DNA from: a virus
Length of the DNA stretch: 64,000 nt
IMG/VR virus record: IMGVR_UViG_3300035661_000009
Coordinates: 64,001-128,000 of that record
Strand: one strand, 5' to 3'
The notes under the pieces were generated by a model. The model did no database searches. It saw nothing but the letters and a program-made list of their open reading frames with translations, and was not told the DNA's origin. This document shows positions 1-64,000 of the stretch, piece after piece; positions within the stretch are counted from its first letter, which is position 1; each line of letters opens with the position of its first letter. Position numbers and translations under genes: made by a program.

Positions 1-1523
1 ATAGTTAATCCATCTCCATCAGCAATACCCGAATTCCAAGCATATTGATAATTACTTGGTACAAGAGCAGTTTTACCGTCTTTGTATAAGAGTACGTCGT
101 TCTTGTATAAACGAAGAGTGTAGGCTGGATTTGTAGAGAAATTAAAAGCGGTGTTAGCGTCGCTAGCTGTTAAGCTTAAGACTTGAATATCTTCATTTAT
201 ATCTTGTTTAGCGAACAAACTTACCTTACTTCCACCATCCGAAGTTCTTGCATTAAATAAAAGATTTGGATTTCCATTAATACTGGAAACTACTTCAAAT
301 GCAGAAGCATTGCCAATACTATAAAAGTCGCTTGCAGCAAAAATATGAGTAGAAGTAACTCCACCAACCAAAACCGAAAGAGATGATAAATTAGAGAGCA
401 CGAATGGCGCTGAATATCCACTTTTTACGAAAGCCTTAGCAATAGGTCGTGGGCCCGCTAGTTGGAAGATCTGCTCCCCACCAGTAGCTGAATCCATTAA
501 GGTTTCTGTAGATACCGCACCAATAGTTTCCTCATAACCAGTACCATCGTCTATGTAGAGTTTCGCTCTATCTGATAAGGTTACTAACGAAGAACTTACT
601 AAAGTCTTATTGTCTTGTACTGAAGTAGCGCCAAGAATAGAACTAGTTATAGATAATCCAGTGCCTTTAGTTCTTGATTGTCTTGCGTCACGCAAACGCT
701 CACGAAAGTTATCGTCCGTTTCAGCGCCGCTTGCATTTGAGAACGGCAGAGGGTTAGTTACAGTAACTCCGGGGAATGGAGTCGATGAAATTTGTTTAAT
801 ACTTCCAGCAGCAACGTTTCCAGTTAATCCGGGAGTTGAAGCAATTACTTCTATATTGCTTACCGAAATTTCGCCGTCAGGAATTACTGCGGTGTATAAT
901 GTTGAAAACTTGATTGAGTCGCCTAAGGCTTGTTGAGTAGTTTGTACAATAGTTCCTAGGGGTATTTGACGAACTCCTCCTTGAGCCAAAACTATAGTTT
1001 CGCCAAGATCGTGGAACTTCGACGTAGCTACAGATAGAGTTAATGTCCAATACCCAGAAAGTGCGGTCTTGGCGGTATAAGCCATCGGGCCTTCAAAGTT
1101 ATCAGTACCACGGCCAATATAGATATTGCCACTAACCGGAAAAAGACTTGCATCGGTTACATTAACTGTTAGACTACCGGCTACAAGCGCTCCACCACCA
1201 ATATACAAGTTGGTTGAGATTTTAGTAAAACTGCCGTCAGTAAAATTAACTAATCCAGTGGCCGCAGAAACAGTCTTTCTTGTAAGGTTTTCGTCAGCCG
1301 CCAATCTATCTAGCGCCTGTCCATTTGCCCTATCTATAGAAAGGCTATCTAAGAGGTTAAATATGTCTTGAGTAGATCTAGCGTCGCTTTGGGCCGCCGC
1401 TTCCAAAAATGAAAGAATTGGCGAACCGACTTTTAACTGACTTATGCCATATTTTGACAAAAACGCAGAAAGCATATCGTTAAAAATTTGATTGCGCGAT
1501 CTGGGTGTTGGGATATTAGCCAT
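1..1523 (-). CDS. Baseplate J-like wedge protein (3' end beyond window)
   Basis: Hand translation from ATG 1523: MANIPTPRSRNQIFNDML...SIDRANGQALDRLAADENLTRKTVSAATGLVNF and later NPLPFSNASGAETDDNFRERLRDA, both hallmark baseplate-J motifs. Absent from the ORF track because no stop lies in the window. Confidence 0.85.
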   Translation of the reverse strand, partial: MANIPTPRSRNQIFNDMLSAFLSKYGISQLKVGSPILSFLEAAAQSDARSTQDIFNLLDSLSIDRANGQALDRLAADENLTRKTVSAATGLVNFTDGSFTKISTNLYIGGGALVAGSLTVNVTDASLFPVSGNIYIGRGTDNFEGPMAYTAKTALSGYWTLTLSVATSKFHDLGETIVLAQGGVRQIPLGTIVQTTQQALGDSIKFSTLYTAVIPDGEISVSNIEVIASTPGLTGNVAAGSIKQISSTPFPGVTVTNPLPFSNASGAETDDNFRERLRDARQSRTKGTGLSITSSILGATSVQDNKTLVSSSLVTLSDRAKLYIDDGTGYEETIGAVSTETLMDSATGGEQIFQLAGPRPIAKAFVKSGYSAPFVLSNLSSLSVLVGGVTSTHIFAASDFYSIGNASAFEVVSSINGNPNLLFNARTSDGGSKVSLFAKQDINEDIQVLSLTASDANTAFNFSTNPAYTLRLYKNDVLLYKDGKTALVPSNYQYAWNSGIADGDGLT

Positions 1524-1546
1524 TGCTTCCTCTAGATTTAACCTAA

Positions 1547-1981
1547 TTAACCTACTGAAATTATTTCTATATTTAAGTCTTTAGCGTAATGTGCGATTCT
1601 AGGGTTGGTTATGGGCCCATAATGACATATGCGTCTAAGACCTACAGTTACTAAGAATTTAAATGTATACCAATTTGGACAATCGGTTATGTAAATAGTT
1701 GCGTTTTCAAACTTAGCATTACCGGTTCGGATAGCTTTGCCAATGGCTACGTTTTCGGCGTTAATAGTCGCTACATATCGCTCATCGGTTTGGGGCTTAT
1801 ATTGTTCCCCACCTAAGTGAGTAGAAGTACCCGTAGACATTATCTTATTCCCTTCCGCTATAACGGCACCGCGCACCTTTCTTTTGCCTGGATTTTTTAG
1901 ATTAGTTACTGCTCCGGGATCTTGCTGACCTTGCATGGTAGCTAGCTTAAGAAAATGTAGGTCTAGTCGGGTTAAGGGCAT
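1547..1981 (-). CDS. dCMP/cytidine deaminase-fold protein, zinc ligands lost
   Basis: KVRGAVIAEGNKIMSTG, INAENVAI (HAE becomes NAE), ATIYITDCPNWYTFK (PCxxC lost), VGLRRICH. Confidence 0.7.
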   Translation of the reverse strand: MPLTRLDLHFLKLATMQGQQDPGAVTNLKNPGKRKVRGAVIAEGNKIMSTGTSTHLGGEQYKPQTDERYVATINAENVAIGKAIRTGNAKFENATIYITDCPNWYTFKFLVTVGLRRICHYGPITNPRIAHYAKDLNIEIISVG

Positions 1982-2048
1982 TTTGAGACTCTAAGCAAAG
2001 ATTGCTTTCCTCGTTGCTTTCCATGACTGGTGGTGGTATGGTAGGTGT

Positions 2049-3083
2049 ATGGATAACAAGGATGCTAAACGTAGTGGGAAGCCGATTACGGAACTATGGA
2101 ATATGCTTATGCATAAACCTTGGTTTCAAGCCATGAGTTCTGGTCTTGATAAAGACGGCAATGCTGCAATAATTATTCGCGTTAATAAGATTGCTACTGC
2201 TGAAGAGTTAAAAGCTGTTCCAGATAGCATGTGGGGAATGAAAATAAGAATTATTTACCAAAAGAAAAAGGGGCTATAAGATGTTATCGACAGTAGAGAC
2301 GGTAGTTGGCATAGCAGTCACGTTGGTTTTAGGAGGAGCATTCCCGTTTGTTTTGCAATTTGCATTAAATAAGTTTAAATCAAAAGGGCAAAGTATTGTA
2401 GTAGAAGATGAAGACTTCAGCCCAAAGAAGGCAGATTTGCATTCAATCCGATCAGTAAACGATGAAAACAAAGAAATACCCATAGAAGTAAAAGAATATT
2501 ATTTAAAGGTTGTTAAAAATGAGTCGAAAACCAACAAGTGAAGAAATGAGAGCAAATATCGACAGTCTTTATGAAAAAGTCGATGATTTGTGTTGGAAAA
2601 GCGAATGGACAACCATAGATCTAATGGTACGCGCATTAAATTCCGAGGTTTCATTAGAAATGAGGGTCGCGATATTGGTAATCACCCTCGCATGTAAGCA
2701 ACATCTGACAAATAGAGTAGAATTTTACGATAAAACATGGAATTTAGCAAAAGAAGCTGGCAAAAATCCGGGTAATTTGCTTTCTGGATTACTATAAGTT
2801 ATTATAAACCATCATAAAGGAGATTTTTAAACAAATGGCCCCCGGAATTAAATACTTTTTATTCTTTTTACTTACTTTAGCTCTAGATTGGAGCTGGGCA
2901 GCCTATATCTCAGCAGTTTCAGACAAAAAAGTAGTAAAAGCGGTCATTTTTTCAGCATTTATCTACTTAACCGGCGTCATTACGACACTCTTTACAATCG
3001 AAGACCACTGGATTATACTGCCAGCACTACTTGGAACCATCATTGGGACGTATGTTTCGGTAGAATTTTCAAAGAAAACTTAA
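2049..3083 (+). other. Run of four small hypothetical CDS (2049-2279, 2281-2541, ~2519-2797, 2835-3083); second and fourth are predicted membrane proteins
   Basis: Closely packed + strand ORFs; hydrophobic segments; AAGGAG before 2835; TTGCTT..TATGGT promoter-like sequence just upstream of 2049. Confidence 0.65.
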
Positions 3084-3100
3084 GAAAGTTTAAATAAACT

Positions 3101-3979
3101 ATGCCTAGATATAAAAATATAAGAAAACCGAAGATTGAAACAAAGCAAGAAGCAAGCTCTAAGCCTAAGACCCTAGAAGAGACATCAAAACTAAGAAAGC
3201 AAATTGAACACGCACAAATTGAACACGCGAAGCAACAACTAGGTTCTAGATTAGATATGACCGCAGAAGAAGCTATTGAAAGCATTGTAAAAAATGAAGA
3301 ATCGCTTACTTGGGAAGATTGTGCAGACTTAGATTCGCCGGTTACTATAAGTAACCTCAAGGCCAGAAATACCTTAGGTAGAATAGACTTATTGACAGGC
3401 ATGGCAAAATCCGAAGAGTTAAGTGTAGTGCTTTCTAAACAATTTAAAGAACAAAAAGATATTAACGCCGCCTTAACGCTTCAACTAGAAGATGCTAGAG
3501 AAAACTTACGAGTTGAAGATCTAACTGTGGAAAGCTTAGAGACGGCTTTAATCGAATTTTCTGACGAAAATGTAAGATTAGAAAACATACTTCAATCAAT
3601 CGACTCCTGGCTAGATGAGCGCTCAACAGGCCTAGCTAGAATAGACGAAAATAGAACCGAAGAGCAAAAAGCAAAGCAACAGCACGATTTAATCAATACA
3701 GTTAAAGATGTGTTTAGCGAGTTAATACTGGCCCATGCCGATATTACATTATTAAAAGATCAATTAAAAACTCATCAAACTATTTGCGAAGGCGGCGATT
3801 TAATAAATGAAATGTTAAATAAAAGGATTAAAAATCTTGAAAATGATAATGAATTAATAGATGCGCAAAAACAAGCAAGAACTCTAAAAAAGGCTTTAAA
3901 AACTATTATAAAAAATAAAGGCGTTTGGCGAGTTGGCGACCTTATGGATTTAAACGATTTACTAAAAGGATTAGAATAA
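3101..3979 (+). CDS. Hypothetical coiled-coil protein
   Basis: 292-aa ORF rich in E/K/L with heptad-like periodicity. Confidence 0.7.
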   Translation: MPRYKNIRKPKIETKQEASSKPKTLEETSKLRKQIEHAQIEHAKQQLGSRLDMTAEEAIESIVKNEESLTWEDCADLDSPVTISNLKARNTLGRIDLLTGMAKSEELSVVLSKQFKEQKDINAALTLQLEDARENLRVEDLTVESLETALIEFSDENVRLENILQSIDSWLDERSTGLARIDENRTEEQKAKQQHDLINTVKDVFSELILAHADITLLKDQLKTHQTICEGGDLINEMLNKRIKNLENDNELIDAQKQARTLKKALKTIIKNKGVWRVGDLMDLNDLLKGLE

Positions 3980-4539
3980 TGACCAGTTTGAAGCTACCGA
4001 AAGATAGAAACCTATTTTTTACGAGACAAGTAACCCAAGATAGCATTGCAACTTTAACTAAAGAGCTTTTAGATATAGAAACAAACGATATTGAACTAAA
4101 GAAGCAATATGCTTATCATGAACTCACCTACACACCAAAACCGATTAATTTGTTTATAGATAGTTTTGGAGGAAGTGTATACCAAGGATTTGGAGTTATT
4201 GGCGTAATGGAGAAGCTAACTACACCCATTACTACGATAGTTACGGGGTGCGCAATGTCTTGCGGCTTTCTTATGGCAATGCATGGAAACCACAGGTTAG
4301 CATACAAACACTCGACGTTAATGTTTCATCAAATCTCTTCTGGGGTTTGGGGGAAGCTAAATGATATGGAGGCCGACGTAGAAGAAGCCAAGAGACTACA
4401 AAAGATTATCTTCAAAATGACCCTTAAGAAGACTAAGATAAGCAAAGAAACTCTTGAAAAGAACTATAAACGTAAAATTGACTGGTTTATGCCAGCAGAA
4501 GAAGCGTTGAAAAATGGCGTAATAGATGGAATAATATGA
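3979..4539 (+). CDS. clpP: ClpP-family serine protease
   Basis: INLFIDSFGGSV, VTGCAMSCGFL (catalytic Ser), TLMFHQISSG (His), DWFMPAEEALKNGVID (Asp). Start placed at ATG 3979, overlapping the upstream stop. Confidence 0.88.
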   Translation: MTSLKLPKDRNLFFTRQVTQDSIATLTKELLDIETNDIELKKQYAYHELTYTPKPINLFIDSFGGSVYQGFGVIGVMEKLTTPITTIVTGCAMSCGFLMAMHGNHRLAYKHSTLMFHQISSGVWGKLNDMEADVEEAKRLQKIIFKMTLKKTKISKETLEKNYKRKIDWFMPAEEALKNGVIDGII

Positions 4540-7003
4540 ATAATATGAATAAAATTAATGAAATTAATGACTTACAAGAAAATTACGATGAAATTCGTAA
4601 AGAATGCTATGATTTAAACCAAAAATACAGCTTGGCTCTTCGTAGCATTAAAGACCTCATCCGCACTGGACAGGGGTTCATGGATGCTGTAAGGTCAGAC
4701 ACCAAGACAGCCTATCCGTGGGCTGGCTGGGAAATAGAAGTTGATAAGGCTATGAAGCTAATTGAGGATAATAAATGATAAATGATAACGAGCTTTGGCG
4801 CGACTATGAAGAATCGGTGAACGCGAAGGAAGTAGACCATTGATTCCCGACATAAGCGACAGCATGATTAAAGAATGCAGTCTTGGGCACAAAAGCTTTG
4901 AGCCGAAGTGCCGTTTTTGTGAAAACGAAATAAAAATAGAAGACTTTCGTGCTGAACTCGCCCGACTCAATTCCCAAAATGCCTATCTCCGGGGGTATAT
5001 ACATACCTTGGAATGCTCGTTTGGTGAAAGTCCCGATACGGTTCACTGTCCAATAGATAGTCCATGCCTAACCTGTAAAGTTTCTAAAGAAAAAGATTCT
5101 TGGCACGCTCCTAACTTTGCTTATTGGTGCTGTTCTAATGGTAAAGGCAAGAATGGGTCAGATATCTGCACTAACGACTGCCCATATGGACATTTAAGCG
5201 GCTGCGAAGCAGTCAGCGCTTTTGTCGATGATTGCAAATCCGATCCCGACCTTATTCAGCACGACTAGCACGACTAGCCAGCCTATGAAGCCTATGAAGC
5301 CTATGAAGATTATGATAAGCCTATGATGATTTTCCTTAAAATGCGCATCGGTACAGAAATGCCCGGCCCATTGTTTAATGGGTTTATAAACAATTACCCT
5401 TCTAGTAATGTCAATGGCCATTACTTAAATGAAATTGCAGAGATTAAGCACTCATTTATACATTACCAATATTTATGGTATACGCTCGTCGGGAATTGGC
5501 CCACACCCGACGACTTAGACGACTTAGACGACTTAGACGACTTAGACCCTCTTACCGATTTTTCATGGCATCTTACCGACGAGCAGCTTACCAAACCCTA
5601 GACAGCCAACCCTAGACAGCCAACCCTTCCCGTGGTACAATATACTATGCGCATTTACATAGTCACCTACAAACCCCATGCCGACCGTTTTGGTCCCGAA
5701 GACTCTGAGATTATTGGGGTCTTTACTGACCAAACGGCCATGAACACGTTTATGGCCCTAAACCATCCGACTTACGGCGACTTACAGCGACTTATCGATA
5801 ATTGAATGGGAAACTGAAGGGAATCGTCCAGCATAACCGACATAACCGACATAACCCATGATAACCGACATAACCCGACATAACCCATGACATTTATGCT
5901 TAGACAGACATCCTTATTAGGCGATCTTAGGCTTAAGATCAGGCTCTCGCCCGGCACAAAGATCTCACGTAGTTTTAGTAGGATAATTAATGTGCGTAAA
6001 CATTACTTAATAAATTCAGCAATTAAAGGAATGACGACTAATACGGTTAAATTCATGAATGGATTTCTAATAAAGGGGAATCGATGGCATTATTTCGAGA
6101 GAAGTTATATAAGTGTTATATAAGTGTTATATAAGTGTTATATAAATATTAAAGAGTAGATGATAACTATTTTTATTAGACGAACAAGCCACACCTTTGT
6201 AAATGCCTATGTTAAGACAAAAATTCAGCGTTTTCAACCACTTCAAGCTTCAAGCATAAGATATTCATATTTTGTATTTATTAATAGTAATTCAGAAATC
6301 AGAATCCGTCACCGTCAAATGAGTTTTAATACTTTAGAATTGAAAGTAAACCCAACAATGAAGGTAGTTACGTTTAATGACGCCGAGATAAGCCTATGAA
6401 GCCAAGATTTATGTTTACGACGAACAATAAAGGGCAGGGAAGAAAGTACGATAAGTGGAACCGGCTACGTAAGGCGACGTAGCATGATAAAGTGCTCGCC
6501 ATCATATTTCCGAAGTTATTTCTATTGTTCTTATATTGGGGCCAAAAATATCGATGGAACCCCCAGCACAGATAGATACCCGAATAACTACTAAATAACC
6601 ATTATTTATGATAATATTTACATCAAAACCTCATTATGCCAGGAATAAAACCCAAATTCAATACATCGGGAGCGGCAATAGTTTTGTAGAAACCGCCATG
6701 GCCCGGTCCTTTCCAAGCACCTATATTCAAGGAACCCGGCCTCTCGACATATTATGTGCGACGTGTAACCAAAAGACCGAAAAGGCGCCATATTGCTCAA
6801 ACCCATTCCATTTAACCCATAATTTATTTATCAATAACGGTTCAGGCTTCGACGCACCGAATGTACCGAATGTACCGAATGTACCGAACGCACCGAATGT
6901 ATGGACGATGAGTGTATTGAAATATGCCCCCGATTTCTTCTATACGGCCATTATAGCGACGATCGACGACTGGACCGGTAGTAGCACCGTAAGTGGGTAT
7001 TAA
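4536..7003 (+). other. Run of small hypothetical CDS (4536-4778, 4840-5268 Cys-rich, 5323-5601, 5887-6123, 6160-6399, 6608-7003)
   Basis: Co-oriented ORFs; several contain in-frame 9-nt tandem repeats (DDL x4, PNV x3-4). Confidence 0.55.
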
Positions 7004-7039
7004 GGGGTATTAAGGGGTATTAAGGGGTATTAAGGGGTA
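6995..7039. repeat. Tandem repeat TAAGGGGTAT x4
   Basis: Read directly; overlaps the stop of 6608-7003. Confidence 0.9.
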
Positions 7040-7436
7040 CGCGGTTTATCAAATTTTATCAAATTTTTGGGAATTTTGGGATTTTTTATTAAAATTTTTT
7101 ATTTTTAGGTACCATACCGACCATACCGACCATACCGACGCCCTATATTCCCGGTTATACTTATTATAATGTGTGGGTGTGGGTGTGGGTGTGGGTGTGG
7201 GTGTAGGTGTGGGAGTAAGTGGTGATATAAAGGCTTAATTTTTGGGAAATTTTTTTGGGTTGGTGTATCTCTGGGATAAATAGACCCTTCAGTTAGATTG
7301 TATACATAGTTTACATGGTTCGCATATTGTAAGGGGTGGGTCAATATACCCCACCCCTATTGACAATTCGATCAATCGTCAGAATTGAAAAGAGCAGGAA
7401 TGACGATTGAGGCAATACAGGCGATCACGAGGTAGA

Positions 7437-7643
7437 TCACTCGTCCTCTGACGTATCGATTTCCAGAGCGCCGTCACCTGCGATCGAAATGATGCGGGTA
7501 GGCGGAATGCCCATGGCCGCACCGATCTCCGTCTTCCGCCGATCATCGCCATCCTTCAGCCACGCCGAGATCTTCCGACGCTGATCAGGGGTGAGATCCT
7601 TCATTCCTGCCTTGCCGTTGAAGTCGCCAGAGAAATCAGCCAT
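7437..7643 (-). CDS. Hypothetical protein, GC-rich island
   Basis: 68 aa, GC-rich codons, AAAGGA RBS, own promoter at 7714-7742. Confidence 0.75.
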   Translation of the reverse strand: MADFSGDFNGKAGMKDLTPDQRRKISAWLKDGDDRRKTEIGAAMGIPPTRIISIAGDGALEIDTSEDE

Positions 7644-7702
7644 TGGGTTCGTCCTTTAGTTGAGGGTTGGTTGAGGGTTGGTTGAGGGTTGGGTCTTTCA
7701 GT

Positions 7703-7742
7703 GCTGCCTCTCATTTATACAGGAATGAGAGGCAGCTTTCAA
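7703..7742 (-). promoter_or_regulatory. Promoter TTGAAA-17-TATAAA overlapped by a 13-bp inverted repeat
   Basis: -35 at 7742-7737, -10 at 7719-7714; arms GCTGCCTCTCATT 7703-7715 and AATGAGAGGCAGC 7724-7736. Confidence 0.6.
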
Positions 7743-7771
7743 GCGCCAAATCCGATTATTCGATTATTCGA

Positions 7772-8104
7772 TTATTCGACGGAAGACGGCATGAAGAGAG
7801 CCACGGCCGTTTCCAGATCCTTGACCCGTTGCGTCAGCGCTTCGACTGCAGCCATGACTGCCATGGCCTTTGCCAGCGCGTTGGAGTCGACCGGGGGCGT
7901 GGGCGCGACCCCCGTCACCGAGTGGGCGTCCTTGCCGTCGCTCGACTGTCTTGATACCCATGGTGATGGGCGCGGGTGCGCTTCACCTTCGCTGAAATGC
8001 CACGCCCCGGTTCCCCGAGCGTAGAAGATCGGATCGCCGACCTTGATTGGGGCACCAGTCTTTGCGGAAGTCGAATTCAGCTTGGAAATCATGAGCTTTG
8101 CCAT
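7772..8104 (-). CDS. Hypothetical protein, GC-rich island; chimeric with the neighbouring gene
   Basis: 110 aa, AAAGGAA RBS; shares QSSDGKDAHSVT with 8267-8497. Confidence 0.75.
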   Translation of the reverse strand: MAKLMISKLNSTSAKTGAPIKVGDPIFYARGTGAWHFSEGEAHPRPSPWVSRQSSDGKDAHSVTGVAPTPPVDSNALAKAMAVMAAVEALTQRVKDLETAVALFMPSSVE

Positions 8105-8158
8105 GGCGTCTATTCCTTTGCGGGTGAACTACAACTACCACTACCACTGCAACTAGAC

Positions 8159-8215
8159 ATCCTACAGAATCAGGGAGCGAATTGCAACCCCTAGACGTTT
8201 ATTTCTAGGGGTTGC
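8159..8215 (-). promoter_or_regulatory. Promoter TTGCAA-17-TAGGAT adjoining a 12-bp hairpin (probable terminator of the upstream gene)
   Basis: -35 at 8187-8182, -10 at 8164-8159; hairpin arms 8184-8195 and 8204-8215. Confidence 0.6.
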
Positions 8216-8266
8216 TTTCAACCCTTGACCCTTGCCCTTGATTGTCGTCGATTAGGCCAGCGTCGA

Positions 8267-8497
8267 TTAGGCCAGCGCATTCAGCAGAGCGGCCGTGTCG
8301 ACCGGCGCCGAACCGTCGAGGCTCGCCCGGAACTTGTCCGCTTCGGCGCCGGTCAGCAGCACGGTCACCGAGTGGGCGTCCTTGCCGTCGCTCGACTGGC
8401 CGGTGGGGGTGACCTTCAGCAGATACGACCCGCCCGCGTTCACCAGCGAAACCGAAACCTCAGCGCGGCGGTTGCCCTTCATGATCTTGATACCCAT
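8267..8497 (-). CDS. Hypothetical protein, GC-rich island
   Basis: 76 aa, CAGGAG RBS, GC-rich codons. Confidence 0.8.
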   Translation of the reverse strand: MGIKIMKGNRRAEVSVSLVNAGGSYLLKVTPTGQSSDGKDAHSVTVLLTGAEADKFRASLDGSAPVDTAALLNALA

Positions 8498-8539
8498 GGT
8501 GATTCTCCTGTACTTCGTTGACTGCGTTTGACTGCGTTT

Positions 8540-8745
8540 GACTGCGTGCTGCCTGCTCAGTATCTCATGCCTTGATGCTGCCGTCTACACCCCTTCGATT
8601 CTTTTTTTGGGGTCTGCGCACCGTAGGGAAACCTTCTCCCTCTCTCCCTGCCCGCCCACCTCGCCCCGGTGTTTGCTGCGTGCTGCGCGCTGCGTGCTGC
8701 GTGCTGCCTGCTCAGTATCTCATGCCTTGATGCTGCCTGCAAGCG
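8540..8745 (-). promoter_or_regulatory. Two duplicated leftward promoters (TAGACG or TTGCAG-17-GATACT)
   Basis: About 40-bp direct repeat CTGCGTGCTGCCTGCTCAGTATCTCATGCCTTGATGCTGCC at ~8542 and ~8697, each with an identical 17-bp spacer. Confidence 0.55.
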
Positions 8746-8803
8746 CCGATCGTCGTTTTCGTCGTTTTCTTTCGACGCTTAATCGCCATGACCTAGGGTT
8801 GCG

Positions 8804-8858
8804 TGGCAGTATTTGGCAGTATTTGGCAGTATTTGGCAGTATTTGGCAGTATTTGGCA
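8804..8858. repeat. Tandem repeat TGGCAGTATT x5.5
   Basis: Read directly; sits at the GC-rich/AT-rich boundary. Confidence 0.9.
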
Positions 8859-9161
8859 ACACTTGTTACATAAGCCTACATAAGCCTTTACATAATTCCA
8901 CTAGGGAGAAAACACTAAATTGCATTTACAAATAGCTAAGTCTTTGATATCATTAGATGTGGGTAATTGACTACATCATAATTAGTACAGAAGTATGAAC
9001 ATTTTACACCTAGGAAATATGTCTTTAAAGCTTCTTGACAAATGTATAATCTTCTTACTTAGCTAAAGTATTGATTTTATTAGTTTGTATAGTTTGTATA
9101 GTTCGCAACTAGTTTGTATCTTTTGCTTACAAACAGTGCTTTATCCCTATACAAATAATTG

Positions 9162-9374
9162 TTACTTATTCTTACTCTTACTCTTATTCTTATTCTTACT
9201 TTTACTACTGTCATCAAACATTACAAATAGAACACCTATAACTAAACCTATAACTAGACCTATAAAACAACTAATAATAGATTTATTATATATACCACCT
9301 AATACTACACCTACCATTGAATACACAAGTATTGTAAATATATCTACCAAGCTATTCACCAAGCTATTCACCAA
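9162..9374 (-). CDS. Small two-helix membrane protein with Lys/Ser/Asn tail
   Basis: Two hydrophobic segments followed by SKSKNKNKSKSKNK. Confidence 0.55.
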   Translation of the reverse strand: MVNSLVNSLVDIFTILVYSMVGVVLGGIYNKSIISCFIGLVIGLVIGVLFVMFDDSSKSKNKNKSKSKNK

Positions 9375-9408
9375 CCTTTCGCACCTAATACCTAATCCTG
9401 TATACTAC

Positions 9409-9433
9409 AAAAAAGCCCTAATATTATAGGGTT
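9409..9433 (-). terminator. Intrinsic terminator candidate at the 3' end of the peptide array
   Basis: ACCCTA-TAATAT-TAGGGC followed by T6 on the minus strand. Confidence 0.55.
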
Positions 9434-9480
9434 GCGTTCTCCTATACGACTAATCTTCTATCCTATTAGTAACCAATCTT

Positions 9481-9513
9481 CTACCTAGTAAGTCTGGTAA
9501 GTCTAGTTTTCAT
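9481..9513 (-). pseudogene. Truncated array unit (MKTRLTRLTR*)
   Basis: Normal spacer and start, TAG after 10 codons, no core. Confidence 0.7.
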
Positions 9514-9549
9514 GGTATTGGTTAGTTATTTATTTAGCTATTTATTTAG

Positions 9550-9720
9550 TTAATTACTCTGACTACCACTATAACTATAACTAACACTACCACTATAACT
9601 AACACTACCACTAACACTACCACTATTACTACCACTACCACTAAGACTACTACGCCAAAGCTTTATATACCAAGGTATTGGAGGGTAATATCTAGTAAGT
9701 CTCATAATTCTAGTTTTCAT
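9550..9720 (-). CDS. Ser/Gly-rich array peptide (56 aa, not in ORF track)
   Basis: MKTRIMRLTRYYPPIPWYIKLWRSSLSGSGSNSGSVSGSVSYSGSVSYSYSGSQSN. Confidence 0.75.
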   Translation of the reverse strand: MKTRIMRLTRYYPPIPWYIKLWRSSLSGSGSNSGSVSGSVSYSGSVSYSYSGSQSN

Positions 9721-9744
9721 GATATTGGTTAGTTATTTATTTAG

Positions 9745-9999
9745 CTAATTACTCTTACTACCACTACCACTATTACTAACACTATTACTACCACTATTAC
9801 TAAAACTAACACTATAACTACCGCTATAACTACCGCTAAAACCATAACTACGACTACCACTACTACTATAACTAACACTACCGCTACCACTACGACTATA
9901 ACTATTACTACTACGCCAATGCTTCAAATACCAAGGTATTGAAGGATATGGTCTAGTAAGCCTAGTAAGTCTGGTATGTCTAGTTTTCATGGTTTTCAT
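9745..9999 (-). CDS. Ser/Gly-rich array peptide
   Basis: Leader YPSIPWYLKHWR + (XS)n core. Confidence 0.75.
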   Translation of the reverse strand: MKTMKTRHTRLTRLTRPYPSIPWYLKHWRSSNSYSRSGSGSVSYSSSGSRSYGFSGSYSGSYSVSFSNSGSNSVSNSGSGSKSN

Positions 10000-10018
10000 G
10001 GTATTGGATAGTTATTAG

Positions 10019-10258
10019 TTATTTACTCTGACTACCACTACCACTAAGACTATCACTACCACTACCACTAAGATTACCACTACCACTAACACTATAACTA
10101 CCGCTAAAACCATAACTAAAACTACCACTATTACTATGACTACCACCAAAACTGCCACTACCACTAAGACTACCACTACTACGCCAATACTTTATATACC
10201 AAGGTATTGGAGGATAACGTCTAGTAAGCCTAGTAAGTCTGGTATGTCTAGTTTTCAT
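10019..10258 (-). CDS. Ser/Gly-rich array peptide
   Basis: Leader YPPIPWYIKYWR + (XS)n core. Confidence 0.75.
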   Translation of the reverse strand: MKTRHTRLTRLTRRYPPIPWYIKYWRSSGSLSGSGSFGGSHSNSGSFSYGFSGSYSVSGSGNLSGSGSDSLSGSGSQSK

Positions 10259-10278
10259 GGTTTTAATTAGTTATTTAG

Positions 10279-10497
10279 CTATTTACTCTGACTACCACTA
10301 CCACTATTACTAACGCTACCACTATTACTAACGCTACCACTACTACCACTATAACTACGACTACCACTATAACTATTACTATAACTATAATTACCACTAA
10401 CACTATAACTAACACTATTACGCCAATGCTTCAAATACCAAGGTATCGAAGGATGACATCTGGTAAGTCTAGTATATCTGGTAAGTCTAGTTTTCAT
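10279..10497 (-). CDS. Ser/Gly-rich array peptide
   Basis: Leader HPSIPWYLKHWR + (XS)n core. Confidence 0.75.
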   Translation of the reverse strand: MKTRLTRYTRLTRCHPSIPWYLKHWRNSVSYSVSGNYSYSNSYSGSRSYSGSSGSVSNSGSVSNSGSGSQSK

Positions 10498-10528
10498 GGT
10501 ATTGGTTAGTTATTGGTTAGTTATTTAG

Positions 10529-10816
10529 CTATTTACTCTGACTACCGCTATAACTATTACTACCACTAAAACTATTACTACCACTAAAACTATAACTACC
10601 ACTACCACTAAGACTACCACTAAGACTACCACTCTGATTACCACTCTGATTACCACTACTACTATAACTAACACTACCACTAACACTACCACTATTACTA
10701 CCACTACCACTACTACTACCATGCCAAAACTTCATATACCAAGGTATTGGAGGATAATTTCTAACTACTCTGGTAATTCTAGTAAGCCTAGTATATCTGG
10801 TAAGTCTGGTTTTCAT
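10529..10816 (-). CDS. Ser/Gly-rich array peptide
   Basis: Leader YPPIPWYMKFWH + (XS)n core. Confidence 0.75.
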   Translation of the reverse strand: MKTRLTRYTRLTRITRVVRNYPPIPWYMKFWHGSSSGSGSNSGSVSGSVSYSSSGNQSGNQSGSLSGSLSGSGSYSFSGSNSFSGSNSYSGSQSK

Positions 10817-10836
10817 GGTATTGGTTAGTTATTTAG

Positions 10837-11130
10837 CTATTTACTCTGACTACCACTATAACTACGACTACCGCTATCACTAAGACTACCACTATAACTA
10901 CCACTATAACTACGACTACCACTAAACCTATCACTACCACTACGACTACCACCAAGACTATAACTATAATTACCACTAAGACTATAACTATAATTACCGC
11001 TAACACTATAACCACCACTACCACTACCACTATAACTACTAGTACGCCAAAACTTCAAATACCAAGGTATTGGAGGATGATTTCTAACTACTCTAGTAAG
11101 TCTAGTAAGTCTGGTATGTCTAGTTTTCAT
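10837..11130 (-). CDS. Ser/Gly-rich array peptide
   Basis: Leader HPPIPWYLKFWR + (XS)n core. Confidence 0.75.
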   Translation of the reverse strand: MKTRHTRLTRLTRVVRNHPPIPWYLKFWRTSSYSGSGSGGYSVSGNYSYSLSGNYSYSLGGSRSGSDRFSGSRSYSGSYSGSLSDSGSRSYSGSQSK

Positions 11131-11153
11131 GGTTTTAATTAGTTATTAGATAG

Positions 11154-11408
11154 TTATTTACTACTACCACTACCACTACGACTATAACTATCACGACCAC
11201 TACCACTATAACTAACATTATAGCTATCACTACCACTATAACCACCACCACTATCACTATCACTATAACTATCACGACCACTACCACTACCACTAACACT
11301 AGAATTACCACTACCACTATAACTACTACTACGCCAAAGCTTCAAATACCAAGGTATCGAAGGGTAATATCTAACTACTCTAGTAAGTCTAGTTTTCATG
11401 GTTTTCAT
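11154..11408 (-). CDS. Ser/Gly-rich array peptide
   Basis: Leader YPSIPWYLKLWR + (XS)n core. Confidence 0.75.
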   Translation of the reverse strand: MKTMKTRLTRVVRYYPSIPWYLKLWRSSSYSGSGNSSVSGSGSGRDSYSDSDSGGGYSGSDSYNVSYSGSGRDSYSRSGSGSSK

Positions 11409-11432
11409 GGTATTGGTTAGTTATTTATTTAG

Positions 11433-11520
11433 CTAATTACTCTGACTACCACTACCACCAAAACCACTTATTTTGTTCCCAATGTTTCTTGATTGGTTTC
11501 GGTTTCCATAAAATGGCCAT
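11433..11520 (-). pseudogene. Degenerate or frameshifted array unit
   Basis: ATG 11520 gives MAILWKPKPIKKHWEQNKWFWW*; the canonical tail SGFGGSGSQSN* lies in another frame with no start. Confidence 0.55.
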
Positions 11521-11570
11521 TATAAAGGCCACAATTGGCTTATGAGAGCCATTGACCCCGACCGCTCCCC

Positions 11571-11600
11571 ACCCTAGCACACTGGCGCGCGTGCCGTCAA
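11571..11600 (-). promoter_or_regulatory. Conserved early promoter TTGACG-18-TAGGGT inside the array
   Basis: Member of the repeated promoter family. Confidence 0.75.
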
Positions 11601-11708
11601 GGGGTTAGAGAGCCTGCTAGGATTAAATTTATTGAGGTAAGGGCTTGACAAGTTATCGATTAAATGAAATAACCCACGCCCCTCACAGACATATTTTTAC
11701 ATTTCGTA

Positions 11709-11975
11709 TTAGCTACCAGCACCAAAACTAGTACCAAAACTACCACTACCCCTACGACTAGCACCAAAACTACCACTACCACTAAAACTAGCACCAAAAC
11801 TAGCACCAAAACTAGCACCAAAACTATAACTACCACTAAGACTACCAGTAAGACTACCACTACCACTATAACTAATACTACCATTACCACCGATACCACT
11901 ACCACTAAGACTACGCCAATAGCTTAAATGTCTAGGTATTGGAGGATACGGTCTAACTACTCTATTGATTTTCAT
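11709..11975 (-). CDS. Ser/Gly-rich array peptide, divergent (FGAS repeats)
   Basis: Leader YPPIPRHLSYWR; core contains SFGA x4. Confidence 0.72.
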   Translation of the reverse strand: MKINRVVRPYPPIPRHLSYWRSLSGSGIGGNGSISYSGSGSLTGSLSGSYSFGASFGASFGASFSGSGSFGASRRGSGSFGTSFGAGS

Positions 11976-12002
11976 GGTATTAATTAGTTATTAGTTATTT
12001 AG

Positions 12003-12245
12003 CTAATTACTCTTACTACCACTATAACTACGACTATTACTATTACTACGACTACCACTATAACTACGACTACCACTATTACTATTACTAAGACTACCAC
12101 TATAACTACGACTACCACTATAACTAAGACTAACACTATAACTAAGACTACCACTACTACTATAACTAGGCCAATAGCTTAAATACCAAGGTATTGAAGG
12201 ATACTGTCTGGTAAGTCTGGTAAATCTAGTAAGTCTAGTTTTCAT
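12003..12245 (-). CDS. Ser/Gly-rich array peptide
   Basis: Start reassigned to ATG 12245 (MKTRLTRF); leader YPSIPWYLSYWP. Confidence 0.75.
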   Translation of the reverse strand: MKTRLTRFTRLTRQYPSIPWYLSYWPSYSSSGSLSYSVSLSYSGSRSYSGSLSNSNSGSRSYSGSRSNSNSRSYSGSKSN

Positions 12246-12298
12246 GATATTGGTTAATGCTATTTTCGCTATTATTTGTGATCTTAACAACTAATAAC

Positions 12299-12550
12299 CT
12301 AATTATCACCATAACTATAACTACCACTATAACTAAGACTAACACTAAGACTAACACTAAGACTACCACTAACACTACCACTATAATTACCACTAAGACT
12401 ATAATTACCACTAAGACTATCACCAAAACTACCACTAAAACTATCACCAAAACTACCGCTACCACTACCACTATTACTACCACTATAACTACGCAAATAT
12501 CTTTTGGACCAAGGTCTTGGAGGATGATTTCTGGTAAGTCTAGTTTTCAT
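12299..12550 (-). CDS. Ser/Gly-rich array peptide
   Basis: Variant leader HPPRPWSKRYLR. Confidence 0.75.
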   Translation of the reverse strand: MKTRLTRNHPPRPWSKRYLRSYSGSNSGSGSGSFGDSFSGSFGDSLSGNYSLSGNYSGSVSGSLSVSLSVSLSYSGSYSYGDN

Positions 12551-12565
12551 GATATTAATTAGTTA

Positions 12566-12826
12566 TTAGTATTTACCCTGACTACCACTATAACTACGAC
12601 TATAACTACCACTACTACTAAAACTACCGCTACTACTAAAACTACCACTATGACTACCACTATAACTACGACTAAAACTACCGCTATCACTAAGACTACC
12701 ACTACGACTATAACTAAGACTACCACTACTACTATAACTACGCCAATAGCTTAAATACCAAGGTATTGAAGGATAATTCCTTGTAAGTCTAGTAAGTCTA
12801 GTATATCTGGTAAGTCTAGTTTTCAT
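12566..12826 (-). CDS. Ser/Gly-rich array peptide
   Basis: Leader YPSIPWYLSYWR. Confidence 0.75.
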   Translation of the reverse strand: MKTRLTRYTRLTRLTRNYPSIPWYLSYWRSYSSSGSLSYSRSGSLSDSGSFSRSYSGSHSGSFSSSGSFSSSGSYSRSYSGSQGKY

Positions 12827-12858
12827 GGTATTGGTTAGTTATTTATTTAGTTATTTAG

Positions 12859-13095
12859 CTAATTACCCTTACTACCGCTACCGCTACCACTATAACTATA
12901 GCTACCACTAACACTACCGCTACGACTACCGCTAAGACTATAACTAAAACTATAACTACCACTAACACTATAACTACCACTATAACTACTACTATAACTA
13001 CTACTATAACTACTACCATGCCAAAACTTTTTATACCAAGGTATCGAAGGATGATTTCTAACTACTCTGGTAAGTCTAGTTTTCATGGTTTTCAT
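12859..13095 (-). CDS. Ser/Gly-rich array peptide
   Basis: Leader HPSIPWYKKFWH. Confidence 0.75.
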   Translation of the reverse strand: MKTMKTRLTRVVRNHPSIPWYKKFWHGSSYSSSYSSSYSGSYSVSGSYSFSYSLSGSRSGSVSGSYSYSGSGSGSKGN

Positions 13096-13114
13096 GATAT
13101 TGGTTAGTTATTAG

Positions 13115-13372
13115 TTAATTACCCTGACTACCACTAAGACTATAACCAGTACTACGACTAACACTATAACTAAGACTACTACTAAGACTAGTACTAAGAC
13201 TACCACTATCACTAACACTACCGCTATAACTAACACTAAAACTATCACTACCACTAAAACTATAATTACCACTATAATTATAACTAAGACTACGACTATA
13301 ACTACGCCAATAGCTTAAATACCAAGGTATCGAAGGATAATGTCTGGTAAGTCTAGTGAGTCTAGTTTTCAT
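13115..13372 (-). CDS. Ser/Gly-rich array peptide
   Basis: Leader YPSIPWYLSYWR. Confidence 0.75.
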   Translation of the reverse strand: MKTRLTRLTRHYPSIPWYLSYWRSYSRSLSYNYSGNYSFSGSDSFSVSYSGSVSDSGSLSTSLSSSLSYSVSRSTGYSLSGSQGN

Positions 13373-13387
13373 GATATTAATTAGTTA

Positions 13388-13654
13388 TTAGTATTTACCC
13401 TGACTACCACTATTACTAAAACTACCACTATTACTAAAACTACCACTATTACTAAAACTACCACTATAACTAACACTACCGCTATGACTACCACTATAAC
13501 TAAGACTAACACTAAGACTACCACTAAGACTACCGCTACCACTATAACTAACACTATAATTATCACTATTACTACTACGCCAAAACTTTATATACCAAGG
13601 TCTTGAAGGATATGGTCTAACTACTCTAGTGAGTCTAGTAAATCTAGTTTTCAT
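13388..13654 (-). CDS. Ser/Gly-rich array peptide
   Basis: Leader YPSRPWYIKFWR. Confidence 0.75.
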   Translation of the reverse strand: MKTRFTRLTRVVRPYPSRPWYIKFWRSSNSDNYSVSYSGSGSLSGSLSVSLSYSGSHSGSVSYSGSFSNSGSFSNSGSFSNSGSQGKY

Positions 13655-13698
13655 GGTATTGGATAGTTATTTATTTAGTTATTTATTTAGTTATTTAG

Positions 13699-13980
13699 TT
13701 ATTTACTCTGACTACCACTAAAACTAAGACTAAAACTAAGACTATCACTAACACTACCGCTACCACTATTATTACGACTACCACTATTACTACCACTATT
13801 ACTACCACTATTACTACCACTATAACTAAGACTACCGCTATAACTACGATTATAACTACCACTACCACTAACACTAAACCTATAACTAAGACTACTACTA
13901 AGACTACTAGTATGCCAAAACTTCAAATACCAAGGTATTGGAGGATGATGTCTGGTAAGTCTCATAATTCTGGTTTTCAT
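13699..13980 (-). CDS. Ser/Gly-rich array peptide
   Basis: Leader HPPIPWYLKFWH. Confidence 0.75.
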   Translation of the reverse strand: MKTRIMRLTRHHPPIPWYLKFWHTSSLSSSLSYRFSVSGSGSYNRSYSGSLSYSGSNSGSNSGSNSGSRNNSGSGSVSDSLSFSLSFSGSQSK

Positions 13981-14012
13981 GGTATTGGATAGTTATTTAT
14001 TTAGCTAATTAG

Positions 14013-14231
14013 CTAATTACCCTTACTACCACTATAACTAAAACTATAATTACCAGTACCACTATAACTATAACTACCACTAACACTATGACCACCACCA
14101 CTATAACTAACACTATTACTAACACTATTACTAACACTATAACTACCGCTACCACTATAACTACTACTACGCCAAAGCTTTATATACCAAGGTATCGAAG
14201 GATAATGTCTAACAATTCTATTGGGTTTCAT
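14013..14231 (-). CDS. Ser/Gly-rich array peptide
   Basis: Start reassigned to ATG 14231 (MKPNRIVR); leader YPSIPWYIKLWR. Confidence 0.75.
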   Translation of the reverse strand: MKPNRIVRHYPSIPWYIKLWRSSSYSGSGSYSVSNSVSNSVSYSGGGHSVSGSYSYSGTGNYSFSYSGSKGN

Positions 14232-14284
14232 TGTATTGGTTAATGCTATTTTCGCTATTATTTGCGATCTTAACAACTAATAAC

Positions 14285-14563
14285 CTAATTATCGCCATAA
14301 CTACCACTACCGCTACCACTACCGCTAATACTAAGACTATAACTACCGCTACCACTAAAACTACCGCTACCACTAAAACTACCGCTACCACTATCGCTAT
14401 AACTATCACTAACACTACGACTATAACTACTACTACCACTATCACTACCACTATAACTACCACTACCACTACTACTAAAACTACCGCTACCACTACTACT
14501 ACGCCAAAACTTCATATACCAAGGTATTGGAGGATAATTTCTAACTACTCTATTGGTTTTCAT
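14285..14563 (-). CDS. Ser/Gly-rich array peptide
   Basis: Leader YPPIPWYMKFWR. Confidence 0.75.
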   Translation of the reverse strand: MKTNRVVRNYPPIPWYMKFWRSSSGSGSFSSSGSGSYSGSDSGSSSYSRSVSDSYSDSGSGSFSGSGSFSGSGSYSLSISGSGSGSGSYGDN

Positions 14564-14575
14564 GGTATTGGTTAG

Positions 14576-14800
14576 TTATTTACTCTGACTACCACTACGA
14601 CTAACACTATAACTACGACTACCACTAACACTACCACTATCACTATAACTAAGACTATAACTAGCACTAACACTACCACTAACACTAGCACTACGACTAC
14701 GACTACCACTATCACTAAGACTACTACTATGCCAAAACTTTATGGGCCAAGGTATTGAAGGATATGGTCTAACTACTCTGGCAACTTTATTGGGTTTCAT
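14576..14800 (-). CDS. Ser/Gly-rich array peptide
   Basis: Leader YPSIPWPIKFWH. Confidence 0.75.
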   Translation of the reverse strand: MKPNKVARVVRPYPSIPWPIKFWHSSSLSDSGSRSRSASVSGSVSASYSLSYSDSGSVSGSRSYSVSRSGSQSK

Positions 14801-14844
14801 AGTTTCATAGTTTTATGTGTTTATGTGTTTTATGGATTTTGTAA

Positions 14845-14883
14845 ACACAAATAGCCACTACAACAATTAGCTGTAGTGGCTAT
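14845..14883 (-). terminator. Hairpin terminator candidate after the globular gene in the array
   Basis: ATAGCCACTACA..TGTAGTGGCTAT 12-bp stem (14851-14883) followed by TTGTGTTT on the minus strand. Confidence 0.6.
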
Positions 14884-14932
14884 CAGCTTGCGACTTAATG
14901 CTTGTTACTTAATGCTTGTTACTTATTACTTA

Positions 14933-15214
14933 TTACTTCATTCGGTGAAGGACGGTGCCACCACGATCAATAATCATTTCTTCGGCGCCTTCATGCTTTT
15001 CCACGCGCTTGCCCTTGCCAGCGTAGAAATCCTTGTAATTGCCGGTTTCATAAACCGTGGCAGTATCCTTAAAAACGAAAACAGTTCCGGTCAGGGCAAC
15101 CAGCGTACCAATATACTGATACGTAGGAGTGCGGATATGATACTTCGCACCCTCAACAAAAATACCCATCTGGAGTTCACTATCAGCAACAACATCACGC
15201 ATTTCGTTGGACAT
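14933..15214 (-). CDS. Small beta-rich protein embedded in the peptide array (possibly Sm/SH3-like barrel)
   Basis: GAKYHIRTPTYQYIGTLVAL..TATVYETG; clear paralogue at 37304-37603; fold is inferred. Confidence 0.8.
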   Translation of the reverse strand: MSNEMRDVVADSELQMGIFVEGAKYHIRTPTYQYIGTLVALTGTVFVFKDTATVYETGNYKDFYAGKGKRVEKHEGAEEMIIDRGGTVLHRMK

Positions 15215-15257
15215 ATTTTCTTTCGGGTTAAGAGTGAAGAATTAAAGAATTAAAGGG

Positions 15258-15470
15258 TTATTTACTCTGACTACCACTACGACTATAACTAGAACTACGA
15301 CTACCACTACCGCTACTACTACCACTAAACCTATCACTACCACTAAAACTAAGACTAAAACTACTACTACCACTATCACTAACACTAAGACTACCGCTAC
15401 GCCAAAACTTCAAATACCAAGGTATCGAAGGATGATTTCTAACTACTTTGGCAACTTTATTGGGTTTCAT
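15258..15470 (-). CDS. Ser/Gly-rich array peptide
   Basis: Leader HPSIPWYLKFWR. Confidence 0.75.
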   Translation of the reverse strand: MKPNKVAKVVRNHPSIPWYLKFWRSGSLSVSDSGSSSFSLSFSGSDRFSGSSSGSGSRSSSYSRSGSQSK

Positions 15471-15595
15471 GGGCTAATTTGCCTAATTGATGATATAATT
15501 CAATGCCTGATTTACGCTCTTTTCAAGGTCAGAACCCATTGCTTTATTGCCTCGTTTGCGGACTACTTAGAGGGTTGGGGTGTGCGACCTGCCTC

Positions 15596-15624
15596 ACCCT
15601 ATCACGGGCGATCTGTAGCGTCAA
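15596..15624 (-). promoter_or_regulatory. Conserved early promoter TTGACG-17-TAGGGT inside the array
   Basis: Member of the repeated promoter family. Confidence 0.75.
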
Positions 15625-15880
15625 GCGACCGTCAAGCGACCGTCAAGCGACCGACGACGGTCAAGCGGTTGCGGTTATATACAGCGACATTGGCCAATAA
15701 TTGTTACGTTTCCCATACCCATTTCATGGCAACGCTTATTACAAATATCCTGTGAAGCGGAATAATGATAAATGCTCCAAAGAAAGGCAGACGAGAACGA
15801 AACGAGCACGGTCAAACAAATAACACCAAAAATCTTCATATCAAGCCTTTTCAGTTAAATTAAAGAGTTAAATTAAAGAG

Positions 15881-16102
15881 TTAATCATCCTGACTACCAC
15901 TAAGACTATTACTACCACTAAAACTACCGCTATAACTATCACTATAACTAAGACTATCACTACCACTATCGCTAACACTAAGACTATCACTACCGCTATA
16001 ACTAAGACTATCACTACGACTACCACTATAACTACGCAAATATCTTTTGGACCAAGGTATTGAAGGATAATGTCTGGTAAGTCTGGTATGTCTAGTTTTC
16101 AT
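15881..16102 (-). CDS. Ser/Gly-rich array peptide
   Basis: Leader YPSIPWSKRYLR. Confidence 0.75.
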   Translation of the reverse strand: MKTRHTRLTRHYPSIPWSKRYLRSYSGSRSDSLSYSGSDSLSVSDSGSDSLSYSDSYSGSFSGSNSLSGSQDD

Positions 16103-16123
16103 GATATTGGTTAGTTATTTACT

Positions 16124-16354
16124 CTAACTACTACGACTACCGCTACCACTAAAACCATAACTATAATTACCACTAAAACTATAATTACCGCTATCGCTAA
16201 CACTATCACTATCACTACCACTATAACTAAGACTAACACTATCACTACCACTATGACTAACAGTATAACTATCACTATCACTACTACGCCAATACTTTAT
16301 ATACCAAGGTCTTGGAGGATGATTTCTAGTAAGTCTAGTAAGTCTAGTTTTCAT
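16124..16354 (-). CDS. Ser/Gly-rich array peptide
   Basis: Leader HPPRPWYIKYWR. Confidence 0.75.
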   Translation of the reverse strand: MKTRLTRLTRNHPPRPWYIKYWRSSDSDSYTVSHSGSDSVSLSYSGSDSDSVSDSGNYSFSGNYSYGFSGSGSRSS

Positions 16355-16387
16355 GGTATTGGATAGTTATTTAGTTATTTATTTACT

Positions 16388-16630
16388 CTAACTACTACGA
16401 CTACCACTACCACTATAATTACCACTATAATTACCACTATAATTACCACCAAAACTACCACTATCACTATCACTATCACTAACACTAAGACTACCGCTAT
16501 AACTACCACTATTACTAAAACTACCGCTACCGCTACAACTACTACGCCAATACTTCAAATACCAAGGTCTTGGAGGATGATTTCTAACTACTCTGGTAAG
16601 CCTGGTAAGTCTAGTAAGTCTAGTTTTCAT
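16388..16630 (-). CDS. Ser/Gly-rich array peptide
   Basis: Leader HPPRPWYLKYWR. Confidence 0.75.
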   Translation of the reverse strand: MKTRLTRLTRLTRVVRNHPPRPWYLKYWRSSCSGSGSFSNSGSYSGSLSVSDSDSDSGSFGGNYSGNYSGNYSGSGSRSS

Positions 16631-16663
16631 GGTATTGGATAGTTATTTAGTTATTTATTTACT

Positions 16664-16885
16664 CTAACTACTACGACTACCACTACCACTATAATTGCCA
16701 CTAAAACTATAATTACCACTATAACTACCACCAAAACTATCACTATCACTAACACTAAGACTATCACTACCACTAAGACTACCGCTATAACTACCACTAT
16801 TACTAAAACTACCACTACCGCTACAACTACTACGCCAATAGCTTAAATACCAAGGTATTGAAGGATGATTTCTAACAATTCTCAT
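16664..16885 (-). CDS. Ser/Gly-rich array peptide (first unit, short leader)
   Basis: MRIVRNHPSIPWYLSYWR + (XS)n core. Confidence 0.72.
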   Translation of the reverse strand: MRIVRNHPSIPWYLSYWRSSCSGSGSFSNSGSYSGSLSGSDSLSVSDSDSFGGSYSGNYSFSGNYSGSGSRSS

Positions 16886-17802
16886 AGTTTATGGATTGGC
16901 ACATCTATTCCTTAAATAGTTCGTTTACAAAGAATGCAAAGTAACTTTTCATTTGGCCCGTGTCCGCCGTTTCTTATTGTAAGAACATTAGAGTTCCCAC
17001 CAAGAGTCTGAAACAGCACGTTCCGCCTCTGCCAAACATTTTTTCGCAAATATAAATTTTAATGTTAGTAGGAACATTTACGTCTTAATTTTATAAGACA
17101 TATTATCCCACCCTTTTAATGCAGAGGCTTACTTCCAAGATTTCGTAATTATTCTTAAATGCTAGGAAGCTATCTAGGGTTTTTTGCGCTTGCTTTAATG
17201 TATTGAATTGAAATGGGGTTTGAAAAAACTCTTCGGTAAAATCCCCGCCCTTATAGCCCAGAATATAATAAGTTTTATTTACGTTGTCCATTATCCACCT
17301 TCAAGTCATAAGGAATATTCAATGCAGTCAAAACACGACAGATATGCCACCTTCTAACTTCTTCAACACATACGCAAATCTTTTGATTCTTCCGAAACCA
17401 AGTAATTTCGTACACTTAGCCGACCTTTCCGGGATAACCTTTAACGCCTTGGTTATGTTTGAAATAATCCACAAACATATCGACGCAAACTCGGGCAGTC
17501 ATGATATCGCAGTTATTGCGGTTCTTAAATGCAATAATAGCATCGACAACATGATTGTTGCAAACAAGCAACCTTTCGGCGGTATTGAGCGGCATTTTTG
17601 ATGCACAAGACATGATCTCATCTTTGATCATATCTCGGATAACTCCGTCAATTCTGGTAAGCGCCTTATAGCGATGCTGATCGGTTTCGCTCAAAACTTC
17701 ATCAAGAATGATGAGAATGTTTTCTTTGATTGACATTTTTTAATCTGTTAGATAAAGTTAATGCGGGTTGAGCGCCGACCCCACCAGATGCCCGGCACCC
17801 CC

Positions 17803-17831
17803 ACCCTATCACACCCGGTTTCCGCTTGCAA
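17803..17831 (-). promoter_or_regulatory. Conserved early promoter TTGCAA-17-TAGGGT
   Basis: Near-identical to the copy at 22781-22809. Confidence 0.78.
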
Positions 17832-19039
17832 CACCCCCAAAAGTTGGAGAAATTGCAGTTATTGGGTTTAATGAGGCTATTGCACAGATTCAAGCCATTT
17901 ATCAACATCTACATTAATTGCATTAAGAATGTCGCTACCGTTTTTATAAATAACGCGACGTTCCAGACACTTCATTTCATCTTTACGATATTTCCAGAAT
18001 TGGTCTGAGCATTTATTAGTAATACATAAATTATAGCCGGTGACCCTCGTTAAGTATTTGGTATCTTCAATACCACATTTACGACAAATTCTAAAACTAA
18101 AACTCATGGTGAGCCCTTCTCTAGCCATTCATCGACTACTGTAGATAGTTGACTTGTTTCGTCAATAGTCAATACTGCGTAGGGGTCGACATTATGCGCC
18201 TCGCGCTTACAATACTTATAAAACTTATAATTACATCCACCATCGTCACGAAAATTCTCTTTACAAAGACCTGAGTATTCGTGAATAGGAAAATAATCCT
18301 TGCTAATGCCGCAATTTCTGCAATGATTATTGGCCACTAATAACTCCAATTAGATAGTAGAATAGAGCGAATAGAGCGATTAAAGGAAGGCTAACTATTA
18401 CGAATGCCAATGAAATAAGAAATAGATTCTTAATAAATCTCATTAGCAATTCTGCTCAATCAATGCTCGACGACAAAGACCTACTTCCTTAGCATTTAGT
18501 TCATTCGAGACATCTCGAATCACCATATCATTTTCGTCAAGCAAATCAATTGTATCGATAATACACCACACAGACGACTCATTATCTGAATCATCTGGAC
18601 CATAAACGGTAATTTCTCCACGAATAGCAAGATCCATGCCATTGTAATTAATATAAGCAGTATAGCTACGTGTGTCTGACTGATTCTTCTTAATTTTGGC
18701 CATGGTATTTTATTTAATAGTAACCCGAGCGATAATTATCGTTCAGAAGTTATATTACTAGTTAACGCCAGTTAGTGTAAAGAAATTCGTAAACCTTCGA
18801 AAACTTCTCGCTGAAGTTATTGACTTCGTAGTAAATATCCATACCAGTGTTATGGATCTTGCTGTAAAGCTCTTTATTTGCATGAAAAAGCTCATTCATG
18901 AGGGTTTGACCAAAACGAACGTCATTATGTCCTTGCGCATGATACTTGGCAAGTTTTTGCCCGACATGAAAGAGAAAATCATCGACAGTTTTGAAAGACT
19001 TTTCGATGGGCGCGACGCTTGTGGATGTCATAGTGCCCT

Positions 19040-19068
19040 ACCCTAGCGCGTCAAGGGGTGGGCGTCAA
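19040..19068 (-). promoter_or_regulatory. Conserved early promoter TTGACG-17-TAGGGT
   Basis: Near-identical to the copy at 33815-33843; ATG of the next gene is about 9 nt downstream of the -10 (possibly leaderless). Confidence 0.75.
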
Positions 19069-20728
19069 GCGCCCTCGTAATGCCTAGCGGATACTACAAT
19101 AACGCCGTTTTTAAACATAACTGCGGCAGCTACAATACGAGGATTAACTCTAATGGATTGTATAGGATCCAGAACATTCGAGATACTTATCTACGTCCTT
19201 TACAACTTCCTTCTGGAATTGTAGTGCATCTTCCATTGAATTAAAACGCCATTGGCCACGGCCAGAGAAGTCTACACTATTTAGGTCGTGCGTTTTTGCA
19301 TCAAAAATCATTACTTCAGGTCCGGCATCAAAAGTATCAGCGGCGGACACTAGATAAATCTTATTGTCGGATGTGACATATACATGGTGCTTATCGGTAT
19401 CGCTCTTCACAATTTCTTCCTTAATGATTTTAGTTGTCATAATTAGTTATTTACCTTTTAAGTCTTCGTTATCTTTATTCCACACCGTCAATAGGCTGCC
19501 GAATACTATCCAAAACATCACCAATACCGCTAACATCGACCAATCTAGCGCTATCTTCTTCGTTTTTCGAAAAAATGCCGTCACTAATCCACCGATCCTT
19601 ATCTAAGACCCAACAGACTTTACAAACTGCGTAGCCATAATCATATTGGAAGCTAGCGCGAATACCACGGGTTTGGCAATTATTACATGAATCATGCTCA
19701 TTCATATAGACTAAGTTACGATCGTTGTATCCATTGTATCCATTGTATTCGTTAATTACCATACGATTAGTTCAAGACTTTGCTAGGGTTGTCTACAAAA
19801 ACCTCGACGGCGCGATTCTTATTTGCTTCGTTGATATAAGCTGCATTCATTTGATTAAATGCAGAAAAATAAATATCACGCTGTTCTGTAACTAGCTTCA
19901 ATAGTACACTTTGTGAATTAATAGCTGTGTGGGCGGCGCTAAGAGCTTTGGTGGAAAAATAAATATAAGCGGCAAAGCTAACAGCTACAATGCAAAGAAT
20001 AATTTCAATAGGATTCATAGATTACTCGCAGCGGTAAAGAATCGTTGGCTTAGTCGCAGCAGTATCATCATCTGGATCGTTATAATAAGCATTATCCGGG
20101 AAAGGATCGTTCATTTCCCTTTCTTGTTCTTCTTTAGATAGAGCTTCGAAAAAGCCCTTAGAGTAACATTCAGTGCAAGTTTGGCCATCAATAAAGAATT
20201 TAATATCTGCTTTAGGCAGCATCTCTTTACATGTATCGCAGTAATAAATAATAGCTGACATAATTAGATTAGCCCCATTGCAATAAGAACAGAGGGATTT
20301 CCGTGCTCACAATATCCGTCTGGCTCAACTTCACAGCCATATACGCACAAAGCAGGAGAAACGGAATCACATACCAAATCTTCAAGATATGAATTCCAAT
20401 CCTCTGGATCTTCCAATCCTTCTTCGCGACGAAAGTCTTTCTTTGAAAGACGAGACTTCTCATTACCATTAGTTCCTGTCGCCTTATTATTGCCGTTTAG
20501 ATTAGGATCGTCGCATGATTCGCACATTACTTATTTACCTCATCTTGAGTATTGATTTCGCCCGGATAATACGCCTTATATGTATCAGTTGCCCATGTAT
20601 TCTTAATCTTCCACATAAGCTCCCTAAACATATTCTCTTCTTTTACAAAATACTGAATAACCTCTGACTGGTTATTGTCTTTACGAACGCCATTCAAAGT
20701 ATGAATTTTCATATTATTGTATTTACTG

Positions 20729-20802
20729 TGGCCACAGTTGGAATCGAACCAACGACCTACAAATTAGGAATTTGTTGCTCTATCCAACTGAGCTATGTGG
20801 CC
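20729..20802 (-). tRNA. tRNA-Arg(CCT)
   Basis: Cloverleaf GGCCACA/TGTGGCC, anticodon arm ACAAA-TTCCTAA-TTTGT, T-loop GGTTCGATTCC. Confidence 0.9.
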
Positions 20803-20905
20803 GTTTATTAGCTATTACTTCTTATAAAAAAGAAAGTCTGCAGGATTCGTACCGACTTCATCATATCGATATTCAGCCTCACTTGGGATGGCTTGCTGCC
20901 TCTCA

Positions 20906-20934
20906 ACCCTACCACGGTCGTTTGCTGGCGTCAA
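20906..20934 (-). promoter_or_regulatory. Conserved early promoter TTGACG-17-TAGGGT
   Basis: Member of the repeated promoter family. Confidence 0.75.
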
Positions 20935-21366
20935 GCGCCCAGCACCCCCAATCACCAATAAAAGGAGGGCATTTCCTTATGCGCTGTATAGGGGCGATTC
21001 TTACTTAATTGATGAAATTGATGCGACTAATAATTTCAGTCATTATGCTTTCAATCCCATGCTCCTCTATAATTTCGGCAACCTTAATATCTAATGTAGG
21101 CCATATTATCGCAAATCCTTTACATAAATCTGCTGCTGCGGCTGCAACTTGTCTAAAATCCAGTCACGTTCTCCATAACTTAGATCGTGGAATCTCTTTG
21201 TAAATGAAAAGATTTGAACCTTTACGTTATACTCACCGAGAAGGTCTGCGCCTAAATACACTACTTTCTTCTCAGCCCCTCCAAATACTCTAATACTGCC
21301 CTTGCTTGTTTCTGTATAGCCAGCGCTGTTTGCCATATTTGCCATATTTGCCATATTTCTCCTAAT

Positions 21367-21432
21367 TATTAGTATCCTATTAGTATCCTATTAGTATCTT
21401 ATTAGTATCTTATTAGTATCTTATTAGTATCT
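21367..21432. repeat. Tandem repeat TATTAGTATC[CT] x6
   Basis: Read directly. Confidence 0.9.
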
Positions 21433-21460
21433 TATGTATACTATAACTCTAAGAAATTCT

Positions 21461-21532
21461 AGCCCACAGAGGGATTTGAACCCCCGACCGATAGTTTACA
21501 AAACTATAGCTCTACCCCTGAGCTATGTGGGC
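21461..21532 (-). tRNA. tRNA-Thr(TGT)
   Basis: GCCCACA/TGTGGGC, anticodon arm ATAGT-TTTGTAA-ACTAT, GGTTCAAATCC. Confidence 0.9.
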
Positions 21533-22780
21533 ATAATCACATAATTTTATTCGTTAACTTCAACATTCACAATACGGAACGTAACTTCAATCTCTTCCCA
21601 GCCAAGCGTAAAAGAGAAATACATAGGATTGTAATCAAATGGCTTCAATCCTTGACTATTTACGCCCATACGCGAGCATCTGTCCCTATATAACTTCTTA
21701 AGCGCAGTTTGTGCCAAAGTCAATGTAGCATAATAGCTATCAATACGCTCATTTATCCTAATTGCATAGATAATCATTAATCGACCCTATTGAAGATACT
21801 GTCGAAGACGCTGGCAATTGTCGTACAAATCATAGAACAAAGCAAGAGCGCTGTAATTGGGAAAACCTTAATGAATTCAATGATTTCGTGCATTATCGAT
21901 TTTCCACGAAAAGAAAGATGCTTAGCATTTACCACCCTCTATCGTTATTGGGGAATTCAGGCAATACGATATCCAGTTTCTTAGCGATTTCTTTAATCGC
22001 GTTGAAAACCCATTCAATCTTAGCTTCATTAAGCCTGATAAGTCTTTCAGCTTCAATTCTATCCTGACAAGTAGGGCAGGTATAGCTATAATCGCATGTA
22101 CATTTAGACATTTATGCAGCCTTCTTCCGCAAGTAGTTAATGGCCTTTTGAATATCAGTAAAACGCTTAGGAGATTTCTTCTTAGGGCGGAAGACGTAAA
22201 CGATGTTACTCTTCTCCAGATAAGAAATATAATAACCCTTTGGCTTAAGTTTTTCTGCAAAAGACTGAAGCATTCTTATCTCCTGTTTGGTCATTTAAAT
22301 CAGTCATTTAAATCAGTCATTTAAATCAGTCATCTAAAAACTACGGAGCCTGCTATATAAGGCAGGCCCACGCTACGGTACATAAAAGGTATCCGTAGAT
22401 TAAAACGCGGGATTTTACCACCATACCTTCCCGCTAGATAGAGCAAAAAATACATGAGACGCCCGTAGCATCAAACTAATTATCATGTATCCTAGTGGAT
22501 TTCTATTTCTTACTTCTTATTACTTCTTGTTCTTGCCAACCTTCTTATTTGCCTTCAGGAATTCAGTAGCAGCAACAGAAAGCTGATACTGGTTATAATT
22601 CTTAATACGAGCCAGTGCCATCTTTTCTCCCTTTTCCTTAATAGCGGGAGTAAGGCGATGCATTTCAACAATCTTCTGTCGCTTATCTTCGATTTCTCGA
22701 AGATTCTTGCCAAAGAAAGTCGGGGTTCCGTTCGTGGTGTCGTCTTGCATGGGTAGGCTCCTGACAGCGGGTGCCTGACA

Positions 22781-22809
22781 ACCCTATCACACCCGGTTTC
22801 CGCTTGCAA
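22781..22809 (-). promoter_or_regulatory. Conserved early promoter TTGCAA-17-TAGGGT
   Basis: Member of the repeated promoter family; CAGGAG RBS follows. Confidence 0.78.
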
Positions 22810-23362
22810 CACCCCAAGGGCCAAATGTTTGAGCTATTTAGCTAAGCTTGGCGTCTTTTGTGCAGCAATCGCACCAAATATAATGAATTGATACTTCATT
22901 ATTCTTATATGTGCTAATTAGCGTCCATCCATCTGGAGCCCAGTCTCCAAAACAATACATATTCTCGGTATTGAAGTATTTAGTAAAGAATCGTTTAATA
23001 CGCTCTTTGCTTGGCTTTCCAGATTTATTACACTTATCACATATTGGGTATTCAATTAATACTTCTTTAGTTGTAGGAGTTATCTCAACAATGCTTTCAA
23101 TCATCTAGCCAATCCTCCTCACTGTAGTTGTAGTCAGAATCGTACCAGTAATCATCTACAGGATCATAGTCTTCATAAAAGAAATACTCAAACTTATCTT
23201 CCTTCCACATATCCCCGATATATTTCTTTTCATAATGACCGTCTTTATATAGGACGTGTACTTCGTCTCCAAGTAGAGGCGGGGCCAGCATAAATTTATC
23301 TTTTTTAATCCTTAATAGCCACCGCCCTTCAAATTTACCCCAAGTTGCATATAACATAGTTA

Positions 23363-24364
23363 TTACCCGTTAATGAATGTTAACCATTGTTTAATTGAGT
23401 TATTACAGTAAGCAGAGAGATATTTCTGATTCCTTGAAACTAAATTATGGTCTAAATAAACTTTATGCATTACAGCTACTATACCATCTACGCTATCTGT
23501 TGGCGCGTGACATCCATTACTTACCCAATTAACTTCACTACTAGTAACTACAGGAACGCCAGATGTTACGCAATCGGCAGTAACTACATTAAACGTTTCA
23601 GACAAAGAAACCTGCATAGCTATATCCATTTGCGGCAAGAACGTGAGGAAGGCAGCATGATCTAGCCATGGAATTTCCACTAAGATATGCTTGCCATTGT
23701 GGAATAGCGCTCGAATATTCTTTAATACAGGATCTCCACCAGTTTCAGATCTAGTTGAGTTAATGAAGAAATTAAGCGTAGCATTCTTTTGTTCAGCAAA
23801 CTTGATAGCTGCTAAGGCTTGTGTAAGCTGATTTTTCATGGGTCTAATAGCGCCGAAGCACCCGATATTTACATAATTCTTATGCTGTAGCTTGTTGCTA
23901 ATAGCCAGACCTTGGTATACATTTTGCAATAACTTAATCTGCCCAGTAGCTAATATCGCAGATAACGCCTCATAAGCTGACTCGCTATTAACTATAATAC
24001 CTACATTCTTCTTAGCATAGTTAGAAATCCATTCTATACCAATACCTTCCATTGCTAGAAATGGGGCGTTTGAATGTAAATGTACATGCCATTCGACCGA
24101 AGGGTGGAGTTTCTTTAATATATCAAACTTATCAGGTACGACCCAAAGTGCTTCTATTACTACTATATCTGGGTCAAAAGCAGTTACTTCTCTATCTATT
24201 TCGTTATTGTCAATAACCTCAACCAACTTAGCATTTGTGCTATTTTGGTTAAGCATATCTACAATGAATTTAGTAGAGTTATACAGCCCCGAACGGGAAG
24301 AATATTTCTCCCCGTAGCCATAATTCTTCTTGCATATGAATAAAACGTTTTTAATTCTTTGCAT
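23363..24364 (-). CDS. GT-B fold glycosyltransferase (GT4-like)
   Basis: FDPDIVVIE, HVHLHS, IGCFGAIRPMKNQ, QVSLSETFNVVTADCVTSGVPVVTS; start placed at ATG 24364. Confidence 0.85.
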   Translation of the reverse strand: MQRIKNVLFICKKNYGYGEKYSSRSGLYNSTKFIVDMLNQNSTNAKLVEVIDNNEIDREVTAFDPDIVVIEALWVVPDKFDILKKLHPSVEWHVHLHSNAPFLAMEGIGIEWISNYAKKNVGIIVNSESAYEALSAILATGQIKLLQNVYQGLAISNKLQHKNYVNIGCFGAIRPMKNQLTQALAAIKFAEQKNATLNFFINSTRSETGGDPVLKNIRALFHNGKHILVEIPWLDHAAFLTFLPQMDIAMQVSLSETFNVVTADCVTSGVPVVTSSEVNWVSNGCHAPTDSVDGIVAVMHKVYLDHNLVSRNQKYLSAYCNNSIKQWLTFING

Positions 24365-26454
24365 TGATCCTTTGATTATTAAATTTCTACTGTCCAATCC
24401 TTGATTCGGATTAGATTAACTGTATAGCTATATGCACAAGTCTCGCAATGCCCACCCTCGTGGATTTCACTGCCTAGATTAATATTCTTTGTGCCAAATT
24501 TTTGGCTAACATTAACTAAGTCATCGAATGATGTATCGTGACACCTAACCTCAATAACAATTGTTTTACGTTCTGGATAATTTTCCCAATTATCGAAATC
24601 AGGCAAAGAAATGTTATGGCTAAACGATAGGTCTTTGCATAATTCCTCCACCTTCTTTTTAAATACATCTTCAGTTTTATTAGTATTGCTCACGATAGAC
24701 CCTCGATATGTTGCTCTAGATTACCACTATTGGCGTTCCAAGTCAAGACTGGCTTAGGCTCTGTATATGAATAAATCCATACAGCAGAAGGTACAAATGT
24801 CAATGTTGGCGGATTTTCATGCACAGTATTTTGATCATACAATGGCACGCAACCTGACATTGTAATCTGACCGTCCTTATATTCTTCAAACGTACCAATA
24901 ACCCAGCTATGCCCACTACCCATAGCCTGAATTTCATCACCCTTCTTAAACTTATAGACCATTGTAGATTCCTTTGAACTTACCACTTGGCGTAAAATAC
25001 ATAAAAATATCGGCTGAACGGCTCGTACTAAGAGTTAGTAGTATATATGCTGGTAGTACGCCGCTCATTTTCTCAACAGACTTTTCATAATCTTCATGGT
25101 ACTGCGTATACGTTGCGTCAAGCATACGCTTAATATTATCTAAATCAGTTGGTTGTGGTGGTTGTGGTGGTTGGGGTGGGTTTGTCATTTTTTTAGAATT
25201 CTTCAGTTACCCAAACTACGCATAGATCGTATTCTTTAGCAATTTTAACTACAATAGATTCACACATGCCGTGAGCCCGCTTAAAGAATTCATCTGCCTT
25301 AGCTTCATTGCCTAGCAATGCACAATAAAGGCAGTGGGTTAACTGTGAGTTATTGATATTGCTTGGGACCTTAACCAGCTTGGGTATATTAGTGTTCATT
25401 TCTCAGGCTTTTCAGCGAGGTAAACTGCAATTCCATATACAGAGCTAAACAAAGCAGACTTCCACAAACTATCTGTCAATTCACCTTTAAAAATCATAGC
25501 CATAAGAAAGACTGTAGTAAAAATACTACCAGCCTCTAAAATAGCAAATCTAACCGCTTCTTTATTGGTTTTCATAGGAATTCTGGATCAATATCCTTGA
25601 TATAAATCTCAATACTATGCAAGCCATTATGGCCGCAAGTATCACAGCCACTATTCATACCTTCTGGTGAGCCGAGATTGATATTAATTGTATTGAGCAA
25701 CTCGCTCAACTTTTGAAGCTGTGCGTGACTAATTTCAACATCCCAGTCATACATTTGACGAAAGACGATGACAAGGCTAGATTTGCTATCCTTCTTAACA
25801 GCAATTCCGTATTTATTCTCCGAATAGCCCCCATTCTTCTTCTCGCCAAGAAGGATTACTTCATTAAATGTAGACCATTGGTCATCACGAAGAATGGGCC
25901 AAATGCGTCGAGCGAGATTAAGTTCTTCGTCATTCATTTGAATCATGCTAGCATTTTTGTACATTACATAATCCTGTTCTTCGTTGTTAGGAGGCTTTAA
26001 TCTTGTGGGATGAGTGTAATTTCTACTTCCCTGACCTTACCACCATAAAGCCTTGCCCGTGTTGTTACATACTTCTTATCTTTGTAAAGGCTGGCGTTAG
26101 TAAGATCTGAATCATTACTGCCAATACCATATTCAGAATCATCATCGCGATATGTATTGGTTTTAGGGACGTAAATGCAATATGCCTTAGCCATTAGATG
26201 TCCAAATCAAACAAAAAAGGCTTAATATCAACCGGACGGATAAAATACTTCTCTTTATTGCCAGAAATGGCTTCAAACATCTCTCTAATAGCAATAGCTT
26301 GCGGGGCTGGATAAGTAAATGCGTTATTTGGGTCATTATGCCAAATGCTGTTTTCGTCAATATACTGAATACGCGGCTTTCCAGCGTATTCAATCTTAGT
26401 GCAAATAACGTATCGCATTGTCGCCTCAGTCGTTTGGGTTGTTGCCGCTAACCA

Positions 26455-26483
26455 ACCCTACCACGGTCGGTTTCCGGTTGCAA
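26455..26483 (-). promoter_or_regulatory. Conserved early promoter TTGCAA-17-TAGGGT
   Basis: Identical core to copies at 36523, 41993 and 44056. Confidence 0.8.
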
Positions 26484-27186
26484 GGGGCCGGGCAAGCTAG
26501 CTTTTAGGGAACCACAGCAACCAACTAATGAGAATTATAAGCAGAAGCGGCCAAATAGCCTCTATAATAGCTAAGACACCCATAATAACAACAAAGCCAA
26601 TAACAGCCAAGCCGCCCCAAAATGGATGTGTATTGCCAGAGCCGGACATGTTTATTTTAATCCTTTACGATTGGTACGAAGTTAATCTCTACGGGGTAAG
26701 GTACCTCTTGTGGATTGCCCATATCTCCATTGATTGAATCAAAGTATTCGGGAACAATACCATACATACCCGGAACAATACAGGCTACATCGAAGTAAAG
26801 TTGGGAGCCATCAGTAAATGCAATACGGATTACATTAACCGCTGACATATCTACATGTTTAATGGTCTTGCCTTCAATCTTCTGTGCGATTAGTCGCCTA
26901 GCTGATTCGTGAATTTGATTATTTGAAGTCATAAAATTCTCCTGTATCTATATTAACAACAATCATTTCGCCAGTATTATTGACCAATACCAGAGCTTCT
27001 ACTTGTAAAACGTCGATATGACTACAAAAATGCTCTCGAATATGTAATTCCCGGACACTCCCACTGTATTGATTGCCAGGGTTTTGTATGAATACGACTT
27101 AAGCTATACATAGCGGCTAATTTGTTATAATTCGGATAAAATGAGAACATTATTAATAGTTTAGTTGTTTATTGATTTAAATTTAA

Positions 27187-27271
27187 TAGTCTGGGTGGGA
27201 TTTGAACCCACAATCCCTTACGGGCCGTTTATTTTGAGTAAACGCTGTATTCCAATTCCAAGCACCAGACC
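27187..27271 (-). tRNA. tRNA-Leu(CAA)
   Basis: GTTTA-CTCAAAA-TAAAC anticodon arm, long variable arm CCC-GTAA-GGG, GGTTCAAATCC. Confidence 0.88.
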
Positions 27272-27318
27272 TTAAATATTTATCTTATCTATTAAAGCAT
27301 AAGCTCTTTTATAATTTG

Positions 27319-27393
27319 TAGCTGGGACGGGATTCGAACCCGTACTGTAAAGATTTTAAGTCTTCTGTCTCCTGCCAGTTGGACTACCCAGCC
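27319..27393 (-). tRNA. tRNA-Leu(TAA), short variable region
   Basis: GAAGA-CTTAAAA-TCTTT anticodon arm, GGTTCGAATCC, 75 nt. Confidence 0.85.
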
Positions 27394-28193
27394 ATATACT
27401 ATCTACTACATGCCCACCCAGAACGTCAAGTTAAAGGCTTGAGCTTAGGTGGGCAAGTCTCTTTATCGAAACTTCATATAATCTTCTGTCCAGTCAATTT
27501 CATATGATTCGTCTGAATTTTCTGAACATTTAACGACTGACTTACAATGTTCTTTGATTACTACAAACCATTCCTCACCCTTACAAATAGCGCAATCAAC
27601 GAAGACATTTGCATATTTATCGTTTGGATGGCCACCACCCGGTTTGGCGTAATTATAAAATGCTTCAACTGTTTTAAGTTGGGGCTCGTCTGGATTGTTT
27701 GTATTATCTACCATAGATTATTTAATTGTCAATTGTGGCAGTTTGTTTAAAAGTTCTATGATTTTATCAACATGAATTATCGTATTATAAAGCGCAAGAC
27801 CGGCAGCTTCATAGGACTCTTGAGTAGAATACGAGCTATTTGTCTTATGCTCGTCAAAAGCGAATTCGAGCCAACCCTTTAAATCATCAATTTTAATTTC
27901 TTTTCGCACATTTACGACTCCCACCAGATTGATTCAAAATCATTCGGATCGGACTCTTCATAAGCGTCGATATTAGTGTCTTCTTCGATTTCTTCACGAA
28001 GAATCTTCTCTTCCTTAACTTCGCGCTTATCCTTATGTGCGCCAGACTTGCGCTTGCTAAGCGCGTGGGCCCATGCCACCCCCGACCGACGCTTAGGACC
28101 TTGCATAGCCCGCTTAATCTTGCTCCTGCCCTTGCCCATTGTCTCGCCTTGCCTTTTGGTTGCCGGTCTTGCCGGTCTTGCTGGTGTTACCCA

Positions 28194-28222
28194 ACCCTAC
28201 CACGGTCGTTTCGTAAGGGCAA
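28194..28222 (-). promoter_or_regulatory. Conserved early promoter TTGCCC-17-TAGGGT
   Basis: Shares ACCGTGGTAGGGTTG with the family. Confidence 0.7.
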
Positions 28223-29136
28223 GGTCACGGCAGAGTCTCGACGGCAGAGCCGACGGCAAGCCCGCCATAATCCCACTCATCTGCCATATATTCGATAGCG
28301 GACCAATCTCTTGGAGTCATTTCTTCTTTACTCATTCCGGGAGGAAGTAACCAATCGTACTCTGGAGTTATAGTAAATCCTCTAGATTCTAGATAGTTTA
28401 CTGCTTGGGTATCCCAAGATGTTTCGTGTTCCCAATAATCACGAAGTTCTTTGCTTGCTTGTGACATATTTTCTTACCAACTAGCCATGTAAAAGAGCTT
28501 CATATCTGGATGAGCTTCGATATATTTTACCGCTCTGTCAATGATATTCAAAGTTTCATCGATATCTTCAAAATAAAAGTCGGTATAATTAGTATTTCCG
28601 AAGAAAAACCCGCTTTCAGTAGGTAGGATTTCGCTTGCCTTATCGTGATCATTCTTTACACTTAAGCAAGAGTTCCGCAAAGACAATAAACTAACTAAAC
28701 TAATCTCCGTCTCTTGGCATTCGTCAATGCCGTCTTGACAATTATCTACAAACCACTTATGAATTGCGTTGGCCTTTCGCCAATATCCTAGCTGATGTGG
28801 AGGAGAGATATGATCTCCATTTTCATCATACCCACCCTTTAGCTTTGCGTGTAGAAACATATCTAATCCCATTTTATGGCTCCTTGTCAGTTATTTAGTT
28901 GCTTAATTATTTAGTTGCTTAATTATTTAGTTGCTTAATTATTTAAGCGGTTTAAATGCTTCGTATCTATCTTTATGGATAGCAATATCCGTAAGCAGCC
29001 CTCTTACGGTTTCTTTCAATCCTTTGCCCCATGTGTGAGAAGCATGCTTAATAGCTTATTGCTAACTGAGTCAGTTAGCTCATCTAATTCCATGTCTGCC
29101 CAAAGCTCTATTTTCTTTGTTTTCATAATTACTTAT

Positions 29137-29394
29137 TTAATTACCACTACTGCCACTAACACTATAACTGCCACTAACACTATAACTACCACTCTGACTA
29201 CTACTACTACTATAACTACTGCCACTAACACTATAACTACCACTAAAACTATAACTAACACTACCACTAACACTAAAACTATCTCTATCACTACCACTAT
29301 AACTATAATTACCACTACGCCAATGCTTCAAATACCAAGGTATTGGAGGATAATTTCTAACTACTCTAGTATGACTAGTAAGTCTAGTTTTCAT
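29137..29394 (-). CDS. Ser/Gly-rich peptide, satellite copy
   Basis: Leader YPPIPWYLKHWR + (XS)n core. Confidence 0.75.
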   Translation of the reverse strand: MKTRLTSHTRVVRNYPPIPWYLKHWRSGNYSYSGSDRDSFSVSGSVSYSFSGSYSVSGSSYSSSSSQSGSYSVSGSYSVSGSSGN

Positions 29395-29404
29395 AATTAC
29401 TTAT

Positions 29405-29695
29405 TTAATTACCACTACTGCCACTAACACTATAACTACCACTATAACTACTACCACCAAAACTACTACCACTATAACTACCACTATTACTAACACCATT
29501 ACTGACACTACCACTACCACTATAACTACGACTACGACTACCGCTACCACTATAACTACTACCACCAAAACTACCACTACCACTACCACTAAGACTACCA
29601 CTATAACTATTACTACTACGCCAATGCTTCAAATACCAAAGTATTGAAGGATGACATCTGGTAAGTCTGGTAAGTCTGGTAAGTCTAGTTTTCAT
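29405..29695 (-). CDS. Ser/Gly-rich peptide, satellite copy
   Basis: Leader HPSILWYLKHWR + (XS)n core. Confidence 0.75.
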   Translation of the reverse strand: MKTRLTRLTRLTRCHPSILWYLKHWRSSNSYSGSLSGSGSGSFGGSSYSGSGSRSRSYSGSGSVSNGVSNSGSYSGSSFGGSSYSGSYSVSGSSGN

Positions 29696-29706
29696 GAATT
29701 TGATTA

Positions 29707-29806
29707 ATAGACATGTAGGAATCGAACCTACCTCTCCAAAGTTTCACCAGAACTTCATAGGAATCGAACCTATCTTCTAAGATATCACCAGATTTTATAA
29801 TGTCCA
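29707..29806 (-). ncRNA. tRNA-like RNA with two tandem T-arms
   Basis: Closing stem GTGGACAT/ATGTCTAT; ATAGG-TTCGATT-CCTAT and GTAGG-TTCGATT-CCTAC, each preceded by TCTGGTGA. Confidence 0.5.
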
Positions 29807-29822
29807 CCTCTTACGAGACGGC

Positions 29823-30608
29823 TTAAACAGTTTCAGTTGAATCTGTTGAATCTGTTGAATCTGTTTCTGTTTCTGAAGAAATAGCTGTAACTACAACATC
29901 TTCAGATCCCGTAGGCGTAGGATCTTCATCTAACCCTAGGTCGCGAAGTAAATTCGCACCTACATCTGAATCAGTTAATCCGGTTACATCTACTGAGATT
30001 ACACCAAGGCTCTTGCCAACTAGATAGTTGTTGGCTGGGTCTTTAAGAAAGGCCTTTAGGTTCTTGGGTGTTACAGAGATTATGCTTCCATTGTTTTCTA
30101 CAATTAAATTTTTCGGGCGAGCCATTGTGTCTTCTTTCTATTGATGTTCGAGGTTACTTTATTGTACTTTACTACGTTTCGGTTTCTTATTCTTACTCTT
30201 ATTGCTAACTTACCTTACCGCTCCTACTTCCTCACCCTACCACACCCCTTAACTGTTTGCAACGGCTACTGCCGGATTACCTGTTGACTCTACATAAGTA
30301 GTAGAATCAACCCCAACACCAGATAGATCAATTAATGCATTTGCTAGCGCCCGAGCGGCAGCTACGTGGCCACCACGCTTAGGATTAAACTTATCTAGTG
30401 GATTGCGCTTACTTACACCTACATAACTTCGTCCCATCTTGTTACCGATCAACACTACCATAAAATTGCCATCTCGGTGAATACTCTCTACCTTATAATC
30501 AGATAGAAGGTTGGCTGTGTGATTCATAGTATCTGAATCAAAGCCAGACTTCTTAAGGTTACGTACAACGCCCGGCAACATCGTGGATAGATCTAGTTCT
30601 AGGTTCAT
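29823..30608 (-). other. Two hypothetical CDS (29823-30125, 30249-30608)
   Basis: ORF track; second has GVSKRNPLDKFNPKRGGHVAAARA, resembling a common phage C/R-x-P-x-D-x-F motif. Confidence 0.65.
30234..30262 (-). promoter_or_regulatory. Conserved early promoter TTGCAA-17-TAGGGT
   Basis: Member of the family; upstream of 29823-30125, the tRNA-like RNA and the satellite peptides. Confidence 0.72.
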
Positions 30609-30656
30609 ATGGTCTTTGTTTGTTTGGTTCTTGTTTAATGTTTAACTACTATTTAA

Positions 30657-32162
30657 CTACTGTTTAACTACCGTACATGGCCTATAATTCTCGATAATTT
30701 TGATTAATGCTAATGCTTCTCTTAATACAGTATCTCTATGTATTTCTTTTGGCCAGTATTTTAACCACGTACTCTGGTTCTTATAGAATAGGTAATACAT
30801 ATCATAGGATATGAATATTCGTGGTGTGTAAATCTTATAATCACCTTTATTAAAGATTATGTACGGACCTGATCTCGTCTGAGTGAACATAGTCTTTGCT
30901 TTCCTACGCCTTCCTACGCTTTCCTTTCAAGCTATGCCAAACTAATAAAAATGTCGTAAGTTGGCGGCAACATTCGTCGACGAGCGAGTTTATCTGCTTT
31001 AATGACTTCATTAGCTAATCTCAGCATATCGTTTCTATTTAAAGAACACGCAAATTCAAGCACCCAGCGAGTTAAATAAGTAATCTCGCCTGAGTAATAG
31101 ATAGTATATCTTCTACCTCCCACTCCCCTTCTAGGGAGGTAGAGGATGTATTTATCTTTCTTTAATATAGGGAGCATGTTATCCCCAGATGCTTTAATCC
31201 ACATTATCTATCCTTATCTATCCTTGAAAGGCGTCGGAACTTTTAAATAGCTTAATAACTTTGTTCGCTTTAACGAGCATTGAGTCTCTTTCGTCTATTG
31301 TGCCGTGAATATTGAATAATTCAACGATGGGCGGTTCGGTATTAATAAGCATCCAACTGGAATTATTTATGTTTGGAGCAGACAATACAAAGCATTTATC
31401 TTTAGTTAGATAGATTCTCTCATTATCTATTACATAGGCTGTCCACATTAATATCCGCCATCCTTTATAAAAAGATTTGCTTGGCTTAAAGCACCCACTC
31501 GATGTTCTTTTTTATAATACGACAAAGTTAATACTAAATTGCCGCGTCTAAATAATCTCCAATAATTGCCTGTCCATGTGGGTGGAACTAATTCCCAAAC
31601 TAGCCCATTTATAGTCTTAATGAGGACGGAGGTCTGACTATGAGGTGGTCGCTTATTAATCCACATAATTAAAATTCCGGATCTAATCGGCTTTCATAAT
31701 GTTCTTTAATGAATTTATTGGCTTGACGCAAACCATCTATACGATTTTCGCATTCCATTCTCAATACCTGATAATTATTCTTAAATAATTGCCAATGTAG
31801 ATTAAAACTGTTTGGTGGATCTAATTCCCACCGGTCTGCAAAACCGCCATGGCGGTTTAAGTATGGCTGTCTATTTGGCATAATTCTTAGCAAGAAGAAT
31901 CGACCACCGCTAATCCACATTATCTAATCCTGTTAATGGTTTTTAATGCTTCGATGCACACGACATCTCTGTTGGTTGACGCGCCCCAAGATAGGATGTA
32001 GTTAATGTAATTATCACCAAAAATATTCGCTTCCTTGTTTACAGAATAAAGTTCATAATGATTTAAAATCCTATTTGGACAATAAATCCTATACTTCGGG
32101 TGACCTTTCTTTGGCTCAATCTCTAAGACATCATATTCGCCAACTTTTTTATGTACAAACAT
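30657..32162 (-). other. Six tandem divergent paralogous CDS (30657-30890, 30932-31204, 31218-31448, 31448-31666, 31669-31920, 31920-32162)
   Basis: All start M[WF]; share C-terminal R-x3-[LC]-x2-A-[NL]-x2-I-[KN]. Confidence 0.7.
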
Positions 32163-32172
32163 AGTTTTGTGC

Positions 32173-32535
32173 TTAAAGCCACTCCACAGTAATTGGGTTA
32201 AATGGATCGTTAGTCGAATAAACGATCTTATCAACGCCTGCATTACGCAAAATAACCTCACAATCAGAGCACGGCCTACTCAAACCGTATGGTTGTTCCT
32301 TACGCAAACGAACAATATATACGGTAGCTCCCCTCAACTCGCCCGGATTAAGTTTATTAAAGGCGTGGATTTCAGCATGGATCCCGGTAGCATACATATT
32401 CCTACCAGTCGCAATAACCCTACCGCCCTTAATAATTACGCAACCATGGCGATGATTATCTGTAACCTTAGCGGCGAGCTTAGCAGCGAGCTTAATATAA
32501 CTTTGGTCCCGCCTGCTAGCGTTCTCGGTTCGCAT
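32173..32535 (-). CDS. Cytidine/dCMP deaminase-family protein (intact zinc site)
   Basis: HGCVIIKGGRVIATGRN, IHAE, RPCSDC. Confidence 0.85.
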   Translation of the reverse strand: MRTENASRRDQSYIKLAAKLAAKVTDNHRHGCVIIKGGRVIATGRNMYATGIHAEIHAFNKLNPGELRGATVYIVRLRKEQPYGLSRPCSDCEVILRNAGVDKIVYSTNDPFNPITVEWL

Positions 32536-32540
32536 ACCTC

Positions 32541-32569
32541 ACCCTATCACGACCCGATCGGCCACGCAA
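32541..32569 (-). promoter_or_regulatory. Conserved early promoter TTGCGT-17-TAGGGT
   Basis: -10 ends 5 nt before the deaminase ATG (leaderless geometry). Confidence 0.7.
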
Positions 32570-33622
32570 GGGGCGCAGAAGAGTCAATATCGCAAGCATC
32601 TATCTCATTTGAAGTGTCTGTAGGACCTGCCAGTTTACTCAGCCTATTAGGATCTGTAAATGTCTCCCACATAGCATCAATAATAGCTGGATCAGTCTTC
32701 AGACTTGAAGAATTTACAGTATTTACAGTATTGACAGTATTGACAGTATTTACTGGCACTTGTCCGATATAACTAGGGCTAGGCTGGCCCATCAAATTCT
32801 TCTTAGCTAGCTCCGTTACGATATCATTAAGAGATTCGGAATTGTCCTCTCCCTCGATTTCAGTAATCTCATTTTCTTCAGCAATTTCTCCCAATTCTTC
32901 ATGTTCGTCTGAATAATAGGGAACTCCTGACAAAACTTCGATTAACGCGCTAGGAACGACATAAAGAACCAGATCGTTATCAAACGATACTTCAACCTCT
33001 TCTTTATCTAGCCTAATAGTCACGACTTCATTAGTGTAAGAGTTTTCCATACACCACTCAGTCTGAGACATTTCAATAAAGCCCTGCGAAATCATGAGAT
33101 CAATACACTTGTCGTACATTTGTGGGGTCATTTGGGTTATTGCCTTATTTTTCTATGTAAAGAAGGTGGTCATATACTTACTGGTCATATACTTACTGGT
33201 TTATGTAATTAACTAAGGTTCGTTACAAAAAAAGACAAAAAAGACGCCGGTACTTCTTGTGTCATTTGCCAACTGCCAATTTCACTAATAGTTACTTCCA
33301 TGGCTTTCCGCCATACCAACCTTAGGATTTCGTTACGGAGCTTTCCCATATTTTGATTTAAAATCTCAATATTCTGAGAGCTTGGACGGAGATAGTTTGA
33401 TAAAGCATTTCTAAAAAGATAGCGATGTTGCTGATATTTATACTGTGGCGCAATATTTACCTTCGGATCGCGCAAAACATTTTCTACATAAATATTATAC
33501 ATAATCCCGTGAAACATCCCAAGCTCTTTAGTAAGAAGAGAGATAATTAGTGGCTCTTCAATTAACATTCCAATTTGGGAAGCGTCGCGAACCGTTAAAA
33601 CGCGTTTATAATTATTCCACAT
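32547..33622 (-). other. Two hypothetical CDS (32547-33131 acidic; 33209-33622)
   Basis: ORF track. Confidence 0.65.
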
Positions 33623-33814
33623 TAATGAAGGTCCTTAGATTCATTGATCAGTTAATTAATCGTTATGGAGACAAAACCCGAACAAATGGCCGACTTTATC
33701 TACCAAAACAATTCCTAGCTTAAAATTATTGCTAAGGAATAGGTTATTCATAGCAATGCCGATTTTCCACACCAAAAACTTAGTCTTTGAATTGGCCATA
33801 CGCCCCTCTGCCCT

Positions 33815-33843
33815 ACCCTAGCACGTCAAGGGGTGGGCGTCAA
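33815..33843 (-). promoter_or_regulatory. Conserved early promoter TTGACG-17-TAGGGT
   Basis: Member of the repeated promoter family. Confidence 0.75.
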
Positions 33844-33873
33844 GGCCCACCCCTTGGATATTATCTTACTGTA

Positions 33874-35025
33874 TTACTTAACGCCCTTTACTACAATACT
33901 TTCTCCATGATCGTTATGCTTCAGCCAACCAATACCTGAGACATACTCAAGTTCTTCCAAATCGTCTAAATCAACTTCTTTTTCCTCGCCGCTTTGGAAA
34001 CTCTCCCACGCTTCCGATAGTGTTTCTACGTCTTCTGTATGACGGCGATCCGCTTCTAAAAAACCATTTACCACCTGATCGTAGGTGCGTCCCTGACCAC
34101 TACCACTACCGGTTGAAATAATTGTCCCGTCTTTTGATGTAGTTGTGATATTTGAAGCGCCTCCATTAGCTAGTGGTGGGGTGGGGCGGCCACGAAGACT
34201 TGAGTATTCAGAATTACTTGAGTCATCTTCTGACCAATTACCGCTAACGCTAAAATCATATGCCCTGTTATAGCCTCGATATTGATTCATACCACGCATA
34301 TCAGCACCACCATTACGCCAATCAGGCATATAAGTATTGTATCGGCTCTGGAATTCGAGCTTCATATCTTCCTTATACAGACAGCCGTCTTGAATGTAAT
34401 ACACTTGTCCGGTCTCGATTTTGAATTCAAAAGTATCGATACCAGCGGCTTTAATAGCCATTTCCGCATGACCATCATCGCTTGACCAAATAATACCAGT
34501 AGCTTCATCGGCATTTTCGCTTGCCTTAATCCCATGTACCGAAAGATCGCCACCACTTAGCTTACATAGATAAATACGGGTCGGATCTGACTTCCGAGTC
34601 CATACAATACTTCCATAACCCGACAAATCCGACAAATCCTTATCTTCATTTAAATGAGCGAAGATATGCATCGAATCTACTTCAAACTTACGGTTATACT
34701 TAATTTGGAGTTCCGAATGGTTCGTAATAATCCCATTATGTGCGCCAATAATATCGCCAATATCAAATGGATGGCTATTGGCGGCACAAATAGATCCTGT
34801 AGTCGCCTTTCTAGTATGGCCAATTAGCCTATCTTTGCCAATTAGAAGGCGGGCCCGTTCGGTTAGCTCCCCTACGCCGCGAGTTAGATTAGCAAAATCA
34901 TAGAACCCCCAGCTATCACCACCTCGCGAATCATTTCCAATAGCTAAAATTGCCGCTACCATTGCCTTTTGTTCATTTGATACGCCACTATTTTCAGTAT
35001 ACTCGAAGCCCAGAAGCCCACACAT
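33874..35025 (-). CDS. Class-II (Ntn) glutamine amidotransferase
   Basis: N-terminal MCGL, RGGDSWG, IGHTRKATTG, NSHPF, GAHNGIITN, EVDS. Confidence 0.9.
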   Translation of the reverse strand: MCGLLGFEYTENSGVSNEQKAMVAAILAIGNDSRGGDSWGFYDFANLTRGVGELTERARLLIGKDRLIGHTRKATTGSICAANSHPFDIGDIIGAHNGIITNHSELQIKYNRKFEVDSMHIFAHLNEDKDLSDLSGYGSIVWTRKSDPTRIYLCKLSGGDLSVHGIKASENADEATGIIWSSDDGHAEMAIKAAGIDTFEFKIETGQVYYIQDGCLYKEDMKLEFQSRYNTYMPDWRNGGADMRGMNQYRGYNRAYDFSVSGNWSEDDSSNSEYSSLRGRPTPPLANGGASNITTTSKDGTIISTGSGSGQGRTYDQVVNGFLEADRRHTEDVETLSEAWESFQSGEEKEVDLDDLEELEYVSGIGWLKHNDHGESIVVKGVK

Positions 35026-35069
35026 TGATTATAGCCTTTCTTTAATTAGTTAAAAATTAATTCTAATTC

Positions 35070-36290
35070 TTACTTATCGCCAAACTTCTTCTTACGCTCA
35101 ATTAGCCAATCTTTTACGGTCTTATTGGGAGCAATGCTGTGAAGAATCATGAAACCTTCCCCCTTCATGTTCTTAATCTCCTTTTCAGACATTTCGAAAG
35201 CATAATCGATAATACTCGCCCATAGCATGGCCCAGTTAGTTATATTTTCGTAACTAACAGTACCTTCAAACAAGCGGCATTCGAAGGTTCCACGGAAAAT
35301 GTACGAATGGATATTCAAAGCGCCGTACCGAGCGTTATGATACTTCTCCCCACGTACGCTTGCAAGCGATTGGTTCTTGACACCATAGACATTTTCTACG
35401 ATCTTCTTACCATTTTCTTGCGGAACCGCGAACTTCTCTAGATCCTTAATGTACTTCTTGGCCGTTCTTGCACAATACCTAGTGTTATTGCGACGAACAT
35501 CGGGCATTAGGTCGAATAGCGTATCCTCTAGCTTATCATAAAGGAAGATTAGCTTACGTACATCGAAGAACGTGTAATCGCGAGCGTCTACGTGAATATG
35601 ATAACCGCAAGAATCGTTAGCTACTGCCCCAATTTCCTTCAATTCGTCAGTAATTTCCTTAACTTGAGTAAGGAAGGTATCGCCTTGAGCCGGAGCAGTA
35701 TTAATTTCGAATGGAGAACCTCCATGAATACTTCCATCATGGACGATACCACCCCGCCAATTAGTTACAATAGTAGCTAGGTTGGCGCCAGACTTAACTA
35801 AATCAGCTACTTCCAATTCAGCAGAAAGGAATCGTTCTGATTTATTTACCTTAAAAGTCTCGCTTGTGTGGAATTTCGGTTGACGCGGACCAGTTACATA
35901 AACCGCTAGTTCATCCCGGCAACTACAGCAATTATCACAATTGCCACAAACATTATGTGTTTGTACATCGCGAGCCCCGCAATCGGCACAGCGCACGCAG
36001 TCACAGCAATTATTGCAATTATCACATGAAGAACAAGCGTTGTCGGCAGCCGAAGAATGAGACGTATTACAATTCGGGCAATTCCAACACTCACAGCAAT
36101 TGGCACAATCGTTGCAAGTAAAACAAGTATCTTGGCTAATAGTCGTGCAACGTGAGCATTGAATACAAATGCATTCATCGTTGGGAACGCTACATACAGC
36201 GCAAGTATCTACGGGAGTTGTGGGAGTTGTGGGAGTTGTGGGAGTTGTGGGAGTTGCAGAAACTACGGGCGGATCGATATTAGAAGGCAT
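35070..36290 (-). CDS. Putative amidoligase (COOH-NH2 ligase) with Cys-rich N-terminus
   Basis: SAELEV, HDGSI, FEINTAP, SCGYHIHVD, RYGALN, TFECRLFEGT; many CxxC at the N-terminus. Confidence 0.85.
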   Translation of the reverse strand: MPSNIDPPVVSATPTTPTTPTTPTTPVDTCAVCSVPNDECICIQCSRCTTISQDTCFTCNDCANCCECWNCPNCNTSHSSAADNACSSCDNCNNCCDCVRCADCGARDVQTHNVCGNCDNCCSCRDELAVYVTGPRQPKFHTSETFKVNKSERFLSAELEVADLVKSGANLATIVTNWRGGIVHDGSIHGGSPFEINTAPAQGDTFLTQVKEITDELKEIGAVANDSCGYHIHVDARDYTFFDVRKLIFLYDKLEDTLFDLMPDVRRNNTRYCARTAKKYIKDLEKFAVPQENGKKIVENVYGVKNQSLASVRGEKYHNARYGALNIHSYIFRGTFECRLFEGTVSYENITNWAMLWASIIDYAFEMSEKEIKNMKGEGFMILHSIAPNKTVKDWLIERKKKFGDK

Positions 36291-36522
36291 TTAGAGCTTC
36301 CTCTCGGTTAATGAACTTCATATTCTCTTCTTTAAGCATCTTATTAAGATACTTCGTAATGTTCCTCGTATGGGTTAGGGCATCGTGAACGTCAGTCGCA
36401 GGAGGATTATCCTGCATATCTTCTACTTCACTCTTTAGCTTCTCAATCATTTGAACTAGATCGTCCATGACCTTTTCTTTGCTTTGGTGTAGGTGGCTTG
36501 GGTTTCGTTGCTTGCCCTCTCA

Positions 36523-36551
36523 ACCCTACCACGGTCGGTTTCCGGTTGCAA
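36523..36551 (-). promoter_or_regulatory. Conserved early promoter TTGCAA-17-TAGGGT (drives amidoligase/GATase genes)
   Basis: Member of the repeated promoter family. Confidence 0.8.
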
Positions 36552-37303
36552 GGGCTAGGACCCGCACAAGCGGGTATATGTATCTATTGTAGTCTATTTA
36601 CTTGTATCCACGTACCGCCATAAATACCTTGCAGACTTTTGTATTTAGTATTAATAGATACGCATATAAATTCGCCCTTTACAGTGCTTATATGAAATTG
36701 ATACCGCATTTTCATCCTAGATATTGATAGTTTCTTAATCTTTACGCTACTATTCCAGATTAGGTGGATCATTGTTTTGGCTTATTAATTAATGTTTTAA
36801 TTTCGTCGCCTTGACAAGAACGTCTTTTGAACCTTAATTCAGTAAATATGTAAGATCTTAATTCTCCGTAATCGGAGTTAAAAATGCTGGAATCTGAAAA
36901 CCCATCTGTATATGCTCTGGAGTATACAATCCTATCGTCTTTTATTGAAGACTGATATGCGTATCCATATAAATGTATCATTAATTAATGTCGTTGTTAG
37001 CCCGTCGATATGAACTAACGGATTGCGAGAAACTGCGTTTTGAATAGTAACCCCCAAGAGGGTTTGGAAGTAATTATAGTTACAAGATTGTATCCGTTTA
37101 CGCCCGTATCCAAATCTTTTTTAATCTTGCTTACAGCTTTGCCATATCTAAAGACAATTGTGGGGAACAAGAGTTCTCGTTTAAATAAAAATAAAGGCCC
37201 GAAGGGCCTCTATATCTTACTCATTGGGGGGAGATTAAAGGATTACAACAGAAGATGAAGCAGCGCCTTCAATTACAATGAGTCTGATTCTGTTAATTCT
37301 TTA

Positions 37304-37603
37304 TCAGGCAGGAACGGGAGCTAAAGCTACCGTCGCGGTACGTTCAATAAGCAATTCACCTACAGGCATTTGAGTAACTACCGAACCTACTTTTTCGCCA
37401 CCCTTTTCTAGGTATTTATCGAATTCGCCAGTTTCGAAGACGATTTCGGCTTTCTCAAGTACGTAGTGGGTAGCAGTAACTTTCTTCATATTGCCACGAT
37501 AAGCATAGGTTGATGTTTGAATATAATACCTACCTCCAATTACAAATAATCCTTCAGCAAGCATTTGATCGGTAGCTACGGAGACTTCATTGTCAGTTTT
37601 CAT
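37304..37603 (-). CDS. Paralogue of the array-embedded protein 14933-15214
   Basis: GLFVIGGRYYIQTSTYAYRG..VFETGEF..ELLIER aligns with GIFVEGAKYHIRTPTYQYIG..VYETGNY..EMIIDR. Confidence 0.8.
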   Translation of the reverse strand: MKTDNEVSVATDQMLAEGLFVIGGRYYIQTSTYAYRGNMKKVTATHYVLEKAEIVFETGEFDKYLEKGGEKVGSVVTQMPVGELLIERTATVALAPVPA

Positions 37604-37659
37604 TGTTTTCTATCTTTCTTTCTTGTTTATTACATACGGCTAACTACCTACCTACACCT

Positions 37660-37733
37660 TGGGTTCGGTGGGGTACGATCCCACAGCCTATTGATTAAGA
37701 GTCAATTGCACTGTCCATTTGTGCTACGAACCC
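37660..37733 (-). tRNA. tRNA-Lys(CTT), atypical T-loop (ATCGTAC)
   Basis: GGGTTCG/CGAACCC, ATTGA-CTCTTAA-TCAAT. Confidence 0.85.
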
Positions 37734-37742
37734 GCTTACTGT

Positions 37743-38264
37743 TTATTTACTGCTGTATTTAGCATAATCTGCGGCGTCTTTATCTTCCTCGTTTGCTATA
37801 TCATTTTGATAATTAGCTTGTTTTATAGCTTTATCATAATCAACTTCATACTTAGCTTTTAATTCTGCTAGTAATTTCTTTTCTTTTTCAACCTTTTTAG
37901 CTTCTATTTTTGCTGCCAAGGTCTGCTTCTTTTCTTGAGCTTTAGTCCAGTTTGATTGGAGCGTACGAAGCTCTTTATCTATCTCTTCTTCTGTCTTTTT
38001 AATTACGTAATTTGCAATTAATTCAACGTCACCATAATTATAGCGACTATCGTAAACAGAATTAGTAGATAGTGACAGTTGTTGAATTTTTCCTTCTTTT
38101 TCTTTAGCTAATAAATTAGTTAATTCTATAATAAGAATTTCTATGTCGCTATGTGACAGGTCTTCAGTAAATATCTGTATTGGCGGAACATAAAACGAAG
38201 GCATTTTAGGCGCTTTATTTTTAATCTTTGGCTTTGTGTTTGGCTTTGTGCTCGATTTTGACAT
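37743..38264 (-). CDS. Hypothetical Lys-rich coiled-coil protein
   Basis: 173-aa ORF. Confidence 0.65.
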   Translation of the reverse strand: MSKSSTKPNTKPKIKNKAPKMPSFYVPPIQIFTEDLSHSDIEILIIELTNLLAKEKEGKIQQLSLSTNSVYDSRYNYGDVELIANYVIKKTEEEIDKELRTLQSNWTKAQEKKQTLAAKIEAKKVEKEKKLLAELKAKYEVDYDKAIKQANYQNDIANEEDKDAADYAKYSSK

Positions 38265-38511
38265 AATTCAGCGCTCCGATAAAAGTGTTAATACGGATTC
38301 AAAAGATAATTTTATACTATGGTTAATTATTTCTTCTCCATAACGGTTTAGTGTACTTAACCAAATCTATATGGGGATTGAAGCCAGACACTTTATATCC
38401 GGGAAACAAGATTTCGCATGTTTTAATGGTTTGTTTAACCAACTCAAAATAGAACTTTTCTGAGATTAGGGCCCCCCATTCCTGTCTAACGGATTTAACA
38501 TCATCTTCATG

Positions 38512-38580
38512 TACTCCCGAAAAGAGTCGAACTTTTCCGGCAGGCTTATAAGACCCGCTTCCGCAACCGGCGACAGGAGC
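38512..38580 (-). tRNA. tRNA-Ile(TAT), short D-arm
   Basis: GCTCCTG/CGGGAGT-A, CGGGT-CTTATAA-GCCTG, AAAAG-TTCGACT-CTTTT. Confidence 0.7.
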
Positions 38581-38937
38581 AAAAACCCTAATTCATCTAG
38601 GGTTAAATCCAAATCTATGTAATTTGCTATCTAACTAATTAGACAGCGGGGGTCTTTTCGAATTCAACAACGAAAGTAGTCTCGTCGCGGTTTAGCCGCG
38701 CAAGAACACCGCTTACTTCCGATGAGGGAGAATCAGCATAAGTTTCATCAGCCATATCGACGGTAAAACCTGCCGCCGTCAATAGTGAACTAACTAGCTC
38801 GCCAACGGCCTTCTTACCTGATTTCGCGGGACCAGCAATCGTAATAGTAACAGTCTTTGACATATTGTTTCTCTTTCTTACTGCGTAATACAACGTTGTA
38901 CAGCACAGCCTTACCTACCCCATGTAGATAAGACAGT

Positions 38938-39017
38938 TGAGTAGGTTGGAATCGAACCAACTGTATCCGAAGATGGCAGATTTACAGTCTGCTGACTTCC
39001 CATGAAGTCATCTACTC
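38938..39017 (-). tRNA. tRNA-Tyr(GTA)
   Basis: GCAGA-CTGTAAA-TCTGC, variable arm ATC-TTCG-GAT, GGTTCGATTCC. Confidence 0.85.
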
Positions 39018-39062
39018 AATAACAACCAAACTAACTGTAACTATTAACGAAGTCAATCCGTT

Positions 39063-39166
39063 AACCACTGCTCAACCACTGCTCAACCACTGCTCAACCA
39101 CTGCTCAACCACTGCTCAACCACTGCTCAACCACTGCTCAACCACTGCTCAACCACTGCTCAACCA
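39063..39166. repeat. Perfect tandem repeat AACCACTGCTC x9
   Basis: Counted directly. Confidence 0.95.
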
Positions 39167-39188
39167 ACCCGTCCGCTACCGCCCGACA

Positions 39189-39217
39189 ACCCTATCACAC
39201 CCGGTTCGTACCGTCAA
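39189..39217 (-). promoter_or_regulatory. Conserved early promoter TTGACG-17-TAGGGT
   Basis: Near-identical to the + strand copy at 46453-46481. Confidence 0.78.
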
Positions 39218-39344
39218 CACCCCGGCTTAACGCGCTGTGTTGCGGTTGCGCCGCTTATTCTTGCCTACCTGTATGCCCAACCCTAAGGCCGCAGTTAAAG
39301 CTATATTTAGTTATATAGCTTGGAAAGTGCCAAAAAAATATGTA

Positions 39345-39959
39345 TCACGGATAGATGACCTTTTCTCTGTTTAACTTACTATCTGTTACCGCAATTGCGG
39401 TGATTATGCCAGATACGCAATACATGTCCACTATCTTTCTAGCGACCTCTTCAATCGAACTAAAATAACTGCTAGGGAGGTGATAGTCAGACCACCTATA
39501 GCCAAGATCGTTTTTAATTAGACAGACATTGTGTCCATTTTGTTTACCTTTATCATCTATCCAGCAAACAGATAGCATCCGGGTAGTCAGGTCTTTTTCT
39601 TCAAAGCTCCCTTCATTTACGGCATTTTCTATAACGGTAACTTGATACAGAGCGAATTCATCACAGTCATGACTATCTACCGTATCTGTTCCGGTTCTTT
39701 CAAAATACGATGGATAAGAATAGGCATTCCATAATTCCTTAGCTCCGTCGGCTACCCAAAGCTGTTGGCGTATAAAGAAGTATATGTCTTTAAAGGTGGC
39801 ATATTTACTTACTGGCTTATCTTTCCAGTCTCTTTGATATATCCACCTATATGCCTTGCTCCATTTACAGTCTAACCCAAGACTTAGGACGGTATATAGG
39901 GTTATTTTAATAATAAAGACATAAAGCTGCATTAGTTTACGGAAGATAACTTTGTTCAT
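39345..39959 (-). CDS. Transglutaminase/papain-like Cys-His-Asp fold protein
   Basis: HDCDEFALY, GHNVCLI, WSD; hydrophobic N-terminal segment. Confidence 0.55.
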   Translation of the reverse strand: MNKVIFRKLMQLYVFIIKITLYTVLSLGLDCKWSKAYRWIYQRDWKDKPVSKYATFKDIYFFIRQQLWVADGAKELWNAYSYPSYFERTGTDTVDSHDCDEFALYQVTVIENAVNEGSFEEKDLTTRMLSVCWIDDKGKQNGHNVCLIKNDLGYRWSDYHLPSSYFSSIEEVARKIVDMYCVSGIITAIAVTDSKLNREKVIYP

Positions 39960-40200
39960 ATCCGTAAGATTGCTTATGAAGCGCGACCTCTGGGAATTAA
40001 ACCCACCCTACTAACCTATACCGGAATCTATGTCCTACGGAAACAAAGTCACATTGCTGTGCTATATAGTTTCCATTCAATAGTTAGCCTAATCTGGCGA
40101 TCGCTTATTTCTTTTATAGGAACCTTGACTATTACCGCGTAGTCAGATGTGAGATCTCTTTTAAATATTGTCTTTTCGTAGGCTTGTTTTGTCATAGTTA

Positions 40201-40279
40201 CACGGACACATAGACACATGGAGTCGAACCATGGCGAGAAGTTTTGGAGGCTTCTATGCTGCCGCAACATTTTGTCCGT
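40201..40279 (-). tRNA. tRNA-Trp(CCA) with 8-nt duplication in the 3' acceptor region (possible pseudo-tRNA)
   Basis: AGAAG-C-CTCCAAA-A-CTTCT, CATGG-TTCGACT-CCATG, then TGTCTATG-TGTCCGTG. Confidence 0.6.
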
Positions 40280-40282
40280 AAG

Positions 40283-40353
40283 AGGGCTGACACAGAATTG
40301 AACTGTGATACAAAAGTTAACAGCTTTTTGCTTTACCGTTAAGCTATCAACCC
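40283..40353 (-). tRNA. tRNA-Asn(GTT)
   Basis: GGGTTGA/TCAGCCC, AAAAG-CTGTTAA-CTTTT. Confidence 0.8.
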
Positions 40354-40358
40354 ATAAA

Positions 40359-40432
40359 TCAGACATGAAAGATTCGAACTTTCGGCCTCTTGCGCCCAAG
40401 GCAAGCGCTCTACCAAACTGAGCTAATGTCTG
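40359..40432 (-). tRNA. tRNA-Pro(TGG)
   Basis: CAGACAT/ATGTCTG-A, CTTGC-CTTGGGC-GCAAG. Confidence 0.88.
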
Positions 40433-40484
40433 AAAATACCCCTATTTCTAGGGGTTTGATGCCTTTAAGATTGATACCTCCACA

Positions 40485-43400
40485 TTACTCCGATACATGA
40501 ACCATCGTGCCAACTTGGCTAAAATTGGGGATAGCGACAATTTGCTGATTGTAATCCTCAAAGGAGGCATTGCCGGTTATGGCTGTGATATTTAAATCCT
40601 CTAGCTTAAGAAAGGCGGCAAAAGCCCATGTCCTTAGTAATTTGCCTGATTCATAAAAGCAGCCAACTTGCTCATTTACATCATCGATGGCCCATACCAT
40701 GCCCCCATTGTCTGTCATAAAGGGTGAGATCCCGAATGCTTTATCGTCGCCGCAGCCGAACTTAACCATTTCTGAATGGATAATATTCGTTAACGTCGCA
40801 GTATCTCCCCAGCTACCTTTTCCACGAAGTAGCGCATTTTGAAGAATTTCAGGCAATAAATCTCCTAGCTTACGAGTATATAGCCATACTGCCCGAGCCC
40901 CATGCTTAACTACGATATTTCCACGCATTAGTATTCATCCATTTCTGAGAGAAAGATTCCAGCCTCTACTTCATTTACTTCATTTACTTCATTTTCATCG
41001 ATATAACCATCATTATAACTGTCATGGATAAGGTCGAATAGATTATCCCACTGTTCGGGCGATAAGTCAACTTCTTCTAGTGATAGCCATTCATTGCCCG
41101 ATCGTTCATAAACCTCAATAATCTCAGCTTCATCGTTGGCAATGTAAGCGTCTACTAGTAAATCCCTAGTATCTGCAAAGAACTCTACGCGTACATTAGC
41201 TAAATCATTTACATTAGGCAGTGCGGTAATCATAGTTTGGCCAACCCTTCCAGTAGTTTAGTTAAATTCGCCTTACTTTCGTCTGAAGAGAGGTTAATCG
41301 GGACATCAACATAACTAACCTCCGCTGATTTACTGTTAATACCCAACGCGACTTTAACTCCGTTAGGTAGTTCTAGCCCCATATTGAATCCGGGCTTTTC
41401 ATTTACAATTTTAACCGTAGTAAAATCCTTCAACGATTCCTTAATCCGGTTAAAGATTTCAAGCCTTGCTGGAGCTTCTTCGATCCGCTTCTTTCTAATG
41501 CTATCGACCATATCGGTATCGATACGTTGATCGAATAAAAGCTGATTTTTTACAGCAACTACTTCCGTAAGAGTCTTAACCAATTCACGTAAACGACTCT
41601 TATATCGTTCCTTATCCCAGATAGAATCGGTTTCGACGATGATGTAGCTATGTTTATTTACGGCAGCTACCTTCTCACCTTCAAGGTTTACAGTAATACG
41701 AATACGACGGGCCTGAGAAGGATCTTGTACAACTCCCGAATTATTCCCACGACTGCCTGGAGATCGTTGGTTTTCAACGAAAATGTTAATAATGTTCTTC
41801 AACTCAGGATGGTCAATAGTTAGCTTACCCTCACTATTGTTTGCTCCCGTAAGCATTACCTTAAATTCTGGGTATCTAATGCCGAAGTCAATTAAAGCCT
41901 GCGTCATTTCATTAATAAGCATTATGGTTTCCTGTTTAGTTTCTATTTACTGCGACAATTCCAAAGCCTTACCGCGTCCGACCGACCTCTCAACCCTACC
42001 ACGGTCGGTTTCCGGTTGCAAGGGCCGAGCGGATCAAGCACTTGCCATAAATAAGTAATTCCAACGCTCCCCAGCTACTTCTTTATTTACTAGGAAATCG
42101 TATGGAAGTTGATCAGCAAAATGATTTAAGCATAGATCACATGTCTTGCTGCCATCAACAAAAGCCTCTTCTATGCGAGCTTGCTGACATAAATCGCAAC
42201 AATGGGGTGGTTTAACTACTTCTAATGCCGCTAATGCTTCAATTTTTTCGATTGTATTCATAATTTCCTAGGTTAGTCTAATCTTCCTGATTTCATCTCT
42301 TTGATTACGGCTCTTAATATCTCAAATCCTTCATCTGAAAGCGGAAAGTCATCTTTACGGAGTTTATTTATAATACGTTTCGCTCTCTTTTTAGCTGACC
42401 TACTCGGCCTCTTTGTATAATCAAACTTCTCATATTTCTCATACTGTCCGTATTTAGAGCGCCGACCACGCAGTATATCTATTTCTAGCTCAAGCTGCTT
42501 GTCGGTCATATTCTTATACCTATCCCGAGTCTCCTTCATATCGGTAGGATTGATTGAGTTAGATGGGTTACTTGGACCCAGATCTCCGGGATCCTCATCT
42601 CCACCATATGGATCAAAATCCCTCCTAACTCCTGGTTTATTCAGGTTTTCATTTTTATATCGGCTCATTTACTATCGTTTCTCCACTGCAAGTGGTTGAT
42701 CTATAAACAGCAGTAAGTAGGTAGTTTATCCATTCTTTAAGCGGGACGCGGTTAAGACGGGCGGGAGAGGGCAGCCTATACTTCCTCCAAGCAATAACCT
42801 TTGGTCCAGCATGAAGTATTTCTACAATACTCATATCTCCTACGATATGGGCTGGCATACGCCAACAAGTATTTTCATTAATTGAAAAAAGATAGAACTT
42901 CTTTTTCGTTTTGTTGTAAAGGAACTTCTGACCTAAATATATCTCTTGTTTCCATGCCATTTAATATCTCCACAGGCTAGACAGCGTAGAATTGCTGGAA
43001 ACGGTGTTAACTGGCCGTTCAAACATACTTAGCGCGTATTTAAATAAAAAGTTTCTGTCTTTATTAAGCCCAGCATAGGTTCTATCGATATGCAAATCCC
43101 ACCAGTCACGTGGCTTATTTGCACTTAGCAGCGAAGATAAATCAGTCGTAATTGGTGGCACTCTCCACACTCTACCATCTAGGGTCACTATAAAGGTTCT
43201 TTTTTGAGTCGTCTTATAAAAAGTGTCGTTGCTGCCGCTAATATGTCTAATCCACATTAAGCATCTCCAAGGCAAGAGAGGGGTCGAGCTTGCGGTGATA
43301 AGGCGAATTTAAGTAATTCTTTGCGAGTATAGATAGTGGGATTAGGATCAGGATTAGGATTGAGAGGTACGTCGCTCCCGTTCCAATCTAAAGCGGCCCA

Positions 43401-44049
43401 TTGATTATAAAATTTATCTAAATTTGGATTCACATCTTCGTGTTTAAATTCTAATATTCCTGGGAATCTAAAGTAATCTAAGTTTTTAATTGGAAATCTA
43501 AGTTTATAGATATAGGGTTCGGTCAACTTACGGAGATCTACAATTATAAGGTATTCTTTAGTTTTAGTTATTAAAAACTTGCTACCGCAGTATTTATAAT
43601 TTATAAACATATTAGTTTTTATTCTTTTACTCCATCAATTCTTCGATTTCATAATTTGGGTAATGGTATTTAATGAGACTCTCGCCCTCAAGCGGAATAG
43701 ACTTTAAATAACACTTATTCCCATCATCTACCCATTTGACACTATCTACGGCTTCCAAGTCGTTGGTATTGACACTTAGCTTATCAATACAATACGTAAC
43801 CTTGCTAAACTCAACAATAGCGACATGACTCCCAGCAAAGAAATCTTTCTTGCATCGGCCACATTGATACATGGCTGTGTTAAAATCACGACAAGTTACT
43901 AAACCATCGCAGTCTTTATGGTAAATATCCTCAAATGGGACCATAGCGAATTCTTCGTCGATATCCATTGGCCGCTTTGCGGTAATGTGAAATAACGTCG
44001 CTTGAGCTTTTGCCTTTTGAGCCGTTGGGCTCGTCGTTCTGGTGACCAT
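40485..44049 (-). other. Run of hypothetical CDS (40485-40928, 40928-41233, 41230-41922, 42034-42261, 42273-42668, 42655-42960, 42961-~43257, 43257-43610, 43627-44049)
   Basis: Overlapping start/stop codons, co-oriented. Confidence 0.7.
41993..42021 (-). promoter_or_regulatory. Conserved early promoter TTGCAA-17-TAGGGT
   Basis: Member of the repeated promoter family. Confidence 0.8.
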
Positions 44050-44055
44050 GCCGCA

Positions 44056-44149
44056 ACCCTACCACGGTCGGTTTCCGGTTGCAAGAGGCGTTGGCGGTTT
44101 GGCGTGCGGGGTGGAGCGGTTGACGTGCAAGGTAACGGTGTGATAGGGT
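44056..44149. promoter_or_regulatory. Back-to-back divergent promoters (minus 44056-44084; plus 44120-44149) at the strand switch
   Basis: TTGCAA-17-TAGGGT and TTGACG-18-TAGGGT; gene orientation flips here. Confidence 0.8.
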
Positions 44150-44268
44150 CGGGCTGGCGGTTTTCAAGAAACCCGGAAGACAGTCATATTCAAGGGAAGC
44201 CCCGCGATAGTCTTATACAAAAGTATTCGTAGGTTCCGCAGCACACAAATAACCCAAAACAGCAATCC

Positions 44269-44793
44269 ATGAGATTAGAAACCAGAGCACAAAGATATGC
44301 TAAGAAAGCCCGAGACTCAAAGATTGTTAAACTACCTTTTGCATTCGCTGCCACAAATTTCACAAATGATGGTAACGTTGCTTTCCTAAGCCGAGCGTTG
44401 GCTTGCTTTGGTGGGCATACAATGCATATAATCGGACGTATGCCGTCTGAGCATGAATTGTCTCGCCTATCTGGCGGGCATAGCAGGTTAGTTAAATGGG
44501 TTAGTTATAAGAACCCGACCCACTTCCTATCTGATAATCAAGATAAAGAATTGGTCTGCGCTGAGCTAGACGACAGAAGCGTGCCATTAAATGAGGTTAA
44601 GTGGAATTATGTTCATGAAACCATTGTAATTCTTGGCAATGAAATGGATGGTATCCCTGTAGAAATTATGGCCAAGAGTAAGTTGGTGGAATTGCCAATG
44701 AAATCAAAGGGGTGGTGCCTTAATACCAGTATGACCGGTAATATCATTGGTTATGATTATATGAATAAATATCTCAATGGGTCAATGACATGA
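44269..44793 (+). CDS. SpoU/TrmH-family SPOUT RNA 2'-O-methyltransferase
   Basis: NDGNVAFLSRALACFG, VILGNEMDGIP, ELPMKSKGWCLNTSMT. Confidence 0.85.
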   Translation: MRLETRAQRYAKKARDSKIVKLPFAFAATNFTNDGNVAFLSRALACFGGHTMHIIGRMPSEHELSRLSGGHSRLVKWVSYKNPTHFLSDNQDKELVCAELDDRSVPLNEVKWNYVHETIVILGNEMDGIPVEIMAKSKLVELPMKSKGWCLNTSMTGNIIGYDYMNKYLNGSMT

Positions 44794-46452
44794 TCCCGTT
44801 CTTCTGGGACAGTGTGCACAATAGATTGCAAATAAGTCGAGTCGCCAGTAATCCCACCAACCCATTTAAGTTCTTTACCAAAGCATATAGATCTAATATA
44901 AGGTCCGCTCAAGGGAACGAGACGGTTGGTATTGAGCGTTGGCATTATGCCCAAATAGACGGACATACCGCTTACTTTATAAATGATGTTAATTGGTCTG
45001 TTATAGATAAGGAATAGAGGCGTTTATGTTTGTCGTACAAGGACAAGCCGCAGTTTTAGTTGGAAAGTATTGGTCGCCTAAAACGGGCGATTTCTATAGA
45101 ACCGGAATGGCGTACCCGGCTGATAAATTTGGCCTGTTAAGGGCTCGGTATGCTGTTATTAGACTTAACTCAGTTTTTCGCATCGAAGCCAAGTCTAAAA
45201 GTAAAATACCGGGCCATCTTGCTCAAAAACGATTAAAATATGGAGAAGAATTGTGAGTATAACTGTTGAAGACGCGATCGATGGAGGAAGTAGGGTTATT
45301 TGGGGTTGCGCTTGGTTCTACGGAGCGTATAATATAGACCAGACCTTTTGGCAAGCCGCCATTCCGGCGTTAACTATCATTATTTTAGCGGCTTTGTGGA
45401 TGAAAAAGGACATAGGTGAATAGATGAGTTACTCTAGTTTTACTAAAAAAGAAAAAGCGGCTTTATATAGACTTGCAGTACAAATAGAACATGAAGGTGG
45501 ATTGCAAGGGTTATTTAAAGGATGTGACAATTGGGCCCCTTATATGGATAGCTTGCCGTTTGAGTTCTCACAAGAGCTTTCTGAACTAATGAGCAAATTC
45601 GATAAGTTCGAGAAAAGAATTTACGAGGGCTATCTCTATGCTGAAGAATTTGATGAAGTAGAAGCGGGGCTAGATGATTAAAATCAATGACTGGATGGAA
45701 TTATCTAAAAAAATGGGTGGTGTTAGGGCCCCGGCGGAATGTCAAGACACCGCTTTAATCGAAATAATCAACCAAGAATTAGCTGCTATGGAAGCTCGTA
45801 TTATAGAAGTATTTAAAGCTAAACTTAAAGACCAAGAGCAACAGATAATGTATCAATTTGCCGCTATGAAGCAAGCAGCAAGAAATAAAAAGGGATAAAT
45901 GAGTAAAATATCAAATCTTTCAATAGAATATCAACTTGAACATACTTACGTAGTCCCATCCAATGATTCATTTTAAAGGCAGAGACAGGTTGATTATTAA
46001 TACAGCCGGATCTAAAATGATGAAGCCGCATTCTTGCATAAATGGACATTGGGAATCTGGCTTTAATTTAGATCCAGAGGTAGCTGTATTGGGCTTTACC
46101 CATAGGTACAGTGAGGTTGGCCCAATTAATTATTATATTAGAGGTGTTTATATTAAGGGCCATTTATACGCAAGAAGCTCTATATTAAGAGGAACTTGGT
46201 ATGTTCATTAGCTCAAAAACAAGCCGATGCCATATAATGAATAATTTTAGCGTTCATTTACAGCTTATTCAAAAATTTAGAGTTTATGGATACTTAGCCA
46301 TTGGAAGAAATTTATTGTTTTCTCAAACTAATCTATATACGCCATTAACGTTTTCTCGTTGTGAACTTAGAATAAATTATAGAACGAAAAGCAAAATACA
46401 TAAAATGCCCGGAATGACATTATCTTACTGATTGGGGCTGGTTGGGCTGGTG

Positions 46453-46481
46453 TTGACGGCACGAACCGGGTGTGATAGGGT
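46453..46481 (+). promoter_or_regulatory. Conserved early promoter TTGACG-17-TAGGGT
   Basis: Member of the repeated promoter family. Confidence 0.78.
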
Positions 46482-46586
46482 TGAGGTGGCGCGCGTGGCG
46501 CGGCGAAGAGATGGCGAACGGGAGTAAGGCAGTCAATCAAAGGGTGGTTTTGGACGTTTTATTATATTTGTAAATACGGGCAGTAA

Positions 46587-46655
46587 GGGCTAGGTGCTGG
46601 GGTACAAAGACGCTTTGCAAGCGACTTTCGATGGGTTCGATTCCCATATGGTCCA
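46587..46655 (+). tRNA. Degenerate tRNA-Ala(TGC)-like gene
   Basis: CGC-TTTGCAA-GCG, ATGGG-TTCGATT-CCCAT; weak acceptor stem and reduced D-arm. Confidence 0.45.
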
Positions 46656-47240
46656 TATGTTCATAAAAATAAAGCGAGCTTATCAAAACGAGACATATTT
46701 ATATAAAGAATATAAAAATTTAGACGTTATTTTGTCGTGCCGCGTACCGTCGCGTGGGATCAACGGAACAAGAACAAAGACGATTACAATATATAAGCGG
46801 CCATACACGGGTGTTTTTAAAGACACCTCTATTGAAGTTTATAGATACGACGGATTTGTTAATTGTGGAAGCTTTACCATATCAGAGTACGGATTTGCGA
46901 AACAATTACTTCTGTTAGTTAAACAAACATTGAGATGAGGGAACATGTTCATAAGACCTGAATTACACCAAAATAACTATGTCTATCTTTATAAAGTGTC
47001 TAAAAATAGCGAATTCTTACTGCGGCGTGACAAAGGCGGTCAAAGCAGTTGGTATCTCTATAAAAGAGACTTCATTCTAGCTCCACGAGGCAAAGACAAT
47101 TTCCTTAATTATAGTTTAATAAAAAGAGGTCGTTTAGATCAGTGTGCAAATGACACAAAGATGTTCATGTCATATATAAACCTTATTGTCAAAGAAAATA
47201 GAACCCCGAGAATTTAATGTGAATAGTTTTACCGCATCGC

Positions 47241-47314
47241 TGCCCTATAACTCAACTGGCTAGAGTGTCACCCTTTGAAGGTGAAAGTTTACGGTTCGAA
47301 TCCGTATGGGGCTA
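47241..47314 (+). tRNA. tRNA-Gln(TTG) by anticodon
   Basis: TCACC-CTTTGAA-GGTGA, TACGG-TTCGAAT-CCGTA. Confidence 0.85.
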
Positions 47315-47345
47315 TTGACTGTATTAATATTATTAAACATAATCT

Positions 47346-47612
47346 ATGAAAACAAAGCTACTGTGTCTATTTTTAATGACAAGCTGTATAACCGCCAAAG
47401 AGTTAGGTCGGTGGCAAACTACCCCAAATGCCAATAAAAGGCATGAAGTCGGCGTTTGGCTTCAAAACTGTATAAACAACTGTAATACCTTATTTTGTCA
47501 GCACGAATGTCTAGAATTGAGTCACGAATGGTGTCGTAACGAAAAGTTGGAAAGTGGTTGCGGTATTGATCAATTGTATGGTGTAAGAAACTGGCGTAGC
47601 TTTAATCAATAA
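47346..47612 (+). CDS. Cys-rich putative lipoprotein
   Basis: MKTKLLCLFLMTSC lipobox-like signal peptide. Confidence 0.55.
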   Translation: MKTKLLCLFLMTSCITAKELGRWQTTPNANKRHEVGVWLQNCINNCNTLFCQHECLELSHEWCRNEKLESGCGIDQLYGVRNWRSFNQ

Positions 47613-47646
47613 AGAAATAAAATAAAGAAATAAAGAAAGAAAACAA

Positions 47647-48378
47647 ATGAACTTCAAATTTCATGACAGTAAGGGCGACGTAAAGCGGTTTCTAGGCGTT
47701 GAAATGGAAGTTTCACATATAGGCGACCGAAGTAAGGTAGCTAAGGTAGTTGAAAAATGGGGCGGCGAAGTAGGCTCAGATGGCAGTATTGATCCTGAAG
47801 ATACCGACATTGGTAATCGTTCTTGTGGAGATACTGCCGAAATTCGTACGGCCCCCGCCAGAGGAGAGTTGTTTGAACAGCAGATAAAAGAAATCTGTGA
47901 AGTATTGGTGGCTACTGGCGGCAAAGTCAATGAATCATGTGGGTTACACGTTCATGTAGACGCCCGAGACTTCAACTCAGACGACATATTCAAGACCGTT
48001 CTTGTATGGGAGAAATACGAATCGCAGATGTTCCAAAAAGTAGCTAAGCACCGTCGAGATAATGACTACTGTGAAGCCATTGGCGACACTTTTGCCAGTA
48101 TTGTAAGAGGTGACGGGTTCCCTATGGTGAAGCTAGAAAAAATTAAAAATGAGTGGCAAGATCTAGATAAGCACTGTTCGCTTAATTTAATCAATCTTGA
48201 GCACCTCGGTACGATTGAAAACCGTATGCATGAAGGTACGATAGATGCTGAGAAGATAATCGCTTGGGGTAAGCTAAACAGCAAACTCATCGACTTCTGC
48301 AAGAAGAGTGATCTAAAATCAGTAACTAATATGAAGGCGTTCTCGACTCGCAGTTTGGGAAGTTATCTACGGAAGTAA
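47647..48378 (+). CDS. Putative amidoligase (second copy)
   Basis: FLGVEMEV, SDGSI, AEIRTAP, SCGLHVHVD, TIENRMHEGT. Confidence 0.85.
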   Translation: MNFKFHDSKGDVKRFLGVEMEVSHIGDRSKVAKVVEKWGGEVGSDGSIDPEDTDIGNRSCGDTAEIRTAPARGELFEQQIKEICEVLVATGGKVNESCGLHVHVDARDFNSDDIFKTVLVWEKYESQMFQKVAKHRRDNDYCEAIGDTFASIVRGDGFPMVKLEKIKNEWQDLDKHCSLNLINLEHLGTIENRMHEGTIDAEKIIAWGKLNSKLIDFCKKSDLKSVTNMKAFSTRSLGSYLRK

Positions 48379-48401
48379 GGAAAGTAAGGAAAGTAAGGGC
48401 G

Positions 48402-48468
48402 TTCTAGAGTGCTCAATTGGTAGAGCAAAGGGTAATCCTTGTCGTCGGTTCGACTCCGATCTCTAGAA
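48402..48468 (+). ncRNA. tRNA-like RNA with shrunken anticodon arm
   Basis: TCTAGAG/CTCTAGA acceptor, GCTC-AATTGGTA-GAGC D-arm, AAGG-GTAAT-CCTT, GTCGG-TTCGACT-CCGAT. Confidence 0.6.
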
Positions 48469-49226
48469 TTATGTTAATTCATCTTTCTAATAATCTTGAA
48501 GGAGCGCATAATTGCCTCTCGATAGGTGGGAGCAATAGATCAATAATAGCTAATTATTGGATGTTCAGAAGGGCGCTCTATGCAAAACCGTTACGGTATT
48601 TTCAAACAAAGATTAATCCGTTTTTTTCTTCGGCAATAAAACGCAAAATGGCGATTTTTATTAAACGAGGCAACAAATATGGACAATAAAATAATTACGA
48701 TTTATCATCAGCCAACAGCGGTAACACGTTATTTTCGAAGTAAAACAGAGGCTAACGGGTTTATAAAAGAGGCTTACTTAGCCGAGAAGGCTGATGGTTT
48801 ACAGTGCTGTTGCATTTTCGAAAATTCCAAGAAATAAAAGCAGAATATGAAATAAACGAAGAGTTTTTTCATTATAAGAATGGGAGTTTATAAGCATGAA
48901 AAAGATAATTAATACAGACGGAAGTATCATTTTAGAAGGCTCTGTCGAAGAAATTCTGGAATATGAGCGTAATCAAGTAGGAATTAAATCATACAACGCC
49001 TATCCTCTATGCAGGCCAGAAAAATATCAGCTCGTGGGAAAGGCGCATTTAATGCCCAATGGGAATTTGCGTAAAGACTATGAGCCCAATATAGTTAAAG
49101 ACTATAAGCCCAATATGGTAACAACTATAGCGACGGGCGTACGTGACTATGCTGGCCCACAAGGGCTAGAAATGGATTCAAACGGCAATTTCTACTGGGC
49201 TGGTACAAATAAGGCTTAATTGTTGT

Positions 49227-49760
49227 ATGAAAAATATTCTTTACGTATTCCCGGAAGCAGAGTTATGGGTAAAACCATATAAAGATCATGGATATAACAT
49301 CTTAACTCAAAATACAGTTAAACCATGGGATAATATTCACGGGCTATTGATGGTGCCCCCTTACGATTCCTTTAGTAACGCGGGCCATAAAGGCTGGAAT
49401 CACAGAGATGAAGTAGGTATAACAACTACAGCAGTAAATGAGGCCCAAAAGGCATTTAATTTAGTTCAGCTATATAGTCCTATATTTTGGGCCGTAGCGG
49501 GTCCAGTTGGGCGTATGCAAAGACTTCTAAGCATACCCGACCCAGTATTAAGGTTTAATCCAAACGATTATGGCGACGATTATAGGAGGCGTATCAATAT
49601 ATGGGGAGTTTTTAATATCCCACCCAAAACCCCAAGAAGACTACCTACTCTAAACCAAGACGCAAAAGACATTTTGAGGATAGCTGGCCAAAGCAAGAAA
49701 ATACCAAAAACGCTAATCCCTCCTAAATTTGCTGAAGAATTTATGAAAGCAAACCCGTGA
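49227..49760 (+). CDS. C5-cytosine methyltransferase-like protein, catalytic motifs degenerate
   Basis: IHGLLMVPPYDSFSNAG (PPC becomes PPY), PIFWAVAGPVGRM (ENP becomes AGP), FNPNDYGDDYRRRINIWG. Confidence 0.55.
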   Translation: MKNILYVFPEAELWVKPYKDHGYNILTQNTVKPWDNIHGLLMVPPYDSFSNAGHKGWNHRDEVGITTTAVNEAQKAFNLVQLYSPIFWAVAGPVGRMQRLLSIPDPVLRFNPNDYGDDYRRRINIWGVFNIPPKTPRRLPTLNQDAKDILRIAGQSKKIPKTLIPPKFAEEFMKANP

Positions 49761-50236
49761 ATAAATCAGATTATAACGTAAATATGTATTTAAATGAAAT
49801 ATTAGGCGAATTTGCTGATGCTGCTGTCGATTTAGGCGGTGGCGTCAATGACGTTTTAAGAGCAAAACCAGAAGATTTAGCTAATGTAGCTATTATTTAC
49901 ACAAAGCTGGAAAAGAACTATAACTTCTTATTTGAAGAGTTGCTTAAGGCAATTCATCTAATATCTAAGGATTTTGAGCTAGACGAAGGATATAGTATAG
50001 ATGACTCAATATGATACATATAGTTAGAAAACTTGAAATTAAGATAGGTGACGATCGTTGGTACGTCAAAGCCACAAGGGCGACGGTCCGAGGATCTATT
50101 TTAAATAGATTATATACGTCACGAACTGAGGGTTTGTATAGAACCTTAATCGTGAGTGATTGGTTTGATATTTTCCTTGGATTAAATAGAAATGTAATTA
50201 ATGAAAGAAATCGATCAATAGTATCAAGAATATAAT

Positions 50237-50803
50237 ATGAACCTAGACAATATAGAGACCCCGAAAGCAGTTTTAGATTTTATAGAGAAATACATAACCT
50301 CAACAAACCAATTATTCAATCCAAGATCAGAGAATCCTAGGGAGCTGCTCCCCACGCCGGAAGATAAGATTCCATTAATTATTTTGAAAGATTCAGATCC
50401 CACTGCTGATATAATTCTTGCGTTTAATACATATAGGGTTAAAACTGATGGGAAAGCTATAATCCTGTTACCAGCTAAAGTGGATGAAAAGCATTGGATT
50501 AGATATGTTCAGCCATTTTCGCTTTTGCAGGATTGCTACCTCTATTTCCTAGGTAAAATGAAGATAAACGAGCCCGGCCAAAAACCTAAGAAAAGTAAGG
50601 ACGGCTATGCTCTGCTCGTAGTGGGGCTTGACCTACTCGATACCGCCGTGCTAGGGTTAGCAGAGAGCGCCGGGATAGAGGCGGGAGCAGAAGTCAAGGC
50701 TAGGGCGGCCGACGACGGCGTGGCGGCAGGAAAGACCAAAGTTAAGACCAAAGTTAAGAAAACGGATAAGTCAGATAAGTCAGACACCTTAAAGGCGGTA
50801 TAA
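50237..50803 (+). CDS. Phage Dam-like N6-adenine methyltransferase homologue, degenerate
   Basis: ETPKAVLDFI and AIILLPAKVDEKHWIRYV retained; no NPPY/F motif. Confidence 0.45.
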   Translation: MNLDNIETPKAVLDFIEKYITSTNQLFNPRSENPRELLPTPEDKIPLIILKDSDPTADIILAFNTYRVKTDGKAIILLPAKVDEKHWIRYVQPFSLLQDCYLYFLGKMKINEPGQKPKKSKDGYALLVVGLDLLDTAVLGLAESAGIEAGAEVKARAADDGVAAGKTKVKTKVKKTDKSDKSDTLKAV

Positions 50804-51636
50804 ATGGATTCGGCTACATTAAAGATATTAAGTGATATAGAAAATACGCAAAAACGTACAGCTTCTCCTTCGGAAGACATGGATGAAGATGAATATGAGC
50901 CTACTCTAGAAGACGAAGTAATTGATTTGCGTAGCGAGGTTGATTCGCTGAAGAAGTTGATATTTATCTTTATAAATAAGTATAATACGCATATACATAG
51001 GCCAGACAATAAAGTATTGAGCAATAGTCTTATAAACACTAAAGAACAATTAAAGGCATTATAACTATGTTAAAAAGCTCAGATTTCGGTACTGATTTGC
51101 AGTGTAAGTCTTGTAAACAGAGATTTACACTATATAAAAACTATAGTCACGACCATATTCTAACGCCAGCTTCCAAAAACGCTACATTCCTAGTTTGCCA
51201 CTATGTTCATCCAATGCCGATCTCGGTCGGGAGTGGCTGTGTTGATTGGTTGCGATGGTTTAGCGATGGCGAATTCTTTAATGGAATAACTATAAAAGAC
51301 GCTCATTTGACACTTAGTGGCTATGCCGAACTACATCAACCACAAACTGCACAAACTGCACAAATTGCTTCTGCTCCAGCACCAATTCCACAGCCCGCGC
51401 AGGTACCTGCGCCGCGACCGATGATAGGCTTATCACAACAAATAAACACAATGAATCAAGTGACTAATAAATACGTTGGTAAAAAGATAGACCCTGTGCT
51501 AATGAAGGAACTAGAAGACGAGCTATTAAAGTATACTGAAAAAATGATTAATAAATGTGAGTGTGGTTCTGCTAAAATAGGTATTAAAAAGGGTCAAATC
51601 GGACATAGCTCTTGGTGTCCATGGGTTAAATAGTTT

Positions 51637-52110
51637 ATGCGTATTCAAACGACAGACTATAATTGCGGGATTTTTGCTACATATAACGCATTAAGCGTCT
51701 TAGGTAGTCGTCCGTCGTTAAGGAAGTTAGGGAAGTTAACTAACACTACCGCTGAAACCGGAACTAATGAATTCGGGATTATGCAAGCGTTAATTGGCTA
51801 TGGATACTATCCTAGGCAATTTCATATTAAAAGTAACATTGAAATGAAGAAGCATCTCAACACATATGAGAAGTTCATTTCAGAAAGCGGCGAATCTTTC
51901 CCTATACAATGGCCCATTATAGCCTGCGTAGACAAGAATAAGCATTGGGTAGTTATAGCTGGATGTATTGAAGACCGATATCTCATACTAGATAGTAATA
52001 ATACATTAGCTAATAAAGCTAAAAACGGTATTCATTCTCTTAATTTTAGTGGGCTGGCTGAACGATGGAAGTATAATGGTGTATTCTACGGTATTACAAT
52101 AGAGCGTTAA
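51637..52110 (+). CDS. C39-like cysteine peptidase (standalone)
   Basis: IQTTDYNCG (Gln, Cys), GTNEFGI, PIIACV, HWVVIAG (His), YLILDS (Asp). Confidence 0.78.
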   Translation: MRIQTTDYNCGIFATYNALSVLGSRPSLRKLGKLTNTTAETGTNEFGIMQALIGYGYYPRQFHIKSNIEMKKHLNTYEKFISESGESFPIQWPIIACVDKNKHWVVIAGCIEDRYLILDSNNTLANKAKNGIHSLNFSGLAERWKYNGVFYGITIER

Positions 52111-52752
52111 GGCGTTAAGGCGTTAAGGATAGAAAACTATGGGAATGTTCGACAACGTAACTCTTCATATGCTTGAAGAACCGATGGATGGCCAATATCA
52201 AACAAAAGACCTTTACAATGGGCTTTATAATCTAGGCCTTTGTGAAAAAGGGCTGTTTTACATAAAAGAGGATGGAACTTGGCTTCCTTTGACATGCACT
52301 GTACCATATTTTACTATAACTCGATGGATAGGAAATAGCTATATTACGCACTTACTTGGGCTGAAAGATGGGCAGATAACCTTCTTTATGGAAGATATTG
52401 GCAGTGAAAGGTCGTTAGCTTATCTTCAAGAAATGCAAAATGAAGACGCTTGGGCTGAAGATGGGGAAGTAACTACCAACTACCTTATAGAGCTTTATAA
52501 TAAGCGCCCTTGGTATAGTAAACTCGGTGACTGGATAAAAGGGAAGAAATAATGGAATACGCAGTTGGCCACGTTTTAGGATTGACCGTAGGAATAGGCT
52601 TTTTTATACTTTTTTGCTAACATCCTCGAAGGAGGATGAATGATAGATTTCGCTGTTGGATACTTATTTGGAACAATAATCGGATTGATAATAATTTATA
52701 TTCTACCTATGAGTATAGATTTGTATCATAAAAACAAAAGAAAGAACAAGAA

Positions 52753-53088
52753 ATGAGTATAGTTCCAAATTGGAAGTTAGCGACCCAAATTATAATGGGC
52801 GTTTGCGGGGTGGCTTTAGTCGGTTGGGATATATTCGCTGATACAAATAAGACTACTGGAGATACTATATCGGAGATTATGTTCAATCTCTCCCGTTCGG
52901 CTCCTATATTGGTCGTTATTTGTGGCGTCGTTTGCGGTCATTTATTTACGTCGTTTGACACGCCCGGTACCCCTATCTCTTTGTTCGGGAGTATGGTACT
53001 GTGGTTACAGACAAGACCCATATTCGCATTTATGGCTGGAATGGCTATTGGAAGTTGTTTTTGGTATCAGCAGGCTAACTTTAAATAA
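52753..53088 (+). CDS. Three-helix membrane protein (holin-like possible)
   Basis: Three hydrophobic segments. Confidence 0.55.
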   Translation: MSIVPNWKLATQIIMGVCGVALVGWDIFADTNKTTGDTISEIMFNLSRSAPILVVICGVVCGHLFTSFDTPGTPISLFGSMVLWLQTRPIFAFMAGMAIGSCFWYQQANFK

Positions 53089-53096
53089 ATTGACCA

Positions 53097-53585
53097 ATGA
53101 AAAATCTAATTCTTGCTTTATCTTTAATGTCATGTTCTGGAAGTCGTGAAATCTGTAAGACAAAGTGTGGGGTCTCGTTTTATGGTCAAATAAAGACCCA
53201 AGACACTATAGGCGACAATACCTGTGCAGAATTACAGCGTATTGAAGATCTAACCATGAGCGTTTATTCCGATATAGTAACTGATCCTCGTTTTAATGTT
53301 AAAAATATGTGCCAGTCTTTAAATGGGTATTCATTGTGGACTAATCCCGAAAGCCATTGGATTGATGGCTGGAATAGAGATATTGCTGGAATGACCGAAT
53401 GCGACACTAAGATCATAGAAATCAACAATTCTCCATTTAACCTATCTTCTATTCATCATGAATTTGCCCATGTAATTCAGAATTGTGAGGCTGTCTTGCC
53501 CATTACAGATGGCGAAGATATAGATCATGCTGACTGGACTAGAGACTTCATTAACAAAGGAATTGACCAACTCTATGGAGAGTAA
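53097..53585 (+). CDS. Putative lipoprotein with HExxH zinc-metallopeptidase motif
   Basis: MKNLILALSLMSC signal; IHHEFAHVIQ. Confidence 0.6.
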   Translation: MKNLILALSLMSCSGSREICKTKCGVSFYGQIKTQDTIGDNTCAELQRIEDLTMSVYSDIVTDPRFNVKNMCQSLNGYSLWTNPESHWIDGWNRDIAGMTECDTKIIEINNSPFNLSSIHHEFAHVIQNCEAVLPITDGEDIDHADWTRDFINKGIDQLYGE

Positions 53586-53849
53586 GCCATTTTGGGATGA
53601 AATTTACATGAAAAATAAGCCGGTCATAGAAAATAAGCCGGACGACCTTAATTACACCGGATTCAAATCTCAATGTGGTATGTGCCCTAAAATAACTGGC
53701 TATGTCTTGGATGTAGAAGGGTGTCCCGGCATCCCATGCTGTAGTTTGGAATGCTATGATAAGTTCGATAAAGGTGATTTAAAGGATTCAAAAAAATCGA
53801 AGGATGAAATCCTTGTAACTCAAATTGTACCACCGATTACGGCGGCGAC

Positions 53850-54260
53850 TTGAGTGACTTAATTACCGCTTATTGTGATGGCAGTAGTACGGGTAAAAGT
53901 AATAAACCTTGGGGTTGGGGGTTTGTGGTTGTTCACAATGATATTGTAATTGGCTATGGCTATGGCGGCGGGCCTTCTGGCACTAACAATATGGGAGAGT
54001 TATCCGGCGCTATTCAAGCCATGGAGTATTGCATTGAAGCTAAAATTAAAAAAATTCTGCTTATTTCGGACAGTATGTATTGCTTAGATCTACTAAATGG
54101 TGATAAAATCGCTTCCAAGAATAGAGAATTAGTAGAATGGATGCTCTACTTAAAAAGCCAAATTGATGTAAAGACGCGATGGGTAAAAGGACATAGCGGT
54201 GATAAGTTTAATGAAATAGCAGATAGATTAGCTAAAAAGGGAAAACAAAAACATGTTTAG
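53850..54260 (+). CDS. rnhA: Ribonuclease HI
   Basis: YCDGSS, TNNMGELSG, ISDSMY, WVKGHSGDKFNEIADRLA. Confidence 0.92.
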   Translation: MSDLITAYCDGSSTGKSNKPWGWGFVVVHNDIVIGYGYGGGPSGTNNMGELSGAIQAMEYCIEAKIKKILLISDSMYCLDLLNGDKIASKNRELVEWMLYLKSQIDVKTRWVKGHSGDKFNEIADRLAKKGKQKHV

Positions 54261-54921
54261 AATTCACTTCAAAAAAGACAAAGCCTTAGGTTTTACAGAC
54301 GATGCTGAAATGGCTACAGAACAAGATGATTTTCTTTACGGCTTTCTACAAGCTCCTATTACACTAGATGAAGATGTAACCTTGCTAGACTTCCTTCGAT
54401 TAGTTACTAAAAGCTCCTCAACCTCTGATTTATTGACCGATATCTTCTCAACTCCATTTAGGGCCATCTTAGCTGAAATGGAGCCGGGCGGGGAAATGAT
54501 TAAAGACGAAATCCTCTCAATAGGCAAGAGGATAGAGGCGTTTGAGACAAATCACCAAAACAAGAATTGGATAGCAGAAACTACCGATATGTCTATTGTC
54601 AAAGACGGGCAGAAGTTTGCTTGTTGGGGTATGACAAATGCTGAGTTAGGTAGACTTAGGCTGGGTATTGAAGCTACTATAAACATAGCCATTTTAGATA
54701 AACAGTATAAAGACAAAGCTAATTTGGATGTAGACTTTGAACCTACATTCTATGAGTTCATGACAGTTATGGCAAATGAACTCGCTTTTGCTCCGTTAGA
54801 CAAAGACAAAGAAGACCTTACTAAAATGTTGCTAGAACGAGCAAATGATACAAAAGGCTCGGTTGAGTGGAAAGATACAAAATGGGCTAAAATAGTAGCT
54901 CAAGATATTGAGGACATGTAA
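54253..54921 (+). CDS. Hypothetical acidic protein
   Basis: 222-aa ORF, translationally coupled to neighbours. Confidence 0.7.
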   Translation: MFRIHFKKDKALGFTDDAEMATEQDDFLYGFLQAPITLDEDVTLLDFLRLVTKSSSTSDLLTDIFSTPFRAILAEMEPGGEMIKDEILSIGKRIEAFETNHQNKNWIAETTDMSIVKDGQKFACWGMTNAELGRLRLGIEATINIAILDKQYKDKANLDVDFEPTFYEFMTVMANELAFAPLDKDKEDLTKMLLERANDTKGSVEWKDTKWAKIVAQDIEDM

Positions 54922-55451
54922 TGAGAATAATTCTAGATATAGATGGCACGTTAGCTGACGCTACCCATAGGTTGCATTACATTGAACACGCTGAGTTAAA
55001 AGACCAAGATTGGAAAGGCTTCCTTAAGCCGGATGAAATCGCTAAAGATCTTCCTATTCCAGAAGCCCAAAGAGTGGTTAATGAGCTAAAAAATCTAGAT
55101 TGCGGGCCCGAAATACTCTTTTTAACTGGCAGAAACGAGTCATTAAGAGAGGTAACTACGAATTGGCTGTTATCATACTTCGTAGACACTCTTACTTCCG
55201 ATAGACTGCTTATGCGCCCTGTAGATAATGCTGAGAAGCCGACGGTCTATAAGACTGGGCATTTAAAGAAGCTTGATCCTAAGGTTGGGGAGTGGTATTC
55301 TGTTCCTCCGACGCTTTGTTTTGACGACGACCCATATATGCAGACAGTCTATATGTCTTTTGGGTTTATACCCTTCTTGGCGCCGAGGTGTTGGGAAATA
55401 ATGTTTAATGCAAATGAAGATCTATTACCAGAGACTTATTGGAGAAAATAA
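54921..55451 (+). CDS. HAD phosphatase (T4 PNKP 3'-phosphatase-like)
   Basis: LDIDGTLAD, FLTGR, LLMRP, FDDD. Confidence 0.85.
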   Translation: MRIILDIDGTLADATHRLHYIEHAELKDQDWKGFLKPDEIAKDLPIPEAQRVVNELKNLDCGPEILFLTGRNESLREVTTNWLLSYFVDTLTSDRLLMRPVDNAEKPTVYKTGHLKKLDPKVGEWYSVPPTLCFDDDPYMQTVYMSFGFIPFLAPRCWEIMFNANEDLLPETYWRK

Positions 55452-56908
55452 TGTCAATAAATGAAGACTACATACACTTAGAAAATGTAACAAAATGGAA
55501 AGAAAAAAATCCAACGCTAAAAAAAGTAAATGACGTTTTACAAGCGCTTTTTTACCCCATCGTCAATATAAATAATATATTTATAGGCGGGGGGTTTATT
55601 ATGAATGCTGTCGATGAAAGCCACCCTTACACAGATATTGATGTTTATGTAAGAACTACTCCAAGTGTGAGTCTTAAAAATTCAATATTATTACAGTTAA
55701 CTAAAAAGTGGGTACATGTAGCAGCCAATCCATATACAGGAGACCTAGATTACATTACCGCCAGACAAAATGGCGTTGTCACAAATAGCACGTCTAATAA
55801 TGCAATAAGAGTTGCTGGGCCACCGAATTTTTACAACACGAATGTTTACAACACGAATGTTTACAACGCGAATGTTTACACCTTACCAATAACTCCGATA
55901 GAAATTACAGATATTAAAGTCAAGGCTAGAAACGCAAGTATTGCTGAATATGAAGATAGGCTTCATATTCAAGATATTATTGAATGCAATATAGATGAGC
56001 TTAAATTCCAACTAATTGTAGTAGAAGAGTATGCAGATGCTTCATTTCAAAGACAAATTCTCCAATCGTTTGATTTTGATACCTGTAAGGTTGGAATTAC
56101 AATGGATGGGTTCAATCTTGCGTATAAAACAGATACATTAGAATTAATCTTAGAAAAAGAGCTTGTCTTAGCTGAAGATGTTGAAATAAACGAAAAAATC
56201 AAAAAGCGTATAGAGAAGTATGTAGCTAAGGGCTATAACCTAAGTTCTGGGATTCTAGCTAAGCTAGAGGCTTATAATAATACCCATAATATCCATAATA
56301 CCCATAATACTAATAGCATGGCTGTAAATCAGATAGCTAATTTATTTAGAATTGGAGTGTCTACGATGAATGGCGATAGAAATACCATATCCATGGTAAA
56401 TCCATGTGTTGAGATAGAGATTCCCCCGCCAGCAGAACGCATTGCAATGTATAGCATACCAAATACGGAATTCATTGATAGATTAGATACTTTGTCTGAC
56501 GAAATTCGTGCTAATGCAGGTAGCATGATAAATAGCTCTAACTGGAGCTATATTGACTCATACACAGACATATCCCCAGCGGCTCGTCCGTTTGCTGAAC
56601 AAGCTCCAGCAATTAACGAACAAACTGAACGATCCCCTTGGAGAGCAATTCTTAATAATAGAGCGACACCTCAAGAGGTTTTTGAAGCCTATTCTAGCCC
56701 ACCGATAGACAGGTTCTCCTCATTATGTGGATGCGAATGGTGTAATAATGGGCTGCCGCCGCCACCCGCAACGCCGTCGGGTAGGGTGGAAGACATTGGC
56801 GATGATAGCTATTTAGGGAATACGAGTAATAACTCCTTAAATAATTCTTTAAATGCTACTATGTCCAGAAGGGCCAGAAATAGATCGAGTTCAGATATAG
56901 ACGAATAA
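55451..56908 (+). CDS. Nucleotidyltransferase-fold protein (tRNA nucleotidyltransferase/poly(A) polymerase head-like) with low-complexity tail
   Basis: FIGGGFI, TDIDVYV, SFDFDTCKV, RIEKYVAKGY. Confidence 0.65.
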   Translation: MSINEDYIHLENVTKWKEKNPTLKKVNDVLQALFYPIVNINNIFIGGGFIMNAVDESHPYTDIDVYVRTTPSVSLKNSILLQLTKKWVHVAANPYTGDLDYITARQNGVVTNSTSNNAIRVAGPPNFYNTNVYNTNVYNANVYTLPITPIEITDIKVKARNASIAEYEDRLHIQDIIECNIDELKFQLIVVEEYADASFQRQILQSFDFDTCKVGITMDGFNLAYKTDTLELILEKELVLAEDVEINEKIKKRIEKYVAKGYNLSSGILAKLEAYNNTHNIHNTHNTNSMAVNQIANLFRIGVSTMNGDRNTISMVNPCVEIEIPPPAERIAMYSIPNTEFIDRLDTLSDEIRANAGSMINSSNWSYIDSYTDISPAARPFAEQAPAINEQTERSPWRAILNNRATPQEVFEAYSSPPIDRFSSLCGCEWCNNGLPPPPATPSGRVEDIGDDSYLGNTSNNSLNNSLNATMSRRARNRSSSDIDE

Positions 56909-56918
56909 TTGGTGATAT

Positions 56919-57425
56919 GTGAAGCGAACCTTAGTATTAAATAATAATTATGCCCCACTTGGAACAGTAAATTGGCAAAGAGCGGTTATATTACTGTTCC
57001 AAAACAAGGCTGAATTAATAGAAACCTTTGAAGATGTGATTCATACCACAAATAGAACATATCCAATGCCAGCAGTAATTAAGGTTTCGACATATATTAA
57101 GGCTCGTTCCGTTGGGGTTAGATTTAATAAAGAAAACGTTTTCCTTAGAGATAAGGGTAAATGCCAGTATTGTCTTAAAAAACTAGTAAGTAAATTAGCT
57201 ACATTTGACCACGTAATACCCAAATCCAAAGGCGGAAAAACTCAGTGGAATAACATAGTAACAAGTTGTTATGACTGTAATCAGTTCAAAAGCAATAAGA
57301 TGCCGGAAGAAGCTGGAATGAAGTTGTTAACCAAGCCTATTAAACCTACTCCATCGTCTATGAACATGACATTTAAAATGACTAATAGTAGCATACCCGA
57401 AAGCTGGAAAAAGTATTTATGGTAA
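56919..57425 (+). CDS. HNH endonuclease (McrA-like)
   Basis: VFLRDKGKCQYC, TFDHVIPKSKGG, WNNIVTSCYDCNQFK. Confidence 0.92.
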   Translation: MKRTLVLNNNYAPLGTVNWQRAVILLFQNKAELIETFEDVIHTTNRTYPMPAVIKVSTYIKARSVGVRFNKENVFLRDKGKCQYCLKKLVSKLATFDHVIPKSKGGKTQWNNIVTSCYDCNQFKSNKMPEEAGMKLLTKPIKPTPSSMNMTFKMTNSSIPESWKKYLW

Positions 57426-57738
57426 TTAAAGCAGATATTGAATTAGACGAACAAGACTTTAAAGCGGCGAAAGAAATGATGGATGAGCTTATTAATGTAG
57501 ACTATTTTGGTAAAATAAGCTATGATTGCTTCGTATTGCTGGAAAAAGTGCTACAAACCATTCGTAAAGCTGAAGAGAACCAGAAGATTAAAGAAGGAAT
57601 GAAGCGCAAGGCTGGTAGTTATGAATGGCAATCAGATAGATGTGTATGTGGACATACGGCGCACGATCATGCATTGATGGGAACTACCCTTTGTATACTT
57701 GAAGGCTGCCGATGTGAGTTATTTAAGGAGAAGAAATA

Positions 57739-58302
57739 ATGAGTTTTGTATTAACCCCAGATAAGCAAGTGTTTATGTCGAGTTTAGTAAAGGCCGCTTT
57801 AGCGGTTCGTCCTGCAATGAGCCTAAACGCCCGTGTGCTACTAACGGCGTGGGCCTGCCATGAGTCGGGGTGGGGTCAGTCGAACCCGGCTAAACGGGCC
57901 TTCAACCTCTGGAATGTCAGCAAAGGGGCTTGGACCGGACCGACTTTGGCGGGTGGAGATACTGAATTTACCGTAGGTAGCAAAAATCCTCCAAAAGCCA
58001 TAACACAGCAATGGCGAGTTTATAGAAGTATGGAAGAGTCTGTTAAAGACATCTTCAATTTCCTTGAAAATAGCCCCGGATTCGTGAACTATCGAGAGGC
58101 CGCTGCCCAGCTAATGGCGGGTGACGCTCAATTCGCGACAACCCTAGGGGTGCTTGACAGAGGCCCCGATGGTGCTATAATCAGGGTGGATACCCGGAAG
58201 GGAACGGCAGGTTTCTACACGCTGCCCCGAAAAGATTACCAAAAGGGCGTCGATGATATCGTTAATATGATATCTGGATTTATACAAACTAATTGTACCT
58301 AA
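57739..58302 (+). CDS. GH73/FlgJ-like peptidoglycan hydrolase (candidate endolysin)
   Basis: AWACHESGWGQS, AFNLWNV, WRVYRSMEESV. Confidence 0.75.
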   Translation: MSFVLTPDKQVFMSSLVKAALAVRPAMSLNARVLLTAWACHESGWGQSNPAKRAFNLWNVSKGAWTGPTLAGGDTEFTVGSKNPPKAITQQWRVYRSMEESVKDIFNFLENSPGFVNYREAAAQLMAGDAQFATTLGVLDRGPDGAIIRVDTRKGTAGFYTLPRKDYQKGVDDIVNMISGFIQTNCT

Positions 58303-58821
58303 ATAATGTTTAATTTACCAAACATAGAAGATTGGGAATTTGACTTTGCTGCTGATGGTGGGAAAAGTAGTTCAAAGCCAGGGAAAGAACTTATTAATAC
58401 TGCACCGGTAAAGAAAGATATAATGCTGTGGAATTGTTATATTTGTGGTAGACCCAAGGCCCTAGAAGAAGGCGCGGCTACGACATTGAACGAAAGAGAG
58501 AATTTGCTTATACATTATGAATGTAAAAAATTCAACATTGATGACAATAAGTATTGAACAACTCGCTATATTAAGTTCATTATCTACCTCTCAAGAACCA
58601 AAATCGCTACTAGCGTGGGAGCTAGAGCGATTTTTTGGTCATAATTACAGTATGGCTAGTAAGGTAGTTGATGGGCTTGTAGTTATGGGGTACGCTCGAT
58701 ACGTACCAAAAATAGGTAAATACGAGATTACATCAGAAGGTATTGAGGCGATGTCAGAAGGTGCTAAGGGATTTAAGGCGTGCTATGACATTATCTACCG
58801 TGTAGCTAATATCAACAATCA

Positions 58822-61230
58822 CTAAAGATTTAATCCAAAGCTTATTGGCAAGATTTGTGACGTTCCGTTTATTTCTAATACTATATTAATCATTAATACT
58901 GGGCCATTTTGCTGTATATCTAACGAAGCAACGTTTCTAAACGTCGAGTCACCCTTAAACATAGTTAATATAGCTGAAGTTAACTCTTTAATATTTACGT
59001 CAGCTATACTGTCGCCTACGTCGAAATTAATGCCATATTCAGGATGGAGTGGCAATGTTCCTTGCTTGGTAGATAAAGCTAACTTAATTCTTTGAATAAT
59101 GTTTTGCATACCATAAGCTAGCTTACAATCTCCGTCTGGTGTTATAGCTAAGTCTCCATCTGGGGTTAATAGCAAATCTACGCCGCCAACATCCAATAAA
59201 GTATCCATTTCGTCTACGTCAGGAACTTTAGATAGTTTTGGATCTTCCCTTGGTGTATTTGCGCTTGGGATATAGATAACTTGTTGTGAATTCACCGTTC
59301 CGGGTAAAAACGCCTGTAACGTGGCTGAAGCCGCGATTACGTAACTATCTAGATCTGCGTTACCAGAAAGCTCAACCTCTACAAAGCCTGTGTATATTTC
59401 TCTAATATTATTAATAGTTCTTTTGTTATTGGGCTTATTAAGAGAAGAGATCCAGACGTATTGACCAATATATAAATTAGTTTTATCTGAAACATAGCAT
59501 TTTCTGCCATCTCCGTTAACTAAGAATGGGAGTTGAAATCCAGTTTCATCTACATAAGGCGCTCGTAAGCCATTTAGGGCTGCGATCTCATGCCATCTGT
59601 CTGTATTGCCTAGATACATTTGCGAGACTTGTTCTAGTGTATGATTATAAGGAAAAGGAATGGCGAACTTACTTACTGGAGTGGTAAAAGCAATGCCGCT
59701 TCTCTGAGCCAAACCTGCAATATATTCTAAGCTAGTGAATTTAGGTGGGTTTACATCTCTTGACATGGCAAGATAATCCAATGATTGAATTAAATTGTCT
59801 AAATAAAACAACGTATTTAGCTCATCATCGGTTAAGTTAGGCTTTAATGTAGTTATTTGAATACTAATAGCATCTAGCTGATTAGCCATGTTTTCATAAT
59901 CAGTTCTTGTCTGATTAGCTACTTTATTTTGGTATTGAAATATAGCATTTTTCATTGTGCTACTTAGCTTAATATCTCTTGGATTCAAACCATCAAAGAA
60001 GTCATGTAGCTTTCCACCCATAGGTTCGTCGCCGGGCTTTGGCAATATATGACTAGGAATGCGACGACCATCTAACCCTGGATAGTTAACTGTATCGGTA
60101 GTTACATTTATTCCGTATAGATCTTGAGTAAGCTGATTCCACTTTGTCTGTAGCTGATTACCTACGTCTAAGTTGTTGTAATCGGCTATTTCAGCTTGCA
60201 TTGAAGCTACAACGTTTTGAAATAGATTATGAGGAAGGTCTAGTACAGAAAGCGGGATATTAAGTATGCTTTTGACTCCACCTGATAAATTCCTAATAGT
60301 TTCGCTTAATGCAAATCCAAGACCGTTGCCCACTGAATTTAGCAAATCGTTAATCGATTGAAACGCAGTCGAGGCGTTTTTAATTAGATTAAGTATACCA
60401 GTAGCTATATTCGGTAGTTTTGCAGAAGGAATTGCAATAGGGCTATCAAAACTACCCCCATCTATCATAGCCGGGTTTACACGTTTCCAAGCCTTTAATT
60501 TCAATGTGTATAAATATTCCATTGGAGAGTTGACCGCTCTTTTCATATCAAATGAAACACCGCTGCATATGTAGGCGGCTTCGTCTTTATTTATGATTAG
60601 AGCCAATCTCAAGTCAGTTGAATTAACTACTGATTTTGGCGTATTTACTTGGATCTTGCTCTTCTTTAATTCTAAGTATTGCTCTAAGAATTGTTGGAAT
60701 AATCGAAATTGATAATAACCAGTAGACTCTGTTGGAATTCTGTCCGGATCTAAGTCAGTGTAGCTAAGACCTTTATTTATATTGCTTTTAAATATATTCA
60801 AAGGATTGGCTGAAGATAGGTCGTTTAACGAACCACCAAGAATGTAACCCAAAACTGGCGGAAGCTGGGCTACAACACTATTCTTAATAGGCGTAAATCC
60901 AGTAGTCCCTTGTAACGTAATATCTCTAAATGGCGAGCCGTTGTGATATTCGACGATTCCATTAAGCGTGGCTTGGACGTTTGTGGCTATAGCTCCGGTT
61001 ATGGTTAGTTCTTGTGGTGGGATAGGTAAGACAAACTCCCAATGAGATAAATATTTAGAGGTTCCGTCTATTGGAGACAAAATAGCCATTTTATATGGAT
61101 AATATTTATTCCAGTTGTCTGGGAAAAAGAAGTTTTGATCCCATGAGATAGTAGACAAAGCCTTAAGGGCCTCATCCCCTTTGCTCTCGACGTATCCAAT
61201 TCCATTCTTACTGTATTGTATTAATTCCAT
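58822..61230 (-). CDS. Tail/baseplate protein with LysM-like domain and C-terminal gp25-like wedge domain
   Basis: TLEQVSQMYLGNTDRWHEIAALNGLRAP; NIIQRIKLALSTKQGTLPLHPEYG. Confidence 0.75.
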   Translation of the reverse strand: MELIQYSKNGIGYVESKGDEALKALSTISWDQNFFFPDNWNKYYPYKMAILSPIDGTSKYLSHWEFVLPIPPQELTITGAIATNVQATLNGIVEYHNGSPFRDITLQGTTGFTPIKNSVVAQLPPVLGYILGGSLNDLSSANPLNIFKSNINKGLSYTDLDPDRIPTESTGYYQFRLFQQFLEQYLELKKSKIQVNTPKSVVNSTDLRLALIINKDEAAYICSGVSFDMKRAVNSPMEYLYTLKLKAWKRVNPAMIDGGSFDSPIAIPSAKLPNIATGILNLIKNASTAFQSINDLLNSVGNGLGFALSETIRNLSGGVKSILNIPLSVLDLPHNLFQNVVASMQAEIADYNNLDVGNQLQTKWNQLTQDLYGINVTTDTVNYPGLDGRRIPSHILPKPGDEPMGGKLHDFFDGLNPRDIKLSSTMKNAIFQYQNKVANQTRTDYENMANQLDAISIQITTLKPNLTDDELNTLFYLDNLIQSLDYLAMSRDVNPPKFTSLEYIAGLAQRSGIAFTTPVSKFAIPFPYNHTLEQVSQMYLGNTDRWHEIAALNGLRAPYVDETGFQLPFLVNGDGRKCYVSDKTNLYIGQYVWISSLNKPNNKRTINNIREIYTGFVEVELSGNADLDSYVIAASATLQAFLPGTVNSQQVIYIPSANTPREDPKLSKVPDVDEMDTLLDVGGVDLLLTPDGDLAITPDGDCKLAYGMQNIIQRIKLALSTKQGTLPLHPEYGINFDVGDSIADVNIKELTSAILTMFKGDSTFRNVASLDIQQNGPVLMINIVLEINGTSQILPISFGLNL

Positions 61231-61256
61231 ATAGTTAAGATTGTTTCCTTGTCTTG

Positions 61257-61868
61257 CTATCCAGCTATTGTCATATTAATGGAAGAATTGCCGTCTATAG
61301 TGAAGTTAGTGCCAGTTGAAGGGGAGTTGTTCTTAACCGCATACAAAGTTATGGTTGGAGTGCCTTGTAAGGTCACTACGAACGTCCCAGTTACGTGTTT
61401 TTGATTAGTATCAGTAATATATGTAAGTAATTGATTGCTTTGAGTTCCGGATACGTCAATCCAGTATTGCAGTAAATGAGCGGGAGACGCAGAAACGGCT
61501 ATATCGAATTGTACAGAAACTAACGCCTGTCTAGGTACTGATATGCTATCCGTAACAGTAAAGGCTATTAATGGCGTAGGGATGCCTCTAAAGGTAATGG
61601 TTGACGGCACTGGCGATATAGTTTGTTGAGCGAAGAATGGGGCCATGTACTTAACCGATACGGCTAATCCAGCCTTAATGCCATCTTGTGAGACATTGTA
61701 AGCATCACCGCCGCTTGGAACCAAAACGTCATAATTAGGCACCGGAATAGCTTTAGTTCCATAATCGACGCCATTAGCTTGCAAACCTTGGCGCAATACC
61801 TTATCGGTATCTAACGCCATTTGGTCTAACAATGCCTTATCTGCTATATTTACGCTAAATTTTGCCAT
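61257..61868 (-). CDS. Hypothetical structural protein
   Basis: Beta-rich 203-aa ORF within the baseplate cluster. Confidence 0.6.
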   Translation of the reverse strand: MAKFSVNIADKALLDQMALDTDKVLRQGLQANGVDYGTKAIPVPNYDVLVPSGGDAYNVSQDGIKAGLAVSVKYMAPFFAQQTISPVPSTITFRGIPTPLIAFTVTDSISVPRQALVSVQFDIAVSASPAHLLQYWIDVSGTQSNQLLTYITDTNQKHVTGTFVVTLQGTPTITLYAVKNNSPSTGTNFTIDGNSSINMTIAG

Positions 61869-61871
61869 TTA

Positions 61872-62912
61872 TTAATCCCCGTGGGTGTGTTTAGTGCTTA
61901 GATATGTAGAGGCTTGGGCTTCAAAGTTGGCTAAATCCACACCCATTTTGGTTACTGCCGTTATAGCTTGGGTTAATGAATAAGCCATAACTCCAAAACC
62001 GGGCAATGCTAATACTCCACCCAGCATAGGTGCTGCATTAGCTGCAGCGGCTACTCCTAAGGCTATTGTAGCTTGTGTAAGCGCCGCCGTAAGGTTGGCT
62101 ATGTCGGTAGACAGGTTGGTATGTAACGTTTGTTGCTGATTCCTGAAATTAGTGCCATTAAGCCAAGCTTGTTGACTAGCCGCGTCAGGATTGACTTTCA
62201 TGCCGTTAGCTGTAGTTATTTTGAGATTAGCATCTGTCTTAAACTCAGTATTATTCTTACTATACGTCTTTATGTTTTGATCTTTCTTACTTATTTTAAA
62301 AAAGGCATTGTCTGTGGCCGAGTCGTCTAAACTACCTATATAGCCAAGGATGTGCTCACCATTAATGGTCTGTTGATAAGTAGCGTCTTGGTGTTTCTCA
62401 GAATCAGCGACAGATCCGTCTGCGTTAGTCTTTCCTCTGCGGGTTAGCTGGAATTCGCCATCTTCGTTAATAAAGACATTCATTCCGTTATATTCAAAAT
62501 CTAAAAAGATAGAATTCCCGTACGTTTCTTCTGTACCAGCATATGAATGGGGAATACCGCCTATAATATATGCTTCTCTAGAATTACCATTAACACACAT
62601 AACTAAAACTTCACTATTAAGTCTTAAAAATGATTTTGGATTAGGGTCGATTCTGGGTATCCAGTTAATTCTATCCGCCACTCCACCAAATAAAGTGGTC
62701 GTTTTTACTCTATAATATGGAGTGTGAGCTTCGGCACCGCCATCGCAATATCCGACTAAAACATCATATGTCATTGTCTTATATTGTTCATCTGGAGGAT
62801 AAATATTAATAATTTTACCTAATCTAAGTCTAGAGTCATTTAGAGAGAGTTCATACGAACTAGCCTGCAATTGAGCGATATCGCCTAAATAAGATGGAAA
62901 GATTTCGCTCAT
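61872..62912 (-). CDS. Baseplate spike (gpV/gp5-like) candidate
   Basis: OB-fold-like SEVLVMCVNGNSREAYIIGGIPH, beta-rich middle, position between hub and wedge. Confidence 0.6.
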   Translation of the reverse strand: MSEIFPSYLGDIAQLQASSYELSLNDSRLRLGKIINIYPPDEQYKTMTYDVLVGYCDGGAEAHTPYYRVKTTTLFGGVADRINWIPRIDPNPKSFLRLNSEVLVMCVNGNSREAYIIGGIPHSYAGTEETYGNSIFLDFEYNGMNVFINEDGEFQLTRRGKTNADGSVADSEKHQDATYQQTINGEHILGYIGSLDDSATDNAFFKISKKDQNIKTYSKNNTEFKTDANLKITTANGMKVNPDAASQQAWLNGTNFRNQQQTLHTNLSTDIANLTAALTQATIALGVAAAANAAPMLGGVLALPGFGVMAYSLTQAITAVTKMGVDLANFEAQASTYLSTKHTHGD

Positions 62913-62913
62913 A

Positions 62914-64000
62914 TTACTCCCTTTCTACCGTAATTGAATCCATATGCTTATTTTTTGGATTATTTATGTAATATACGTGGGCACCCTCTGGATTATTTTC
63001 AGACTCACTAAGTACAATGCCATTCGTCAAGGTCAATTGAATAGAAGACGACTTCAATCCAGAACCATTTATATTCCCCGTCATATTAACTGATTCAATA
63101 TGAAAAAGAAGATCGCTAATTACACAGTTATCCCCAATTGCTATAGGATCTGAAAATCCAACTACAGTGACCGTTCCAGTAAGTTTTAAATGATTCATCC
63201 CATTTATATCTAACCAAAACTTATTATAAAAAGACGTTCTTGCTGTAATTTCTCCATTTATAGATCCTGTAAAAGCTGCTGAAATATTTTTAACGACGCC
63301 TTGAACGCCACTTCTTTTAATATCAACAGTATCGTGCAATGGGGTCAATGAATTTCTTATGTCATGAGGATCTATCCCTTGTCTAATCGGGAGTAAATAA
63401 GTAAAGTTCATTTTAGCGCCGTTAGATTTTGTAAATGAAAATGAATTAATCATTGCATCATCTATTTCCCAGCGAGGAAGATCTAAATATTTAGTTATAT
63501 TAAAATTATCATTAAAATCGAACTTAATATCATTTTTTGGCGCAGTAGTTTTAGCTTGCTTAATTTCTCTTTTAATTACATTATTAGCATTTTTCTCTTG
63601 TGGAGTATTTGCCGCCCCTGCTGCCTGGCTTTTTAATTTGGCCAATACGGGAACTATTTTGGGAGTTGAAAGTGGAACTCTTCTTACGGTCAGTGACGGA
63701 TATATAAGATCGTCAGAAGACACTCTCATTGAGGTGAACATTTCATTTATTGGAGAATTCAAATATCCTTGCAGGATCCCCATAACTTCTTGCATAGCCC
63801 AATAGGTAGGCTGGACTACAATTGGATCGTTTAGTCTTTTGGTACAATTATTTATTATAAATCCAGTGTCTTTAAATAAATTATTTTCCGTATCTATTTC
63901 AGGAGCGTAGTCAATAAACTCTTGGACGCCTACGGTTACGTTTAAAATGTTTGCGTAAGTCTGGCCGCCACCTGAAGTAGAGTCTCTCCTAAATAGTGTA
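62914..64000 (-). CDS. Baseplate hub-like protein (5' end beyond window)
   Basis: Frame is open from 62914 to the window edge; C-terminal LTGTVTVVG..IAIGDN..FHIESV typical of hub proteins. Confidence 0.6.
   Translation of the reverse strand, partial: TLFRRDSTSGGGQTYANILNVTVGVQEFIDYAPEIDTENNLFKDTGFIINNCTKRLNDPIVVQPTYWAMQEVMGILQGYLNSPINEMFTSMRVSSDDLIYPSLTVRRVPLSTPKIVPVLAKLKSQAAGAANTPQEKNANNVIKREIKQAKTTAPKNDIKFDFNDNFNITKYLDLPRWEIDDAMINSFSFTKSNGAKMNFTYLLPIRQGIDPHDIRNSLTPLHDTVDIKRSGVQGVVKNISAAFTGSINGEITARTSFYNKFWLDINGMNHLKLTGTVTVVGFSDPIAIGDNCVISDLLFHIESVNMTGNINGSGLKSSSIQLTLTNGIVLSESENNPEGAHVYYINNPKNKHMDSITVERE

Follow-up and report, generated by a model that had tools for sequence, protein, structure and literature searches.

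What drove amino-acid-changing variants to about 66% diversity in a family of viral peptide genes, while synonymous sites reached only 4–13%? The question is posed by a 160-kb uncultured phage (genome 99% complete), which carries 25 small peptide genes with AGT-NNT repeat cores. This codon grammar offers a clean natural case of a repeat-born coding tract that explores amino-acid space while keeping its frame and largely avoiding stops, with internal controls within the same genes (leader versus core, synonymous versus X-codon sites). Should this pattern prove to be maintained or under active renewal, it would represent a new route to viral peptide libraries without a retroelement; if it is neither, the locus would be a young repeat family whose pedigree is unusually tidy.

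Within the window (the whole 64,000-nt stretch of phage DNA that was analysed), 23 of the genes are arranged in tandem on the minus strand (positions 9550–16885). Two further members of the family form an outlying pair, also on the minus strand: gene 24 (29137–29394, 85 aa) and gene 25 (29405–29695, 96 aa). Each gene consists of a leader, a (Ser-X)n core, with X most often G, Y, N, V, L, F, D or R, and a short tail of the GSQSK, GSKGN, QGKY, YGDN or GSRSS type. The leader consensus is MKT(RLT)n..R-x-[HY]-P-[SP]-I-P-W-Y-x-K-x-W-R, with the residues P, P-W and W invariant or nearly so across the 25 units. In all 25, a single frame runs from the ATG through the leader, the core and the tail, which is written in non-NNT codons, to the stop, and the spacers between units carry stops in all three frames. 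Inspection of the sequences of the products (56–97 aa) revealed no hydrophobic signal, signal peptide or anchor, and the cores contain neither Cys nor a recognisable cleavage motif.

The array's first gene, gene 23 (16664–16885, 73 aa), has a truncated leader (MRIVR) and is the nearest paralogue of gene 22 (16388–16630, 80 aa). These are followed by gene 21 (16124–16354, 76 aa), gene 20 (15881–16102, 73 aa) and gene 19 (P0005; 15258–15470, 70 aa), the sole family member indexed in large protein collections. A non-repeat gene of 93 aa (14933–15214, minus strand) without a Pfam family lies within the array, with a terminator-like hairpin 3′ of it (14850–14884, minus strand). Beyond it are, among others, genes 18 (14576–14800, 74 aa), 16 (14013–14231, 72 aa), 13 (13115–13372, 85 aa), 12 (12859–13095, 78 aa), 10 (12299–12550, 83 aa; tail YGDN), 7 (11154–11408, 84 aa), 5 (10529–10816, 95 aa), 4 (10279–10497, 72 aa), 3 (10019–10258, 79 aa) and 2 (9745–9999, 84 aa), the latter with a duplicated start (MKTMKT). 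The last is gene 1 (9550–9720, 56 aa), in which the leader and the (Ser-X)n core are followed by the tail GSQSN, and directly downstream of it a second terminator-like hairpin was found (9416–9431, minus strand).

Gene 6 (10837–11130, 97 aa) served as the query and as the folded sequence. No leader-bearing homologue was found anywhere; among 1.84 billion representative proteins, a profile search revealed none besides the phage's own record, and its matches to the core alone were long Ser-rich proteins. No Pfam match was obtained for the whole peptide, leader included, and no Pfam family for the ORFs neighbouring the array. No relative was found with which to polarise the changes or to date the family. 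AlphaFold2 predicted disorder for the gene 6 peptide (pLDDT 52.6, no strands) and so lent no support to the beta-strand with an all-Ser face that had been proposed earlier, without refuting it.

A codon census of the 25 cores (1,419 codons), with the leaders of the same genes and 88 long ORFs of the phage as controls, bore out the NNT-AGT grammar with almost unused TCN codons that had been described in an earlier note on this DNA. Serine was encoded by AGT 626 times, by AGC 46 times and by TCT twice; glycine by GGT (about 240) or GGC (about 7), never by GGA or GGG; leucine by CTT in 49 of 49 cases; valine by GTT (51) or GTC (1); arginine by CGT (33) versus AGR (5); and tyrosine by TAT (115) or TAC (2). 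The codons AAT (65), GAT (45) and TTT (48) had no C-ending partners at all. The third base was T in about 93% of core codons, as compared with 35% in the long ORFs and 44% in the leaders, and other third bases were chiefly those of the tail codons CAG, AAA and AAG. In the long ORFs, AGT makes up 18.6% of Ser codons, GGT 31% of Gly, CTT 20% of Leu and CGT 22% of Arg; the leaders encode Ser by TCA, TCG or TCC and Arg by AGA. The AGT-NNT codon pattern is real and lies far beyond chance. Within the cores, AGC (6.8%) is significantly commoner than the C-ending X codons (about 1.6%), which is not predicted by simple neutrality.

The alternating-Ser register is mostly kept: Ser and non-Ser residues alternate in 85% of adjacent pairs, and non-Ser runs have a length of one (541) or three (52), with an even length in only 11 cases; double-Ser runs number 23. 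The suggestion that NNT codons make the cores stop-proof was correct for changes in bases 1 and 2, from which no stop can arise, but not as full protection, since a single substitution turns TAT into a stop codon and 2.2% of the possible single-base changes in cores are nonsense (4.7% in the background). Stop avoidance is a by-product of the grammar, and a partial one only. The +1 frame and antisense frame 0 likewise contain no stops across about 1,400 codons each. Since the core third-base T is the second base of the +1 frame, peptides in this frame are all-hydrophobic (Val/Leu/Ile), and those of antisense frame 0 are Thr-rich; the openness of these frames follows automatically from the grammar, and no conserved start was found in the alternative frames of the 25 units.

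The locally re-duplicated 12–18-nt blocks reported earlier were also confirmed, including SGSFSN ×3 in gene 14 (13388–13654, 88 aa), SGSN ×3 in gene 15 (13699–13980, 93 aa) and the SFGA repeats of the divergent gene 8 (11709–11975, 88 aa). Exact tandem blocks of four codons (12 nt) numbered 53 versus 15.9 expected (about 3-fold), those of six codons (18 nt) 27 versus 1.4 (about 19-fold), and none of 2,000 register-preserving shuffles reached either count. Identical neighbouring X codons (6-nt period) were, however, under-represented (73 versus 110 expected), and therefore the quantum of duplication seen within cores is 12–18 nt and not single hexamers, although the closest paralogues are separated by two 6-nt indels. 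All repeat units (6, 12 or 18 nt) are multiples of three, and the frame is intact in all 25 genes. Our analysis thus supports in-frame block duplication as a process that shaped the cores.

Mean core identity between paralogues was 0.69, versus 0.68 ± 0.07 for the shuffled null, with a value of 0.82 for the cores of gene 9 (12003–12245, 80 aa) and gene 11 (12566–12826, 86 aa; tail QGKY). Leaders and tails are on average 71–74% identical (88–100% in some pairs), and the similarities of leaders and cores are uncorrelated (r = -0.09). In the four-gamete test on the leader, 84 of 105 site pairs were incompatible, and over 48 nt Rm was at least 7; such a pattern supports an exchange of sequence between units. 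The closest paralogues, genes 22 and 23, differ over about 55 core codons by two 6-nt indels, four non-synonymous and two synonymous (T/C) substitutions, i.e., by one indel per three substitutions, and their base differences (G/T, A/T, G/A, T/C) are not adenine-specific. With such tiny counts, no excess of amino-acid changes was observed in this pair, and strong ongoing diversifying selection is therefore not visible.

Synonymous sites of the leaders are also uniform (CCT in 25/25 and 24/24, CGT in 20/20, GTT in 13/13; mean 4-fold diversity 0.09), with synonymous variation in leader Ser (TCA/TCG). Diversity of the core third base is about 0.04–0.13, and that of bases 1 and 2 of X codons about 0.66 each. 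Since the third-base T of cores does not exceed the synonymous sites of leaders in conservation, shared ancestry or concerted evolution suffices to explain it, and the idea of NNT as a protective rule is not supported.

Contigs from three other metagenome samples, probably of one project (adjacent sample identifiers) and representing consensus sequences, which hide minority variants, were identical to the phage over 20,213 nt, a comparison spanning all 23 tandem genes, and over 1,610 nt; the third differed by one SNP in 4,612 nt. No indel, and hence no repeat-number polymorphism, was found in these consensus contigs. The lone SNP, at position 14405 in gene 17 (14285–14563, 92 aa), changes a third-base T to G (GAT to GAG). 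An unrelated AGT-NNT tract (L141/L142/L158) of the same codon purity, the coding status of which is doubtful and which is possibly non-coding, has indel alleles of 6, 12 and 24 nt between samples. No reverse transcriptase was detected in the 99%-complete genome with the PF00078 profile, although positive controls were, and no template/variable repeat pair was found. YcaO, LanB, LanC, radical SAM and protein kinase genes were not found in this genome either (for LanB, the search lacked a positive control), and a GT2-like match located some 74 kb from the window was sub-threshold only. The earlier view of the array as a recombination- and slippage-based diversity generator therefore survives in part: block duplication, scrambled cores and inter-unit exchange are retained, but not an active generator, as the cores were largely invariant in the consensus contigs of the other samples and no mutator was revealed.

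Based on these results, we favour, with moderate confidence, the interpretation of the AGT-NNT cores as a trace left by in-frame block duplication and inter-copy exchange in a young family, and not as the work of an active mutation machine. The cores most likely arose as in-frame, codon-homogeneous (AGT-NNT)n tracts from an AGT-GGT-like seed and most likely grew through recurrent tandem duplications, with blocks of 6, 12 and 18 nt, and through unequal exchange between units. The carrier family would be young, concertedly evolving and confined to this phage. The AGT-only Ser codons and the T-ending X codons may be inherited marks of the common origin; AGY and TCN cannot interconvert in one step, and leader synonymous sites are equally uniform. 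Divergence would then have been confined to the X codons, where the first two positions came close to saturation, and would have left 25 distinct (Ser-X)n peptides, all preceded by the same conserved leader of basic and aromatic character. The repeat structure by itself gives freedom from stops and a secure Ser register, so that selection for them need not be assumed. Diversification was presumably a slow evolutionary process driven by replication slippage and recombination. It does not appear to be programmed, as the genome lacks a mutator gene and the sampled population shows a fixed array. The Ser frame is probably the translated one, and its products may be disordered Ser-rich peptides which, as in a library of precursors or substrates, are recognised via their common leader. 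As for the question posed above, selection on amino-acid variety, and not on nucleotides, could have lifted the X-codon variants to high frequency.

Alternatively, selection at the nucleotide level may hold the third-base T and keep C off the coding strand, either because the mRNA or ssDNA of a long G-rich repeat must stay unstructured or because repeat homology, and with it evolvability, is preserved; the family could then be old and the grammar a maintained rule. C makes up 4.2% of the coding strand in cores versus 19% in leaders, 4-fold third positions contain no purine among about 380 codons, and Leu is never encoded by TTR, although TTA is the commonest Leu codon of the phage. The predicted folding energy of native cores is -0.135 kcal/mol/nt, versus -0.227 for synonymous recodings with genome codon usage, and folding was weaker in 25/25 units. 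A Shine-Dalgarno-like motif precedes none of the 25 peptide genes (versus 39 of 89 long ORFs), so that an open mRNA could matter for initiation. Set against the proposed origin, the uniformly weaker folding and the AGC excess hint that the third-base T could reflect selection. Weak folding is, however, automatic for any C-poor alphabet; leader synonymous sites are as uniform without sharing the grammar, for which recency or concerted evolution suffices; the SNP persisting in an assembly replaced a third-base T by G; the closest paralogues have T/C differences; and the unrelated, possibly non-coding tract is equally pure. We consider this explanation unlikely.

Somewhat less likely still is that the AGT-NNT code represents a selected evolvability device, i.e., a stop- and register-proof library of 25 leader-tagged (Ser-X)n peptides, diversified by block duplication and inter-unit exchange, which would track a variable host target or feed one leader-recognising partner. 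If true, the logic of diversity-generating retroelements and prochlorosins would operate here without a reverse transcriptase or the RiPP enzyme families searched for.

It is quite improbable that the array is an active high-rate generator resembling a contingency locus, with cores continually renewed within the population by slippage and gene conversion. Perfect short tandem blocks are suitable slippage substrates, indels are frequent relative to substitutions in the closest paralogues, leaders are mosaic and the unrelated tract varies in length; but the near-identity of the other-sample contigs, the lack of a reverse transcriptase and of a template/variable pair, the depletion of identical adjacent hexamers, which would be the best slippage substrate, and the unit length, a multiple of three that precludes on/off switching, all argue against it. 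Finally, the Ser-frame ORFs may not be the functional product, the tract being a DNA or RNA minisatellite or read in another frame, as the missing Shine-Dalgarno motifs and homologues, the predicted disorder, the two stop-free frames, the hydrophobicity of the +1 frame and the doubtfully coding tract of the same grammar could suggest, but this is very improbable given the common gene plan with its amino-acid-conserved leader and three-frame spacer stops, the synonymous TCA/TCG variation, the automatic openness of other frames, their lack of a conserved start and the failure to find a conserved RNA structure that would account for leader conservation.

Among known systems, multi-copy RiPP precursor libraries of the prochlorosin (ProcA) type reportedly combine a conserved leader with a hypervariable core. 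The phage family resembles them in its many short paralogues per genome, with a conserved N-terminal leader and a divergent C-terminal core, and in the uncoupling of core from leader divergence. It differs in that the phage genome lacks the LanB, LanC, YcaO and radical SAM enzymes searched for, the leader could not be assigned to Nif11, NHLP or any other known leader family, the cores have no Cys or recognisable cleavage motif and are low-complexity repeats that obey a single hexamer grammar, and the genes are strictly tandem and located on a phage. Serine-rich repeat glycoproteins share the long alternating Ser-X runs, and the core-only matches were to long Ser-rich proteins; however, they are adhesins of very large size that are exported and anchored to the cell wall, carry binding domains and have their own locus for glycosylation and export (accessory Sec), unlike products of 56–97 aa without a signal peptide or anchor. 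A contingency locus also has a repeat tract inside a coding region, but repeat-number polymorphism is absent from the consensus contigs here and the unit length is divisible by three.

Diversity-generating retroelements, with their AAY codon logic, similarly vary the first two bases of pyrimidine-ending codons and sample many amino acids without stops (PMC7826257). In contrast, the phage has neither a reverse transcriptase nor a template/variable pair, its closest copies differ in a manner not specific to adenine, the invariant AGT itself contains A, and the array does not vary between samples. Coding microsatellites and minisatellites evolve by replication slippage (PMC9990875), and alternative frames of tandem repeats are open (PMC12871928). 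The phage repeat is, by comparison, impure, with two of six positions nearly saturated with variation, and is distributed over 25 separately initiated genes without length polymorphism in the available assemblies. It nevertheless shares with these tracts the codon-pure short repeats, the whole-unit in-frame indels and the open hydrophobic alternative frames, and the unrelated AGT-NNT tract, with its 6-, 12- and 24-nt alleles, provides a direct example of such a system.

The window, bases 64001-128000 of a single contig of 160,015 bp (39.7% GC; 99% complete according to CheckV), belongs to a tailed phage. The phage encodes a baseplate-J protein together with further baseplate proteins, two Amidoligase_2 enzymes, a class-II glutamine amidotransferase, a ClpP-family protease, a dCMP deaminase and 12 tRNAs. 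Twenty-three short peptide genes follow one another head to tail on the minus strand from 16885 down to 9550, and two outlying peptide genes are found on the same strand at 29695-29405 and 29394-29137. The array is closed by a terminator-like hairpin at 9431-9416 (minus strand), and a second such hairpin (14884-14850, minus strand) follows an embedded non-repeat gene, which encodes a 93-aa protein (14933-15214). According to the alignment of the 25 units, each gene begins with ATG and a basic leader, in which one to four T-R-X units precede the motif R-x-[HY]-P-[SP]-I-P-W-Y-x-K-x-W-R; a core of 33-71 residues, (Ser-X)n, follows, and the short tail is GSQSK, GSKGN, QGKY, YGDN or GSRSS. The spacers between genes measure about 20-30 nt, are rich in A, T and C, and have stop codons in each of the three frames.

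At its N-terminus the leader carries a repeat of its own, with the 9-nt unit ACY-AGA-NNT in one to four copies (for example at 10770-10816 and 16585-16630), and here too the variable codon has the form NNT (CTT, CAT, TAT, TTT or ATT). In three units (9745, 11154, 12859) a 9-nt duplication spans the start codon and yields MKTMKT. Directly downstream of the array's closing hairpin lies a 70-aa ORF (9162-9374, minus strand), whose body is hydrophobic and membrane-like and whose C-terminus is a (Ser/Asn-Lys)n tail of AGTAAG-type hexamers (tandem repeat unit CTTACT, seven copies, 9165-9206); it is another small gene whose tail is a hexamer repeat. A 54-aa ORF at 15675-15839 (minus strand), with a hydrophobic segment at its N-terminus, a C-terminus rich in Cys and no assigned Pfam family, separates the nineteenth and twentieth peptide genes. 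Perfect non-coding direct repeats occur beside the array at 8518-8547 (TTGACTGCGT, three copies), 8674-8712 (TGCTGCG, 5.6 copies) and 8804-8858 (TGGCAGTATT, 5.5 copies), and inside it at 15619-15653 (CGTCAAGCGAC, 3.2 copies). The ClpP-family protease (3925-4539, plus strand, E = 1e-29) and a dCMP/cytidine deaminase-like protein (1547-1981, minus strand) are located 5-8 kb from the array.

An earlier note had described the cores as strings of AGT-NNT hexamers almost devoid of TCN serine codons, and our census of 1,419 codons from the 25 cores bears this out. Serine is encoded by AGT 626 times, by AGC 46 times and by TCT twice; glycine by GGT (about 240) and GGC (about 7) but never by GGA or GGG; leucine by CTT in 49 of 49 cases. 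The same holds for Val (GTT 51, GTC 1), Arg (CGT 33 vs AGR 5) and Tyr (TAT 115 vs TAC 2), and the C-ending partners of AAT, GAT and TTT do not occur at all. The third base is T in about 93% of core codons, the exceptions being mostly the tail codons CAG, AAA and AAG. In 88 long ORFs of the phage, used as a control, AGT accounts for 18.6% of Ser, GGT for 31% of Gly and CTT for 20% of Leu, with T at 35% of third bases; in the leaders of the peptide genes Ser is TCA, TCG or TCC, Arg is AGA and third-base T reaches 44%. The C content is 19% in the leaders and 4.2% on the coding strand of the cores. The alternating register is well kept: non-Ser runs have a length of one (541) or three (52), the latter corresponding to a substitution at a Ser position, and breaks are limited to 11 even-length non-Ser runs and 23 double-Ser runs.

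The start codon, leader, core, tail of non-NNT codons and stop share one frame in all 25 units. The leader is conserved as amino acids (R and P columns invariant, P-W and W at least 90%), while its Ser codons vary synonymously between TCA and TCG; no conserved RNA structure was found in leader plus spacer (-0.54 kcal/mol, covariation absent), so this conservation is not attributable to RNA structure. Neither the +1 frame nor antisense frame 0 of the cores contains a stop, an openness that the grammar gives automatically. No conserved start was found in either, and dual coding in the +1 frame was set aside for that reason. A Shine-Dalgarno-like motif precedes none of the 25 peptide genes, compared with 39 of 89 long ORFs.

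Every local repeat named in the earlier note was found in the cores. To judge their excess, X codons were permuted inside each core with register and composition kept (2,000 shuffles): exact tandem blocks of 12 nt number 53 against 15.9 expected and those of 18 nt 27 against 1.4, values reached by none of the shuffles. Identical adjacent X codons are depleted in the same test (73 vs 110 expected). In a separate count, Gly residues are neighbours less often than expected (46 G-G pairs vs 63) and mostly alternate with other residues. The observation of the earlier note is confirmed, with the refinement that the preferred quantum within cores is 12-18 nt rather than the single hexamer. Between the cores of the closest paralogues (16388-16630 and 16664-16885) there are two indels of 6 nt, two synonymous T/C changes and four amino-acid replacements, each of them at base 2, so that in-frame indels are frequent relative to substitutions; amino-acid changes are not in excess in this one pair.

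Paralogues have their hexamers in scrambled order, core identity averaging 0.69 against 0.68 +/- 0.07 (maximum 0.80) for a hexamer-shuffled partner; only two pairs (0.88 and 0.82) exceed this null, and core and leader similarity are uncorrelated (r = -0.09). Within a 48-nt leader block, 84 of 105 biallelic site pairs show all four gametes, and the Hudson-Kaplan bound is at least seven exchanges; the four-gamete result supports concerted evolution of the peptide genes. A two-gene block, consisting of a gene with a YGDN tail, a shared spacer and a gene with a K[SG]N tail, is present twice (12003-12550 and 14013-14563). Its tails and spacers are near-identical (0.91-0.94) and its cores are unrelated (0.71-0.76, the null level), i.e., the flanks have been homogenised and the cores have not.

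The uniform T is what is expected of a family with low synonymous divergence, or of concerted evolution. Synonymous sites of the leader are nearly as uniform as core third bases (CCT 25/25 and 24/24, CGT 20/20, GTT 13/13), the only polymorphisms being the transitions TCA/TCG, ACT/ACC and TTG/TTA, so that no special rule is required. Mean 4-fold diversity is 0.09 in the leader; the third bases of the cores reach about 0.13 in AGY, 0.055 in GGN and less in other codons. The near-exclusive use of AGT for Ser fits common descent, since AGY and TCN cannot be interconverted in one step. The first two bases of the X codon (G/T/C/A = 369/174/105/99 at base 1; G/A/T/C = 305/271/156/15 at base 2) have a diversity of about 0.66 each, 5-15 times the synonymous level. 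We suggest that block duplication and inter-unit exchange build and reshuffle the cores, and that amino-acid-changing X-codon variants, unlike synonymous ones, have risen to high frequency, probably because variety was selected for.

The main rival to this descent-and-exchange scenario is that selection at the nucleotide level could retain T and exclude C. Purines are indeed absent from the 4-fold third positions of the cores, AGC reaches 6.8% compared with about 1.6% for C-ending X codons, and native cores fold far more weakly as RNA than synonymous recodings in 25 of 25 units (-0.135 vs -0.227 kcal/mol/nt); however, weak folding is automatic in a C-poor alphabet, and the leader control indicates that such selection is not needed. 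A further reading, in which the grammar is a selected evolvability device, appears to us improbable. The freedom from stops that the earlier note put forward holds for changes at bases 1 and 2 of NNT codons (the 30 nonsense targets among 8,514 possible changes at these bases all lie in tail or AGR codons) but not for third-base hits on TAT, which accounts for 8% of core codons and lies a single change away from a stop. Nonsense changes account for 2.2% of possible single-base changes in the cores and 4.7% in the background; the protection is real but partial, and bears no sign of having been selected. Translational adaptation was rejected as a cause of the grammar, because the phage's set of 12 tRNAs has Tyr-GTA and Asn-GTT but lacks both Ser-GCU and Gly-GCC.

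The suggestion that the array acts as a diversity generator fared less well. The exact 70-aa product of the nineteenth gene (15258-15470, minus strand) was found on four contigs. Over 20,213 nt that span all 23 tandem genes, the window agrees base for base with a 159,891-bp contig from another sample; a 1,610-nt contig from a third sample shows no differences either, and a 4,612-nt contig from a fourth differs once, at 14405 in the core of the seventeenth gene (14285-14563, minus strand), where a third-base change from T to G turns GAT into GAG (Asp to Glu) and breaks the grammar. These samples, which include IMG 3300036715, 3300035182 and 3300035180, are probably from one project, as their identifiers are adjacent, and consensus contigs hide minority variants. 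Assemblies are able to reveal slippage variation of this kind, since an unrelated metagenome tract in the same grammar (AGT 104, CGT 48, GGT 37; third-base T 97%), which served as a positive control, has alleles with 6-, 12- and 24-nt indels between samples. This tract, present on four metagenome contigs, is a possibly non-coding open frame of about 220-236 codons, in which the pairs AGT-CGT and AGT-GGT (Ser-Arg and Ser-Gly) predominate. Judged by the refuting condition given in the earlier note, cores invariant in the population, a fast generator is disfavoured. A diversity-generating retroelement (DGR) is excluded, because the phage genome contains no reverse transcriptase and the differences between the closest paralogues are not adenine-specific.

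Pfam searches returned no family for the peptides or the neighbouring ORFs. The peptide is predicted to be disordered: AlphaFold2 with the 25-row alignment gave a pLDDT of 52.6, below 50 in the core, with no secondary structure there. This lends no support to the beta-strand with one all-Ser face proposed in the earlier note, but does not refute it. A four-copy complex prediction scored 0.04, which bears neither way on self-assembly. The one entry in the ESM Atlas is the phage's own record, whose low-confidence model (0.47) has beta-solenoid neighbours, evidence too weak for use. Relatives of the leader were found neither by word-indexed protein search nor by leader-pattern scans of IMG/VR and JGI metagenomes, and tblastn and blastn against GenBank phages likewise returned none. 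In a profile HMM search of 1.84 billion representative proteins the leader was matched only in the phage's own 70-aa record, the other matches being unrelated Ser-rich proteins aligned through the core alone. Synteny searches through the baseplate-J gene gave partial matches of at most 39% identity, with no arrays at those loci. A generic AGT-NNT DNA pattern was swamped by plain microsatellites, many in giant-virus bins; a more specific one gave zero matches in IMG/VR and only unrelated tracts in metagenomes.

In architecture the peptide genes resemble multi-copy RiPP precursors and would likewise work as a leader-addressed peptide library, but they fail the membership tests applied for that class. 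The phage genome contains no YcaO, LanB, LanC or radical SAM. It also lacks a protein kinase, and a GT2-like match is sub-threshold and far from the array. Several of their properties are familiar separately. Evolution by slippage is well documented for codon-pure repeats in coding sequence (PMC9990875, PMC12871928); DGRs already use the stop-proof scheme in which bases 1 and 2 vary in codons that end in a pyrimidine (PMC7826257); and SRR adhesins contain tracts of alternating Ser-X (PMC3131266). What is new is the combination, in which 25 separately initiated phage genes share one conserved leader and carry cores where variation nearly saturates two of the six repeat positions and leaves the other four almost frozen.
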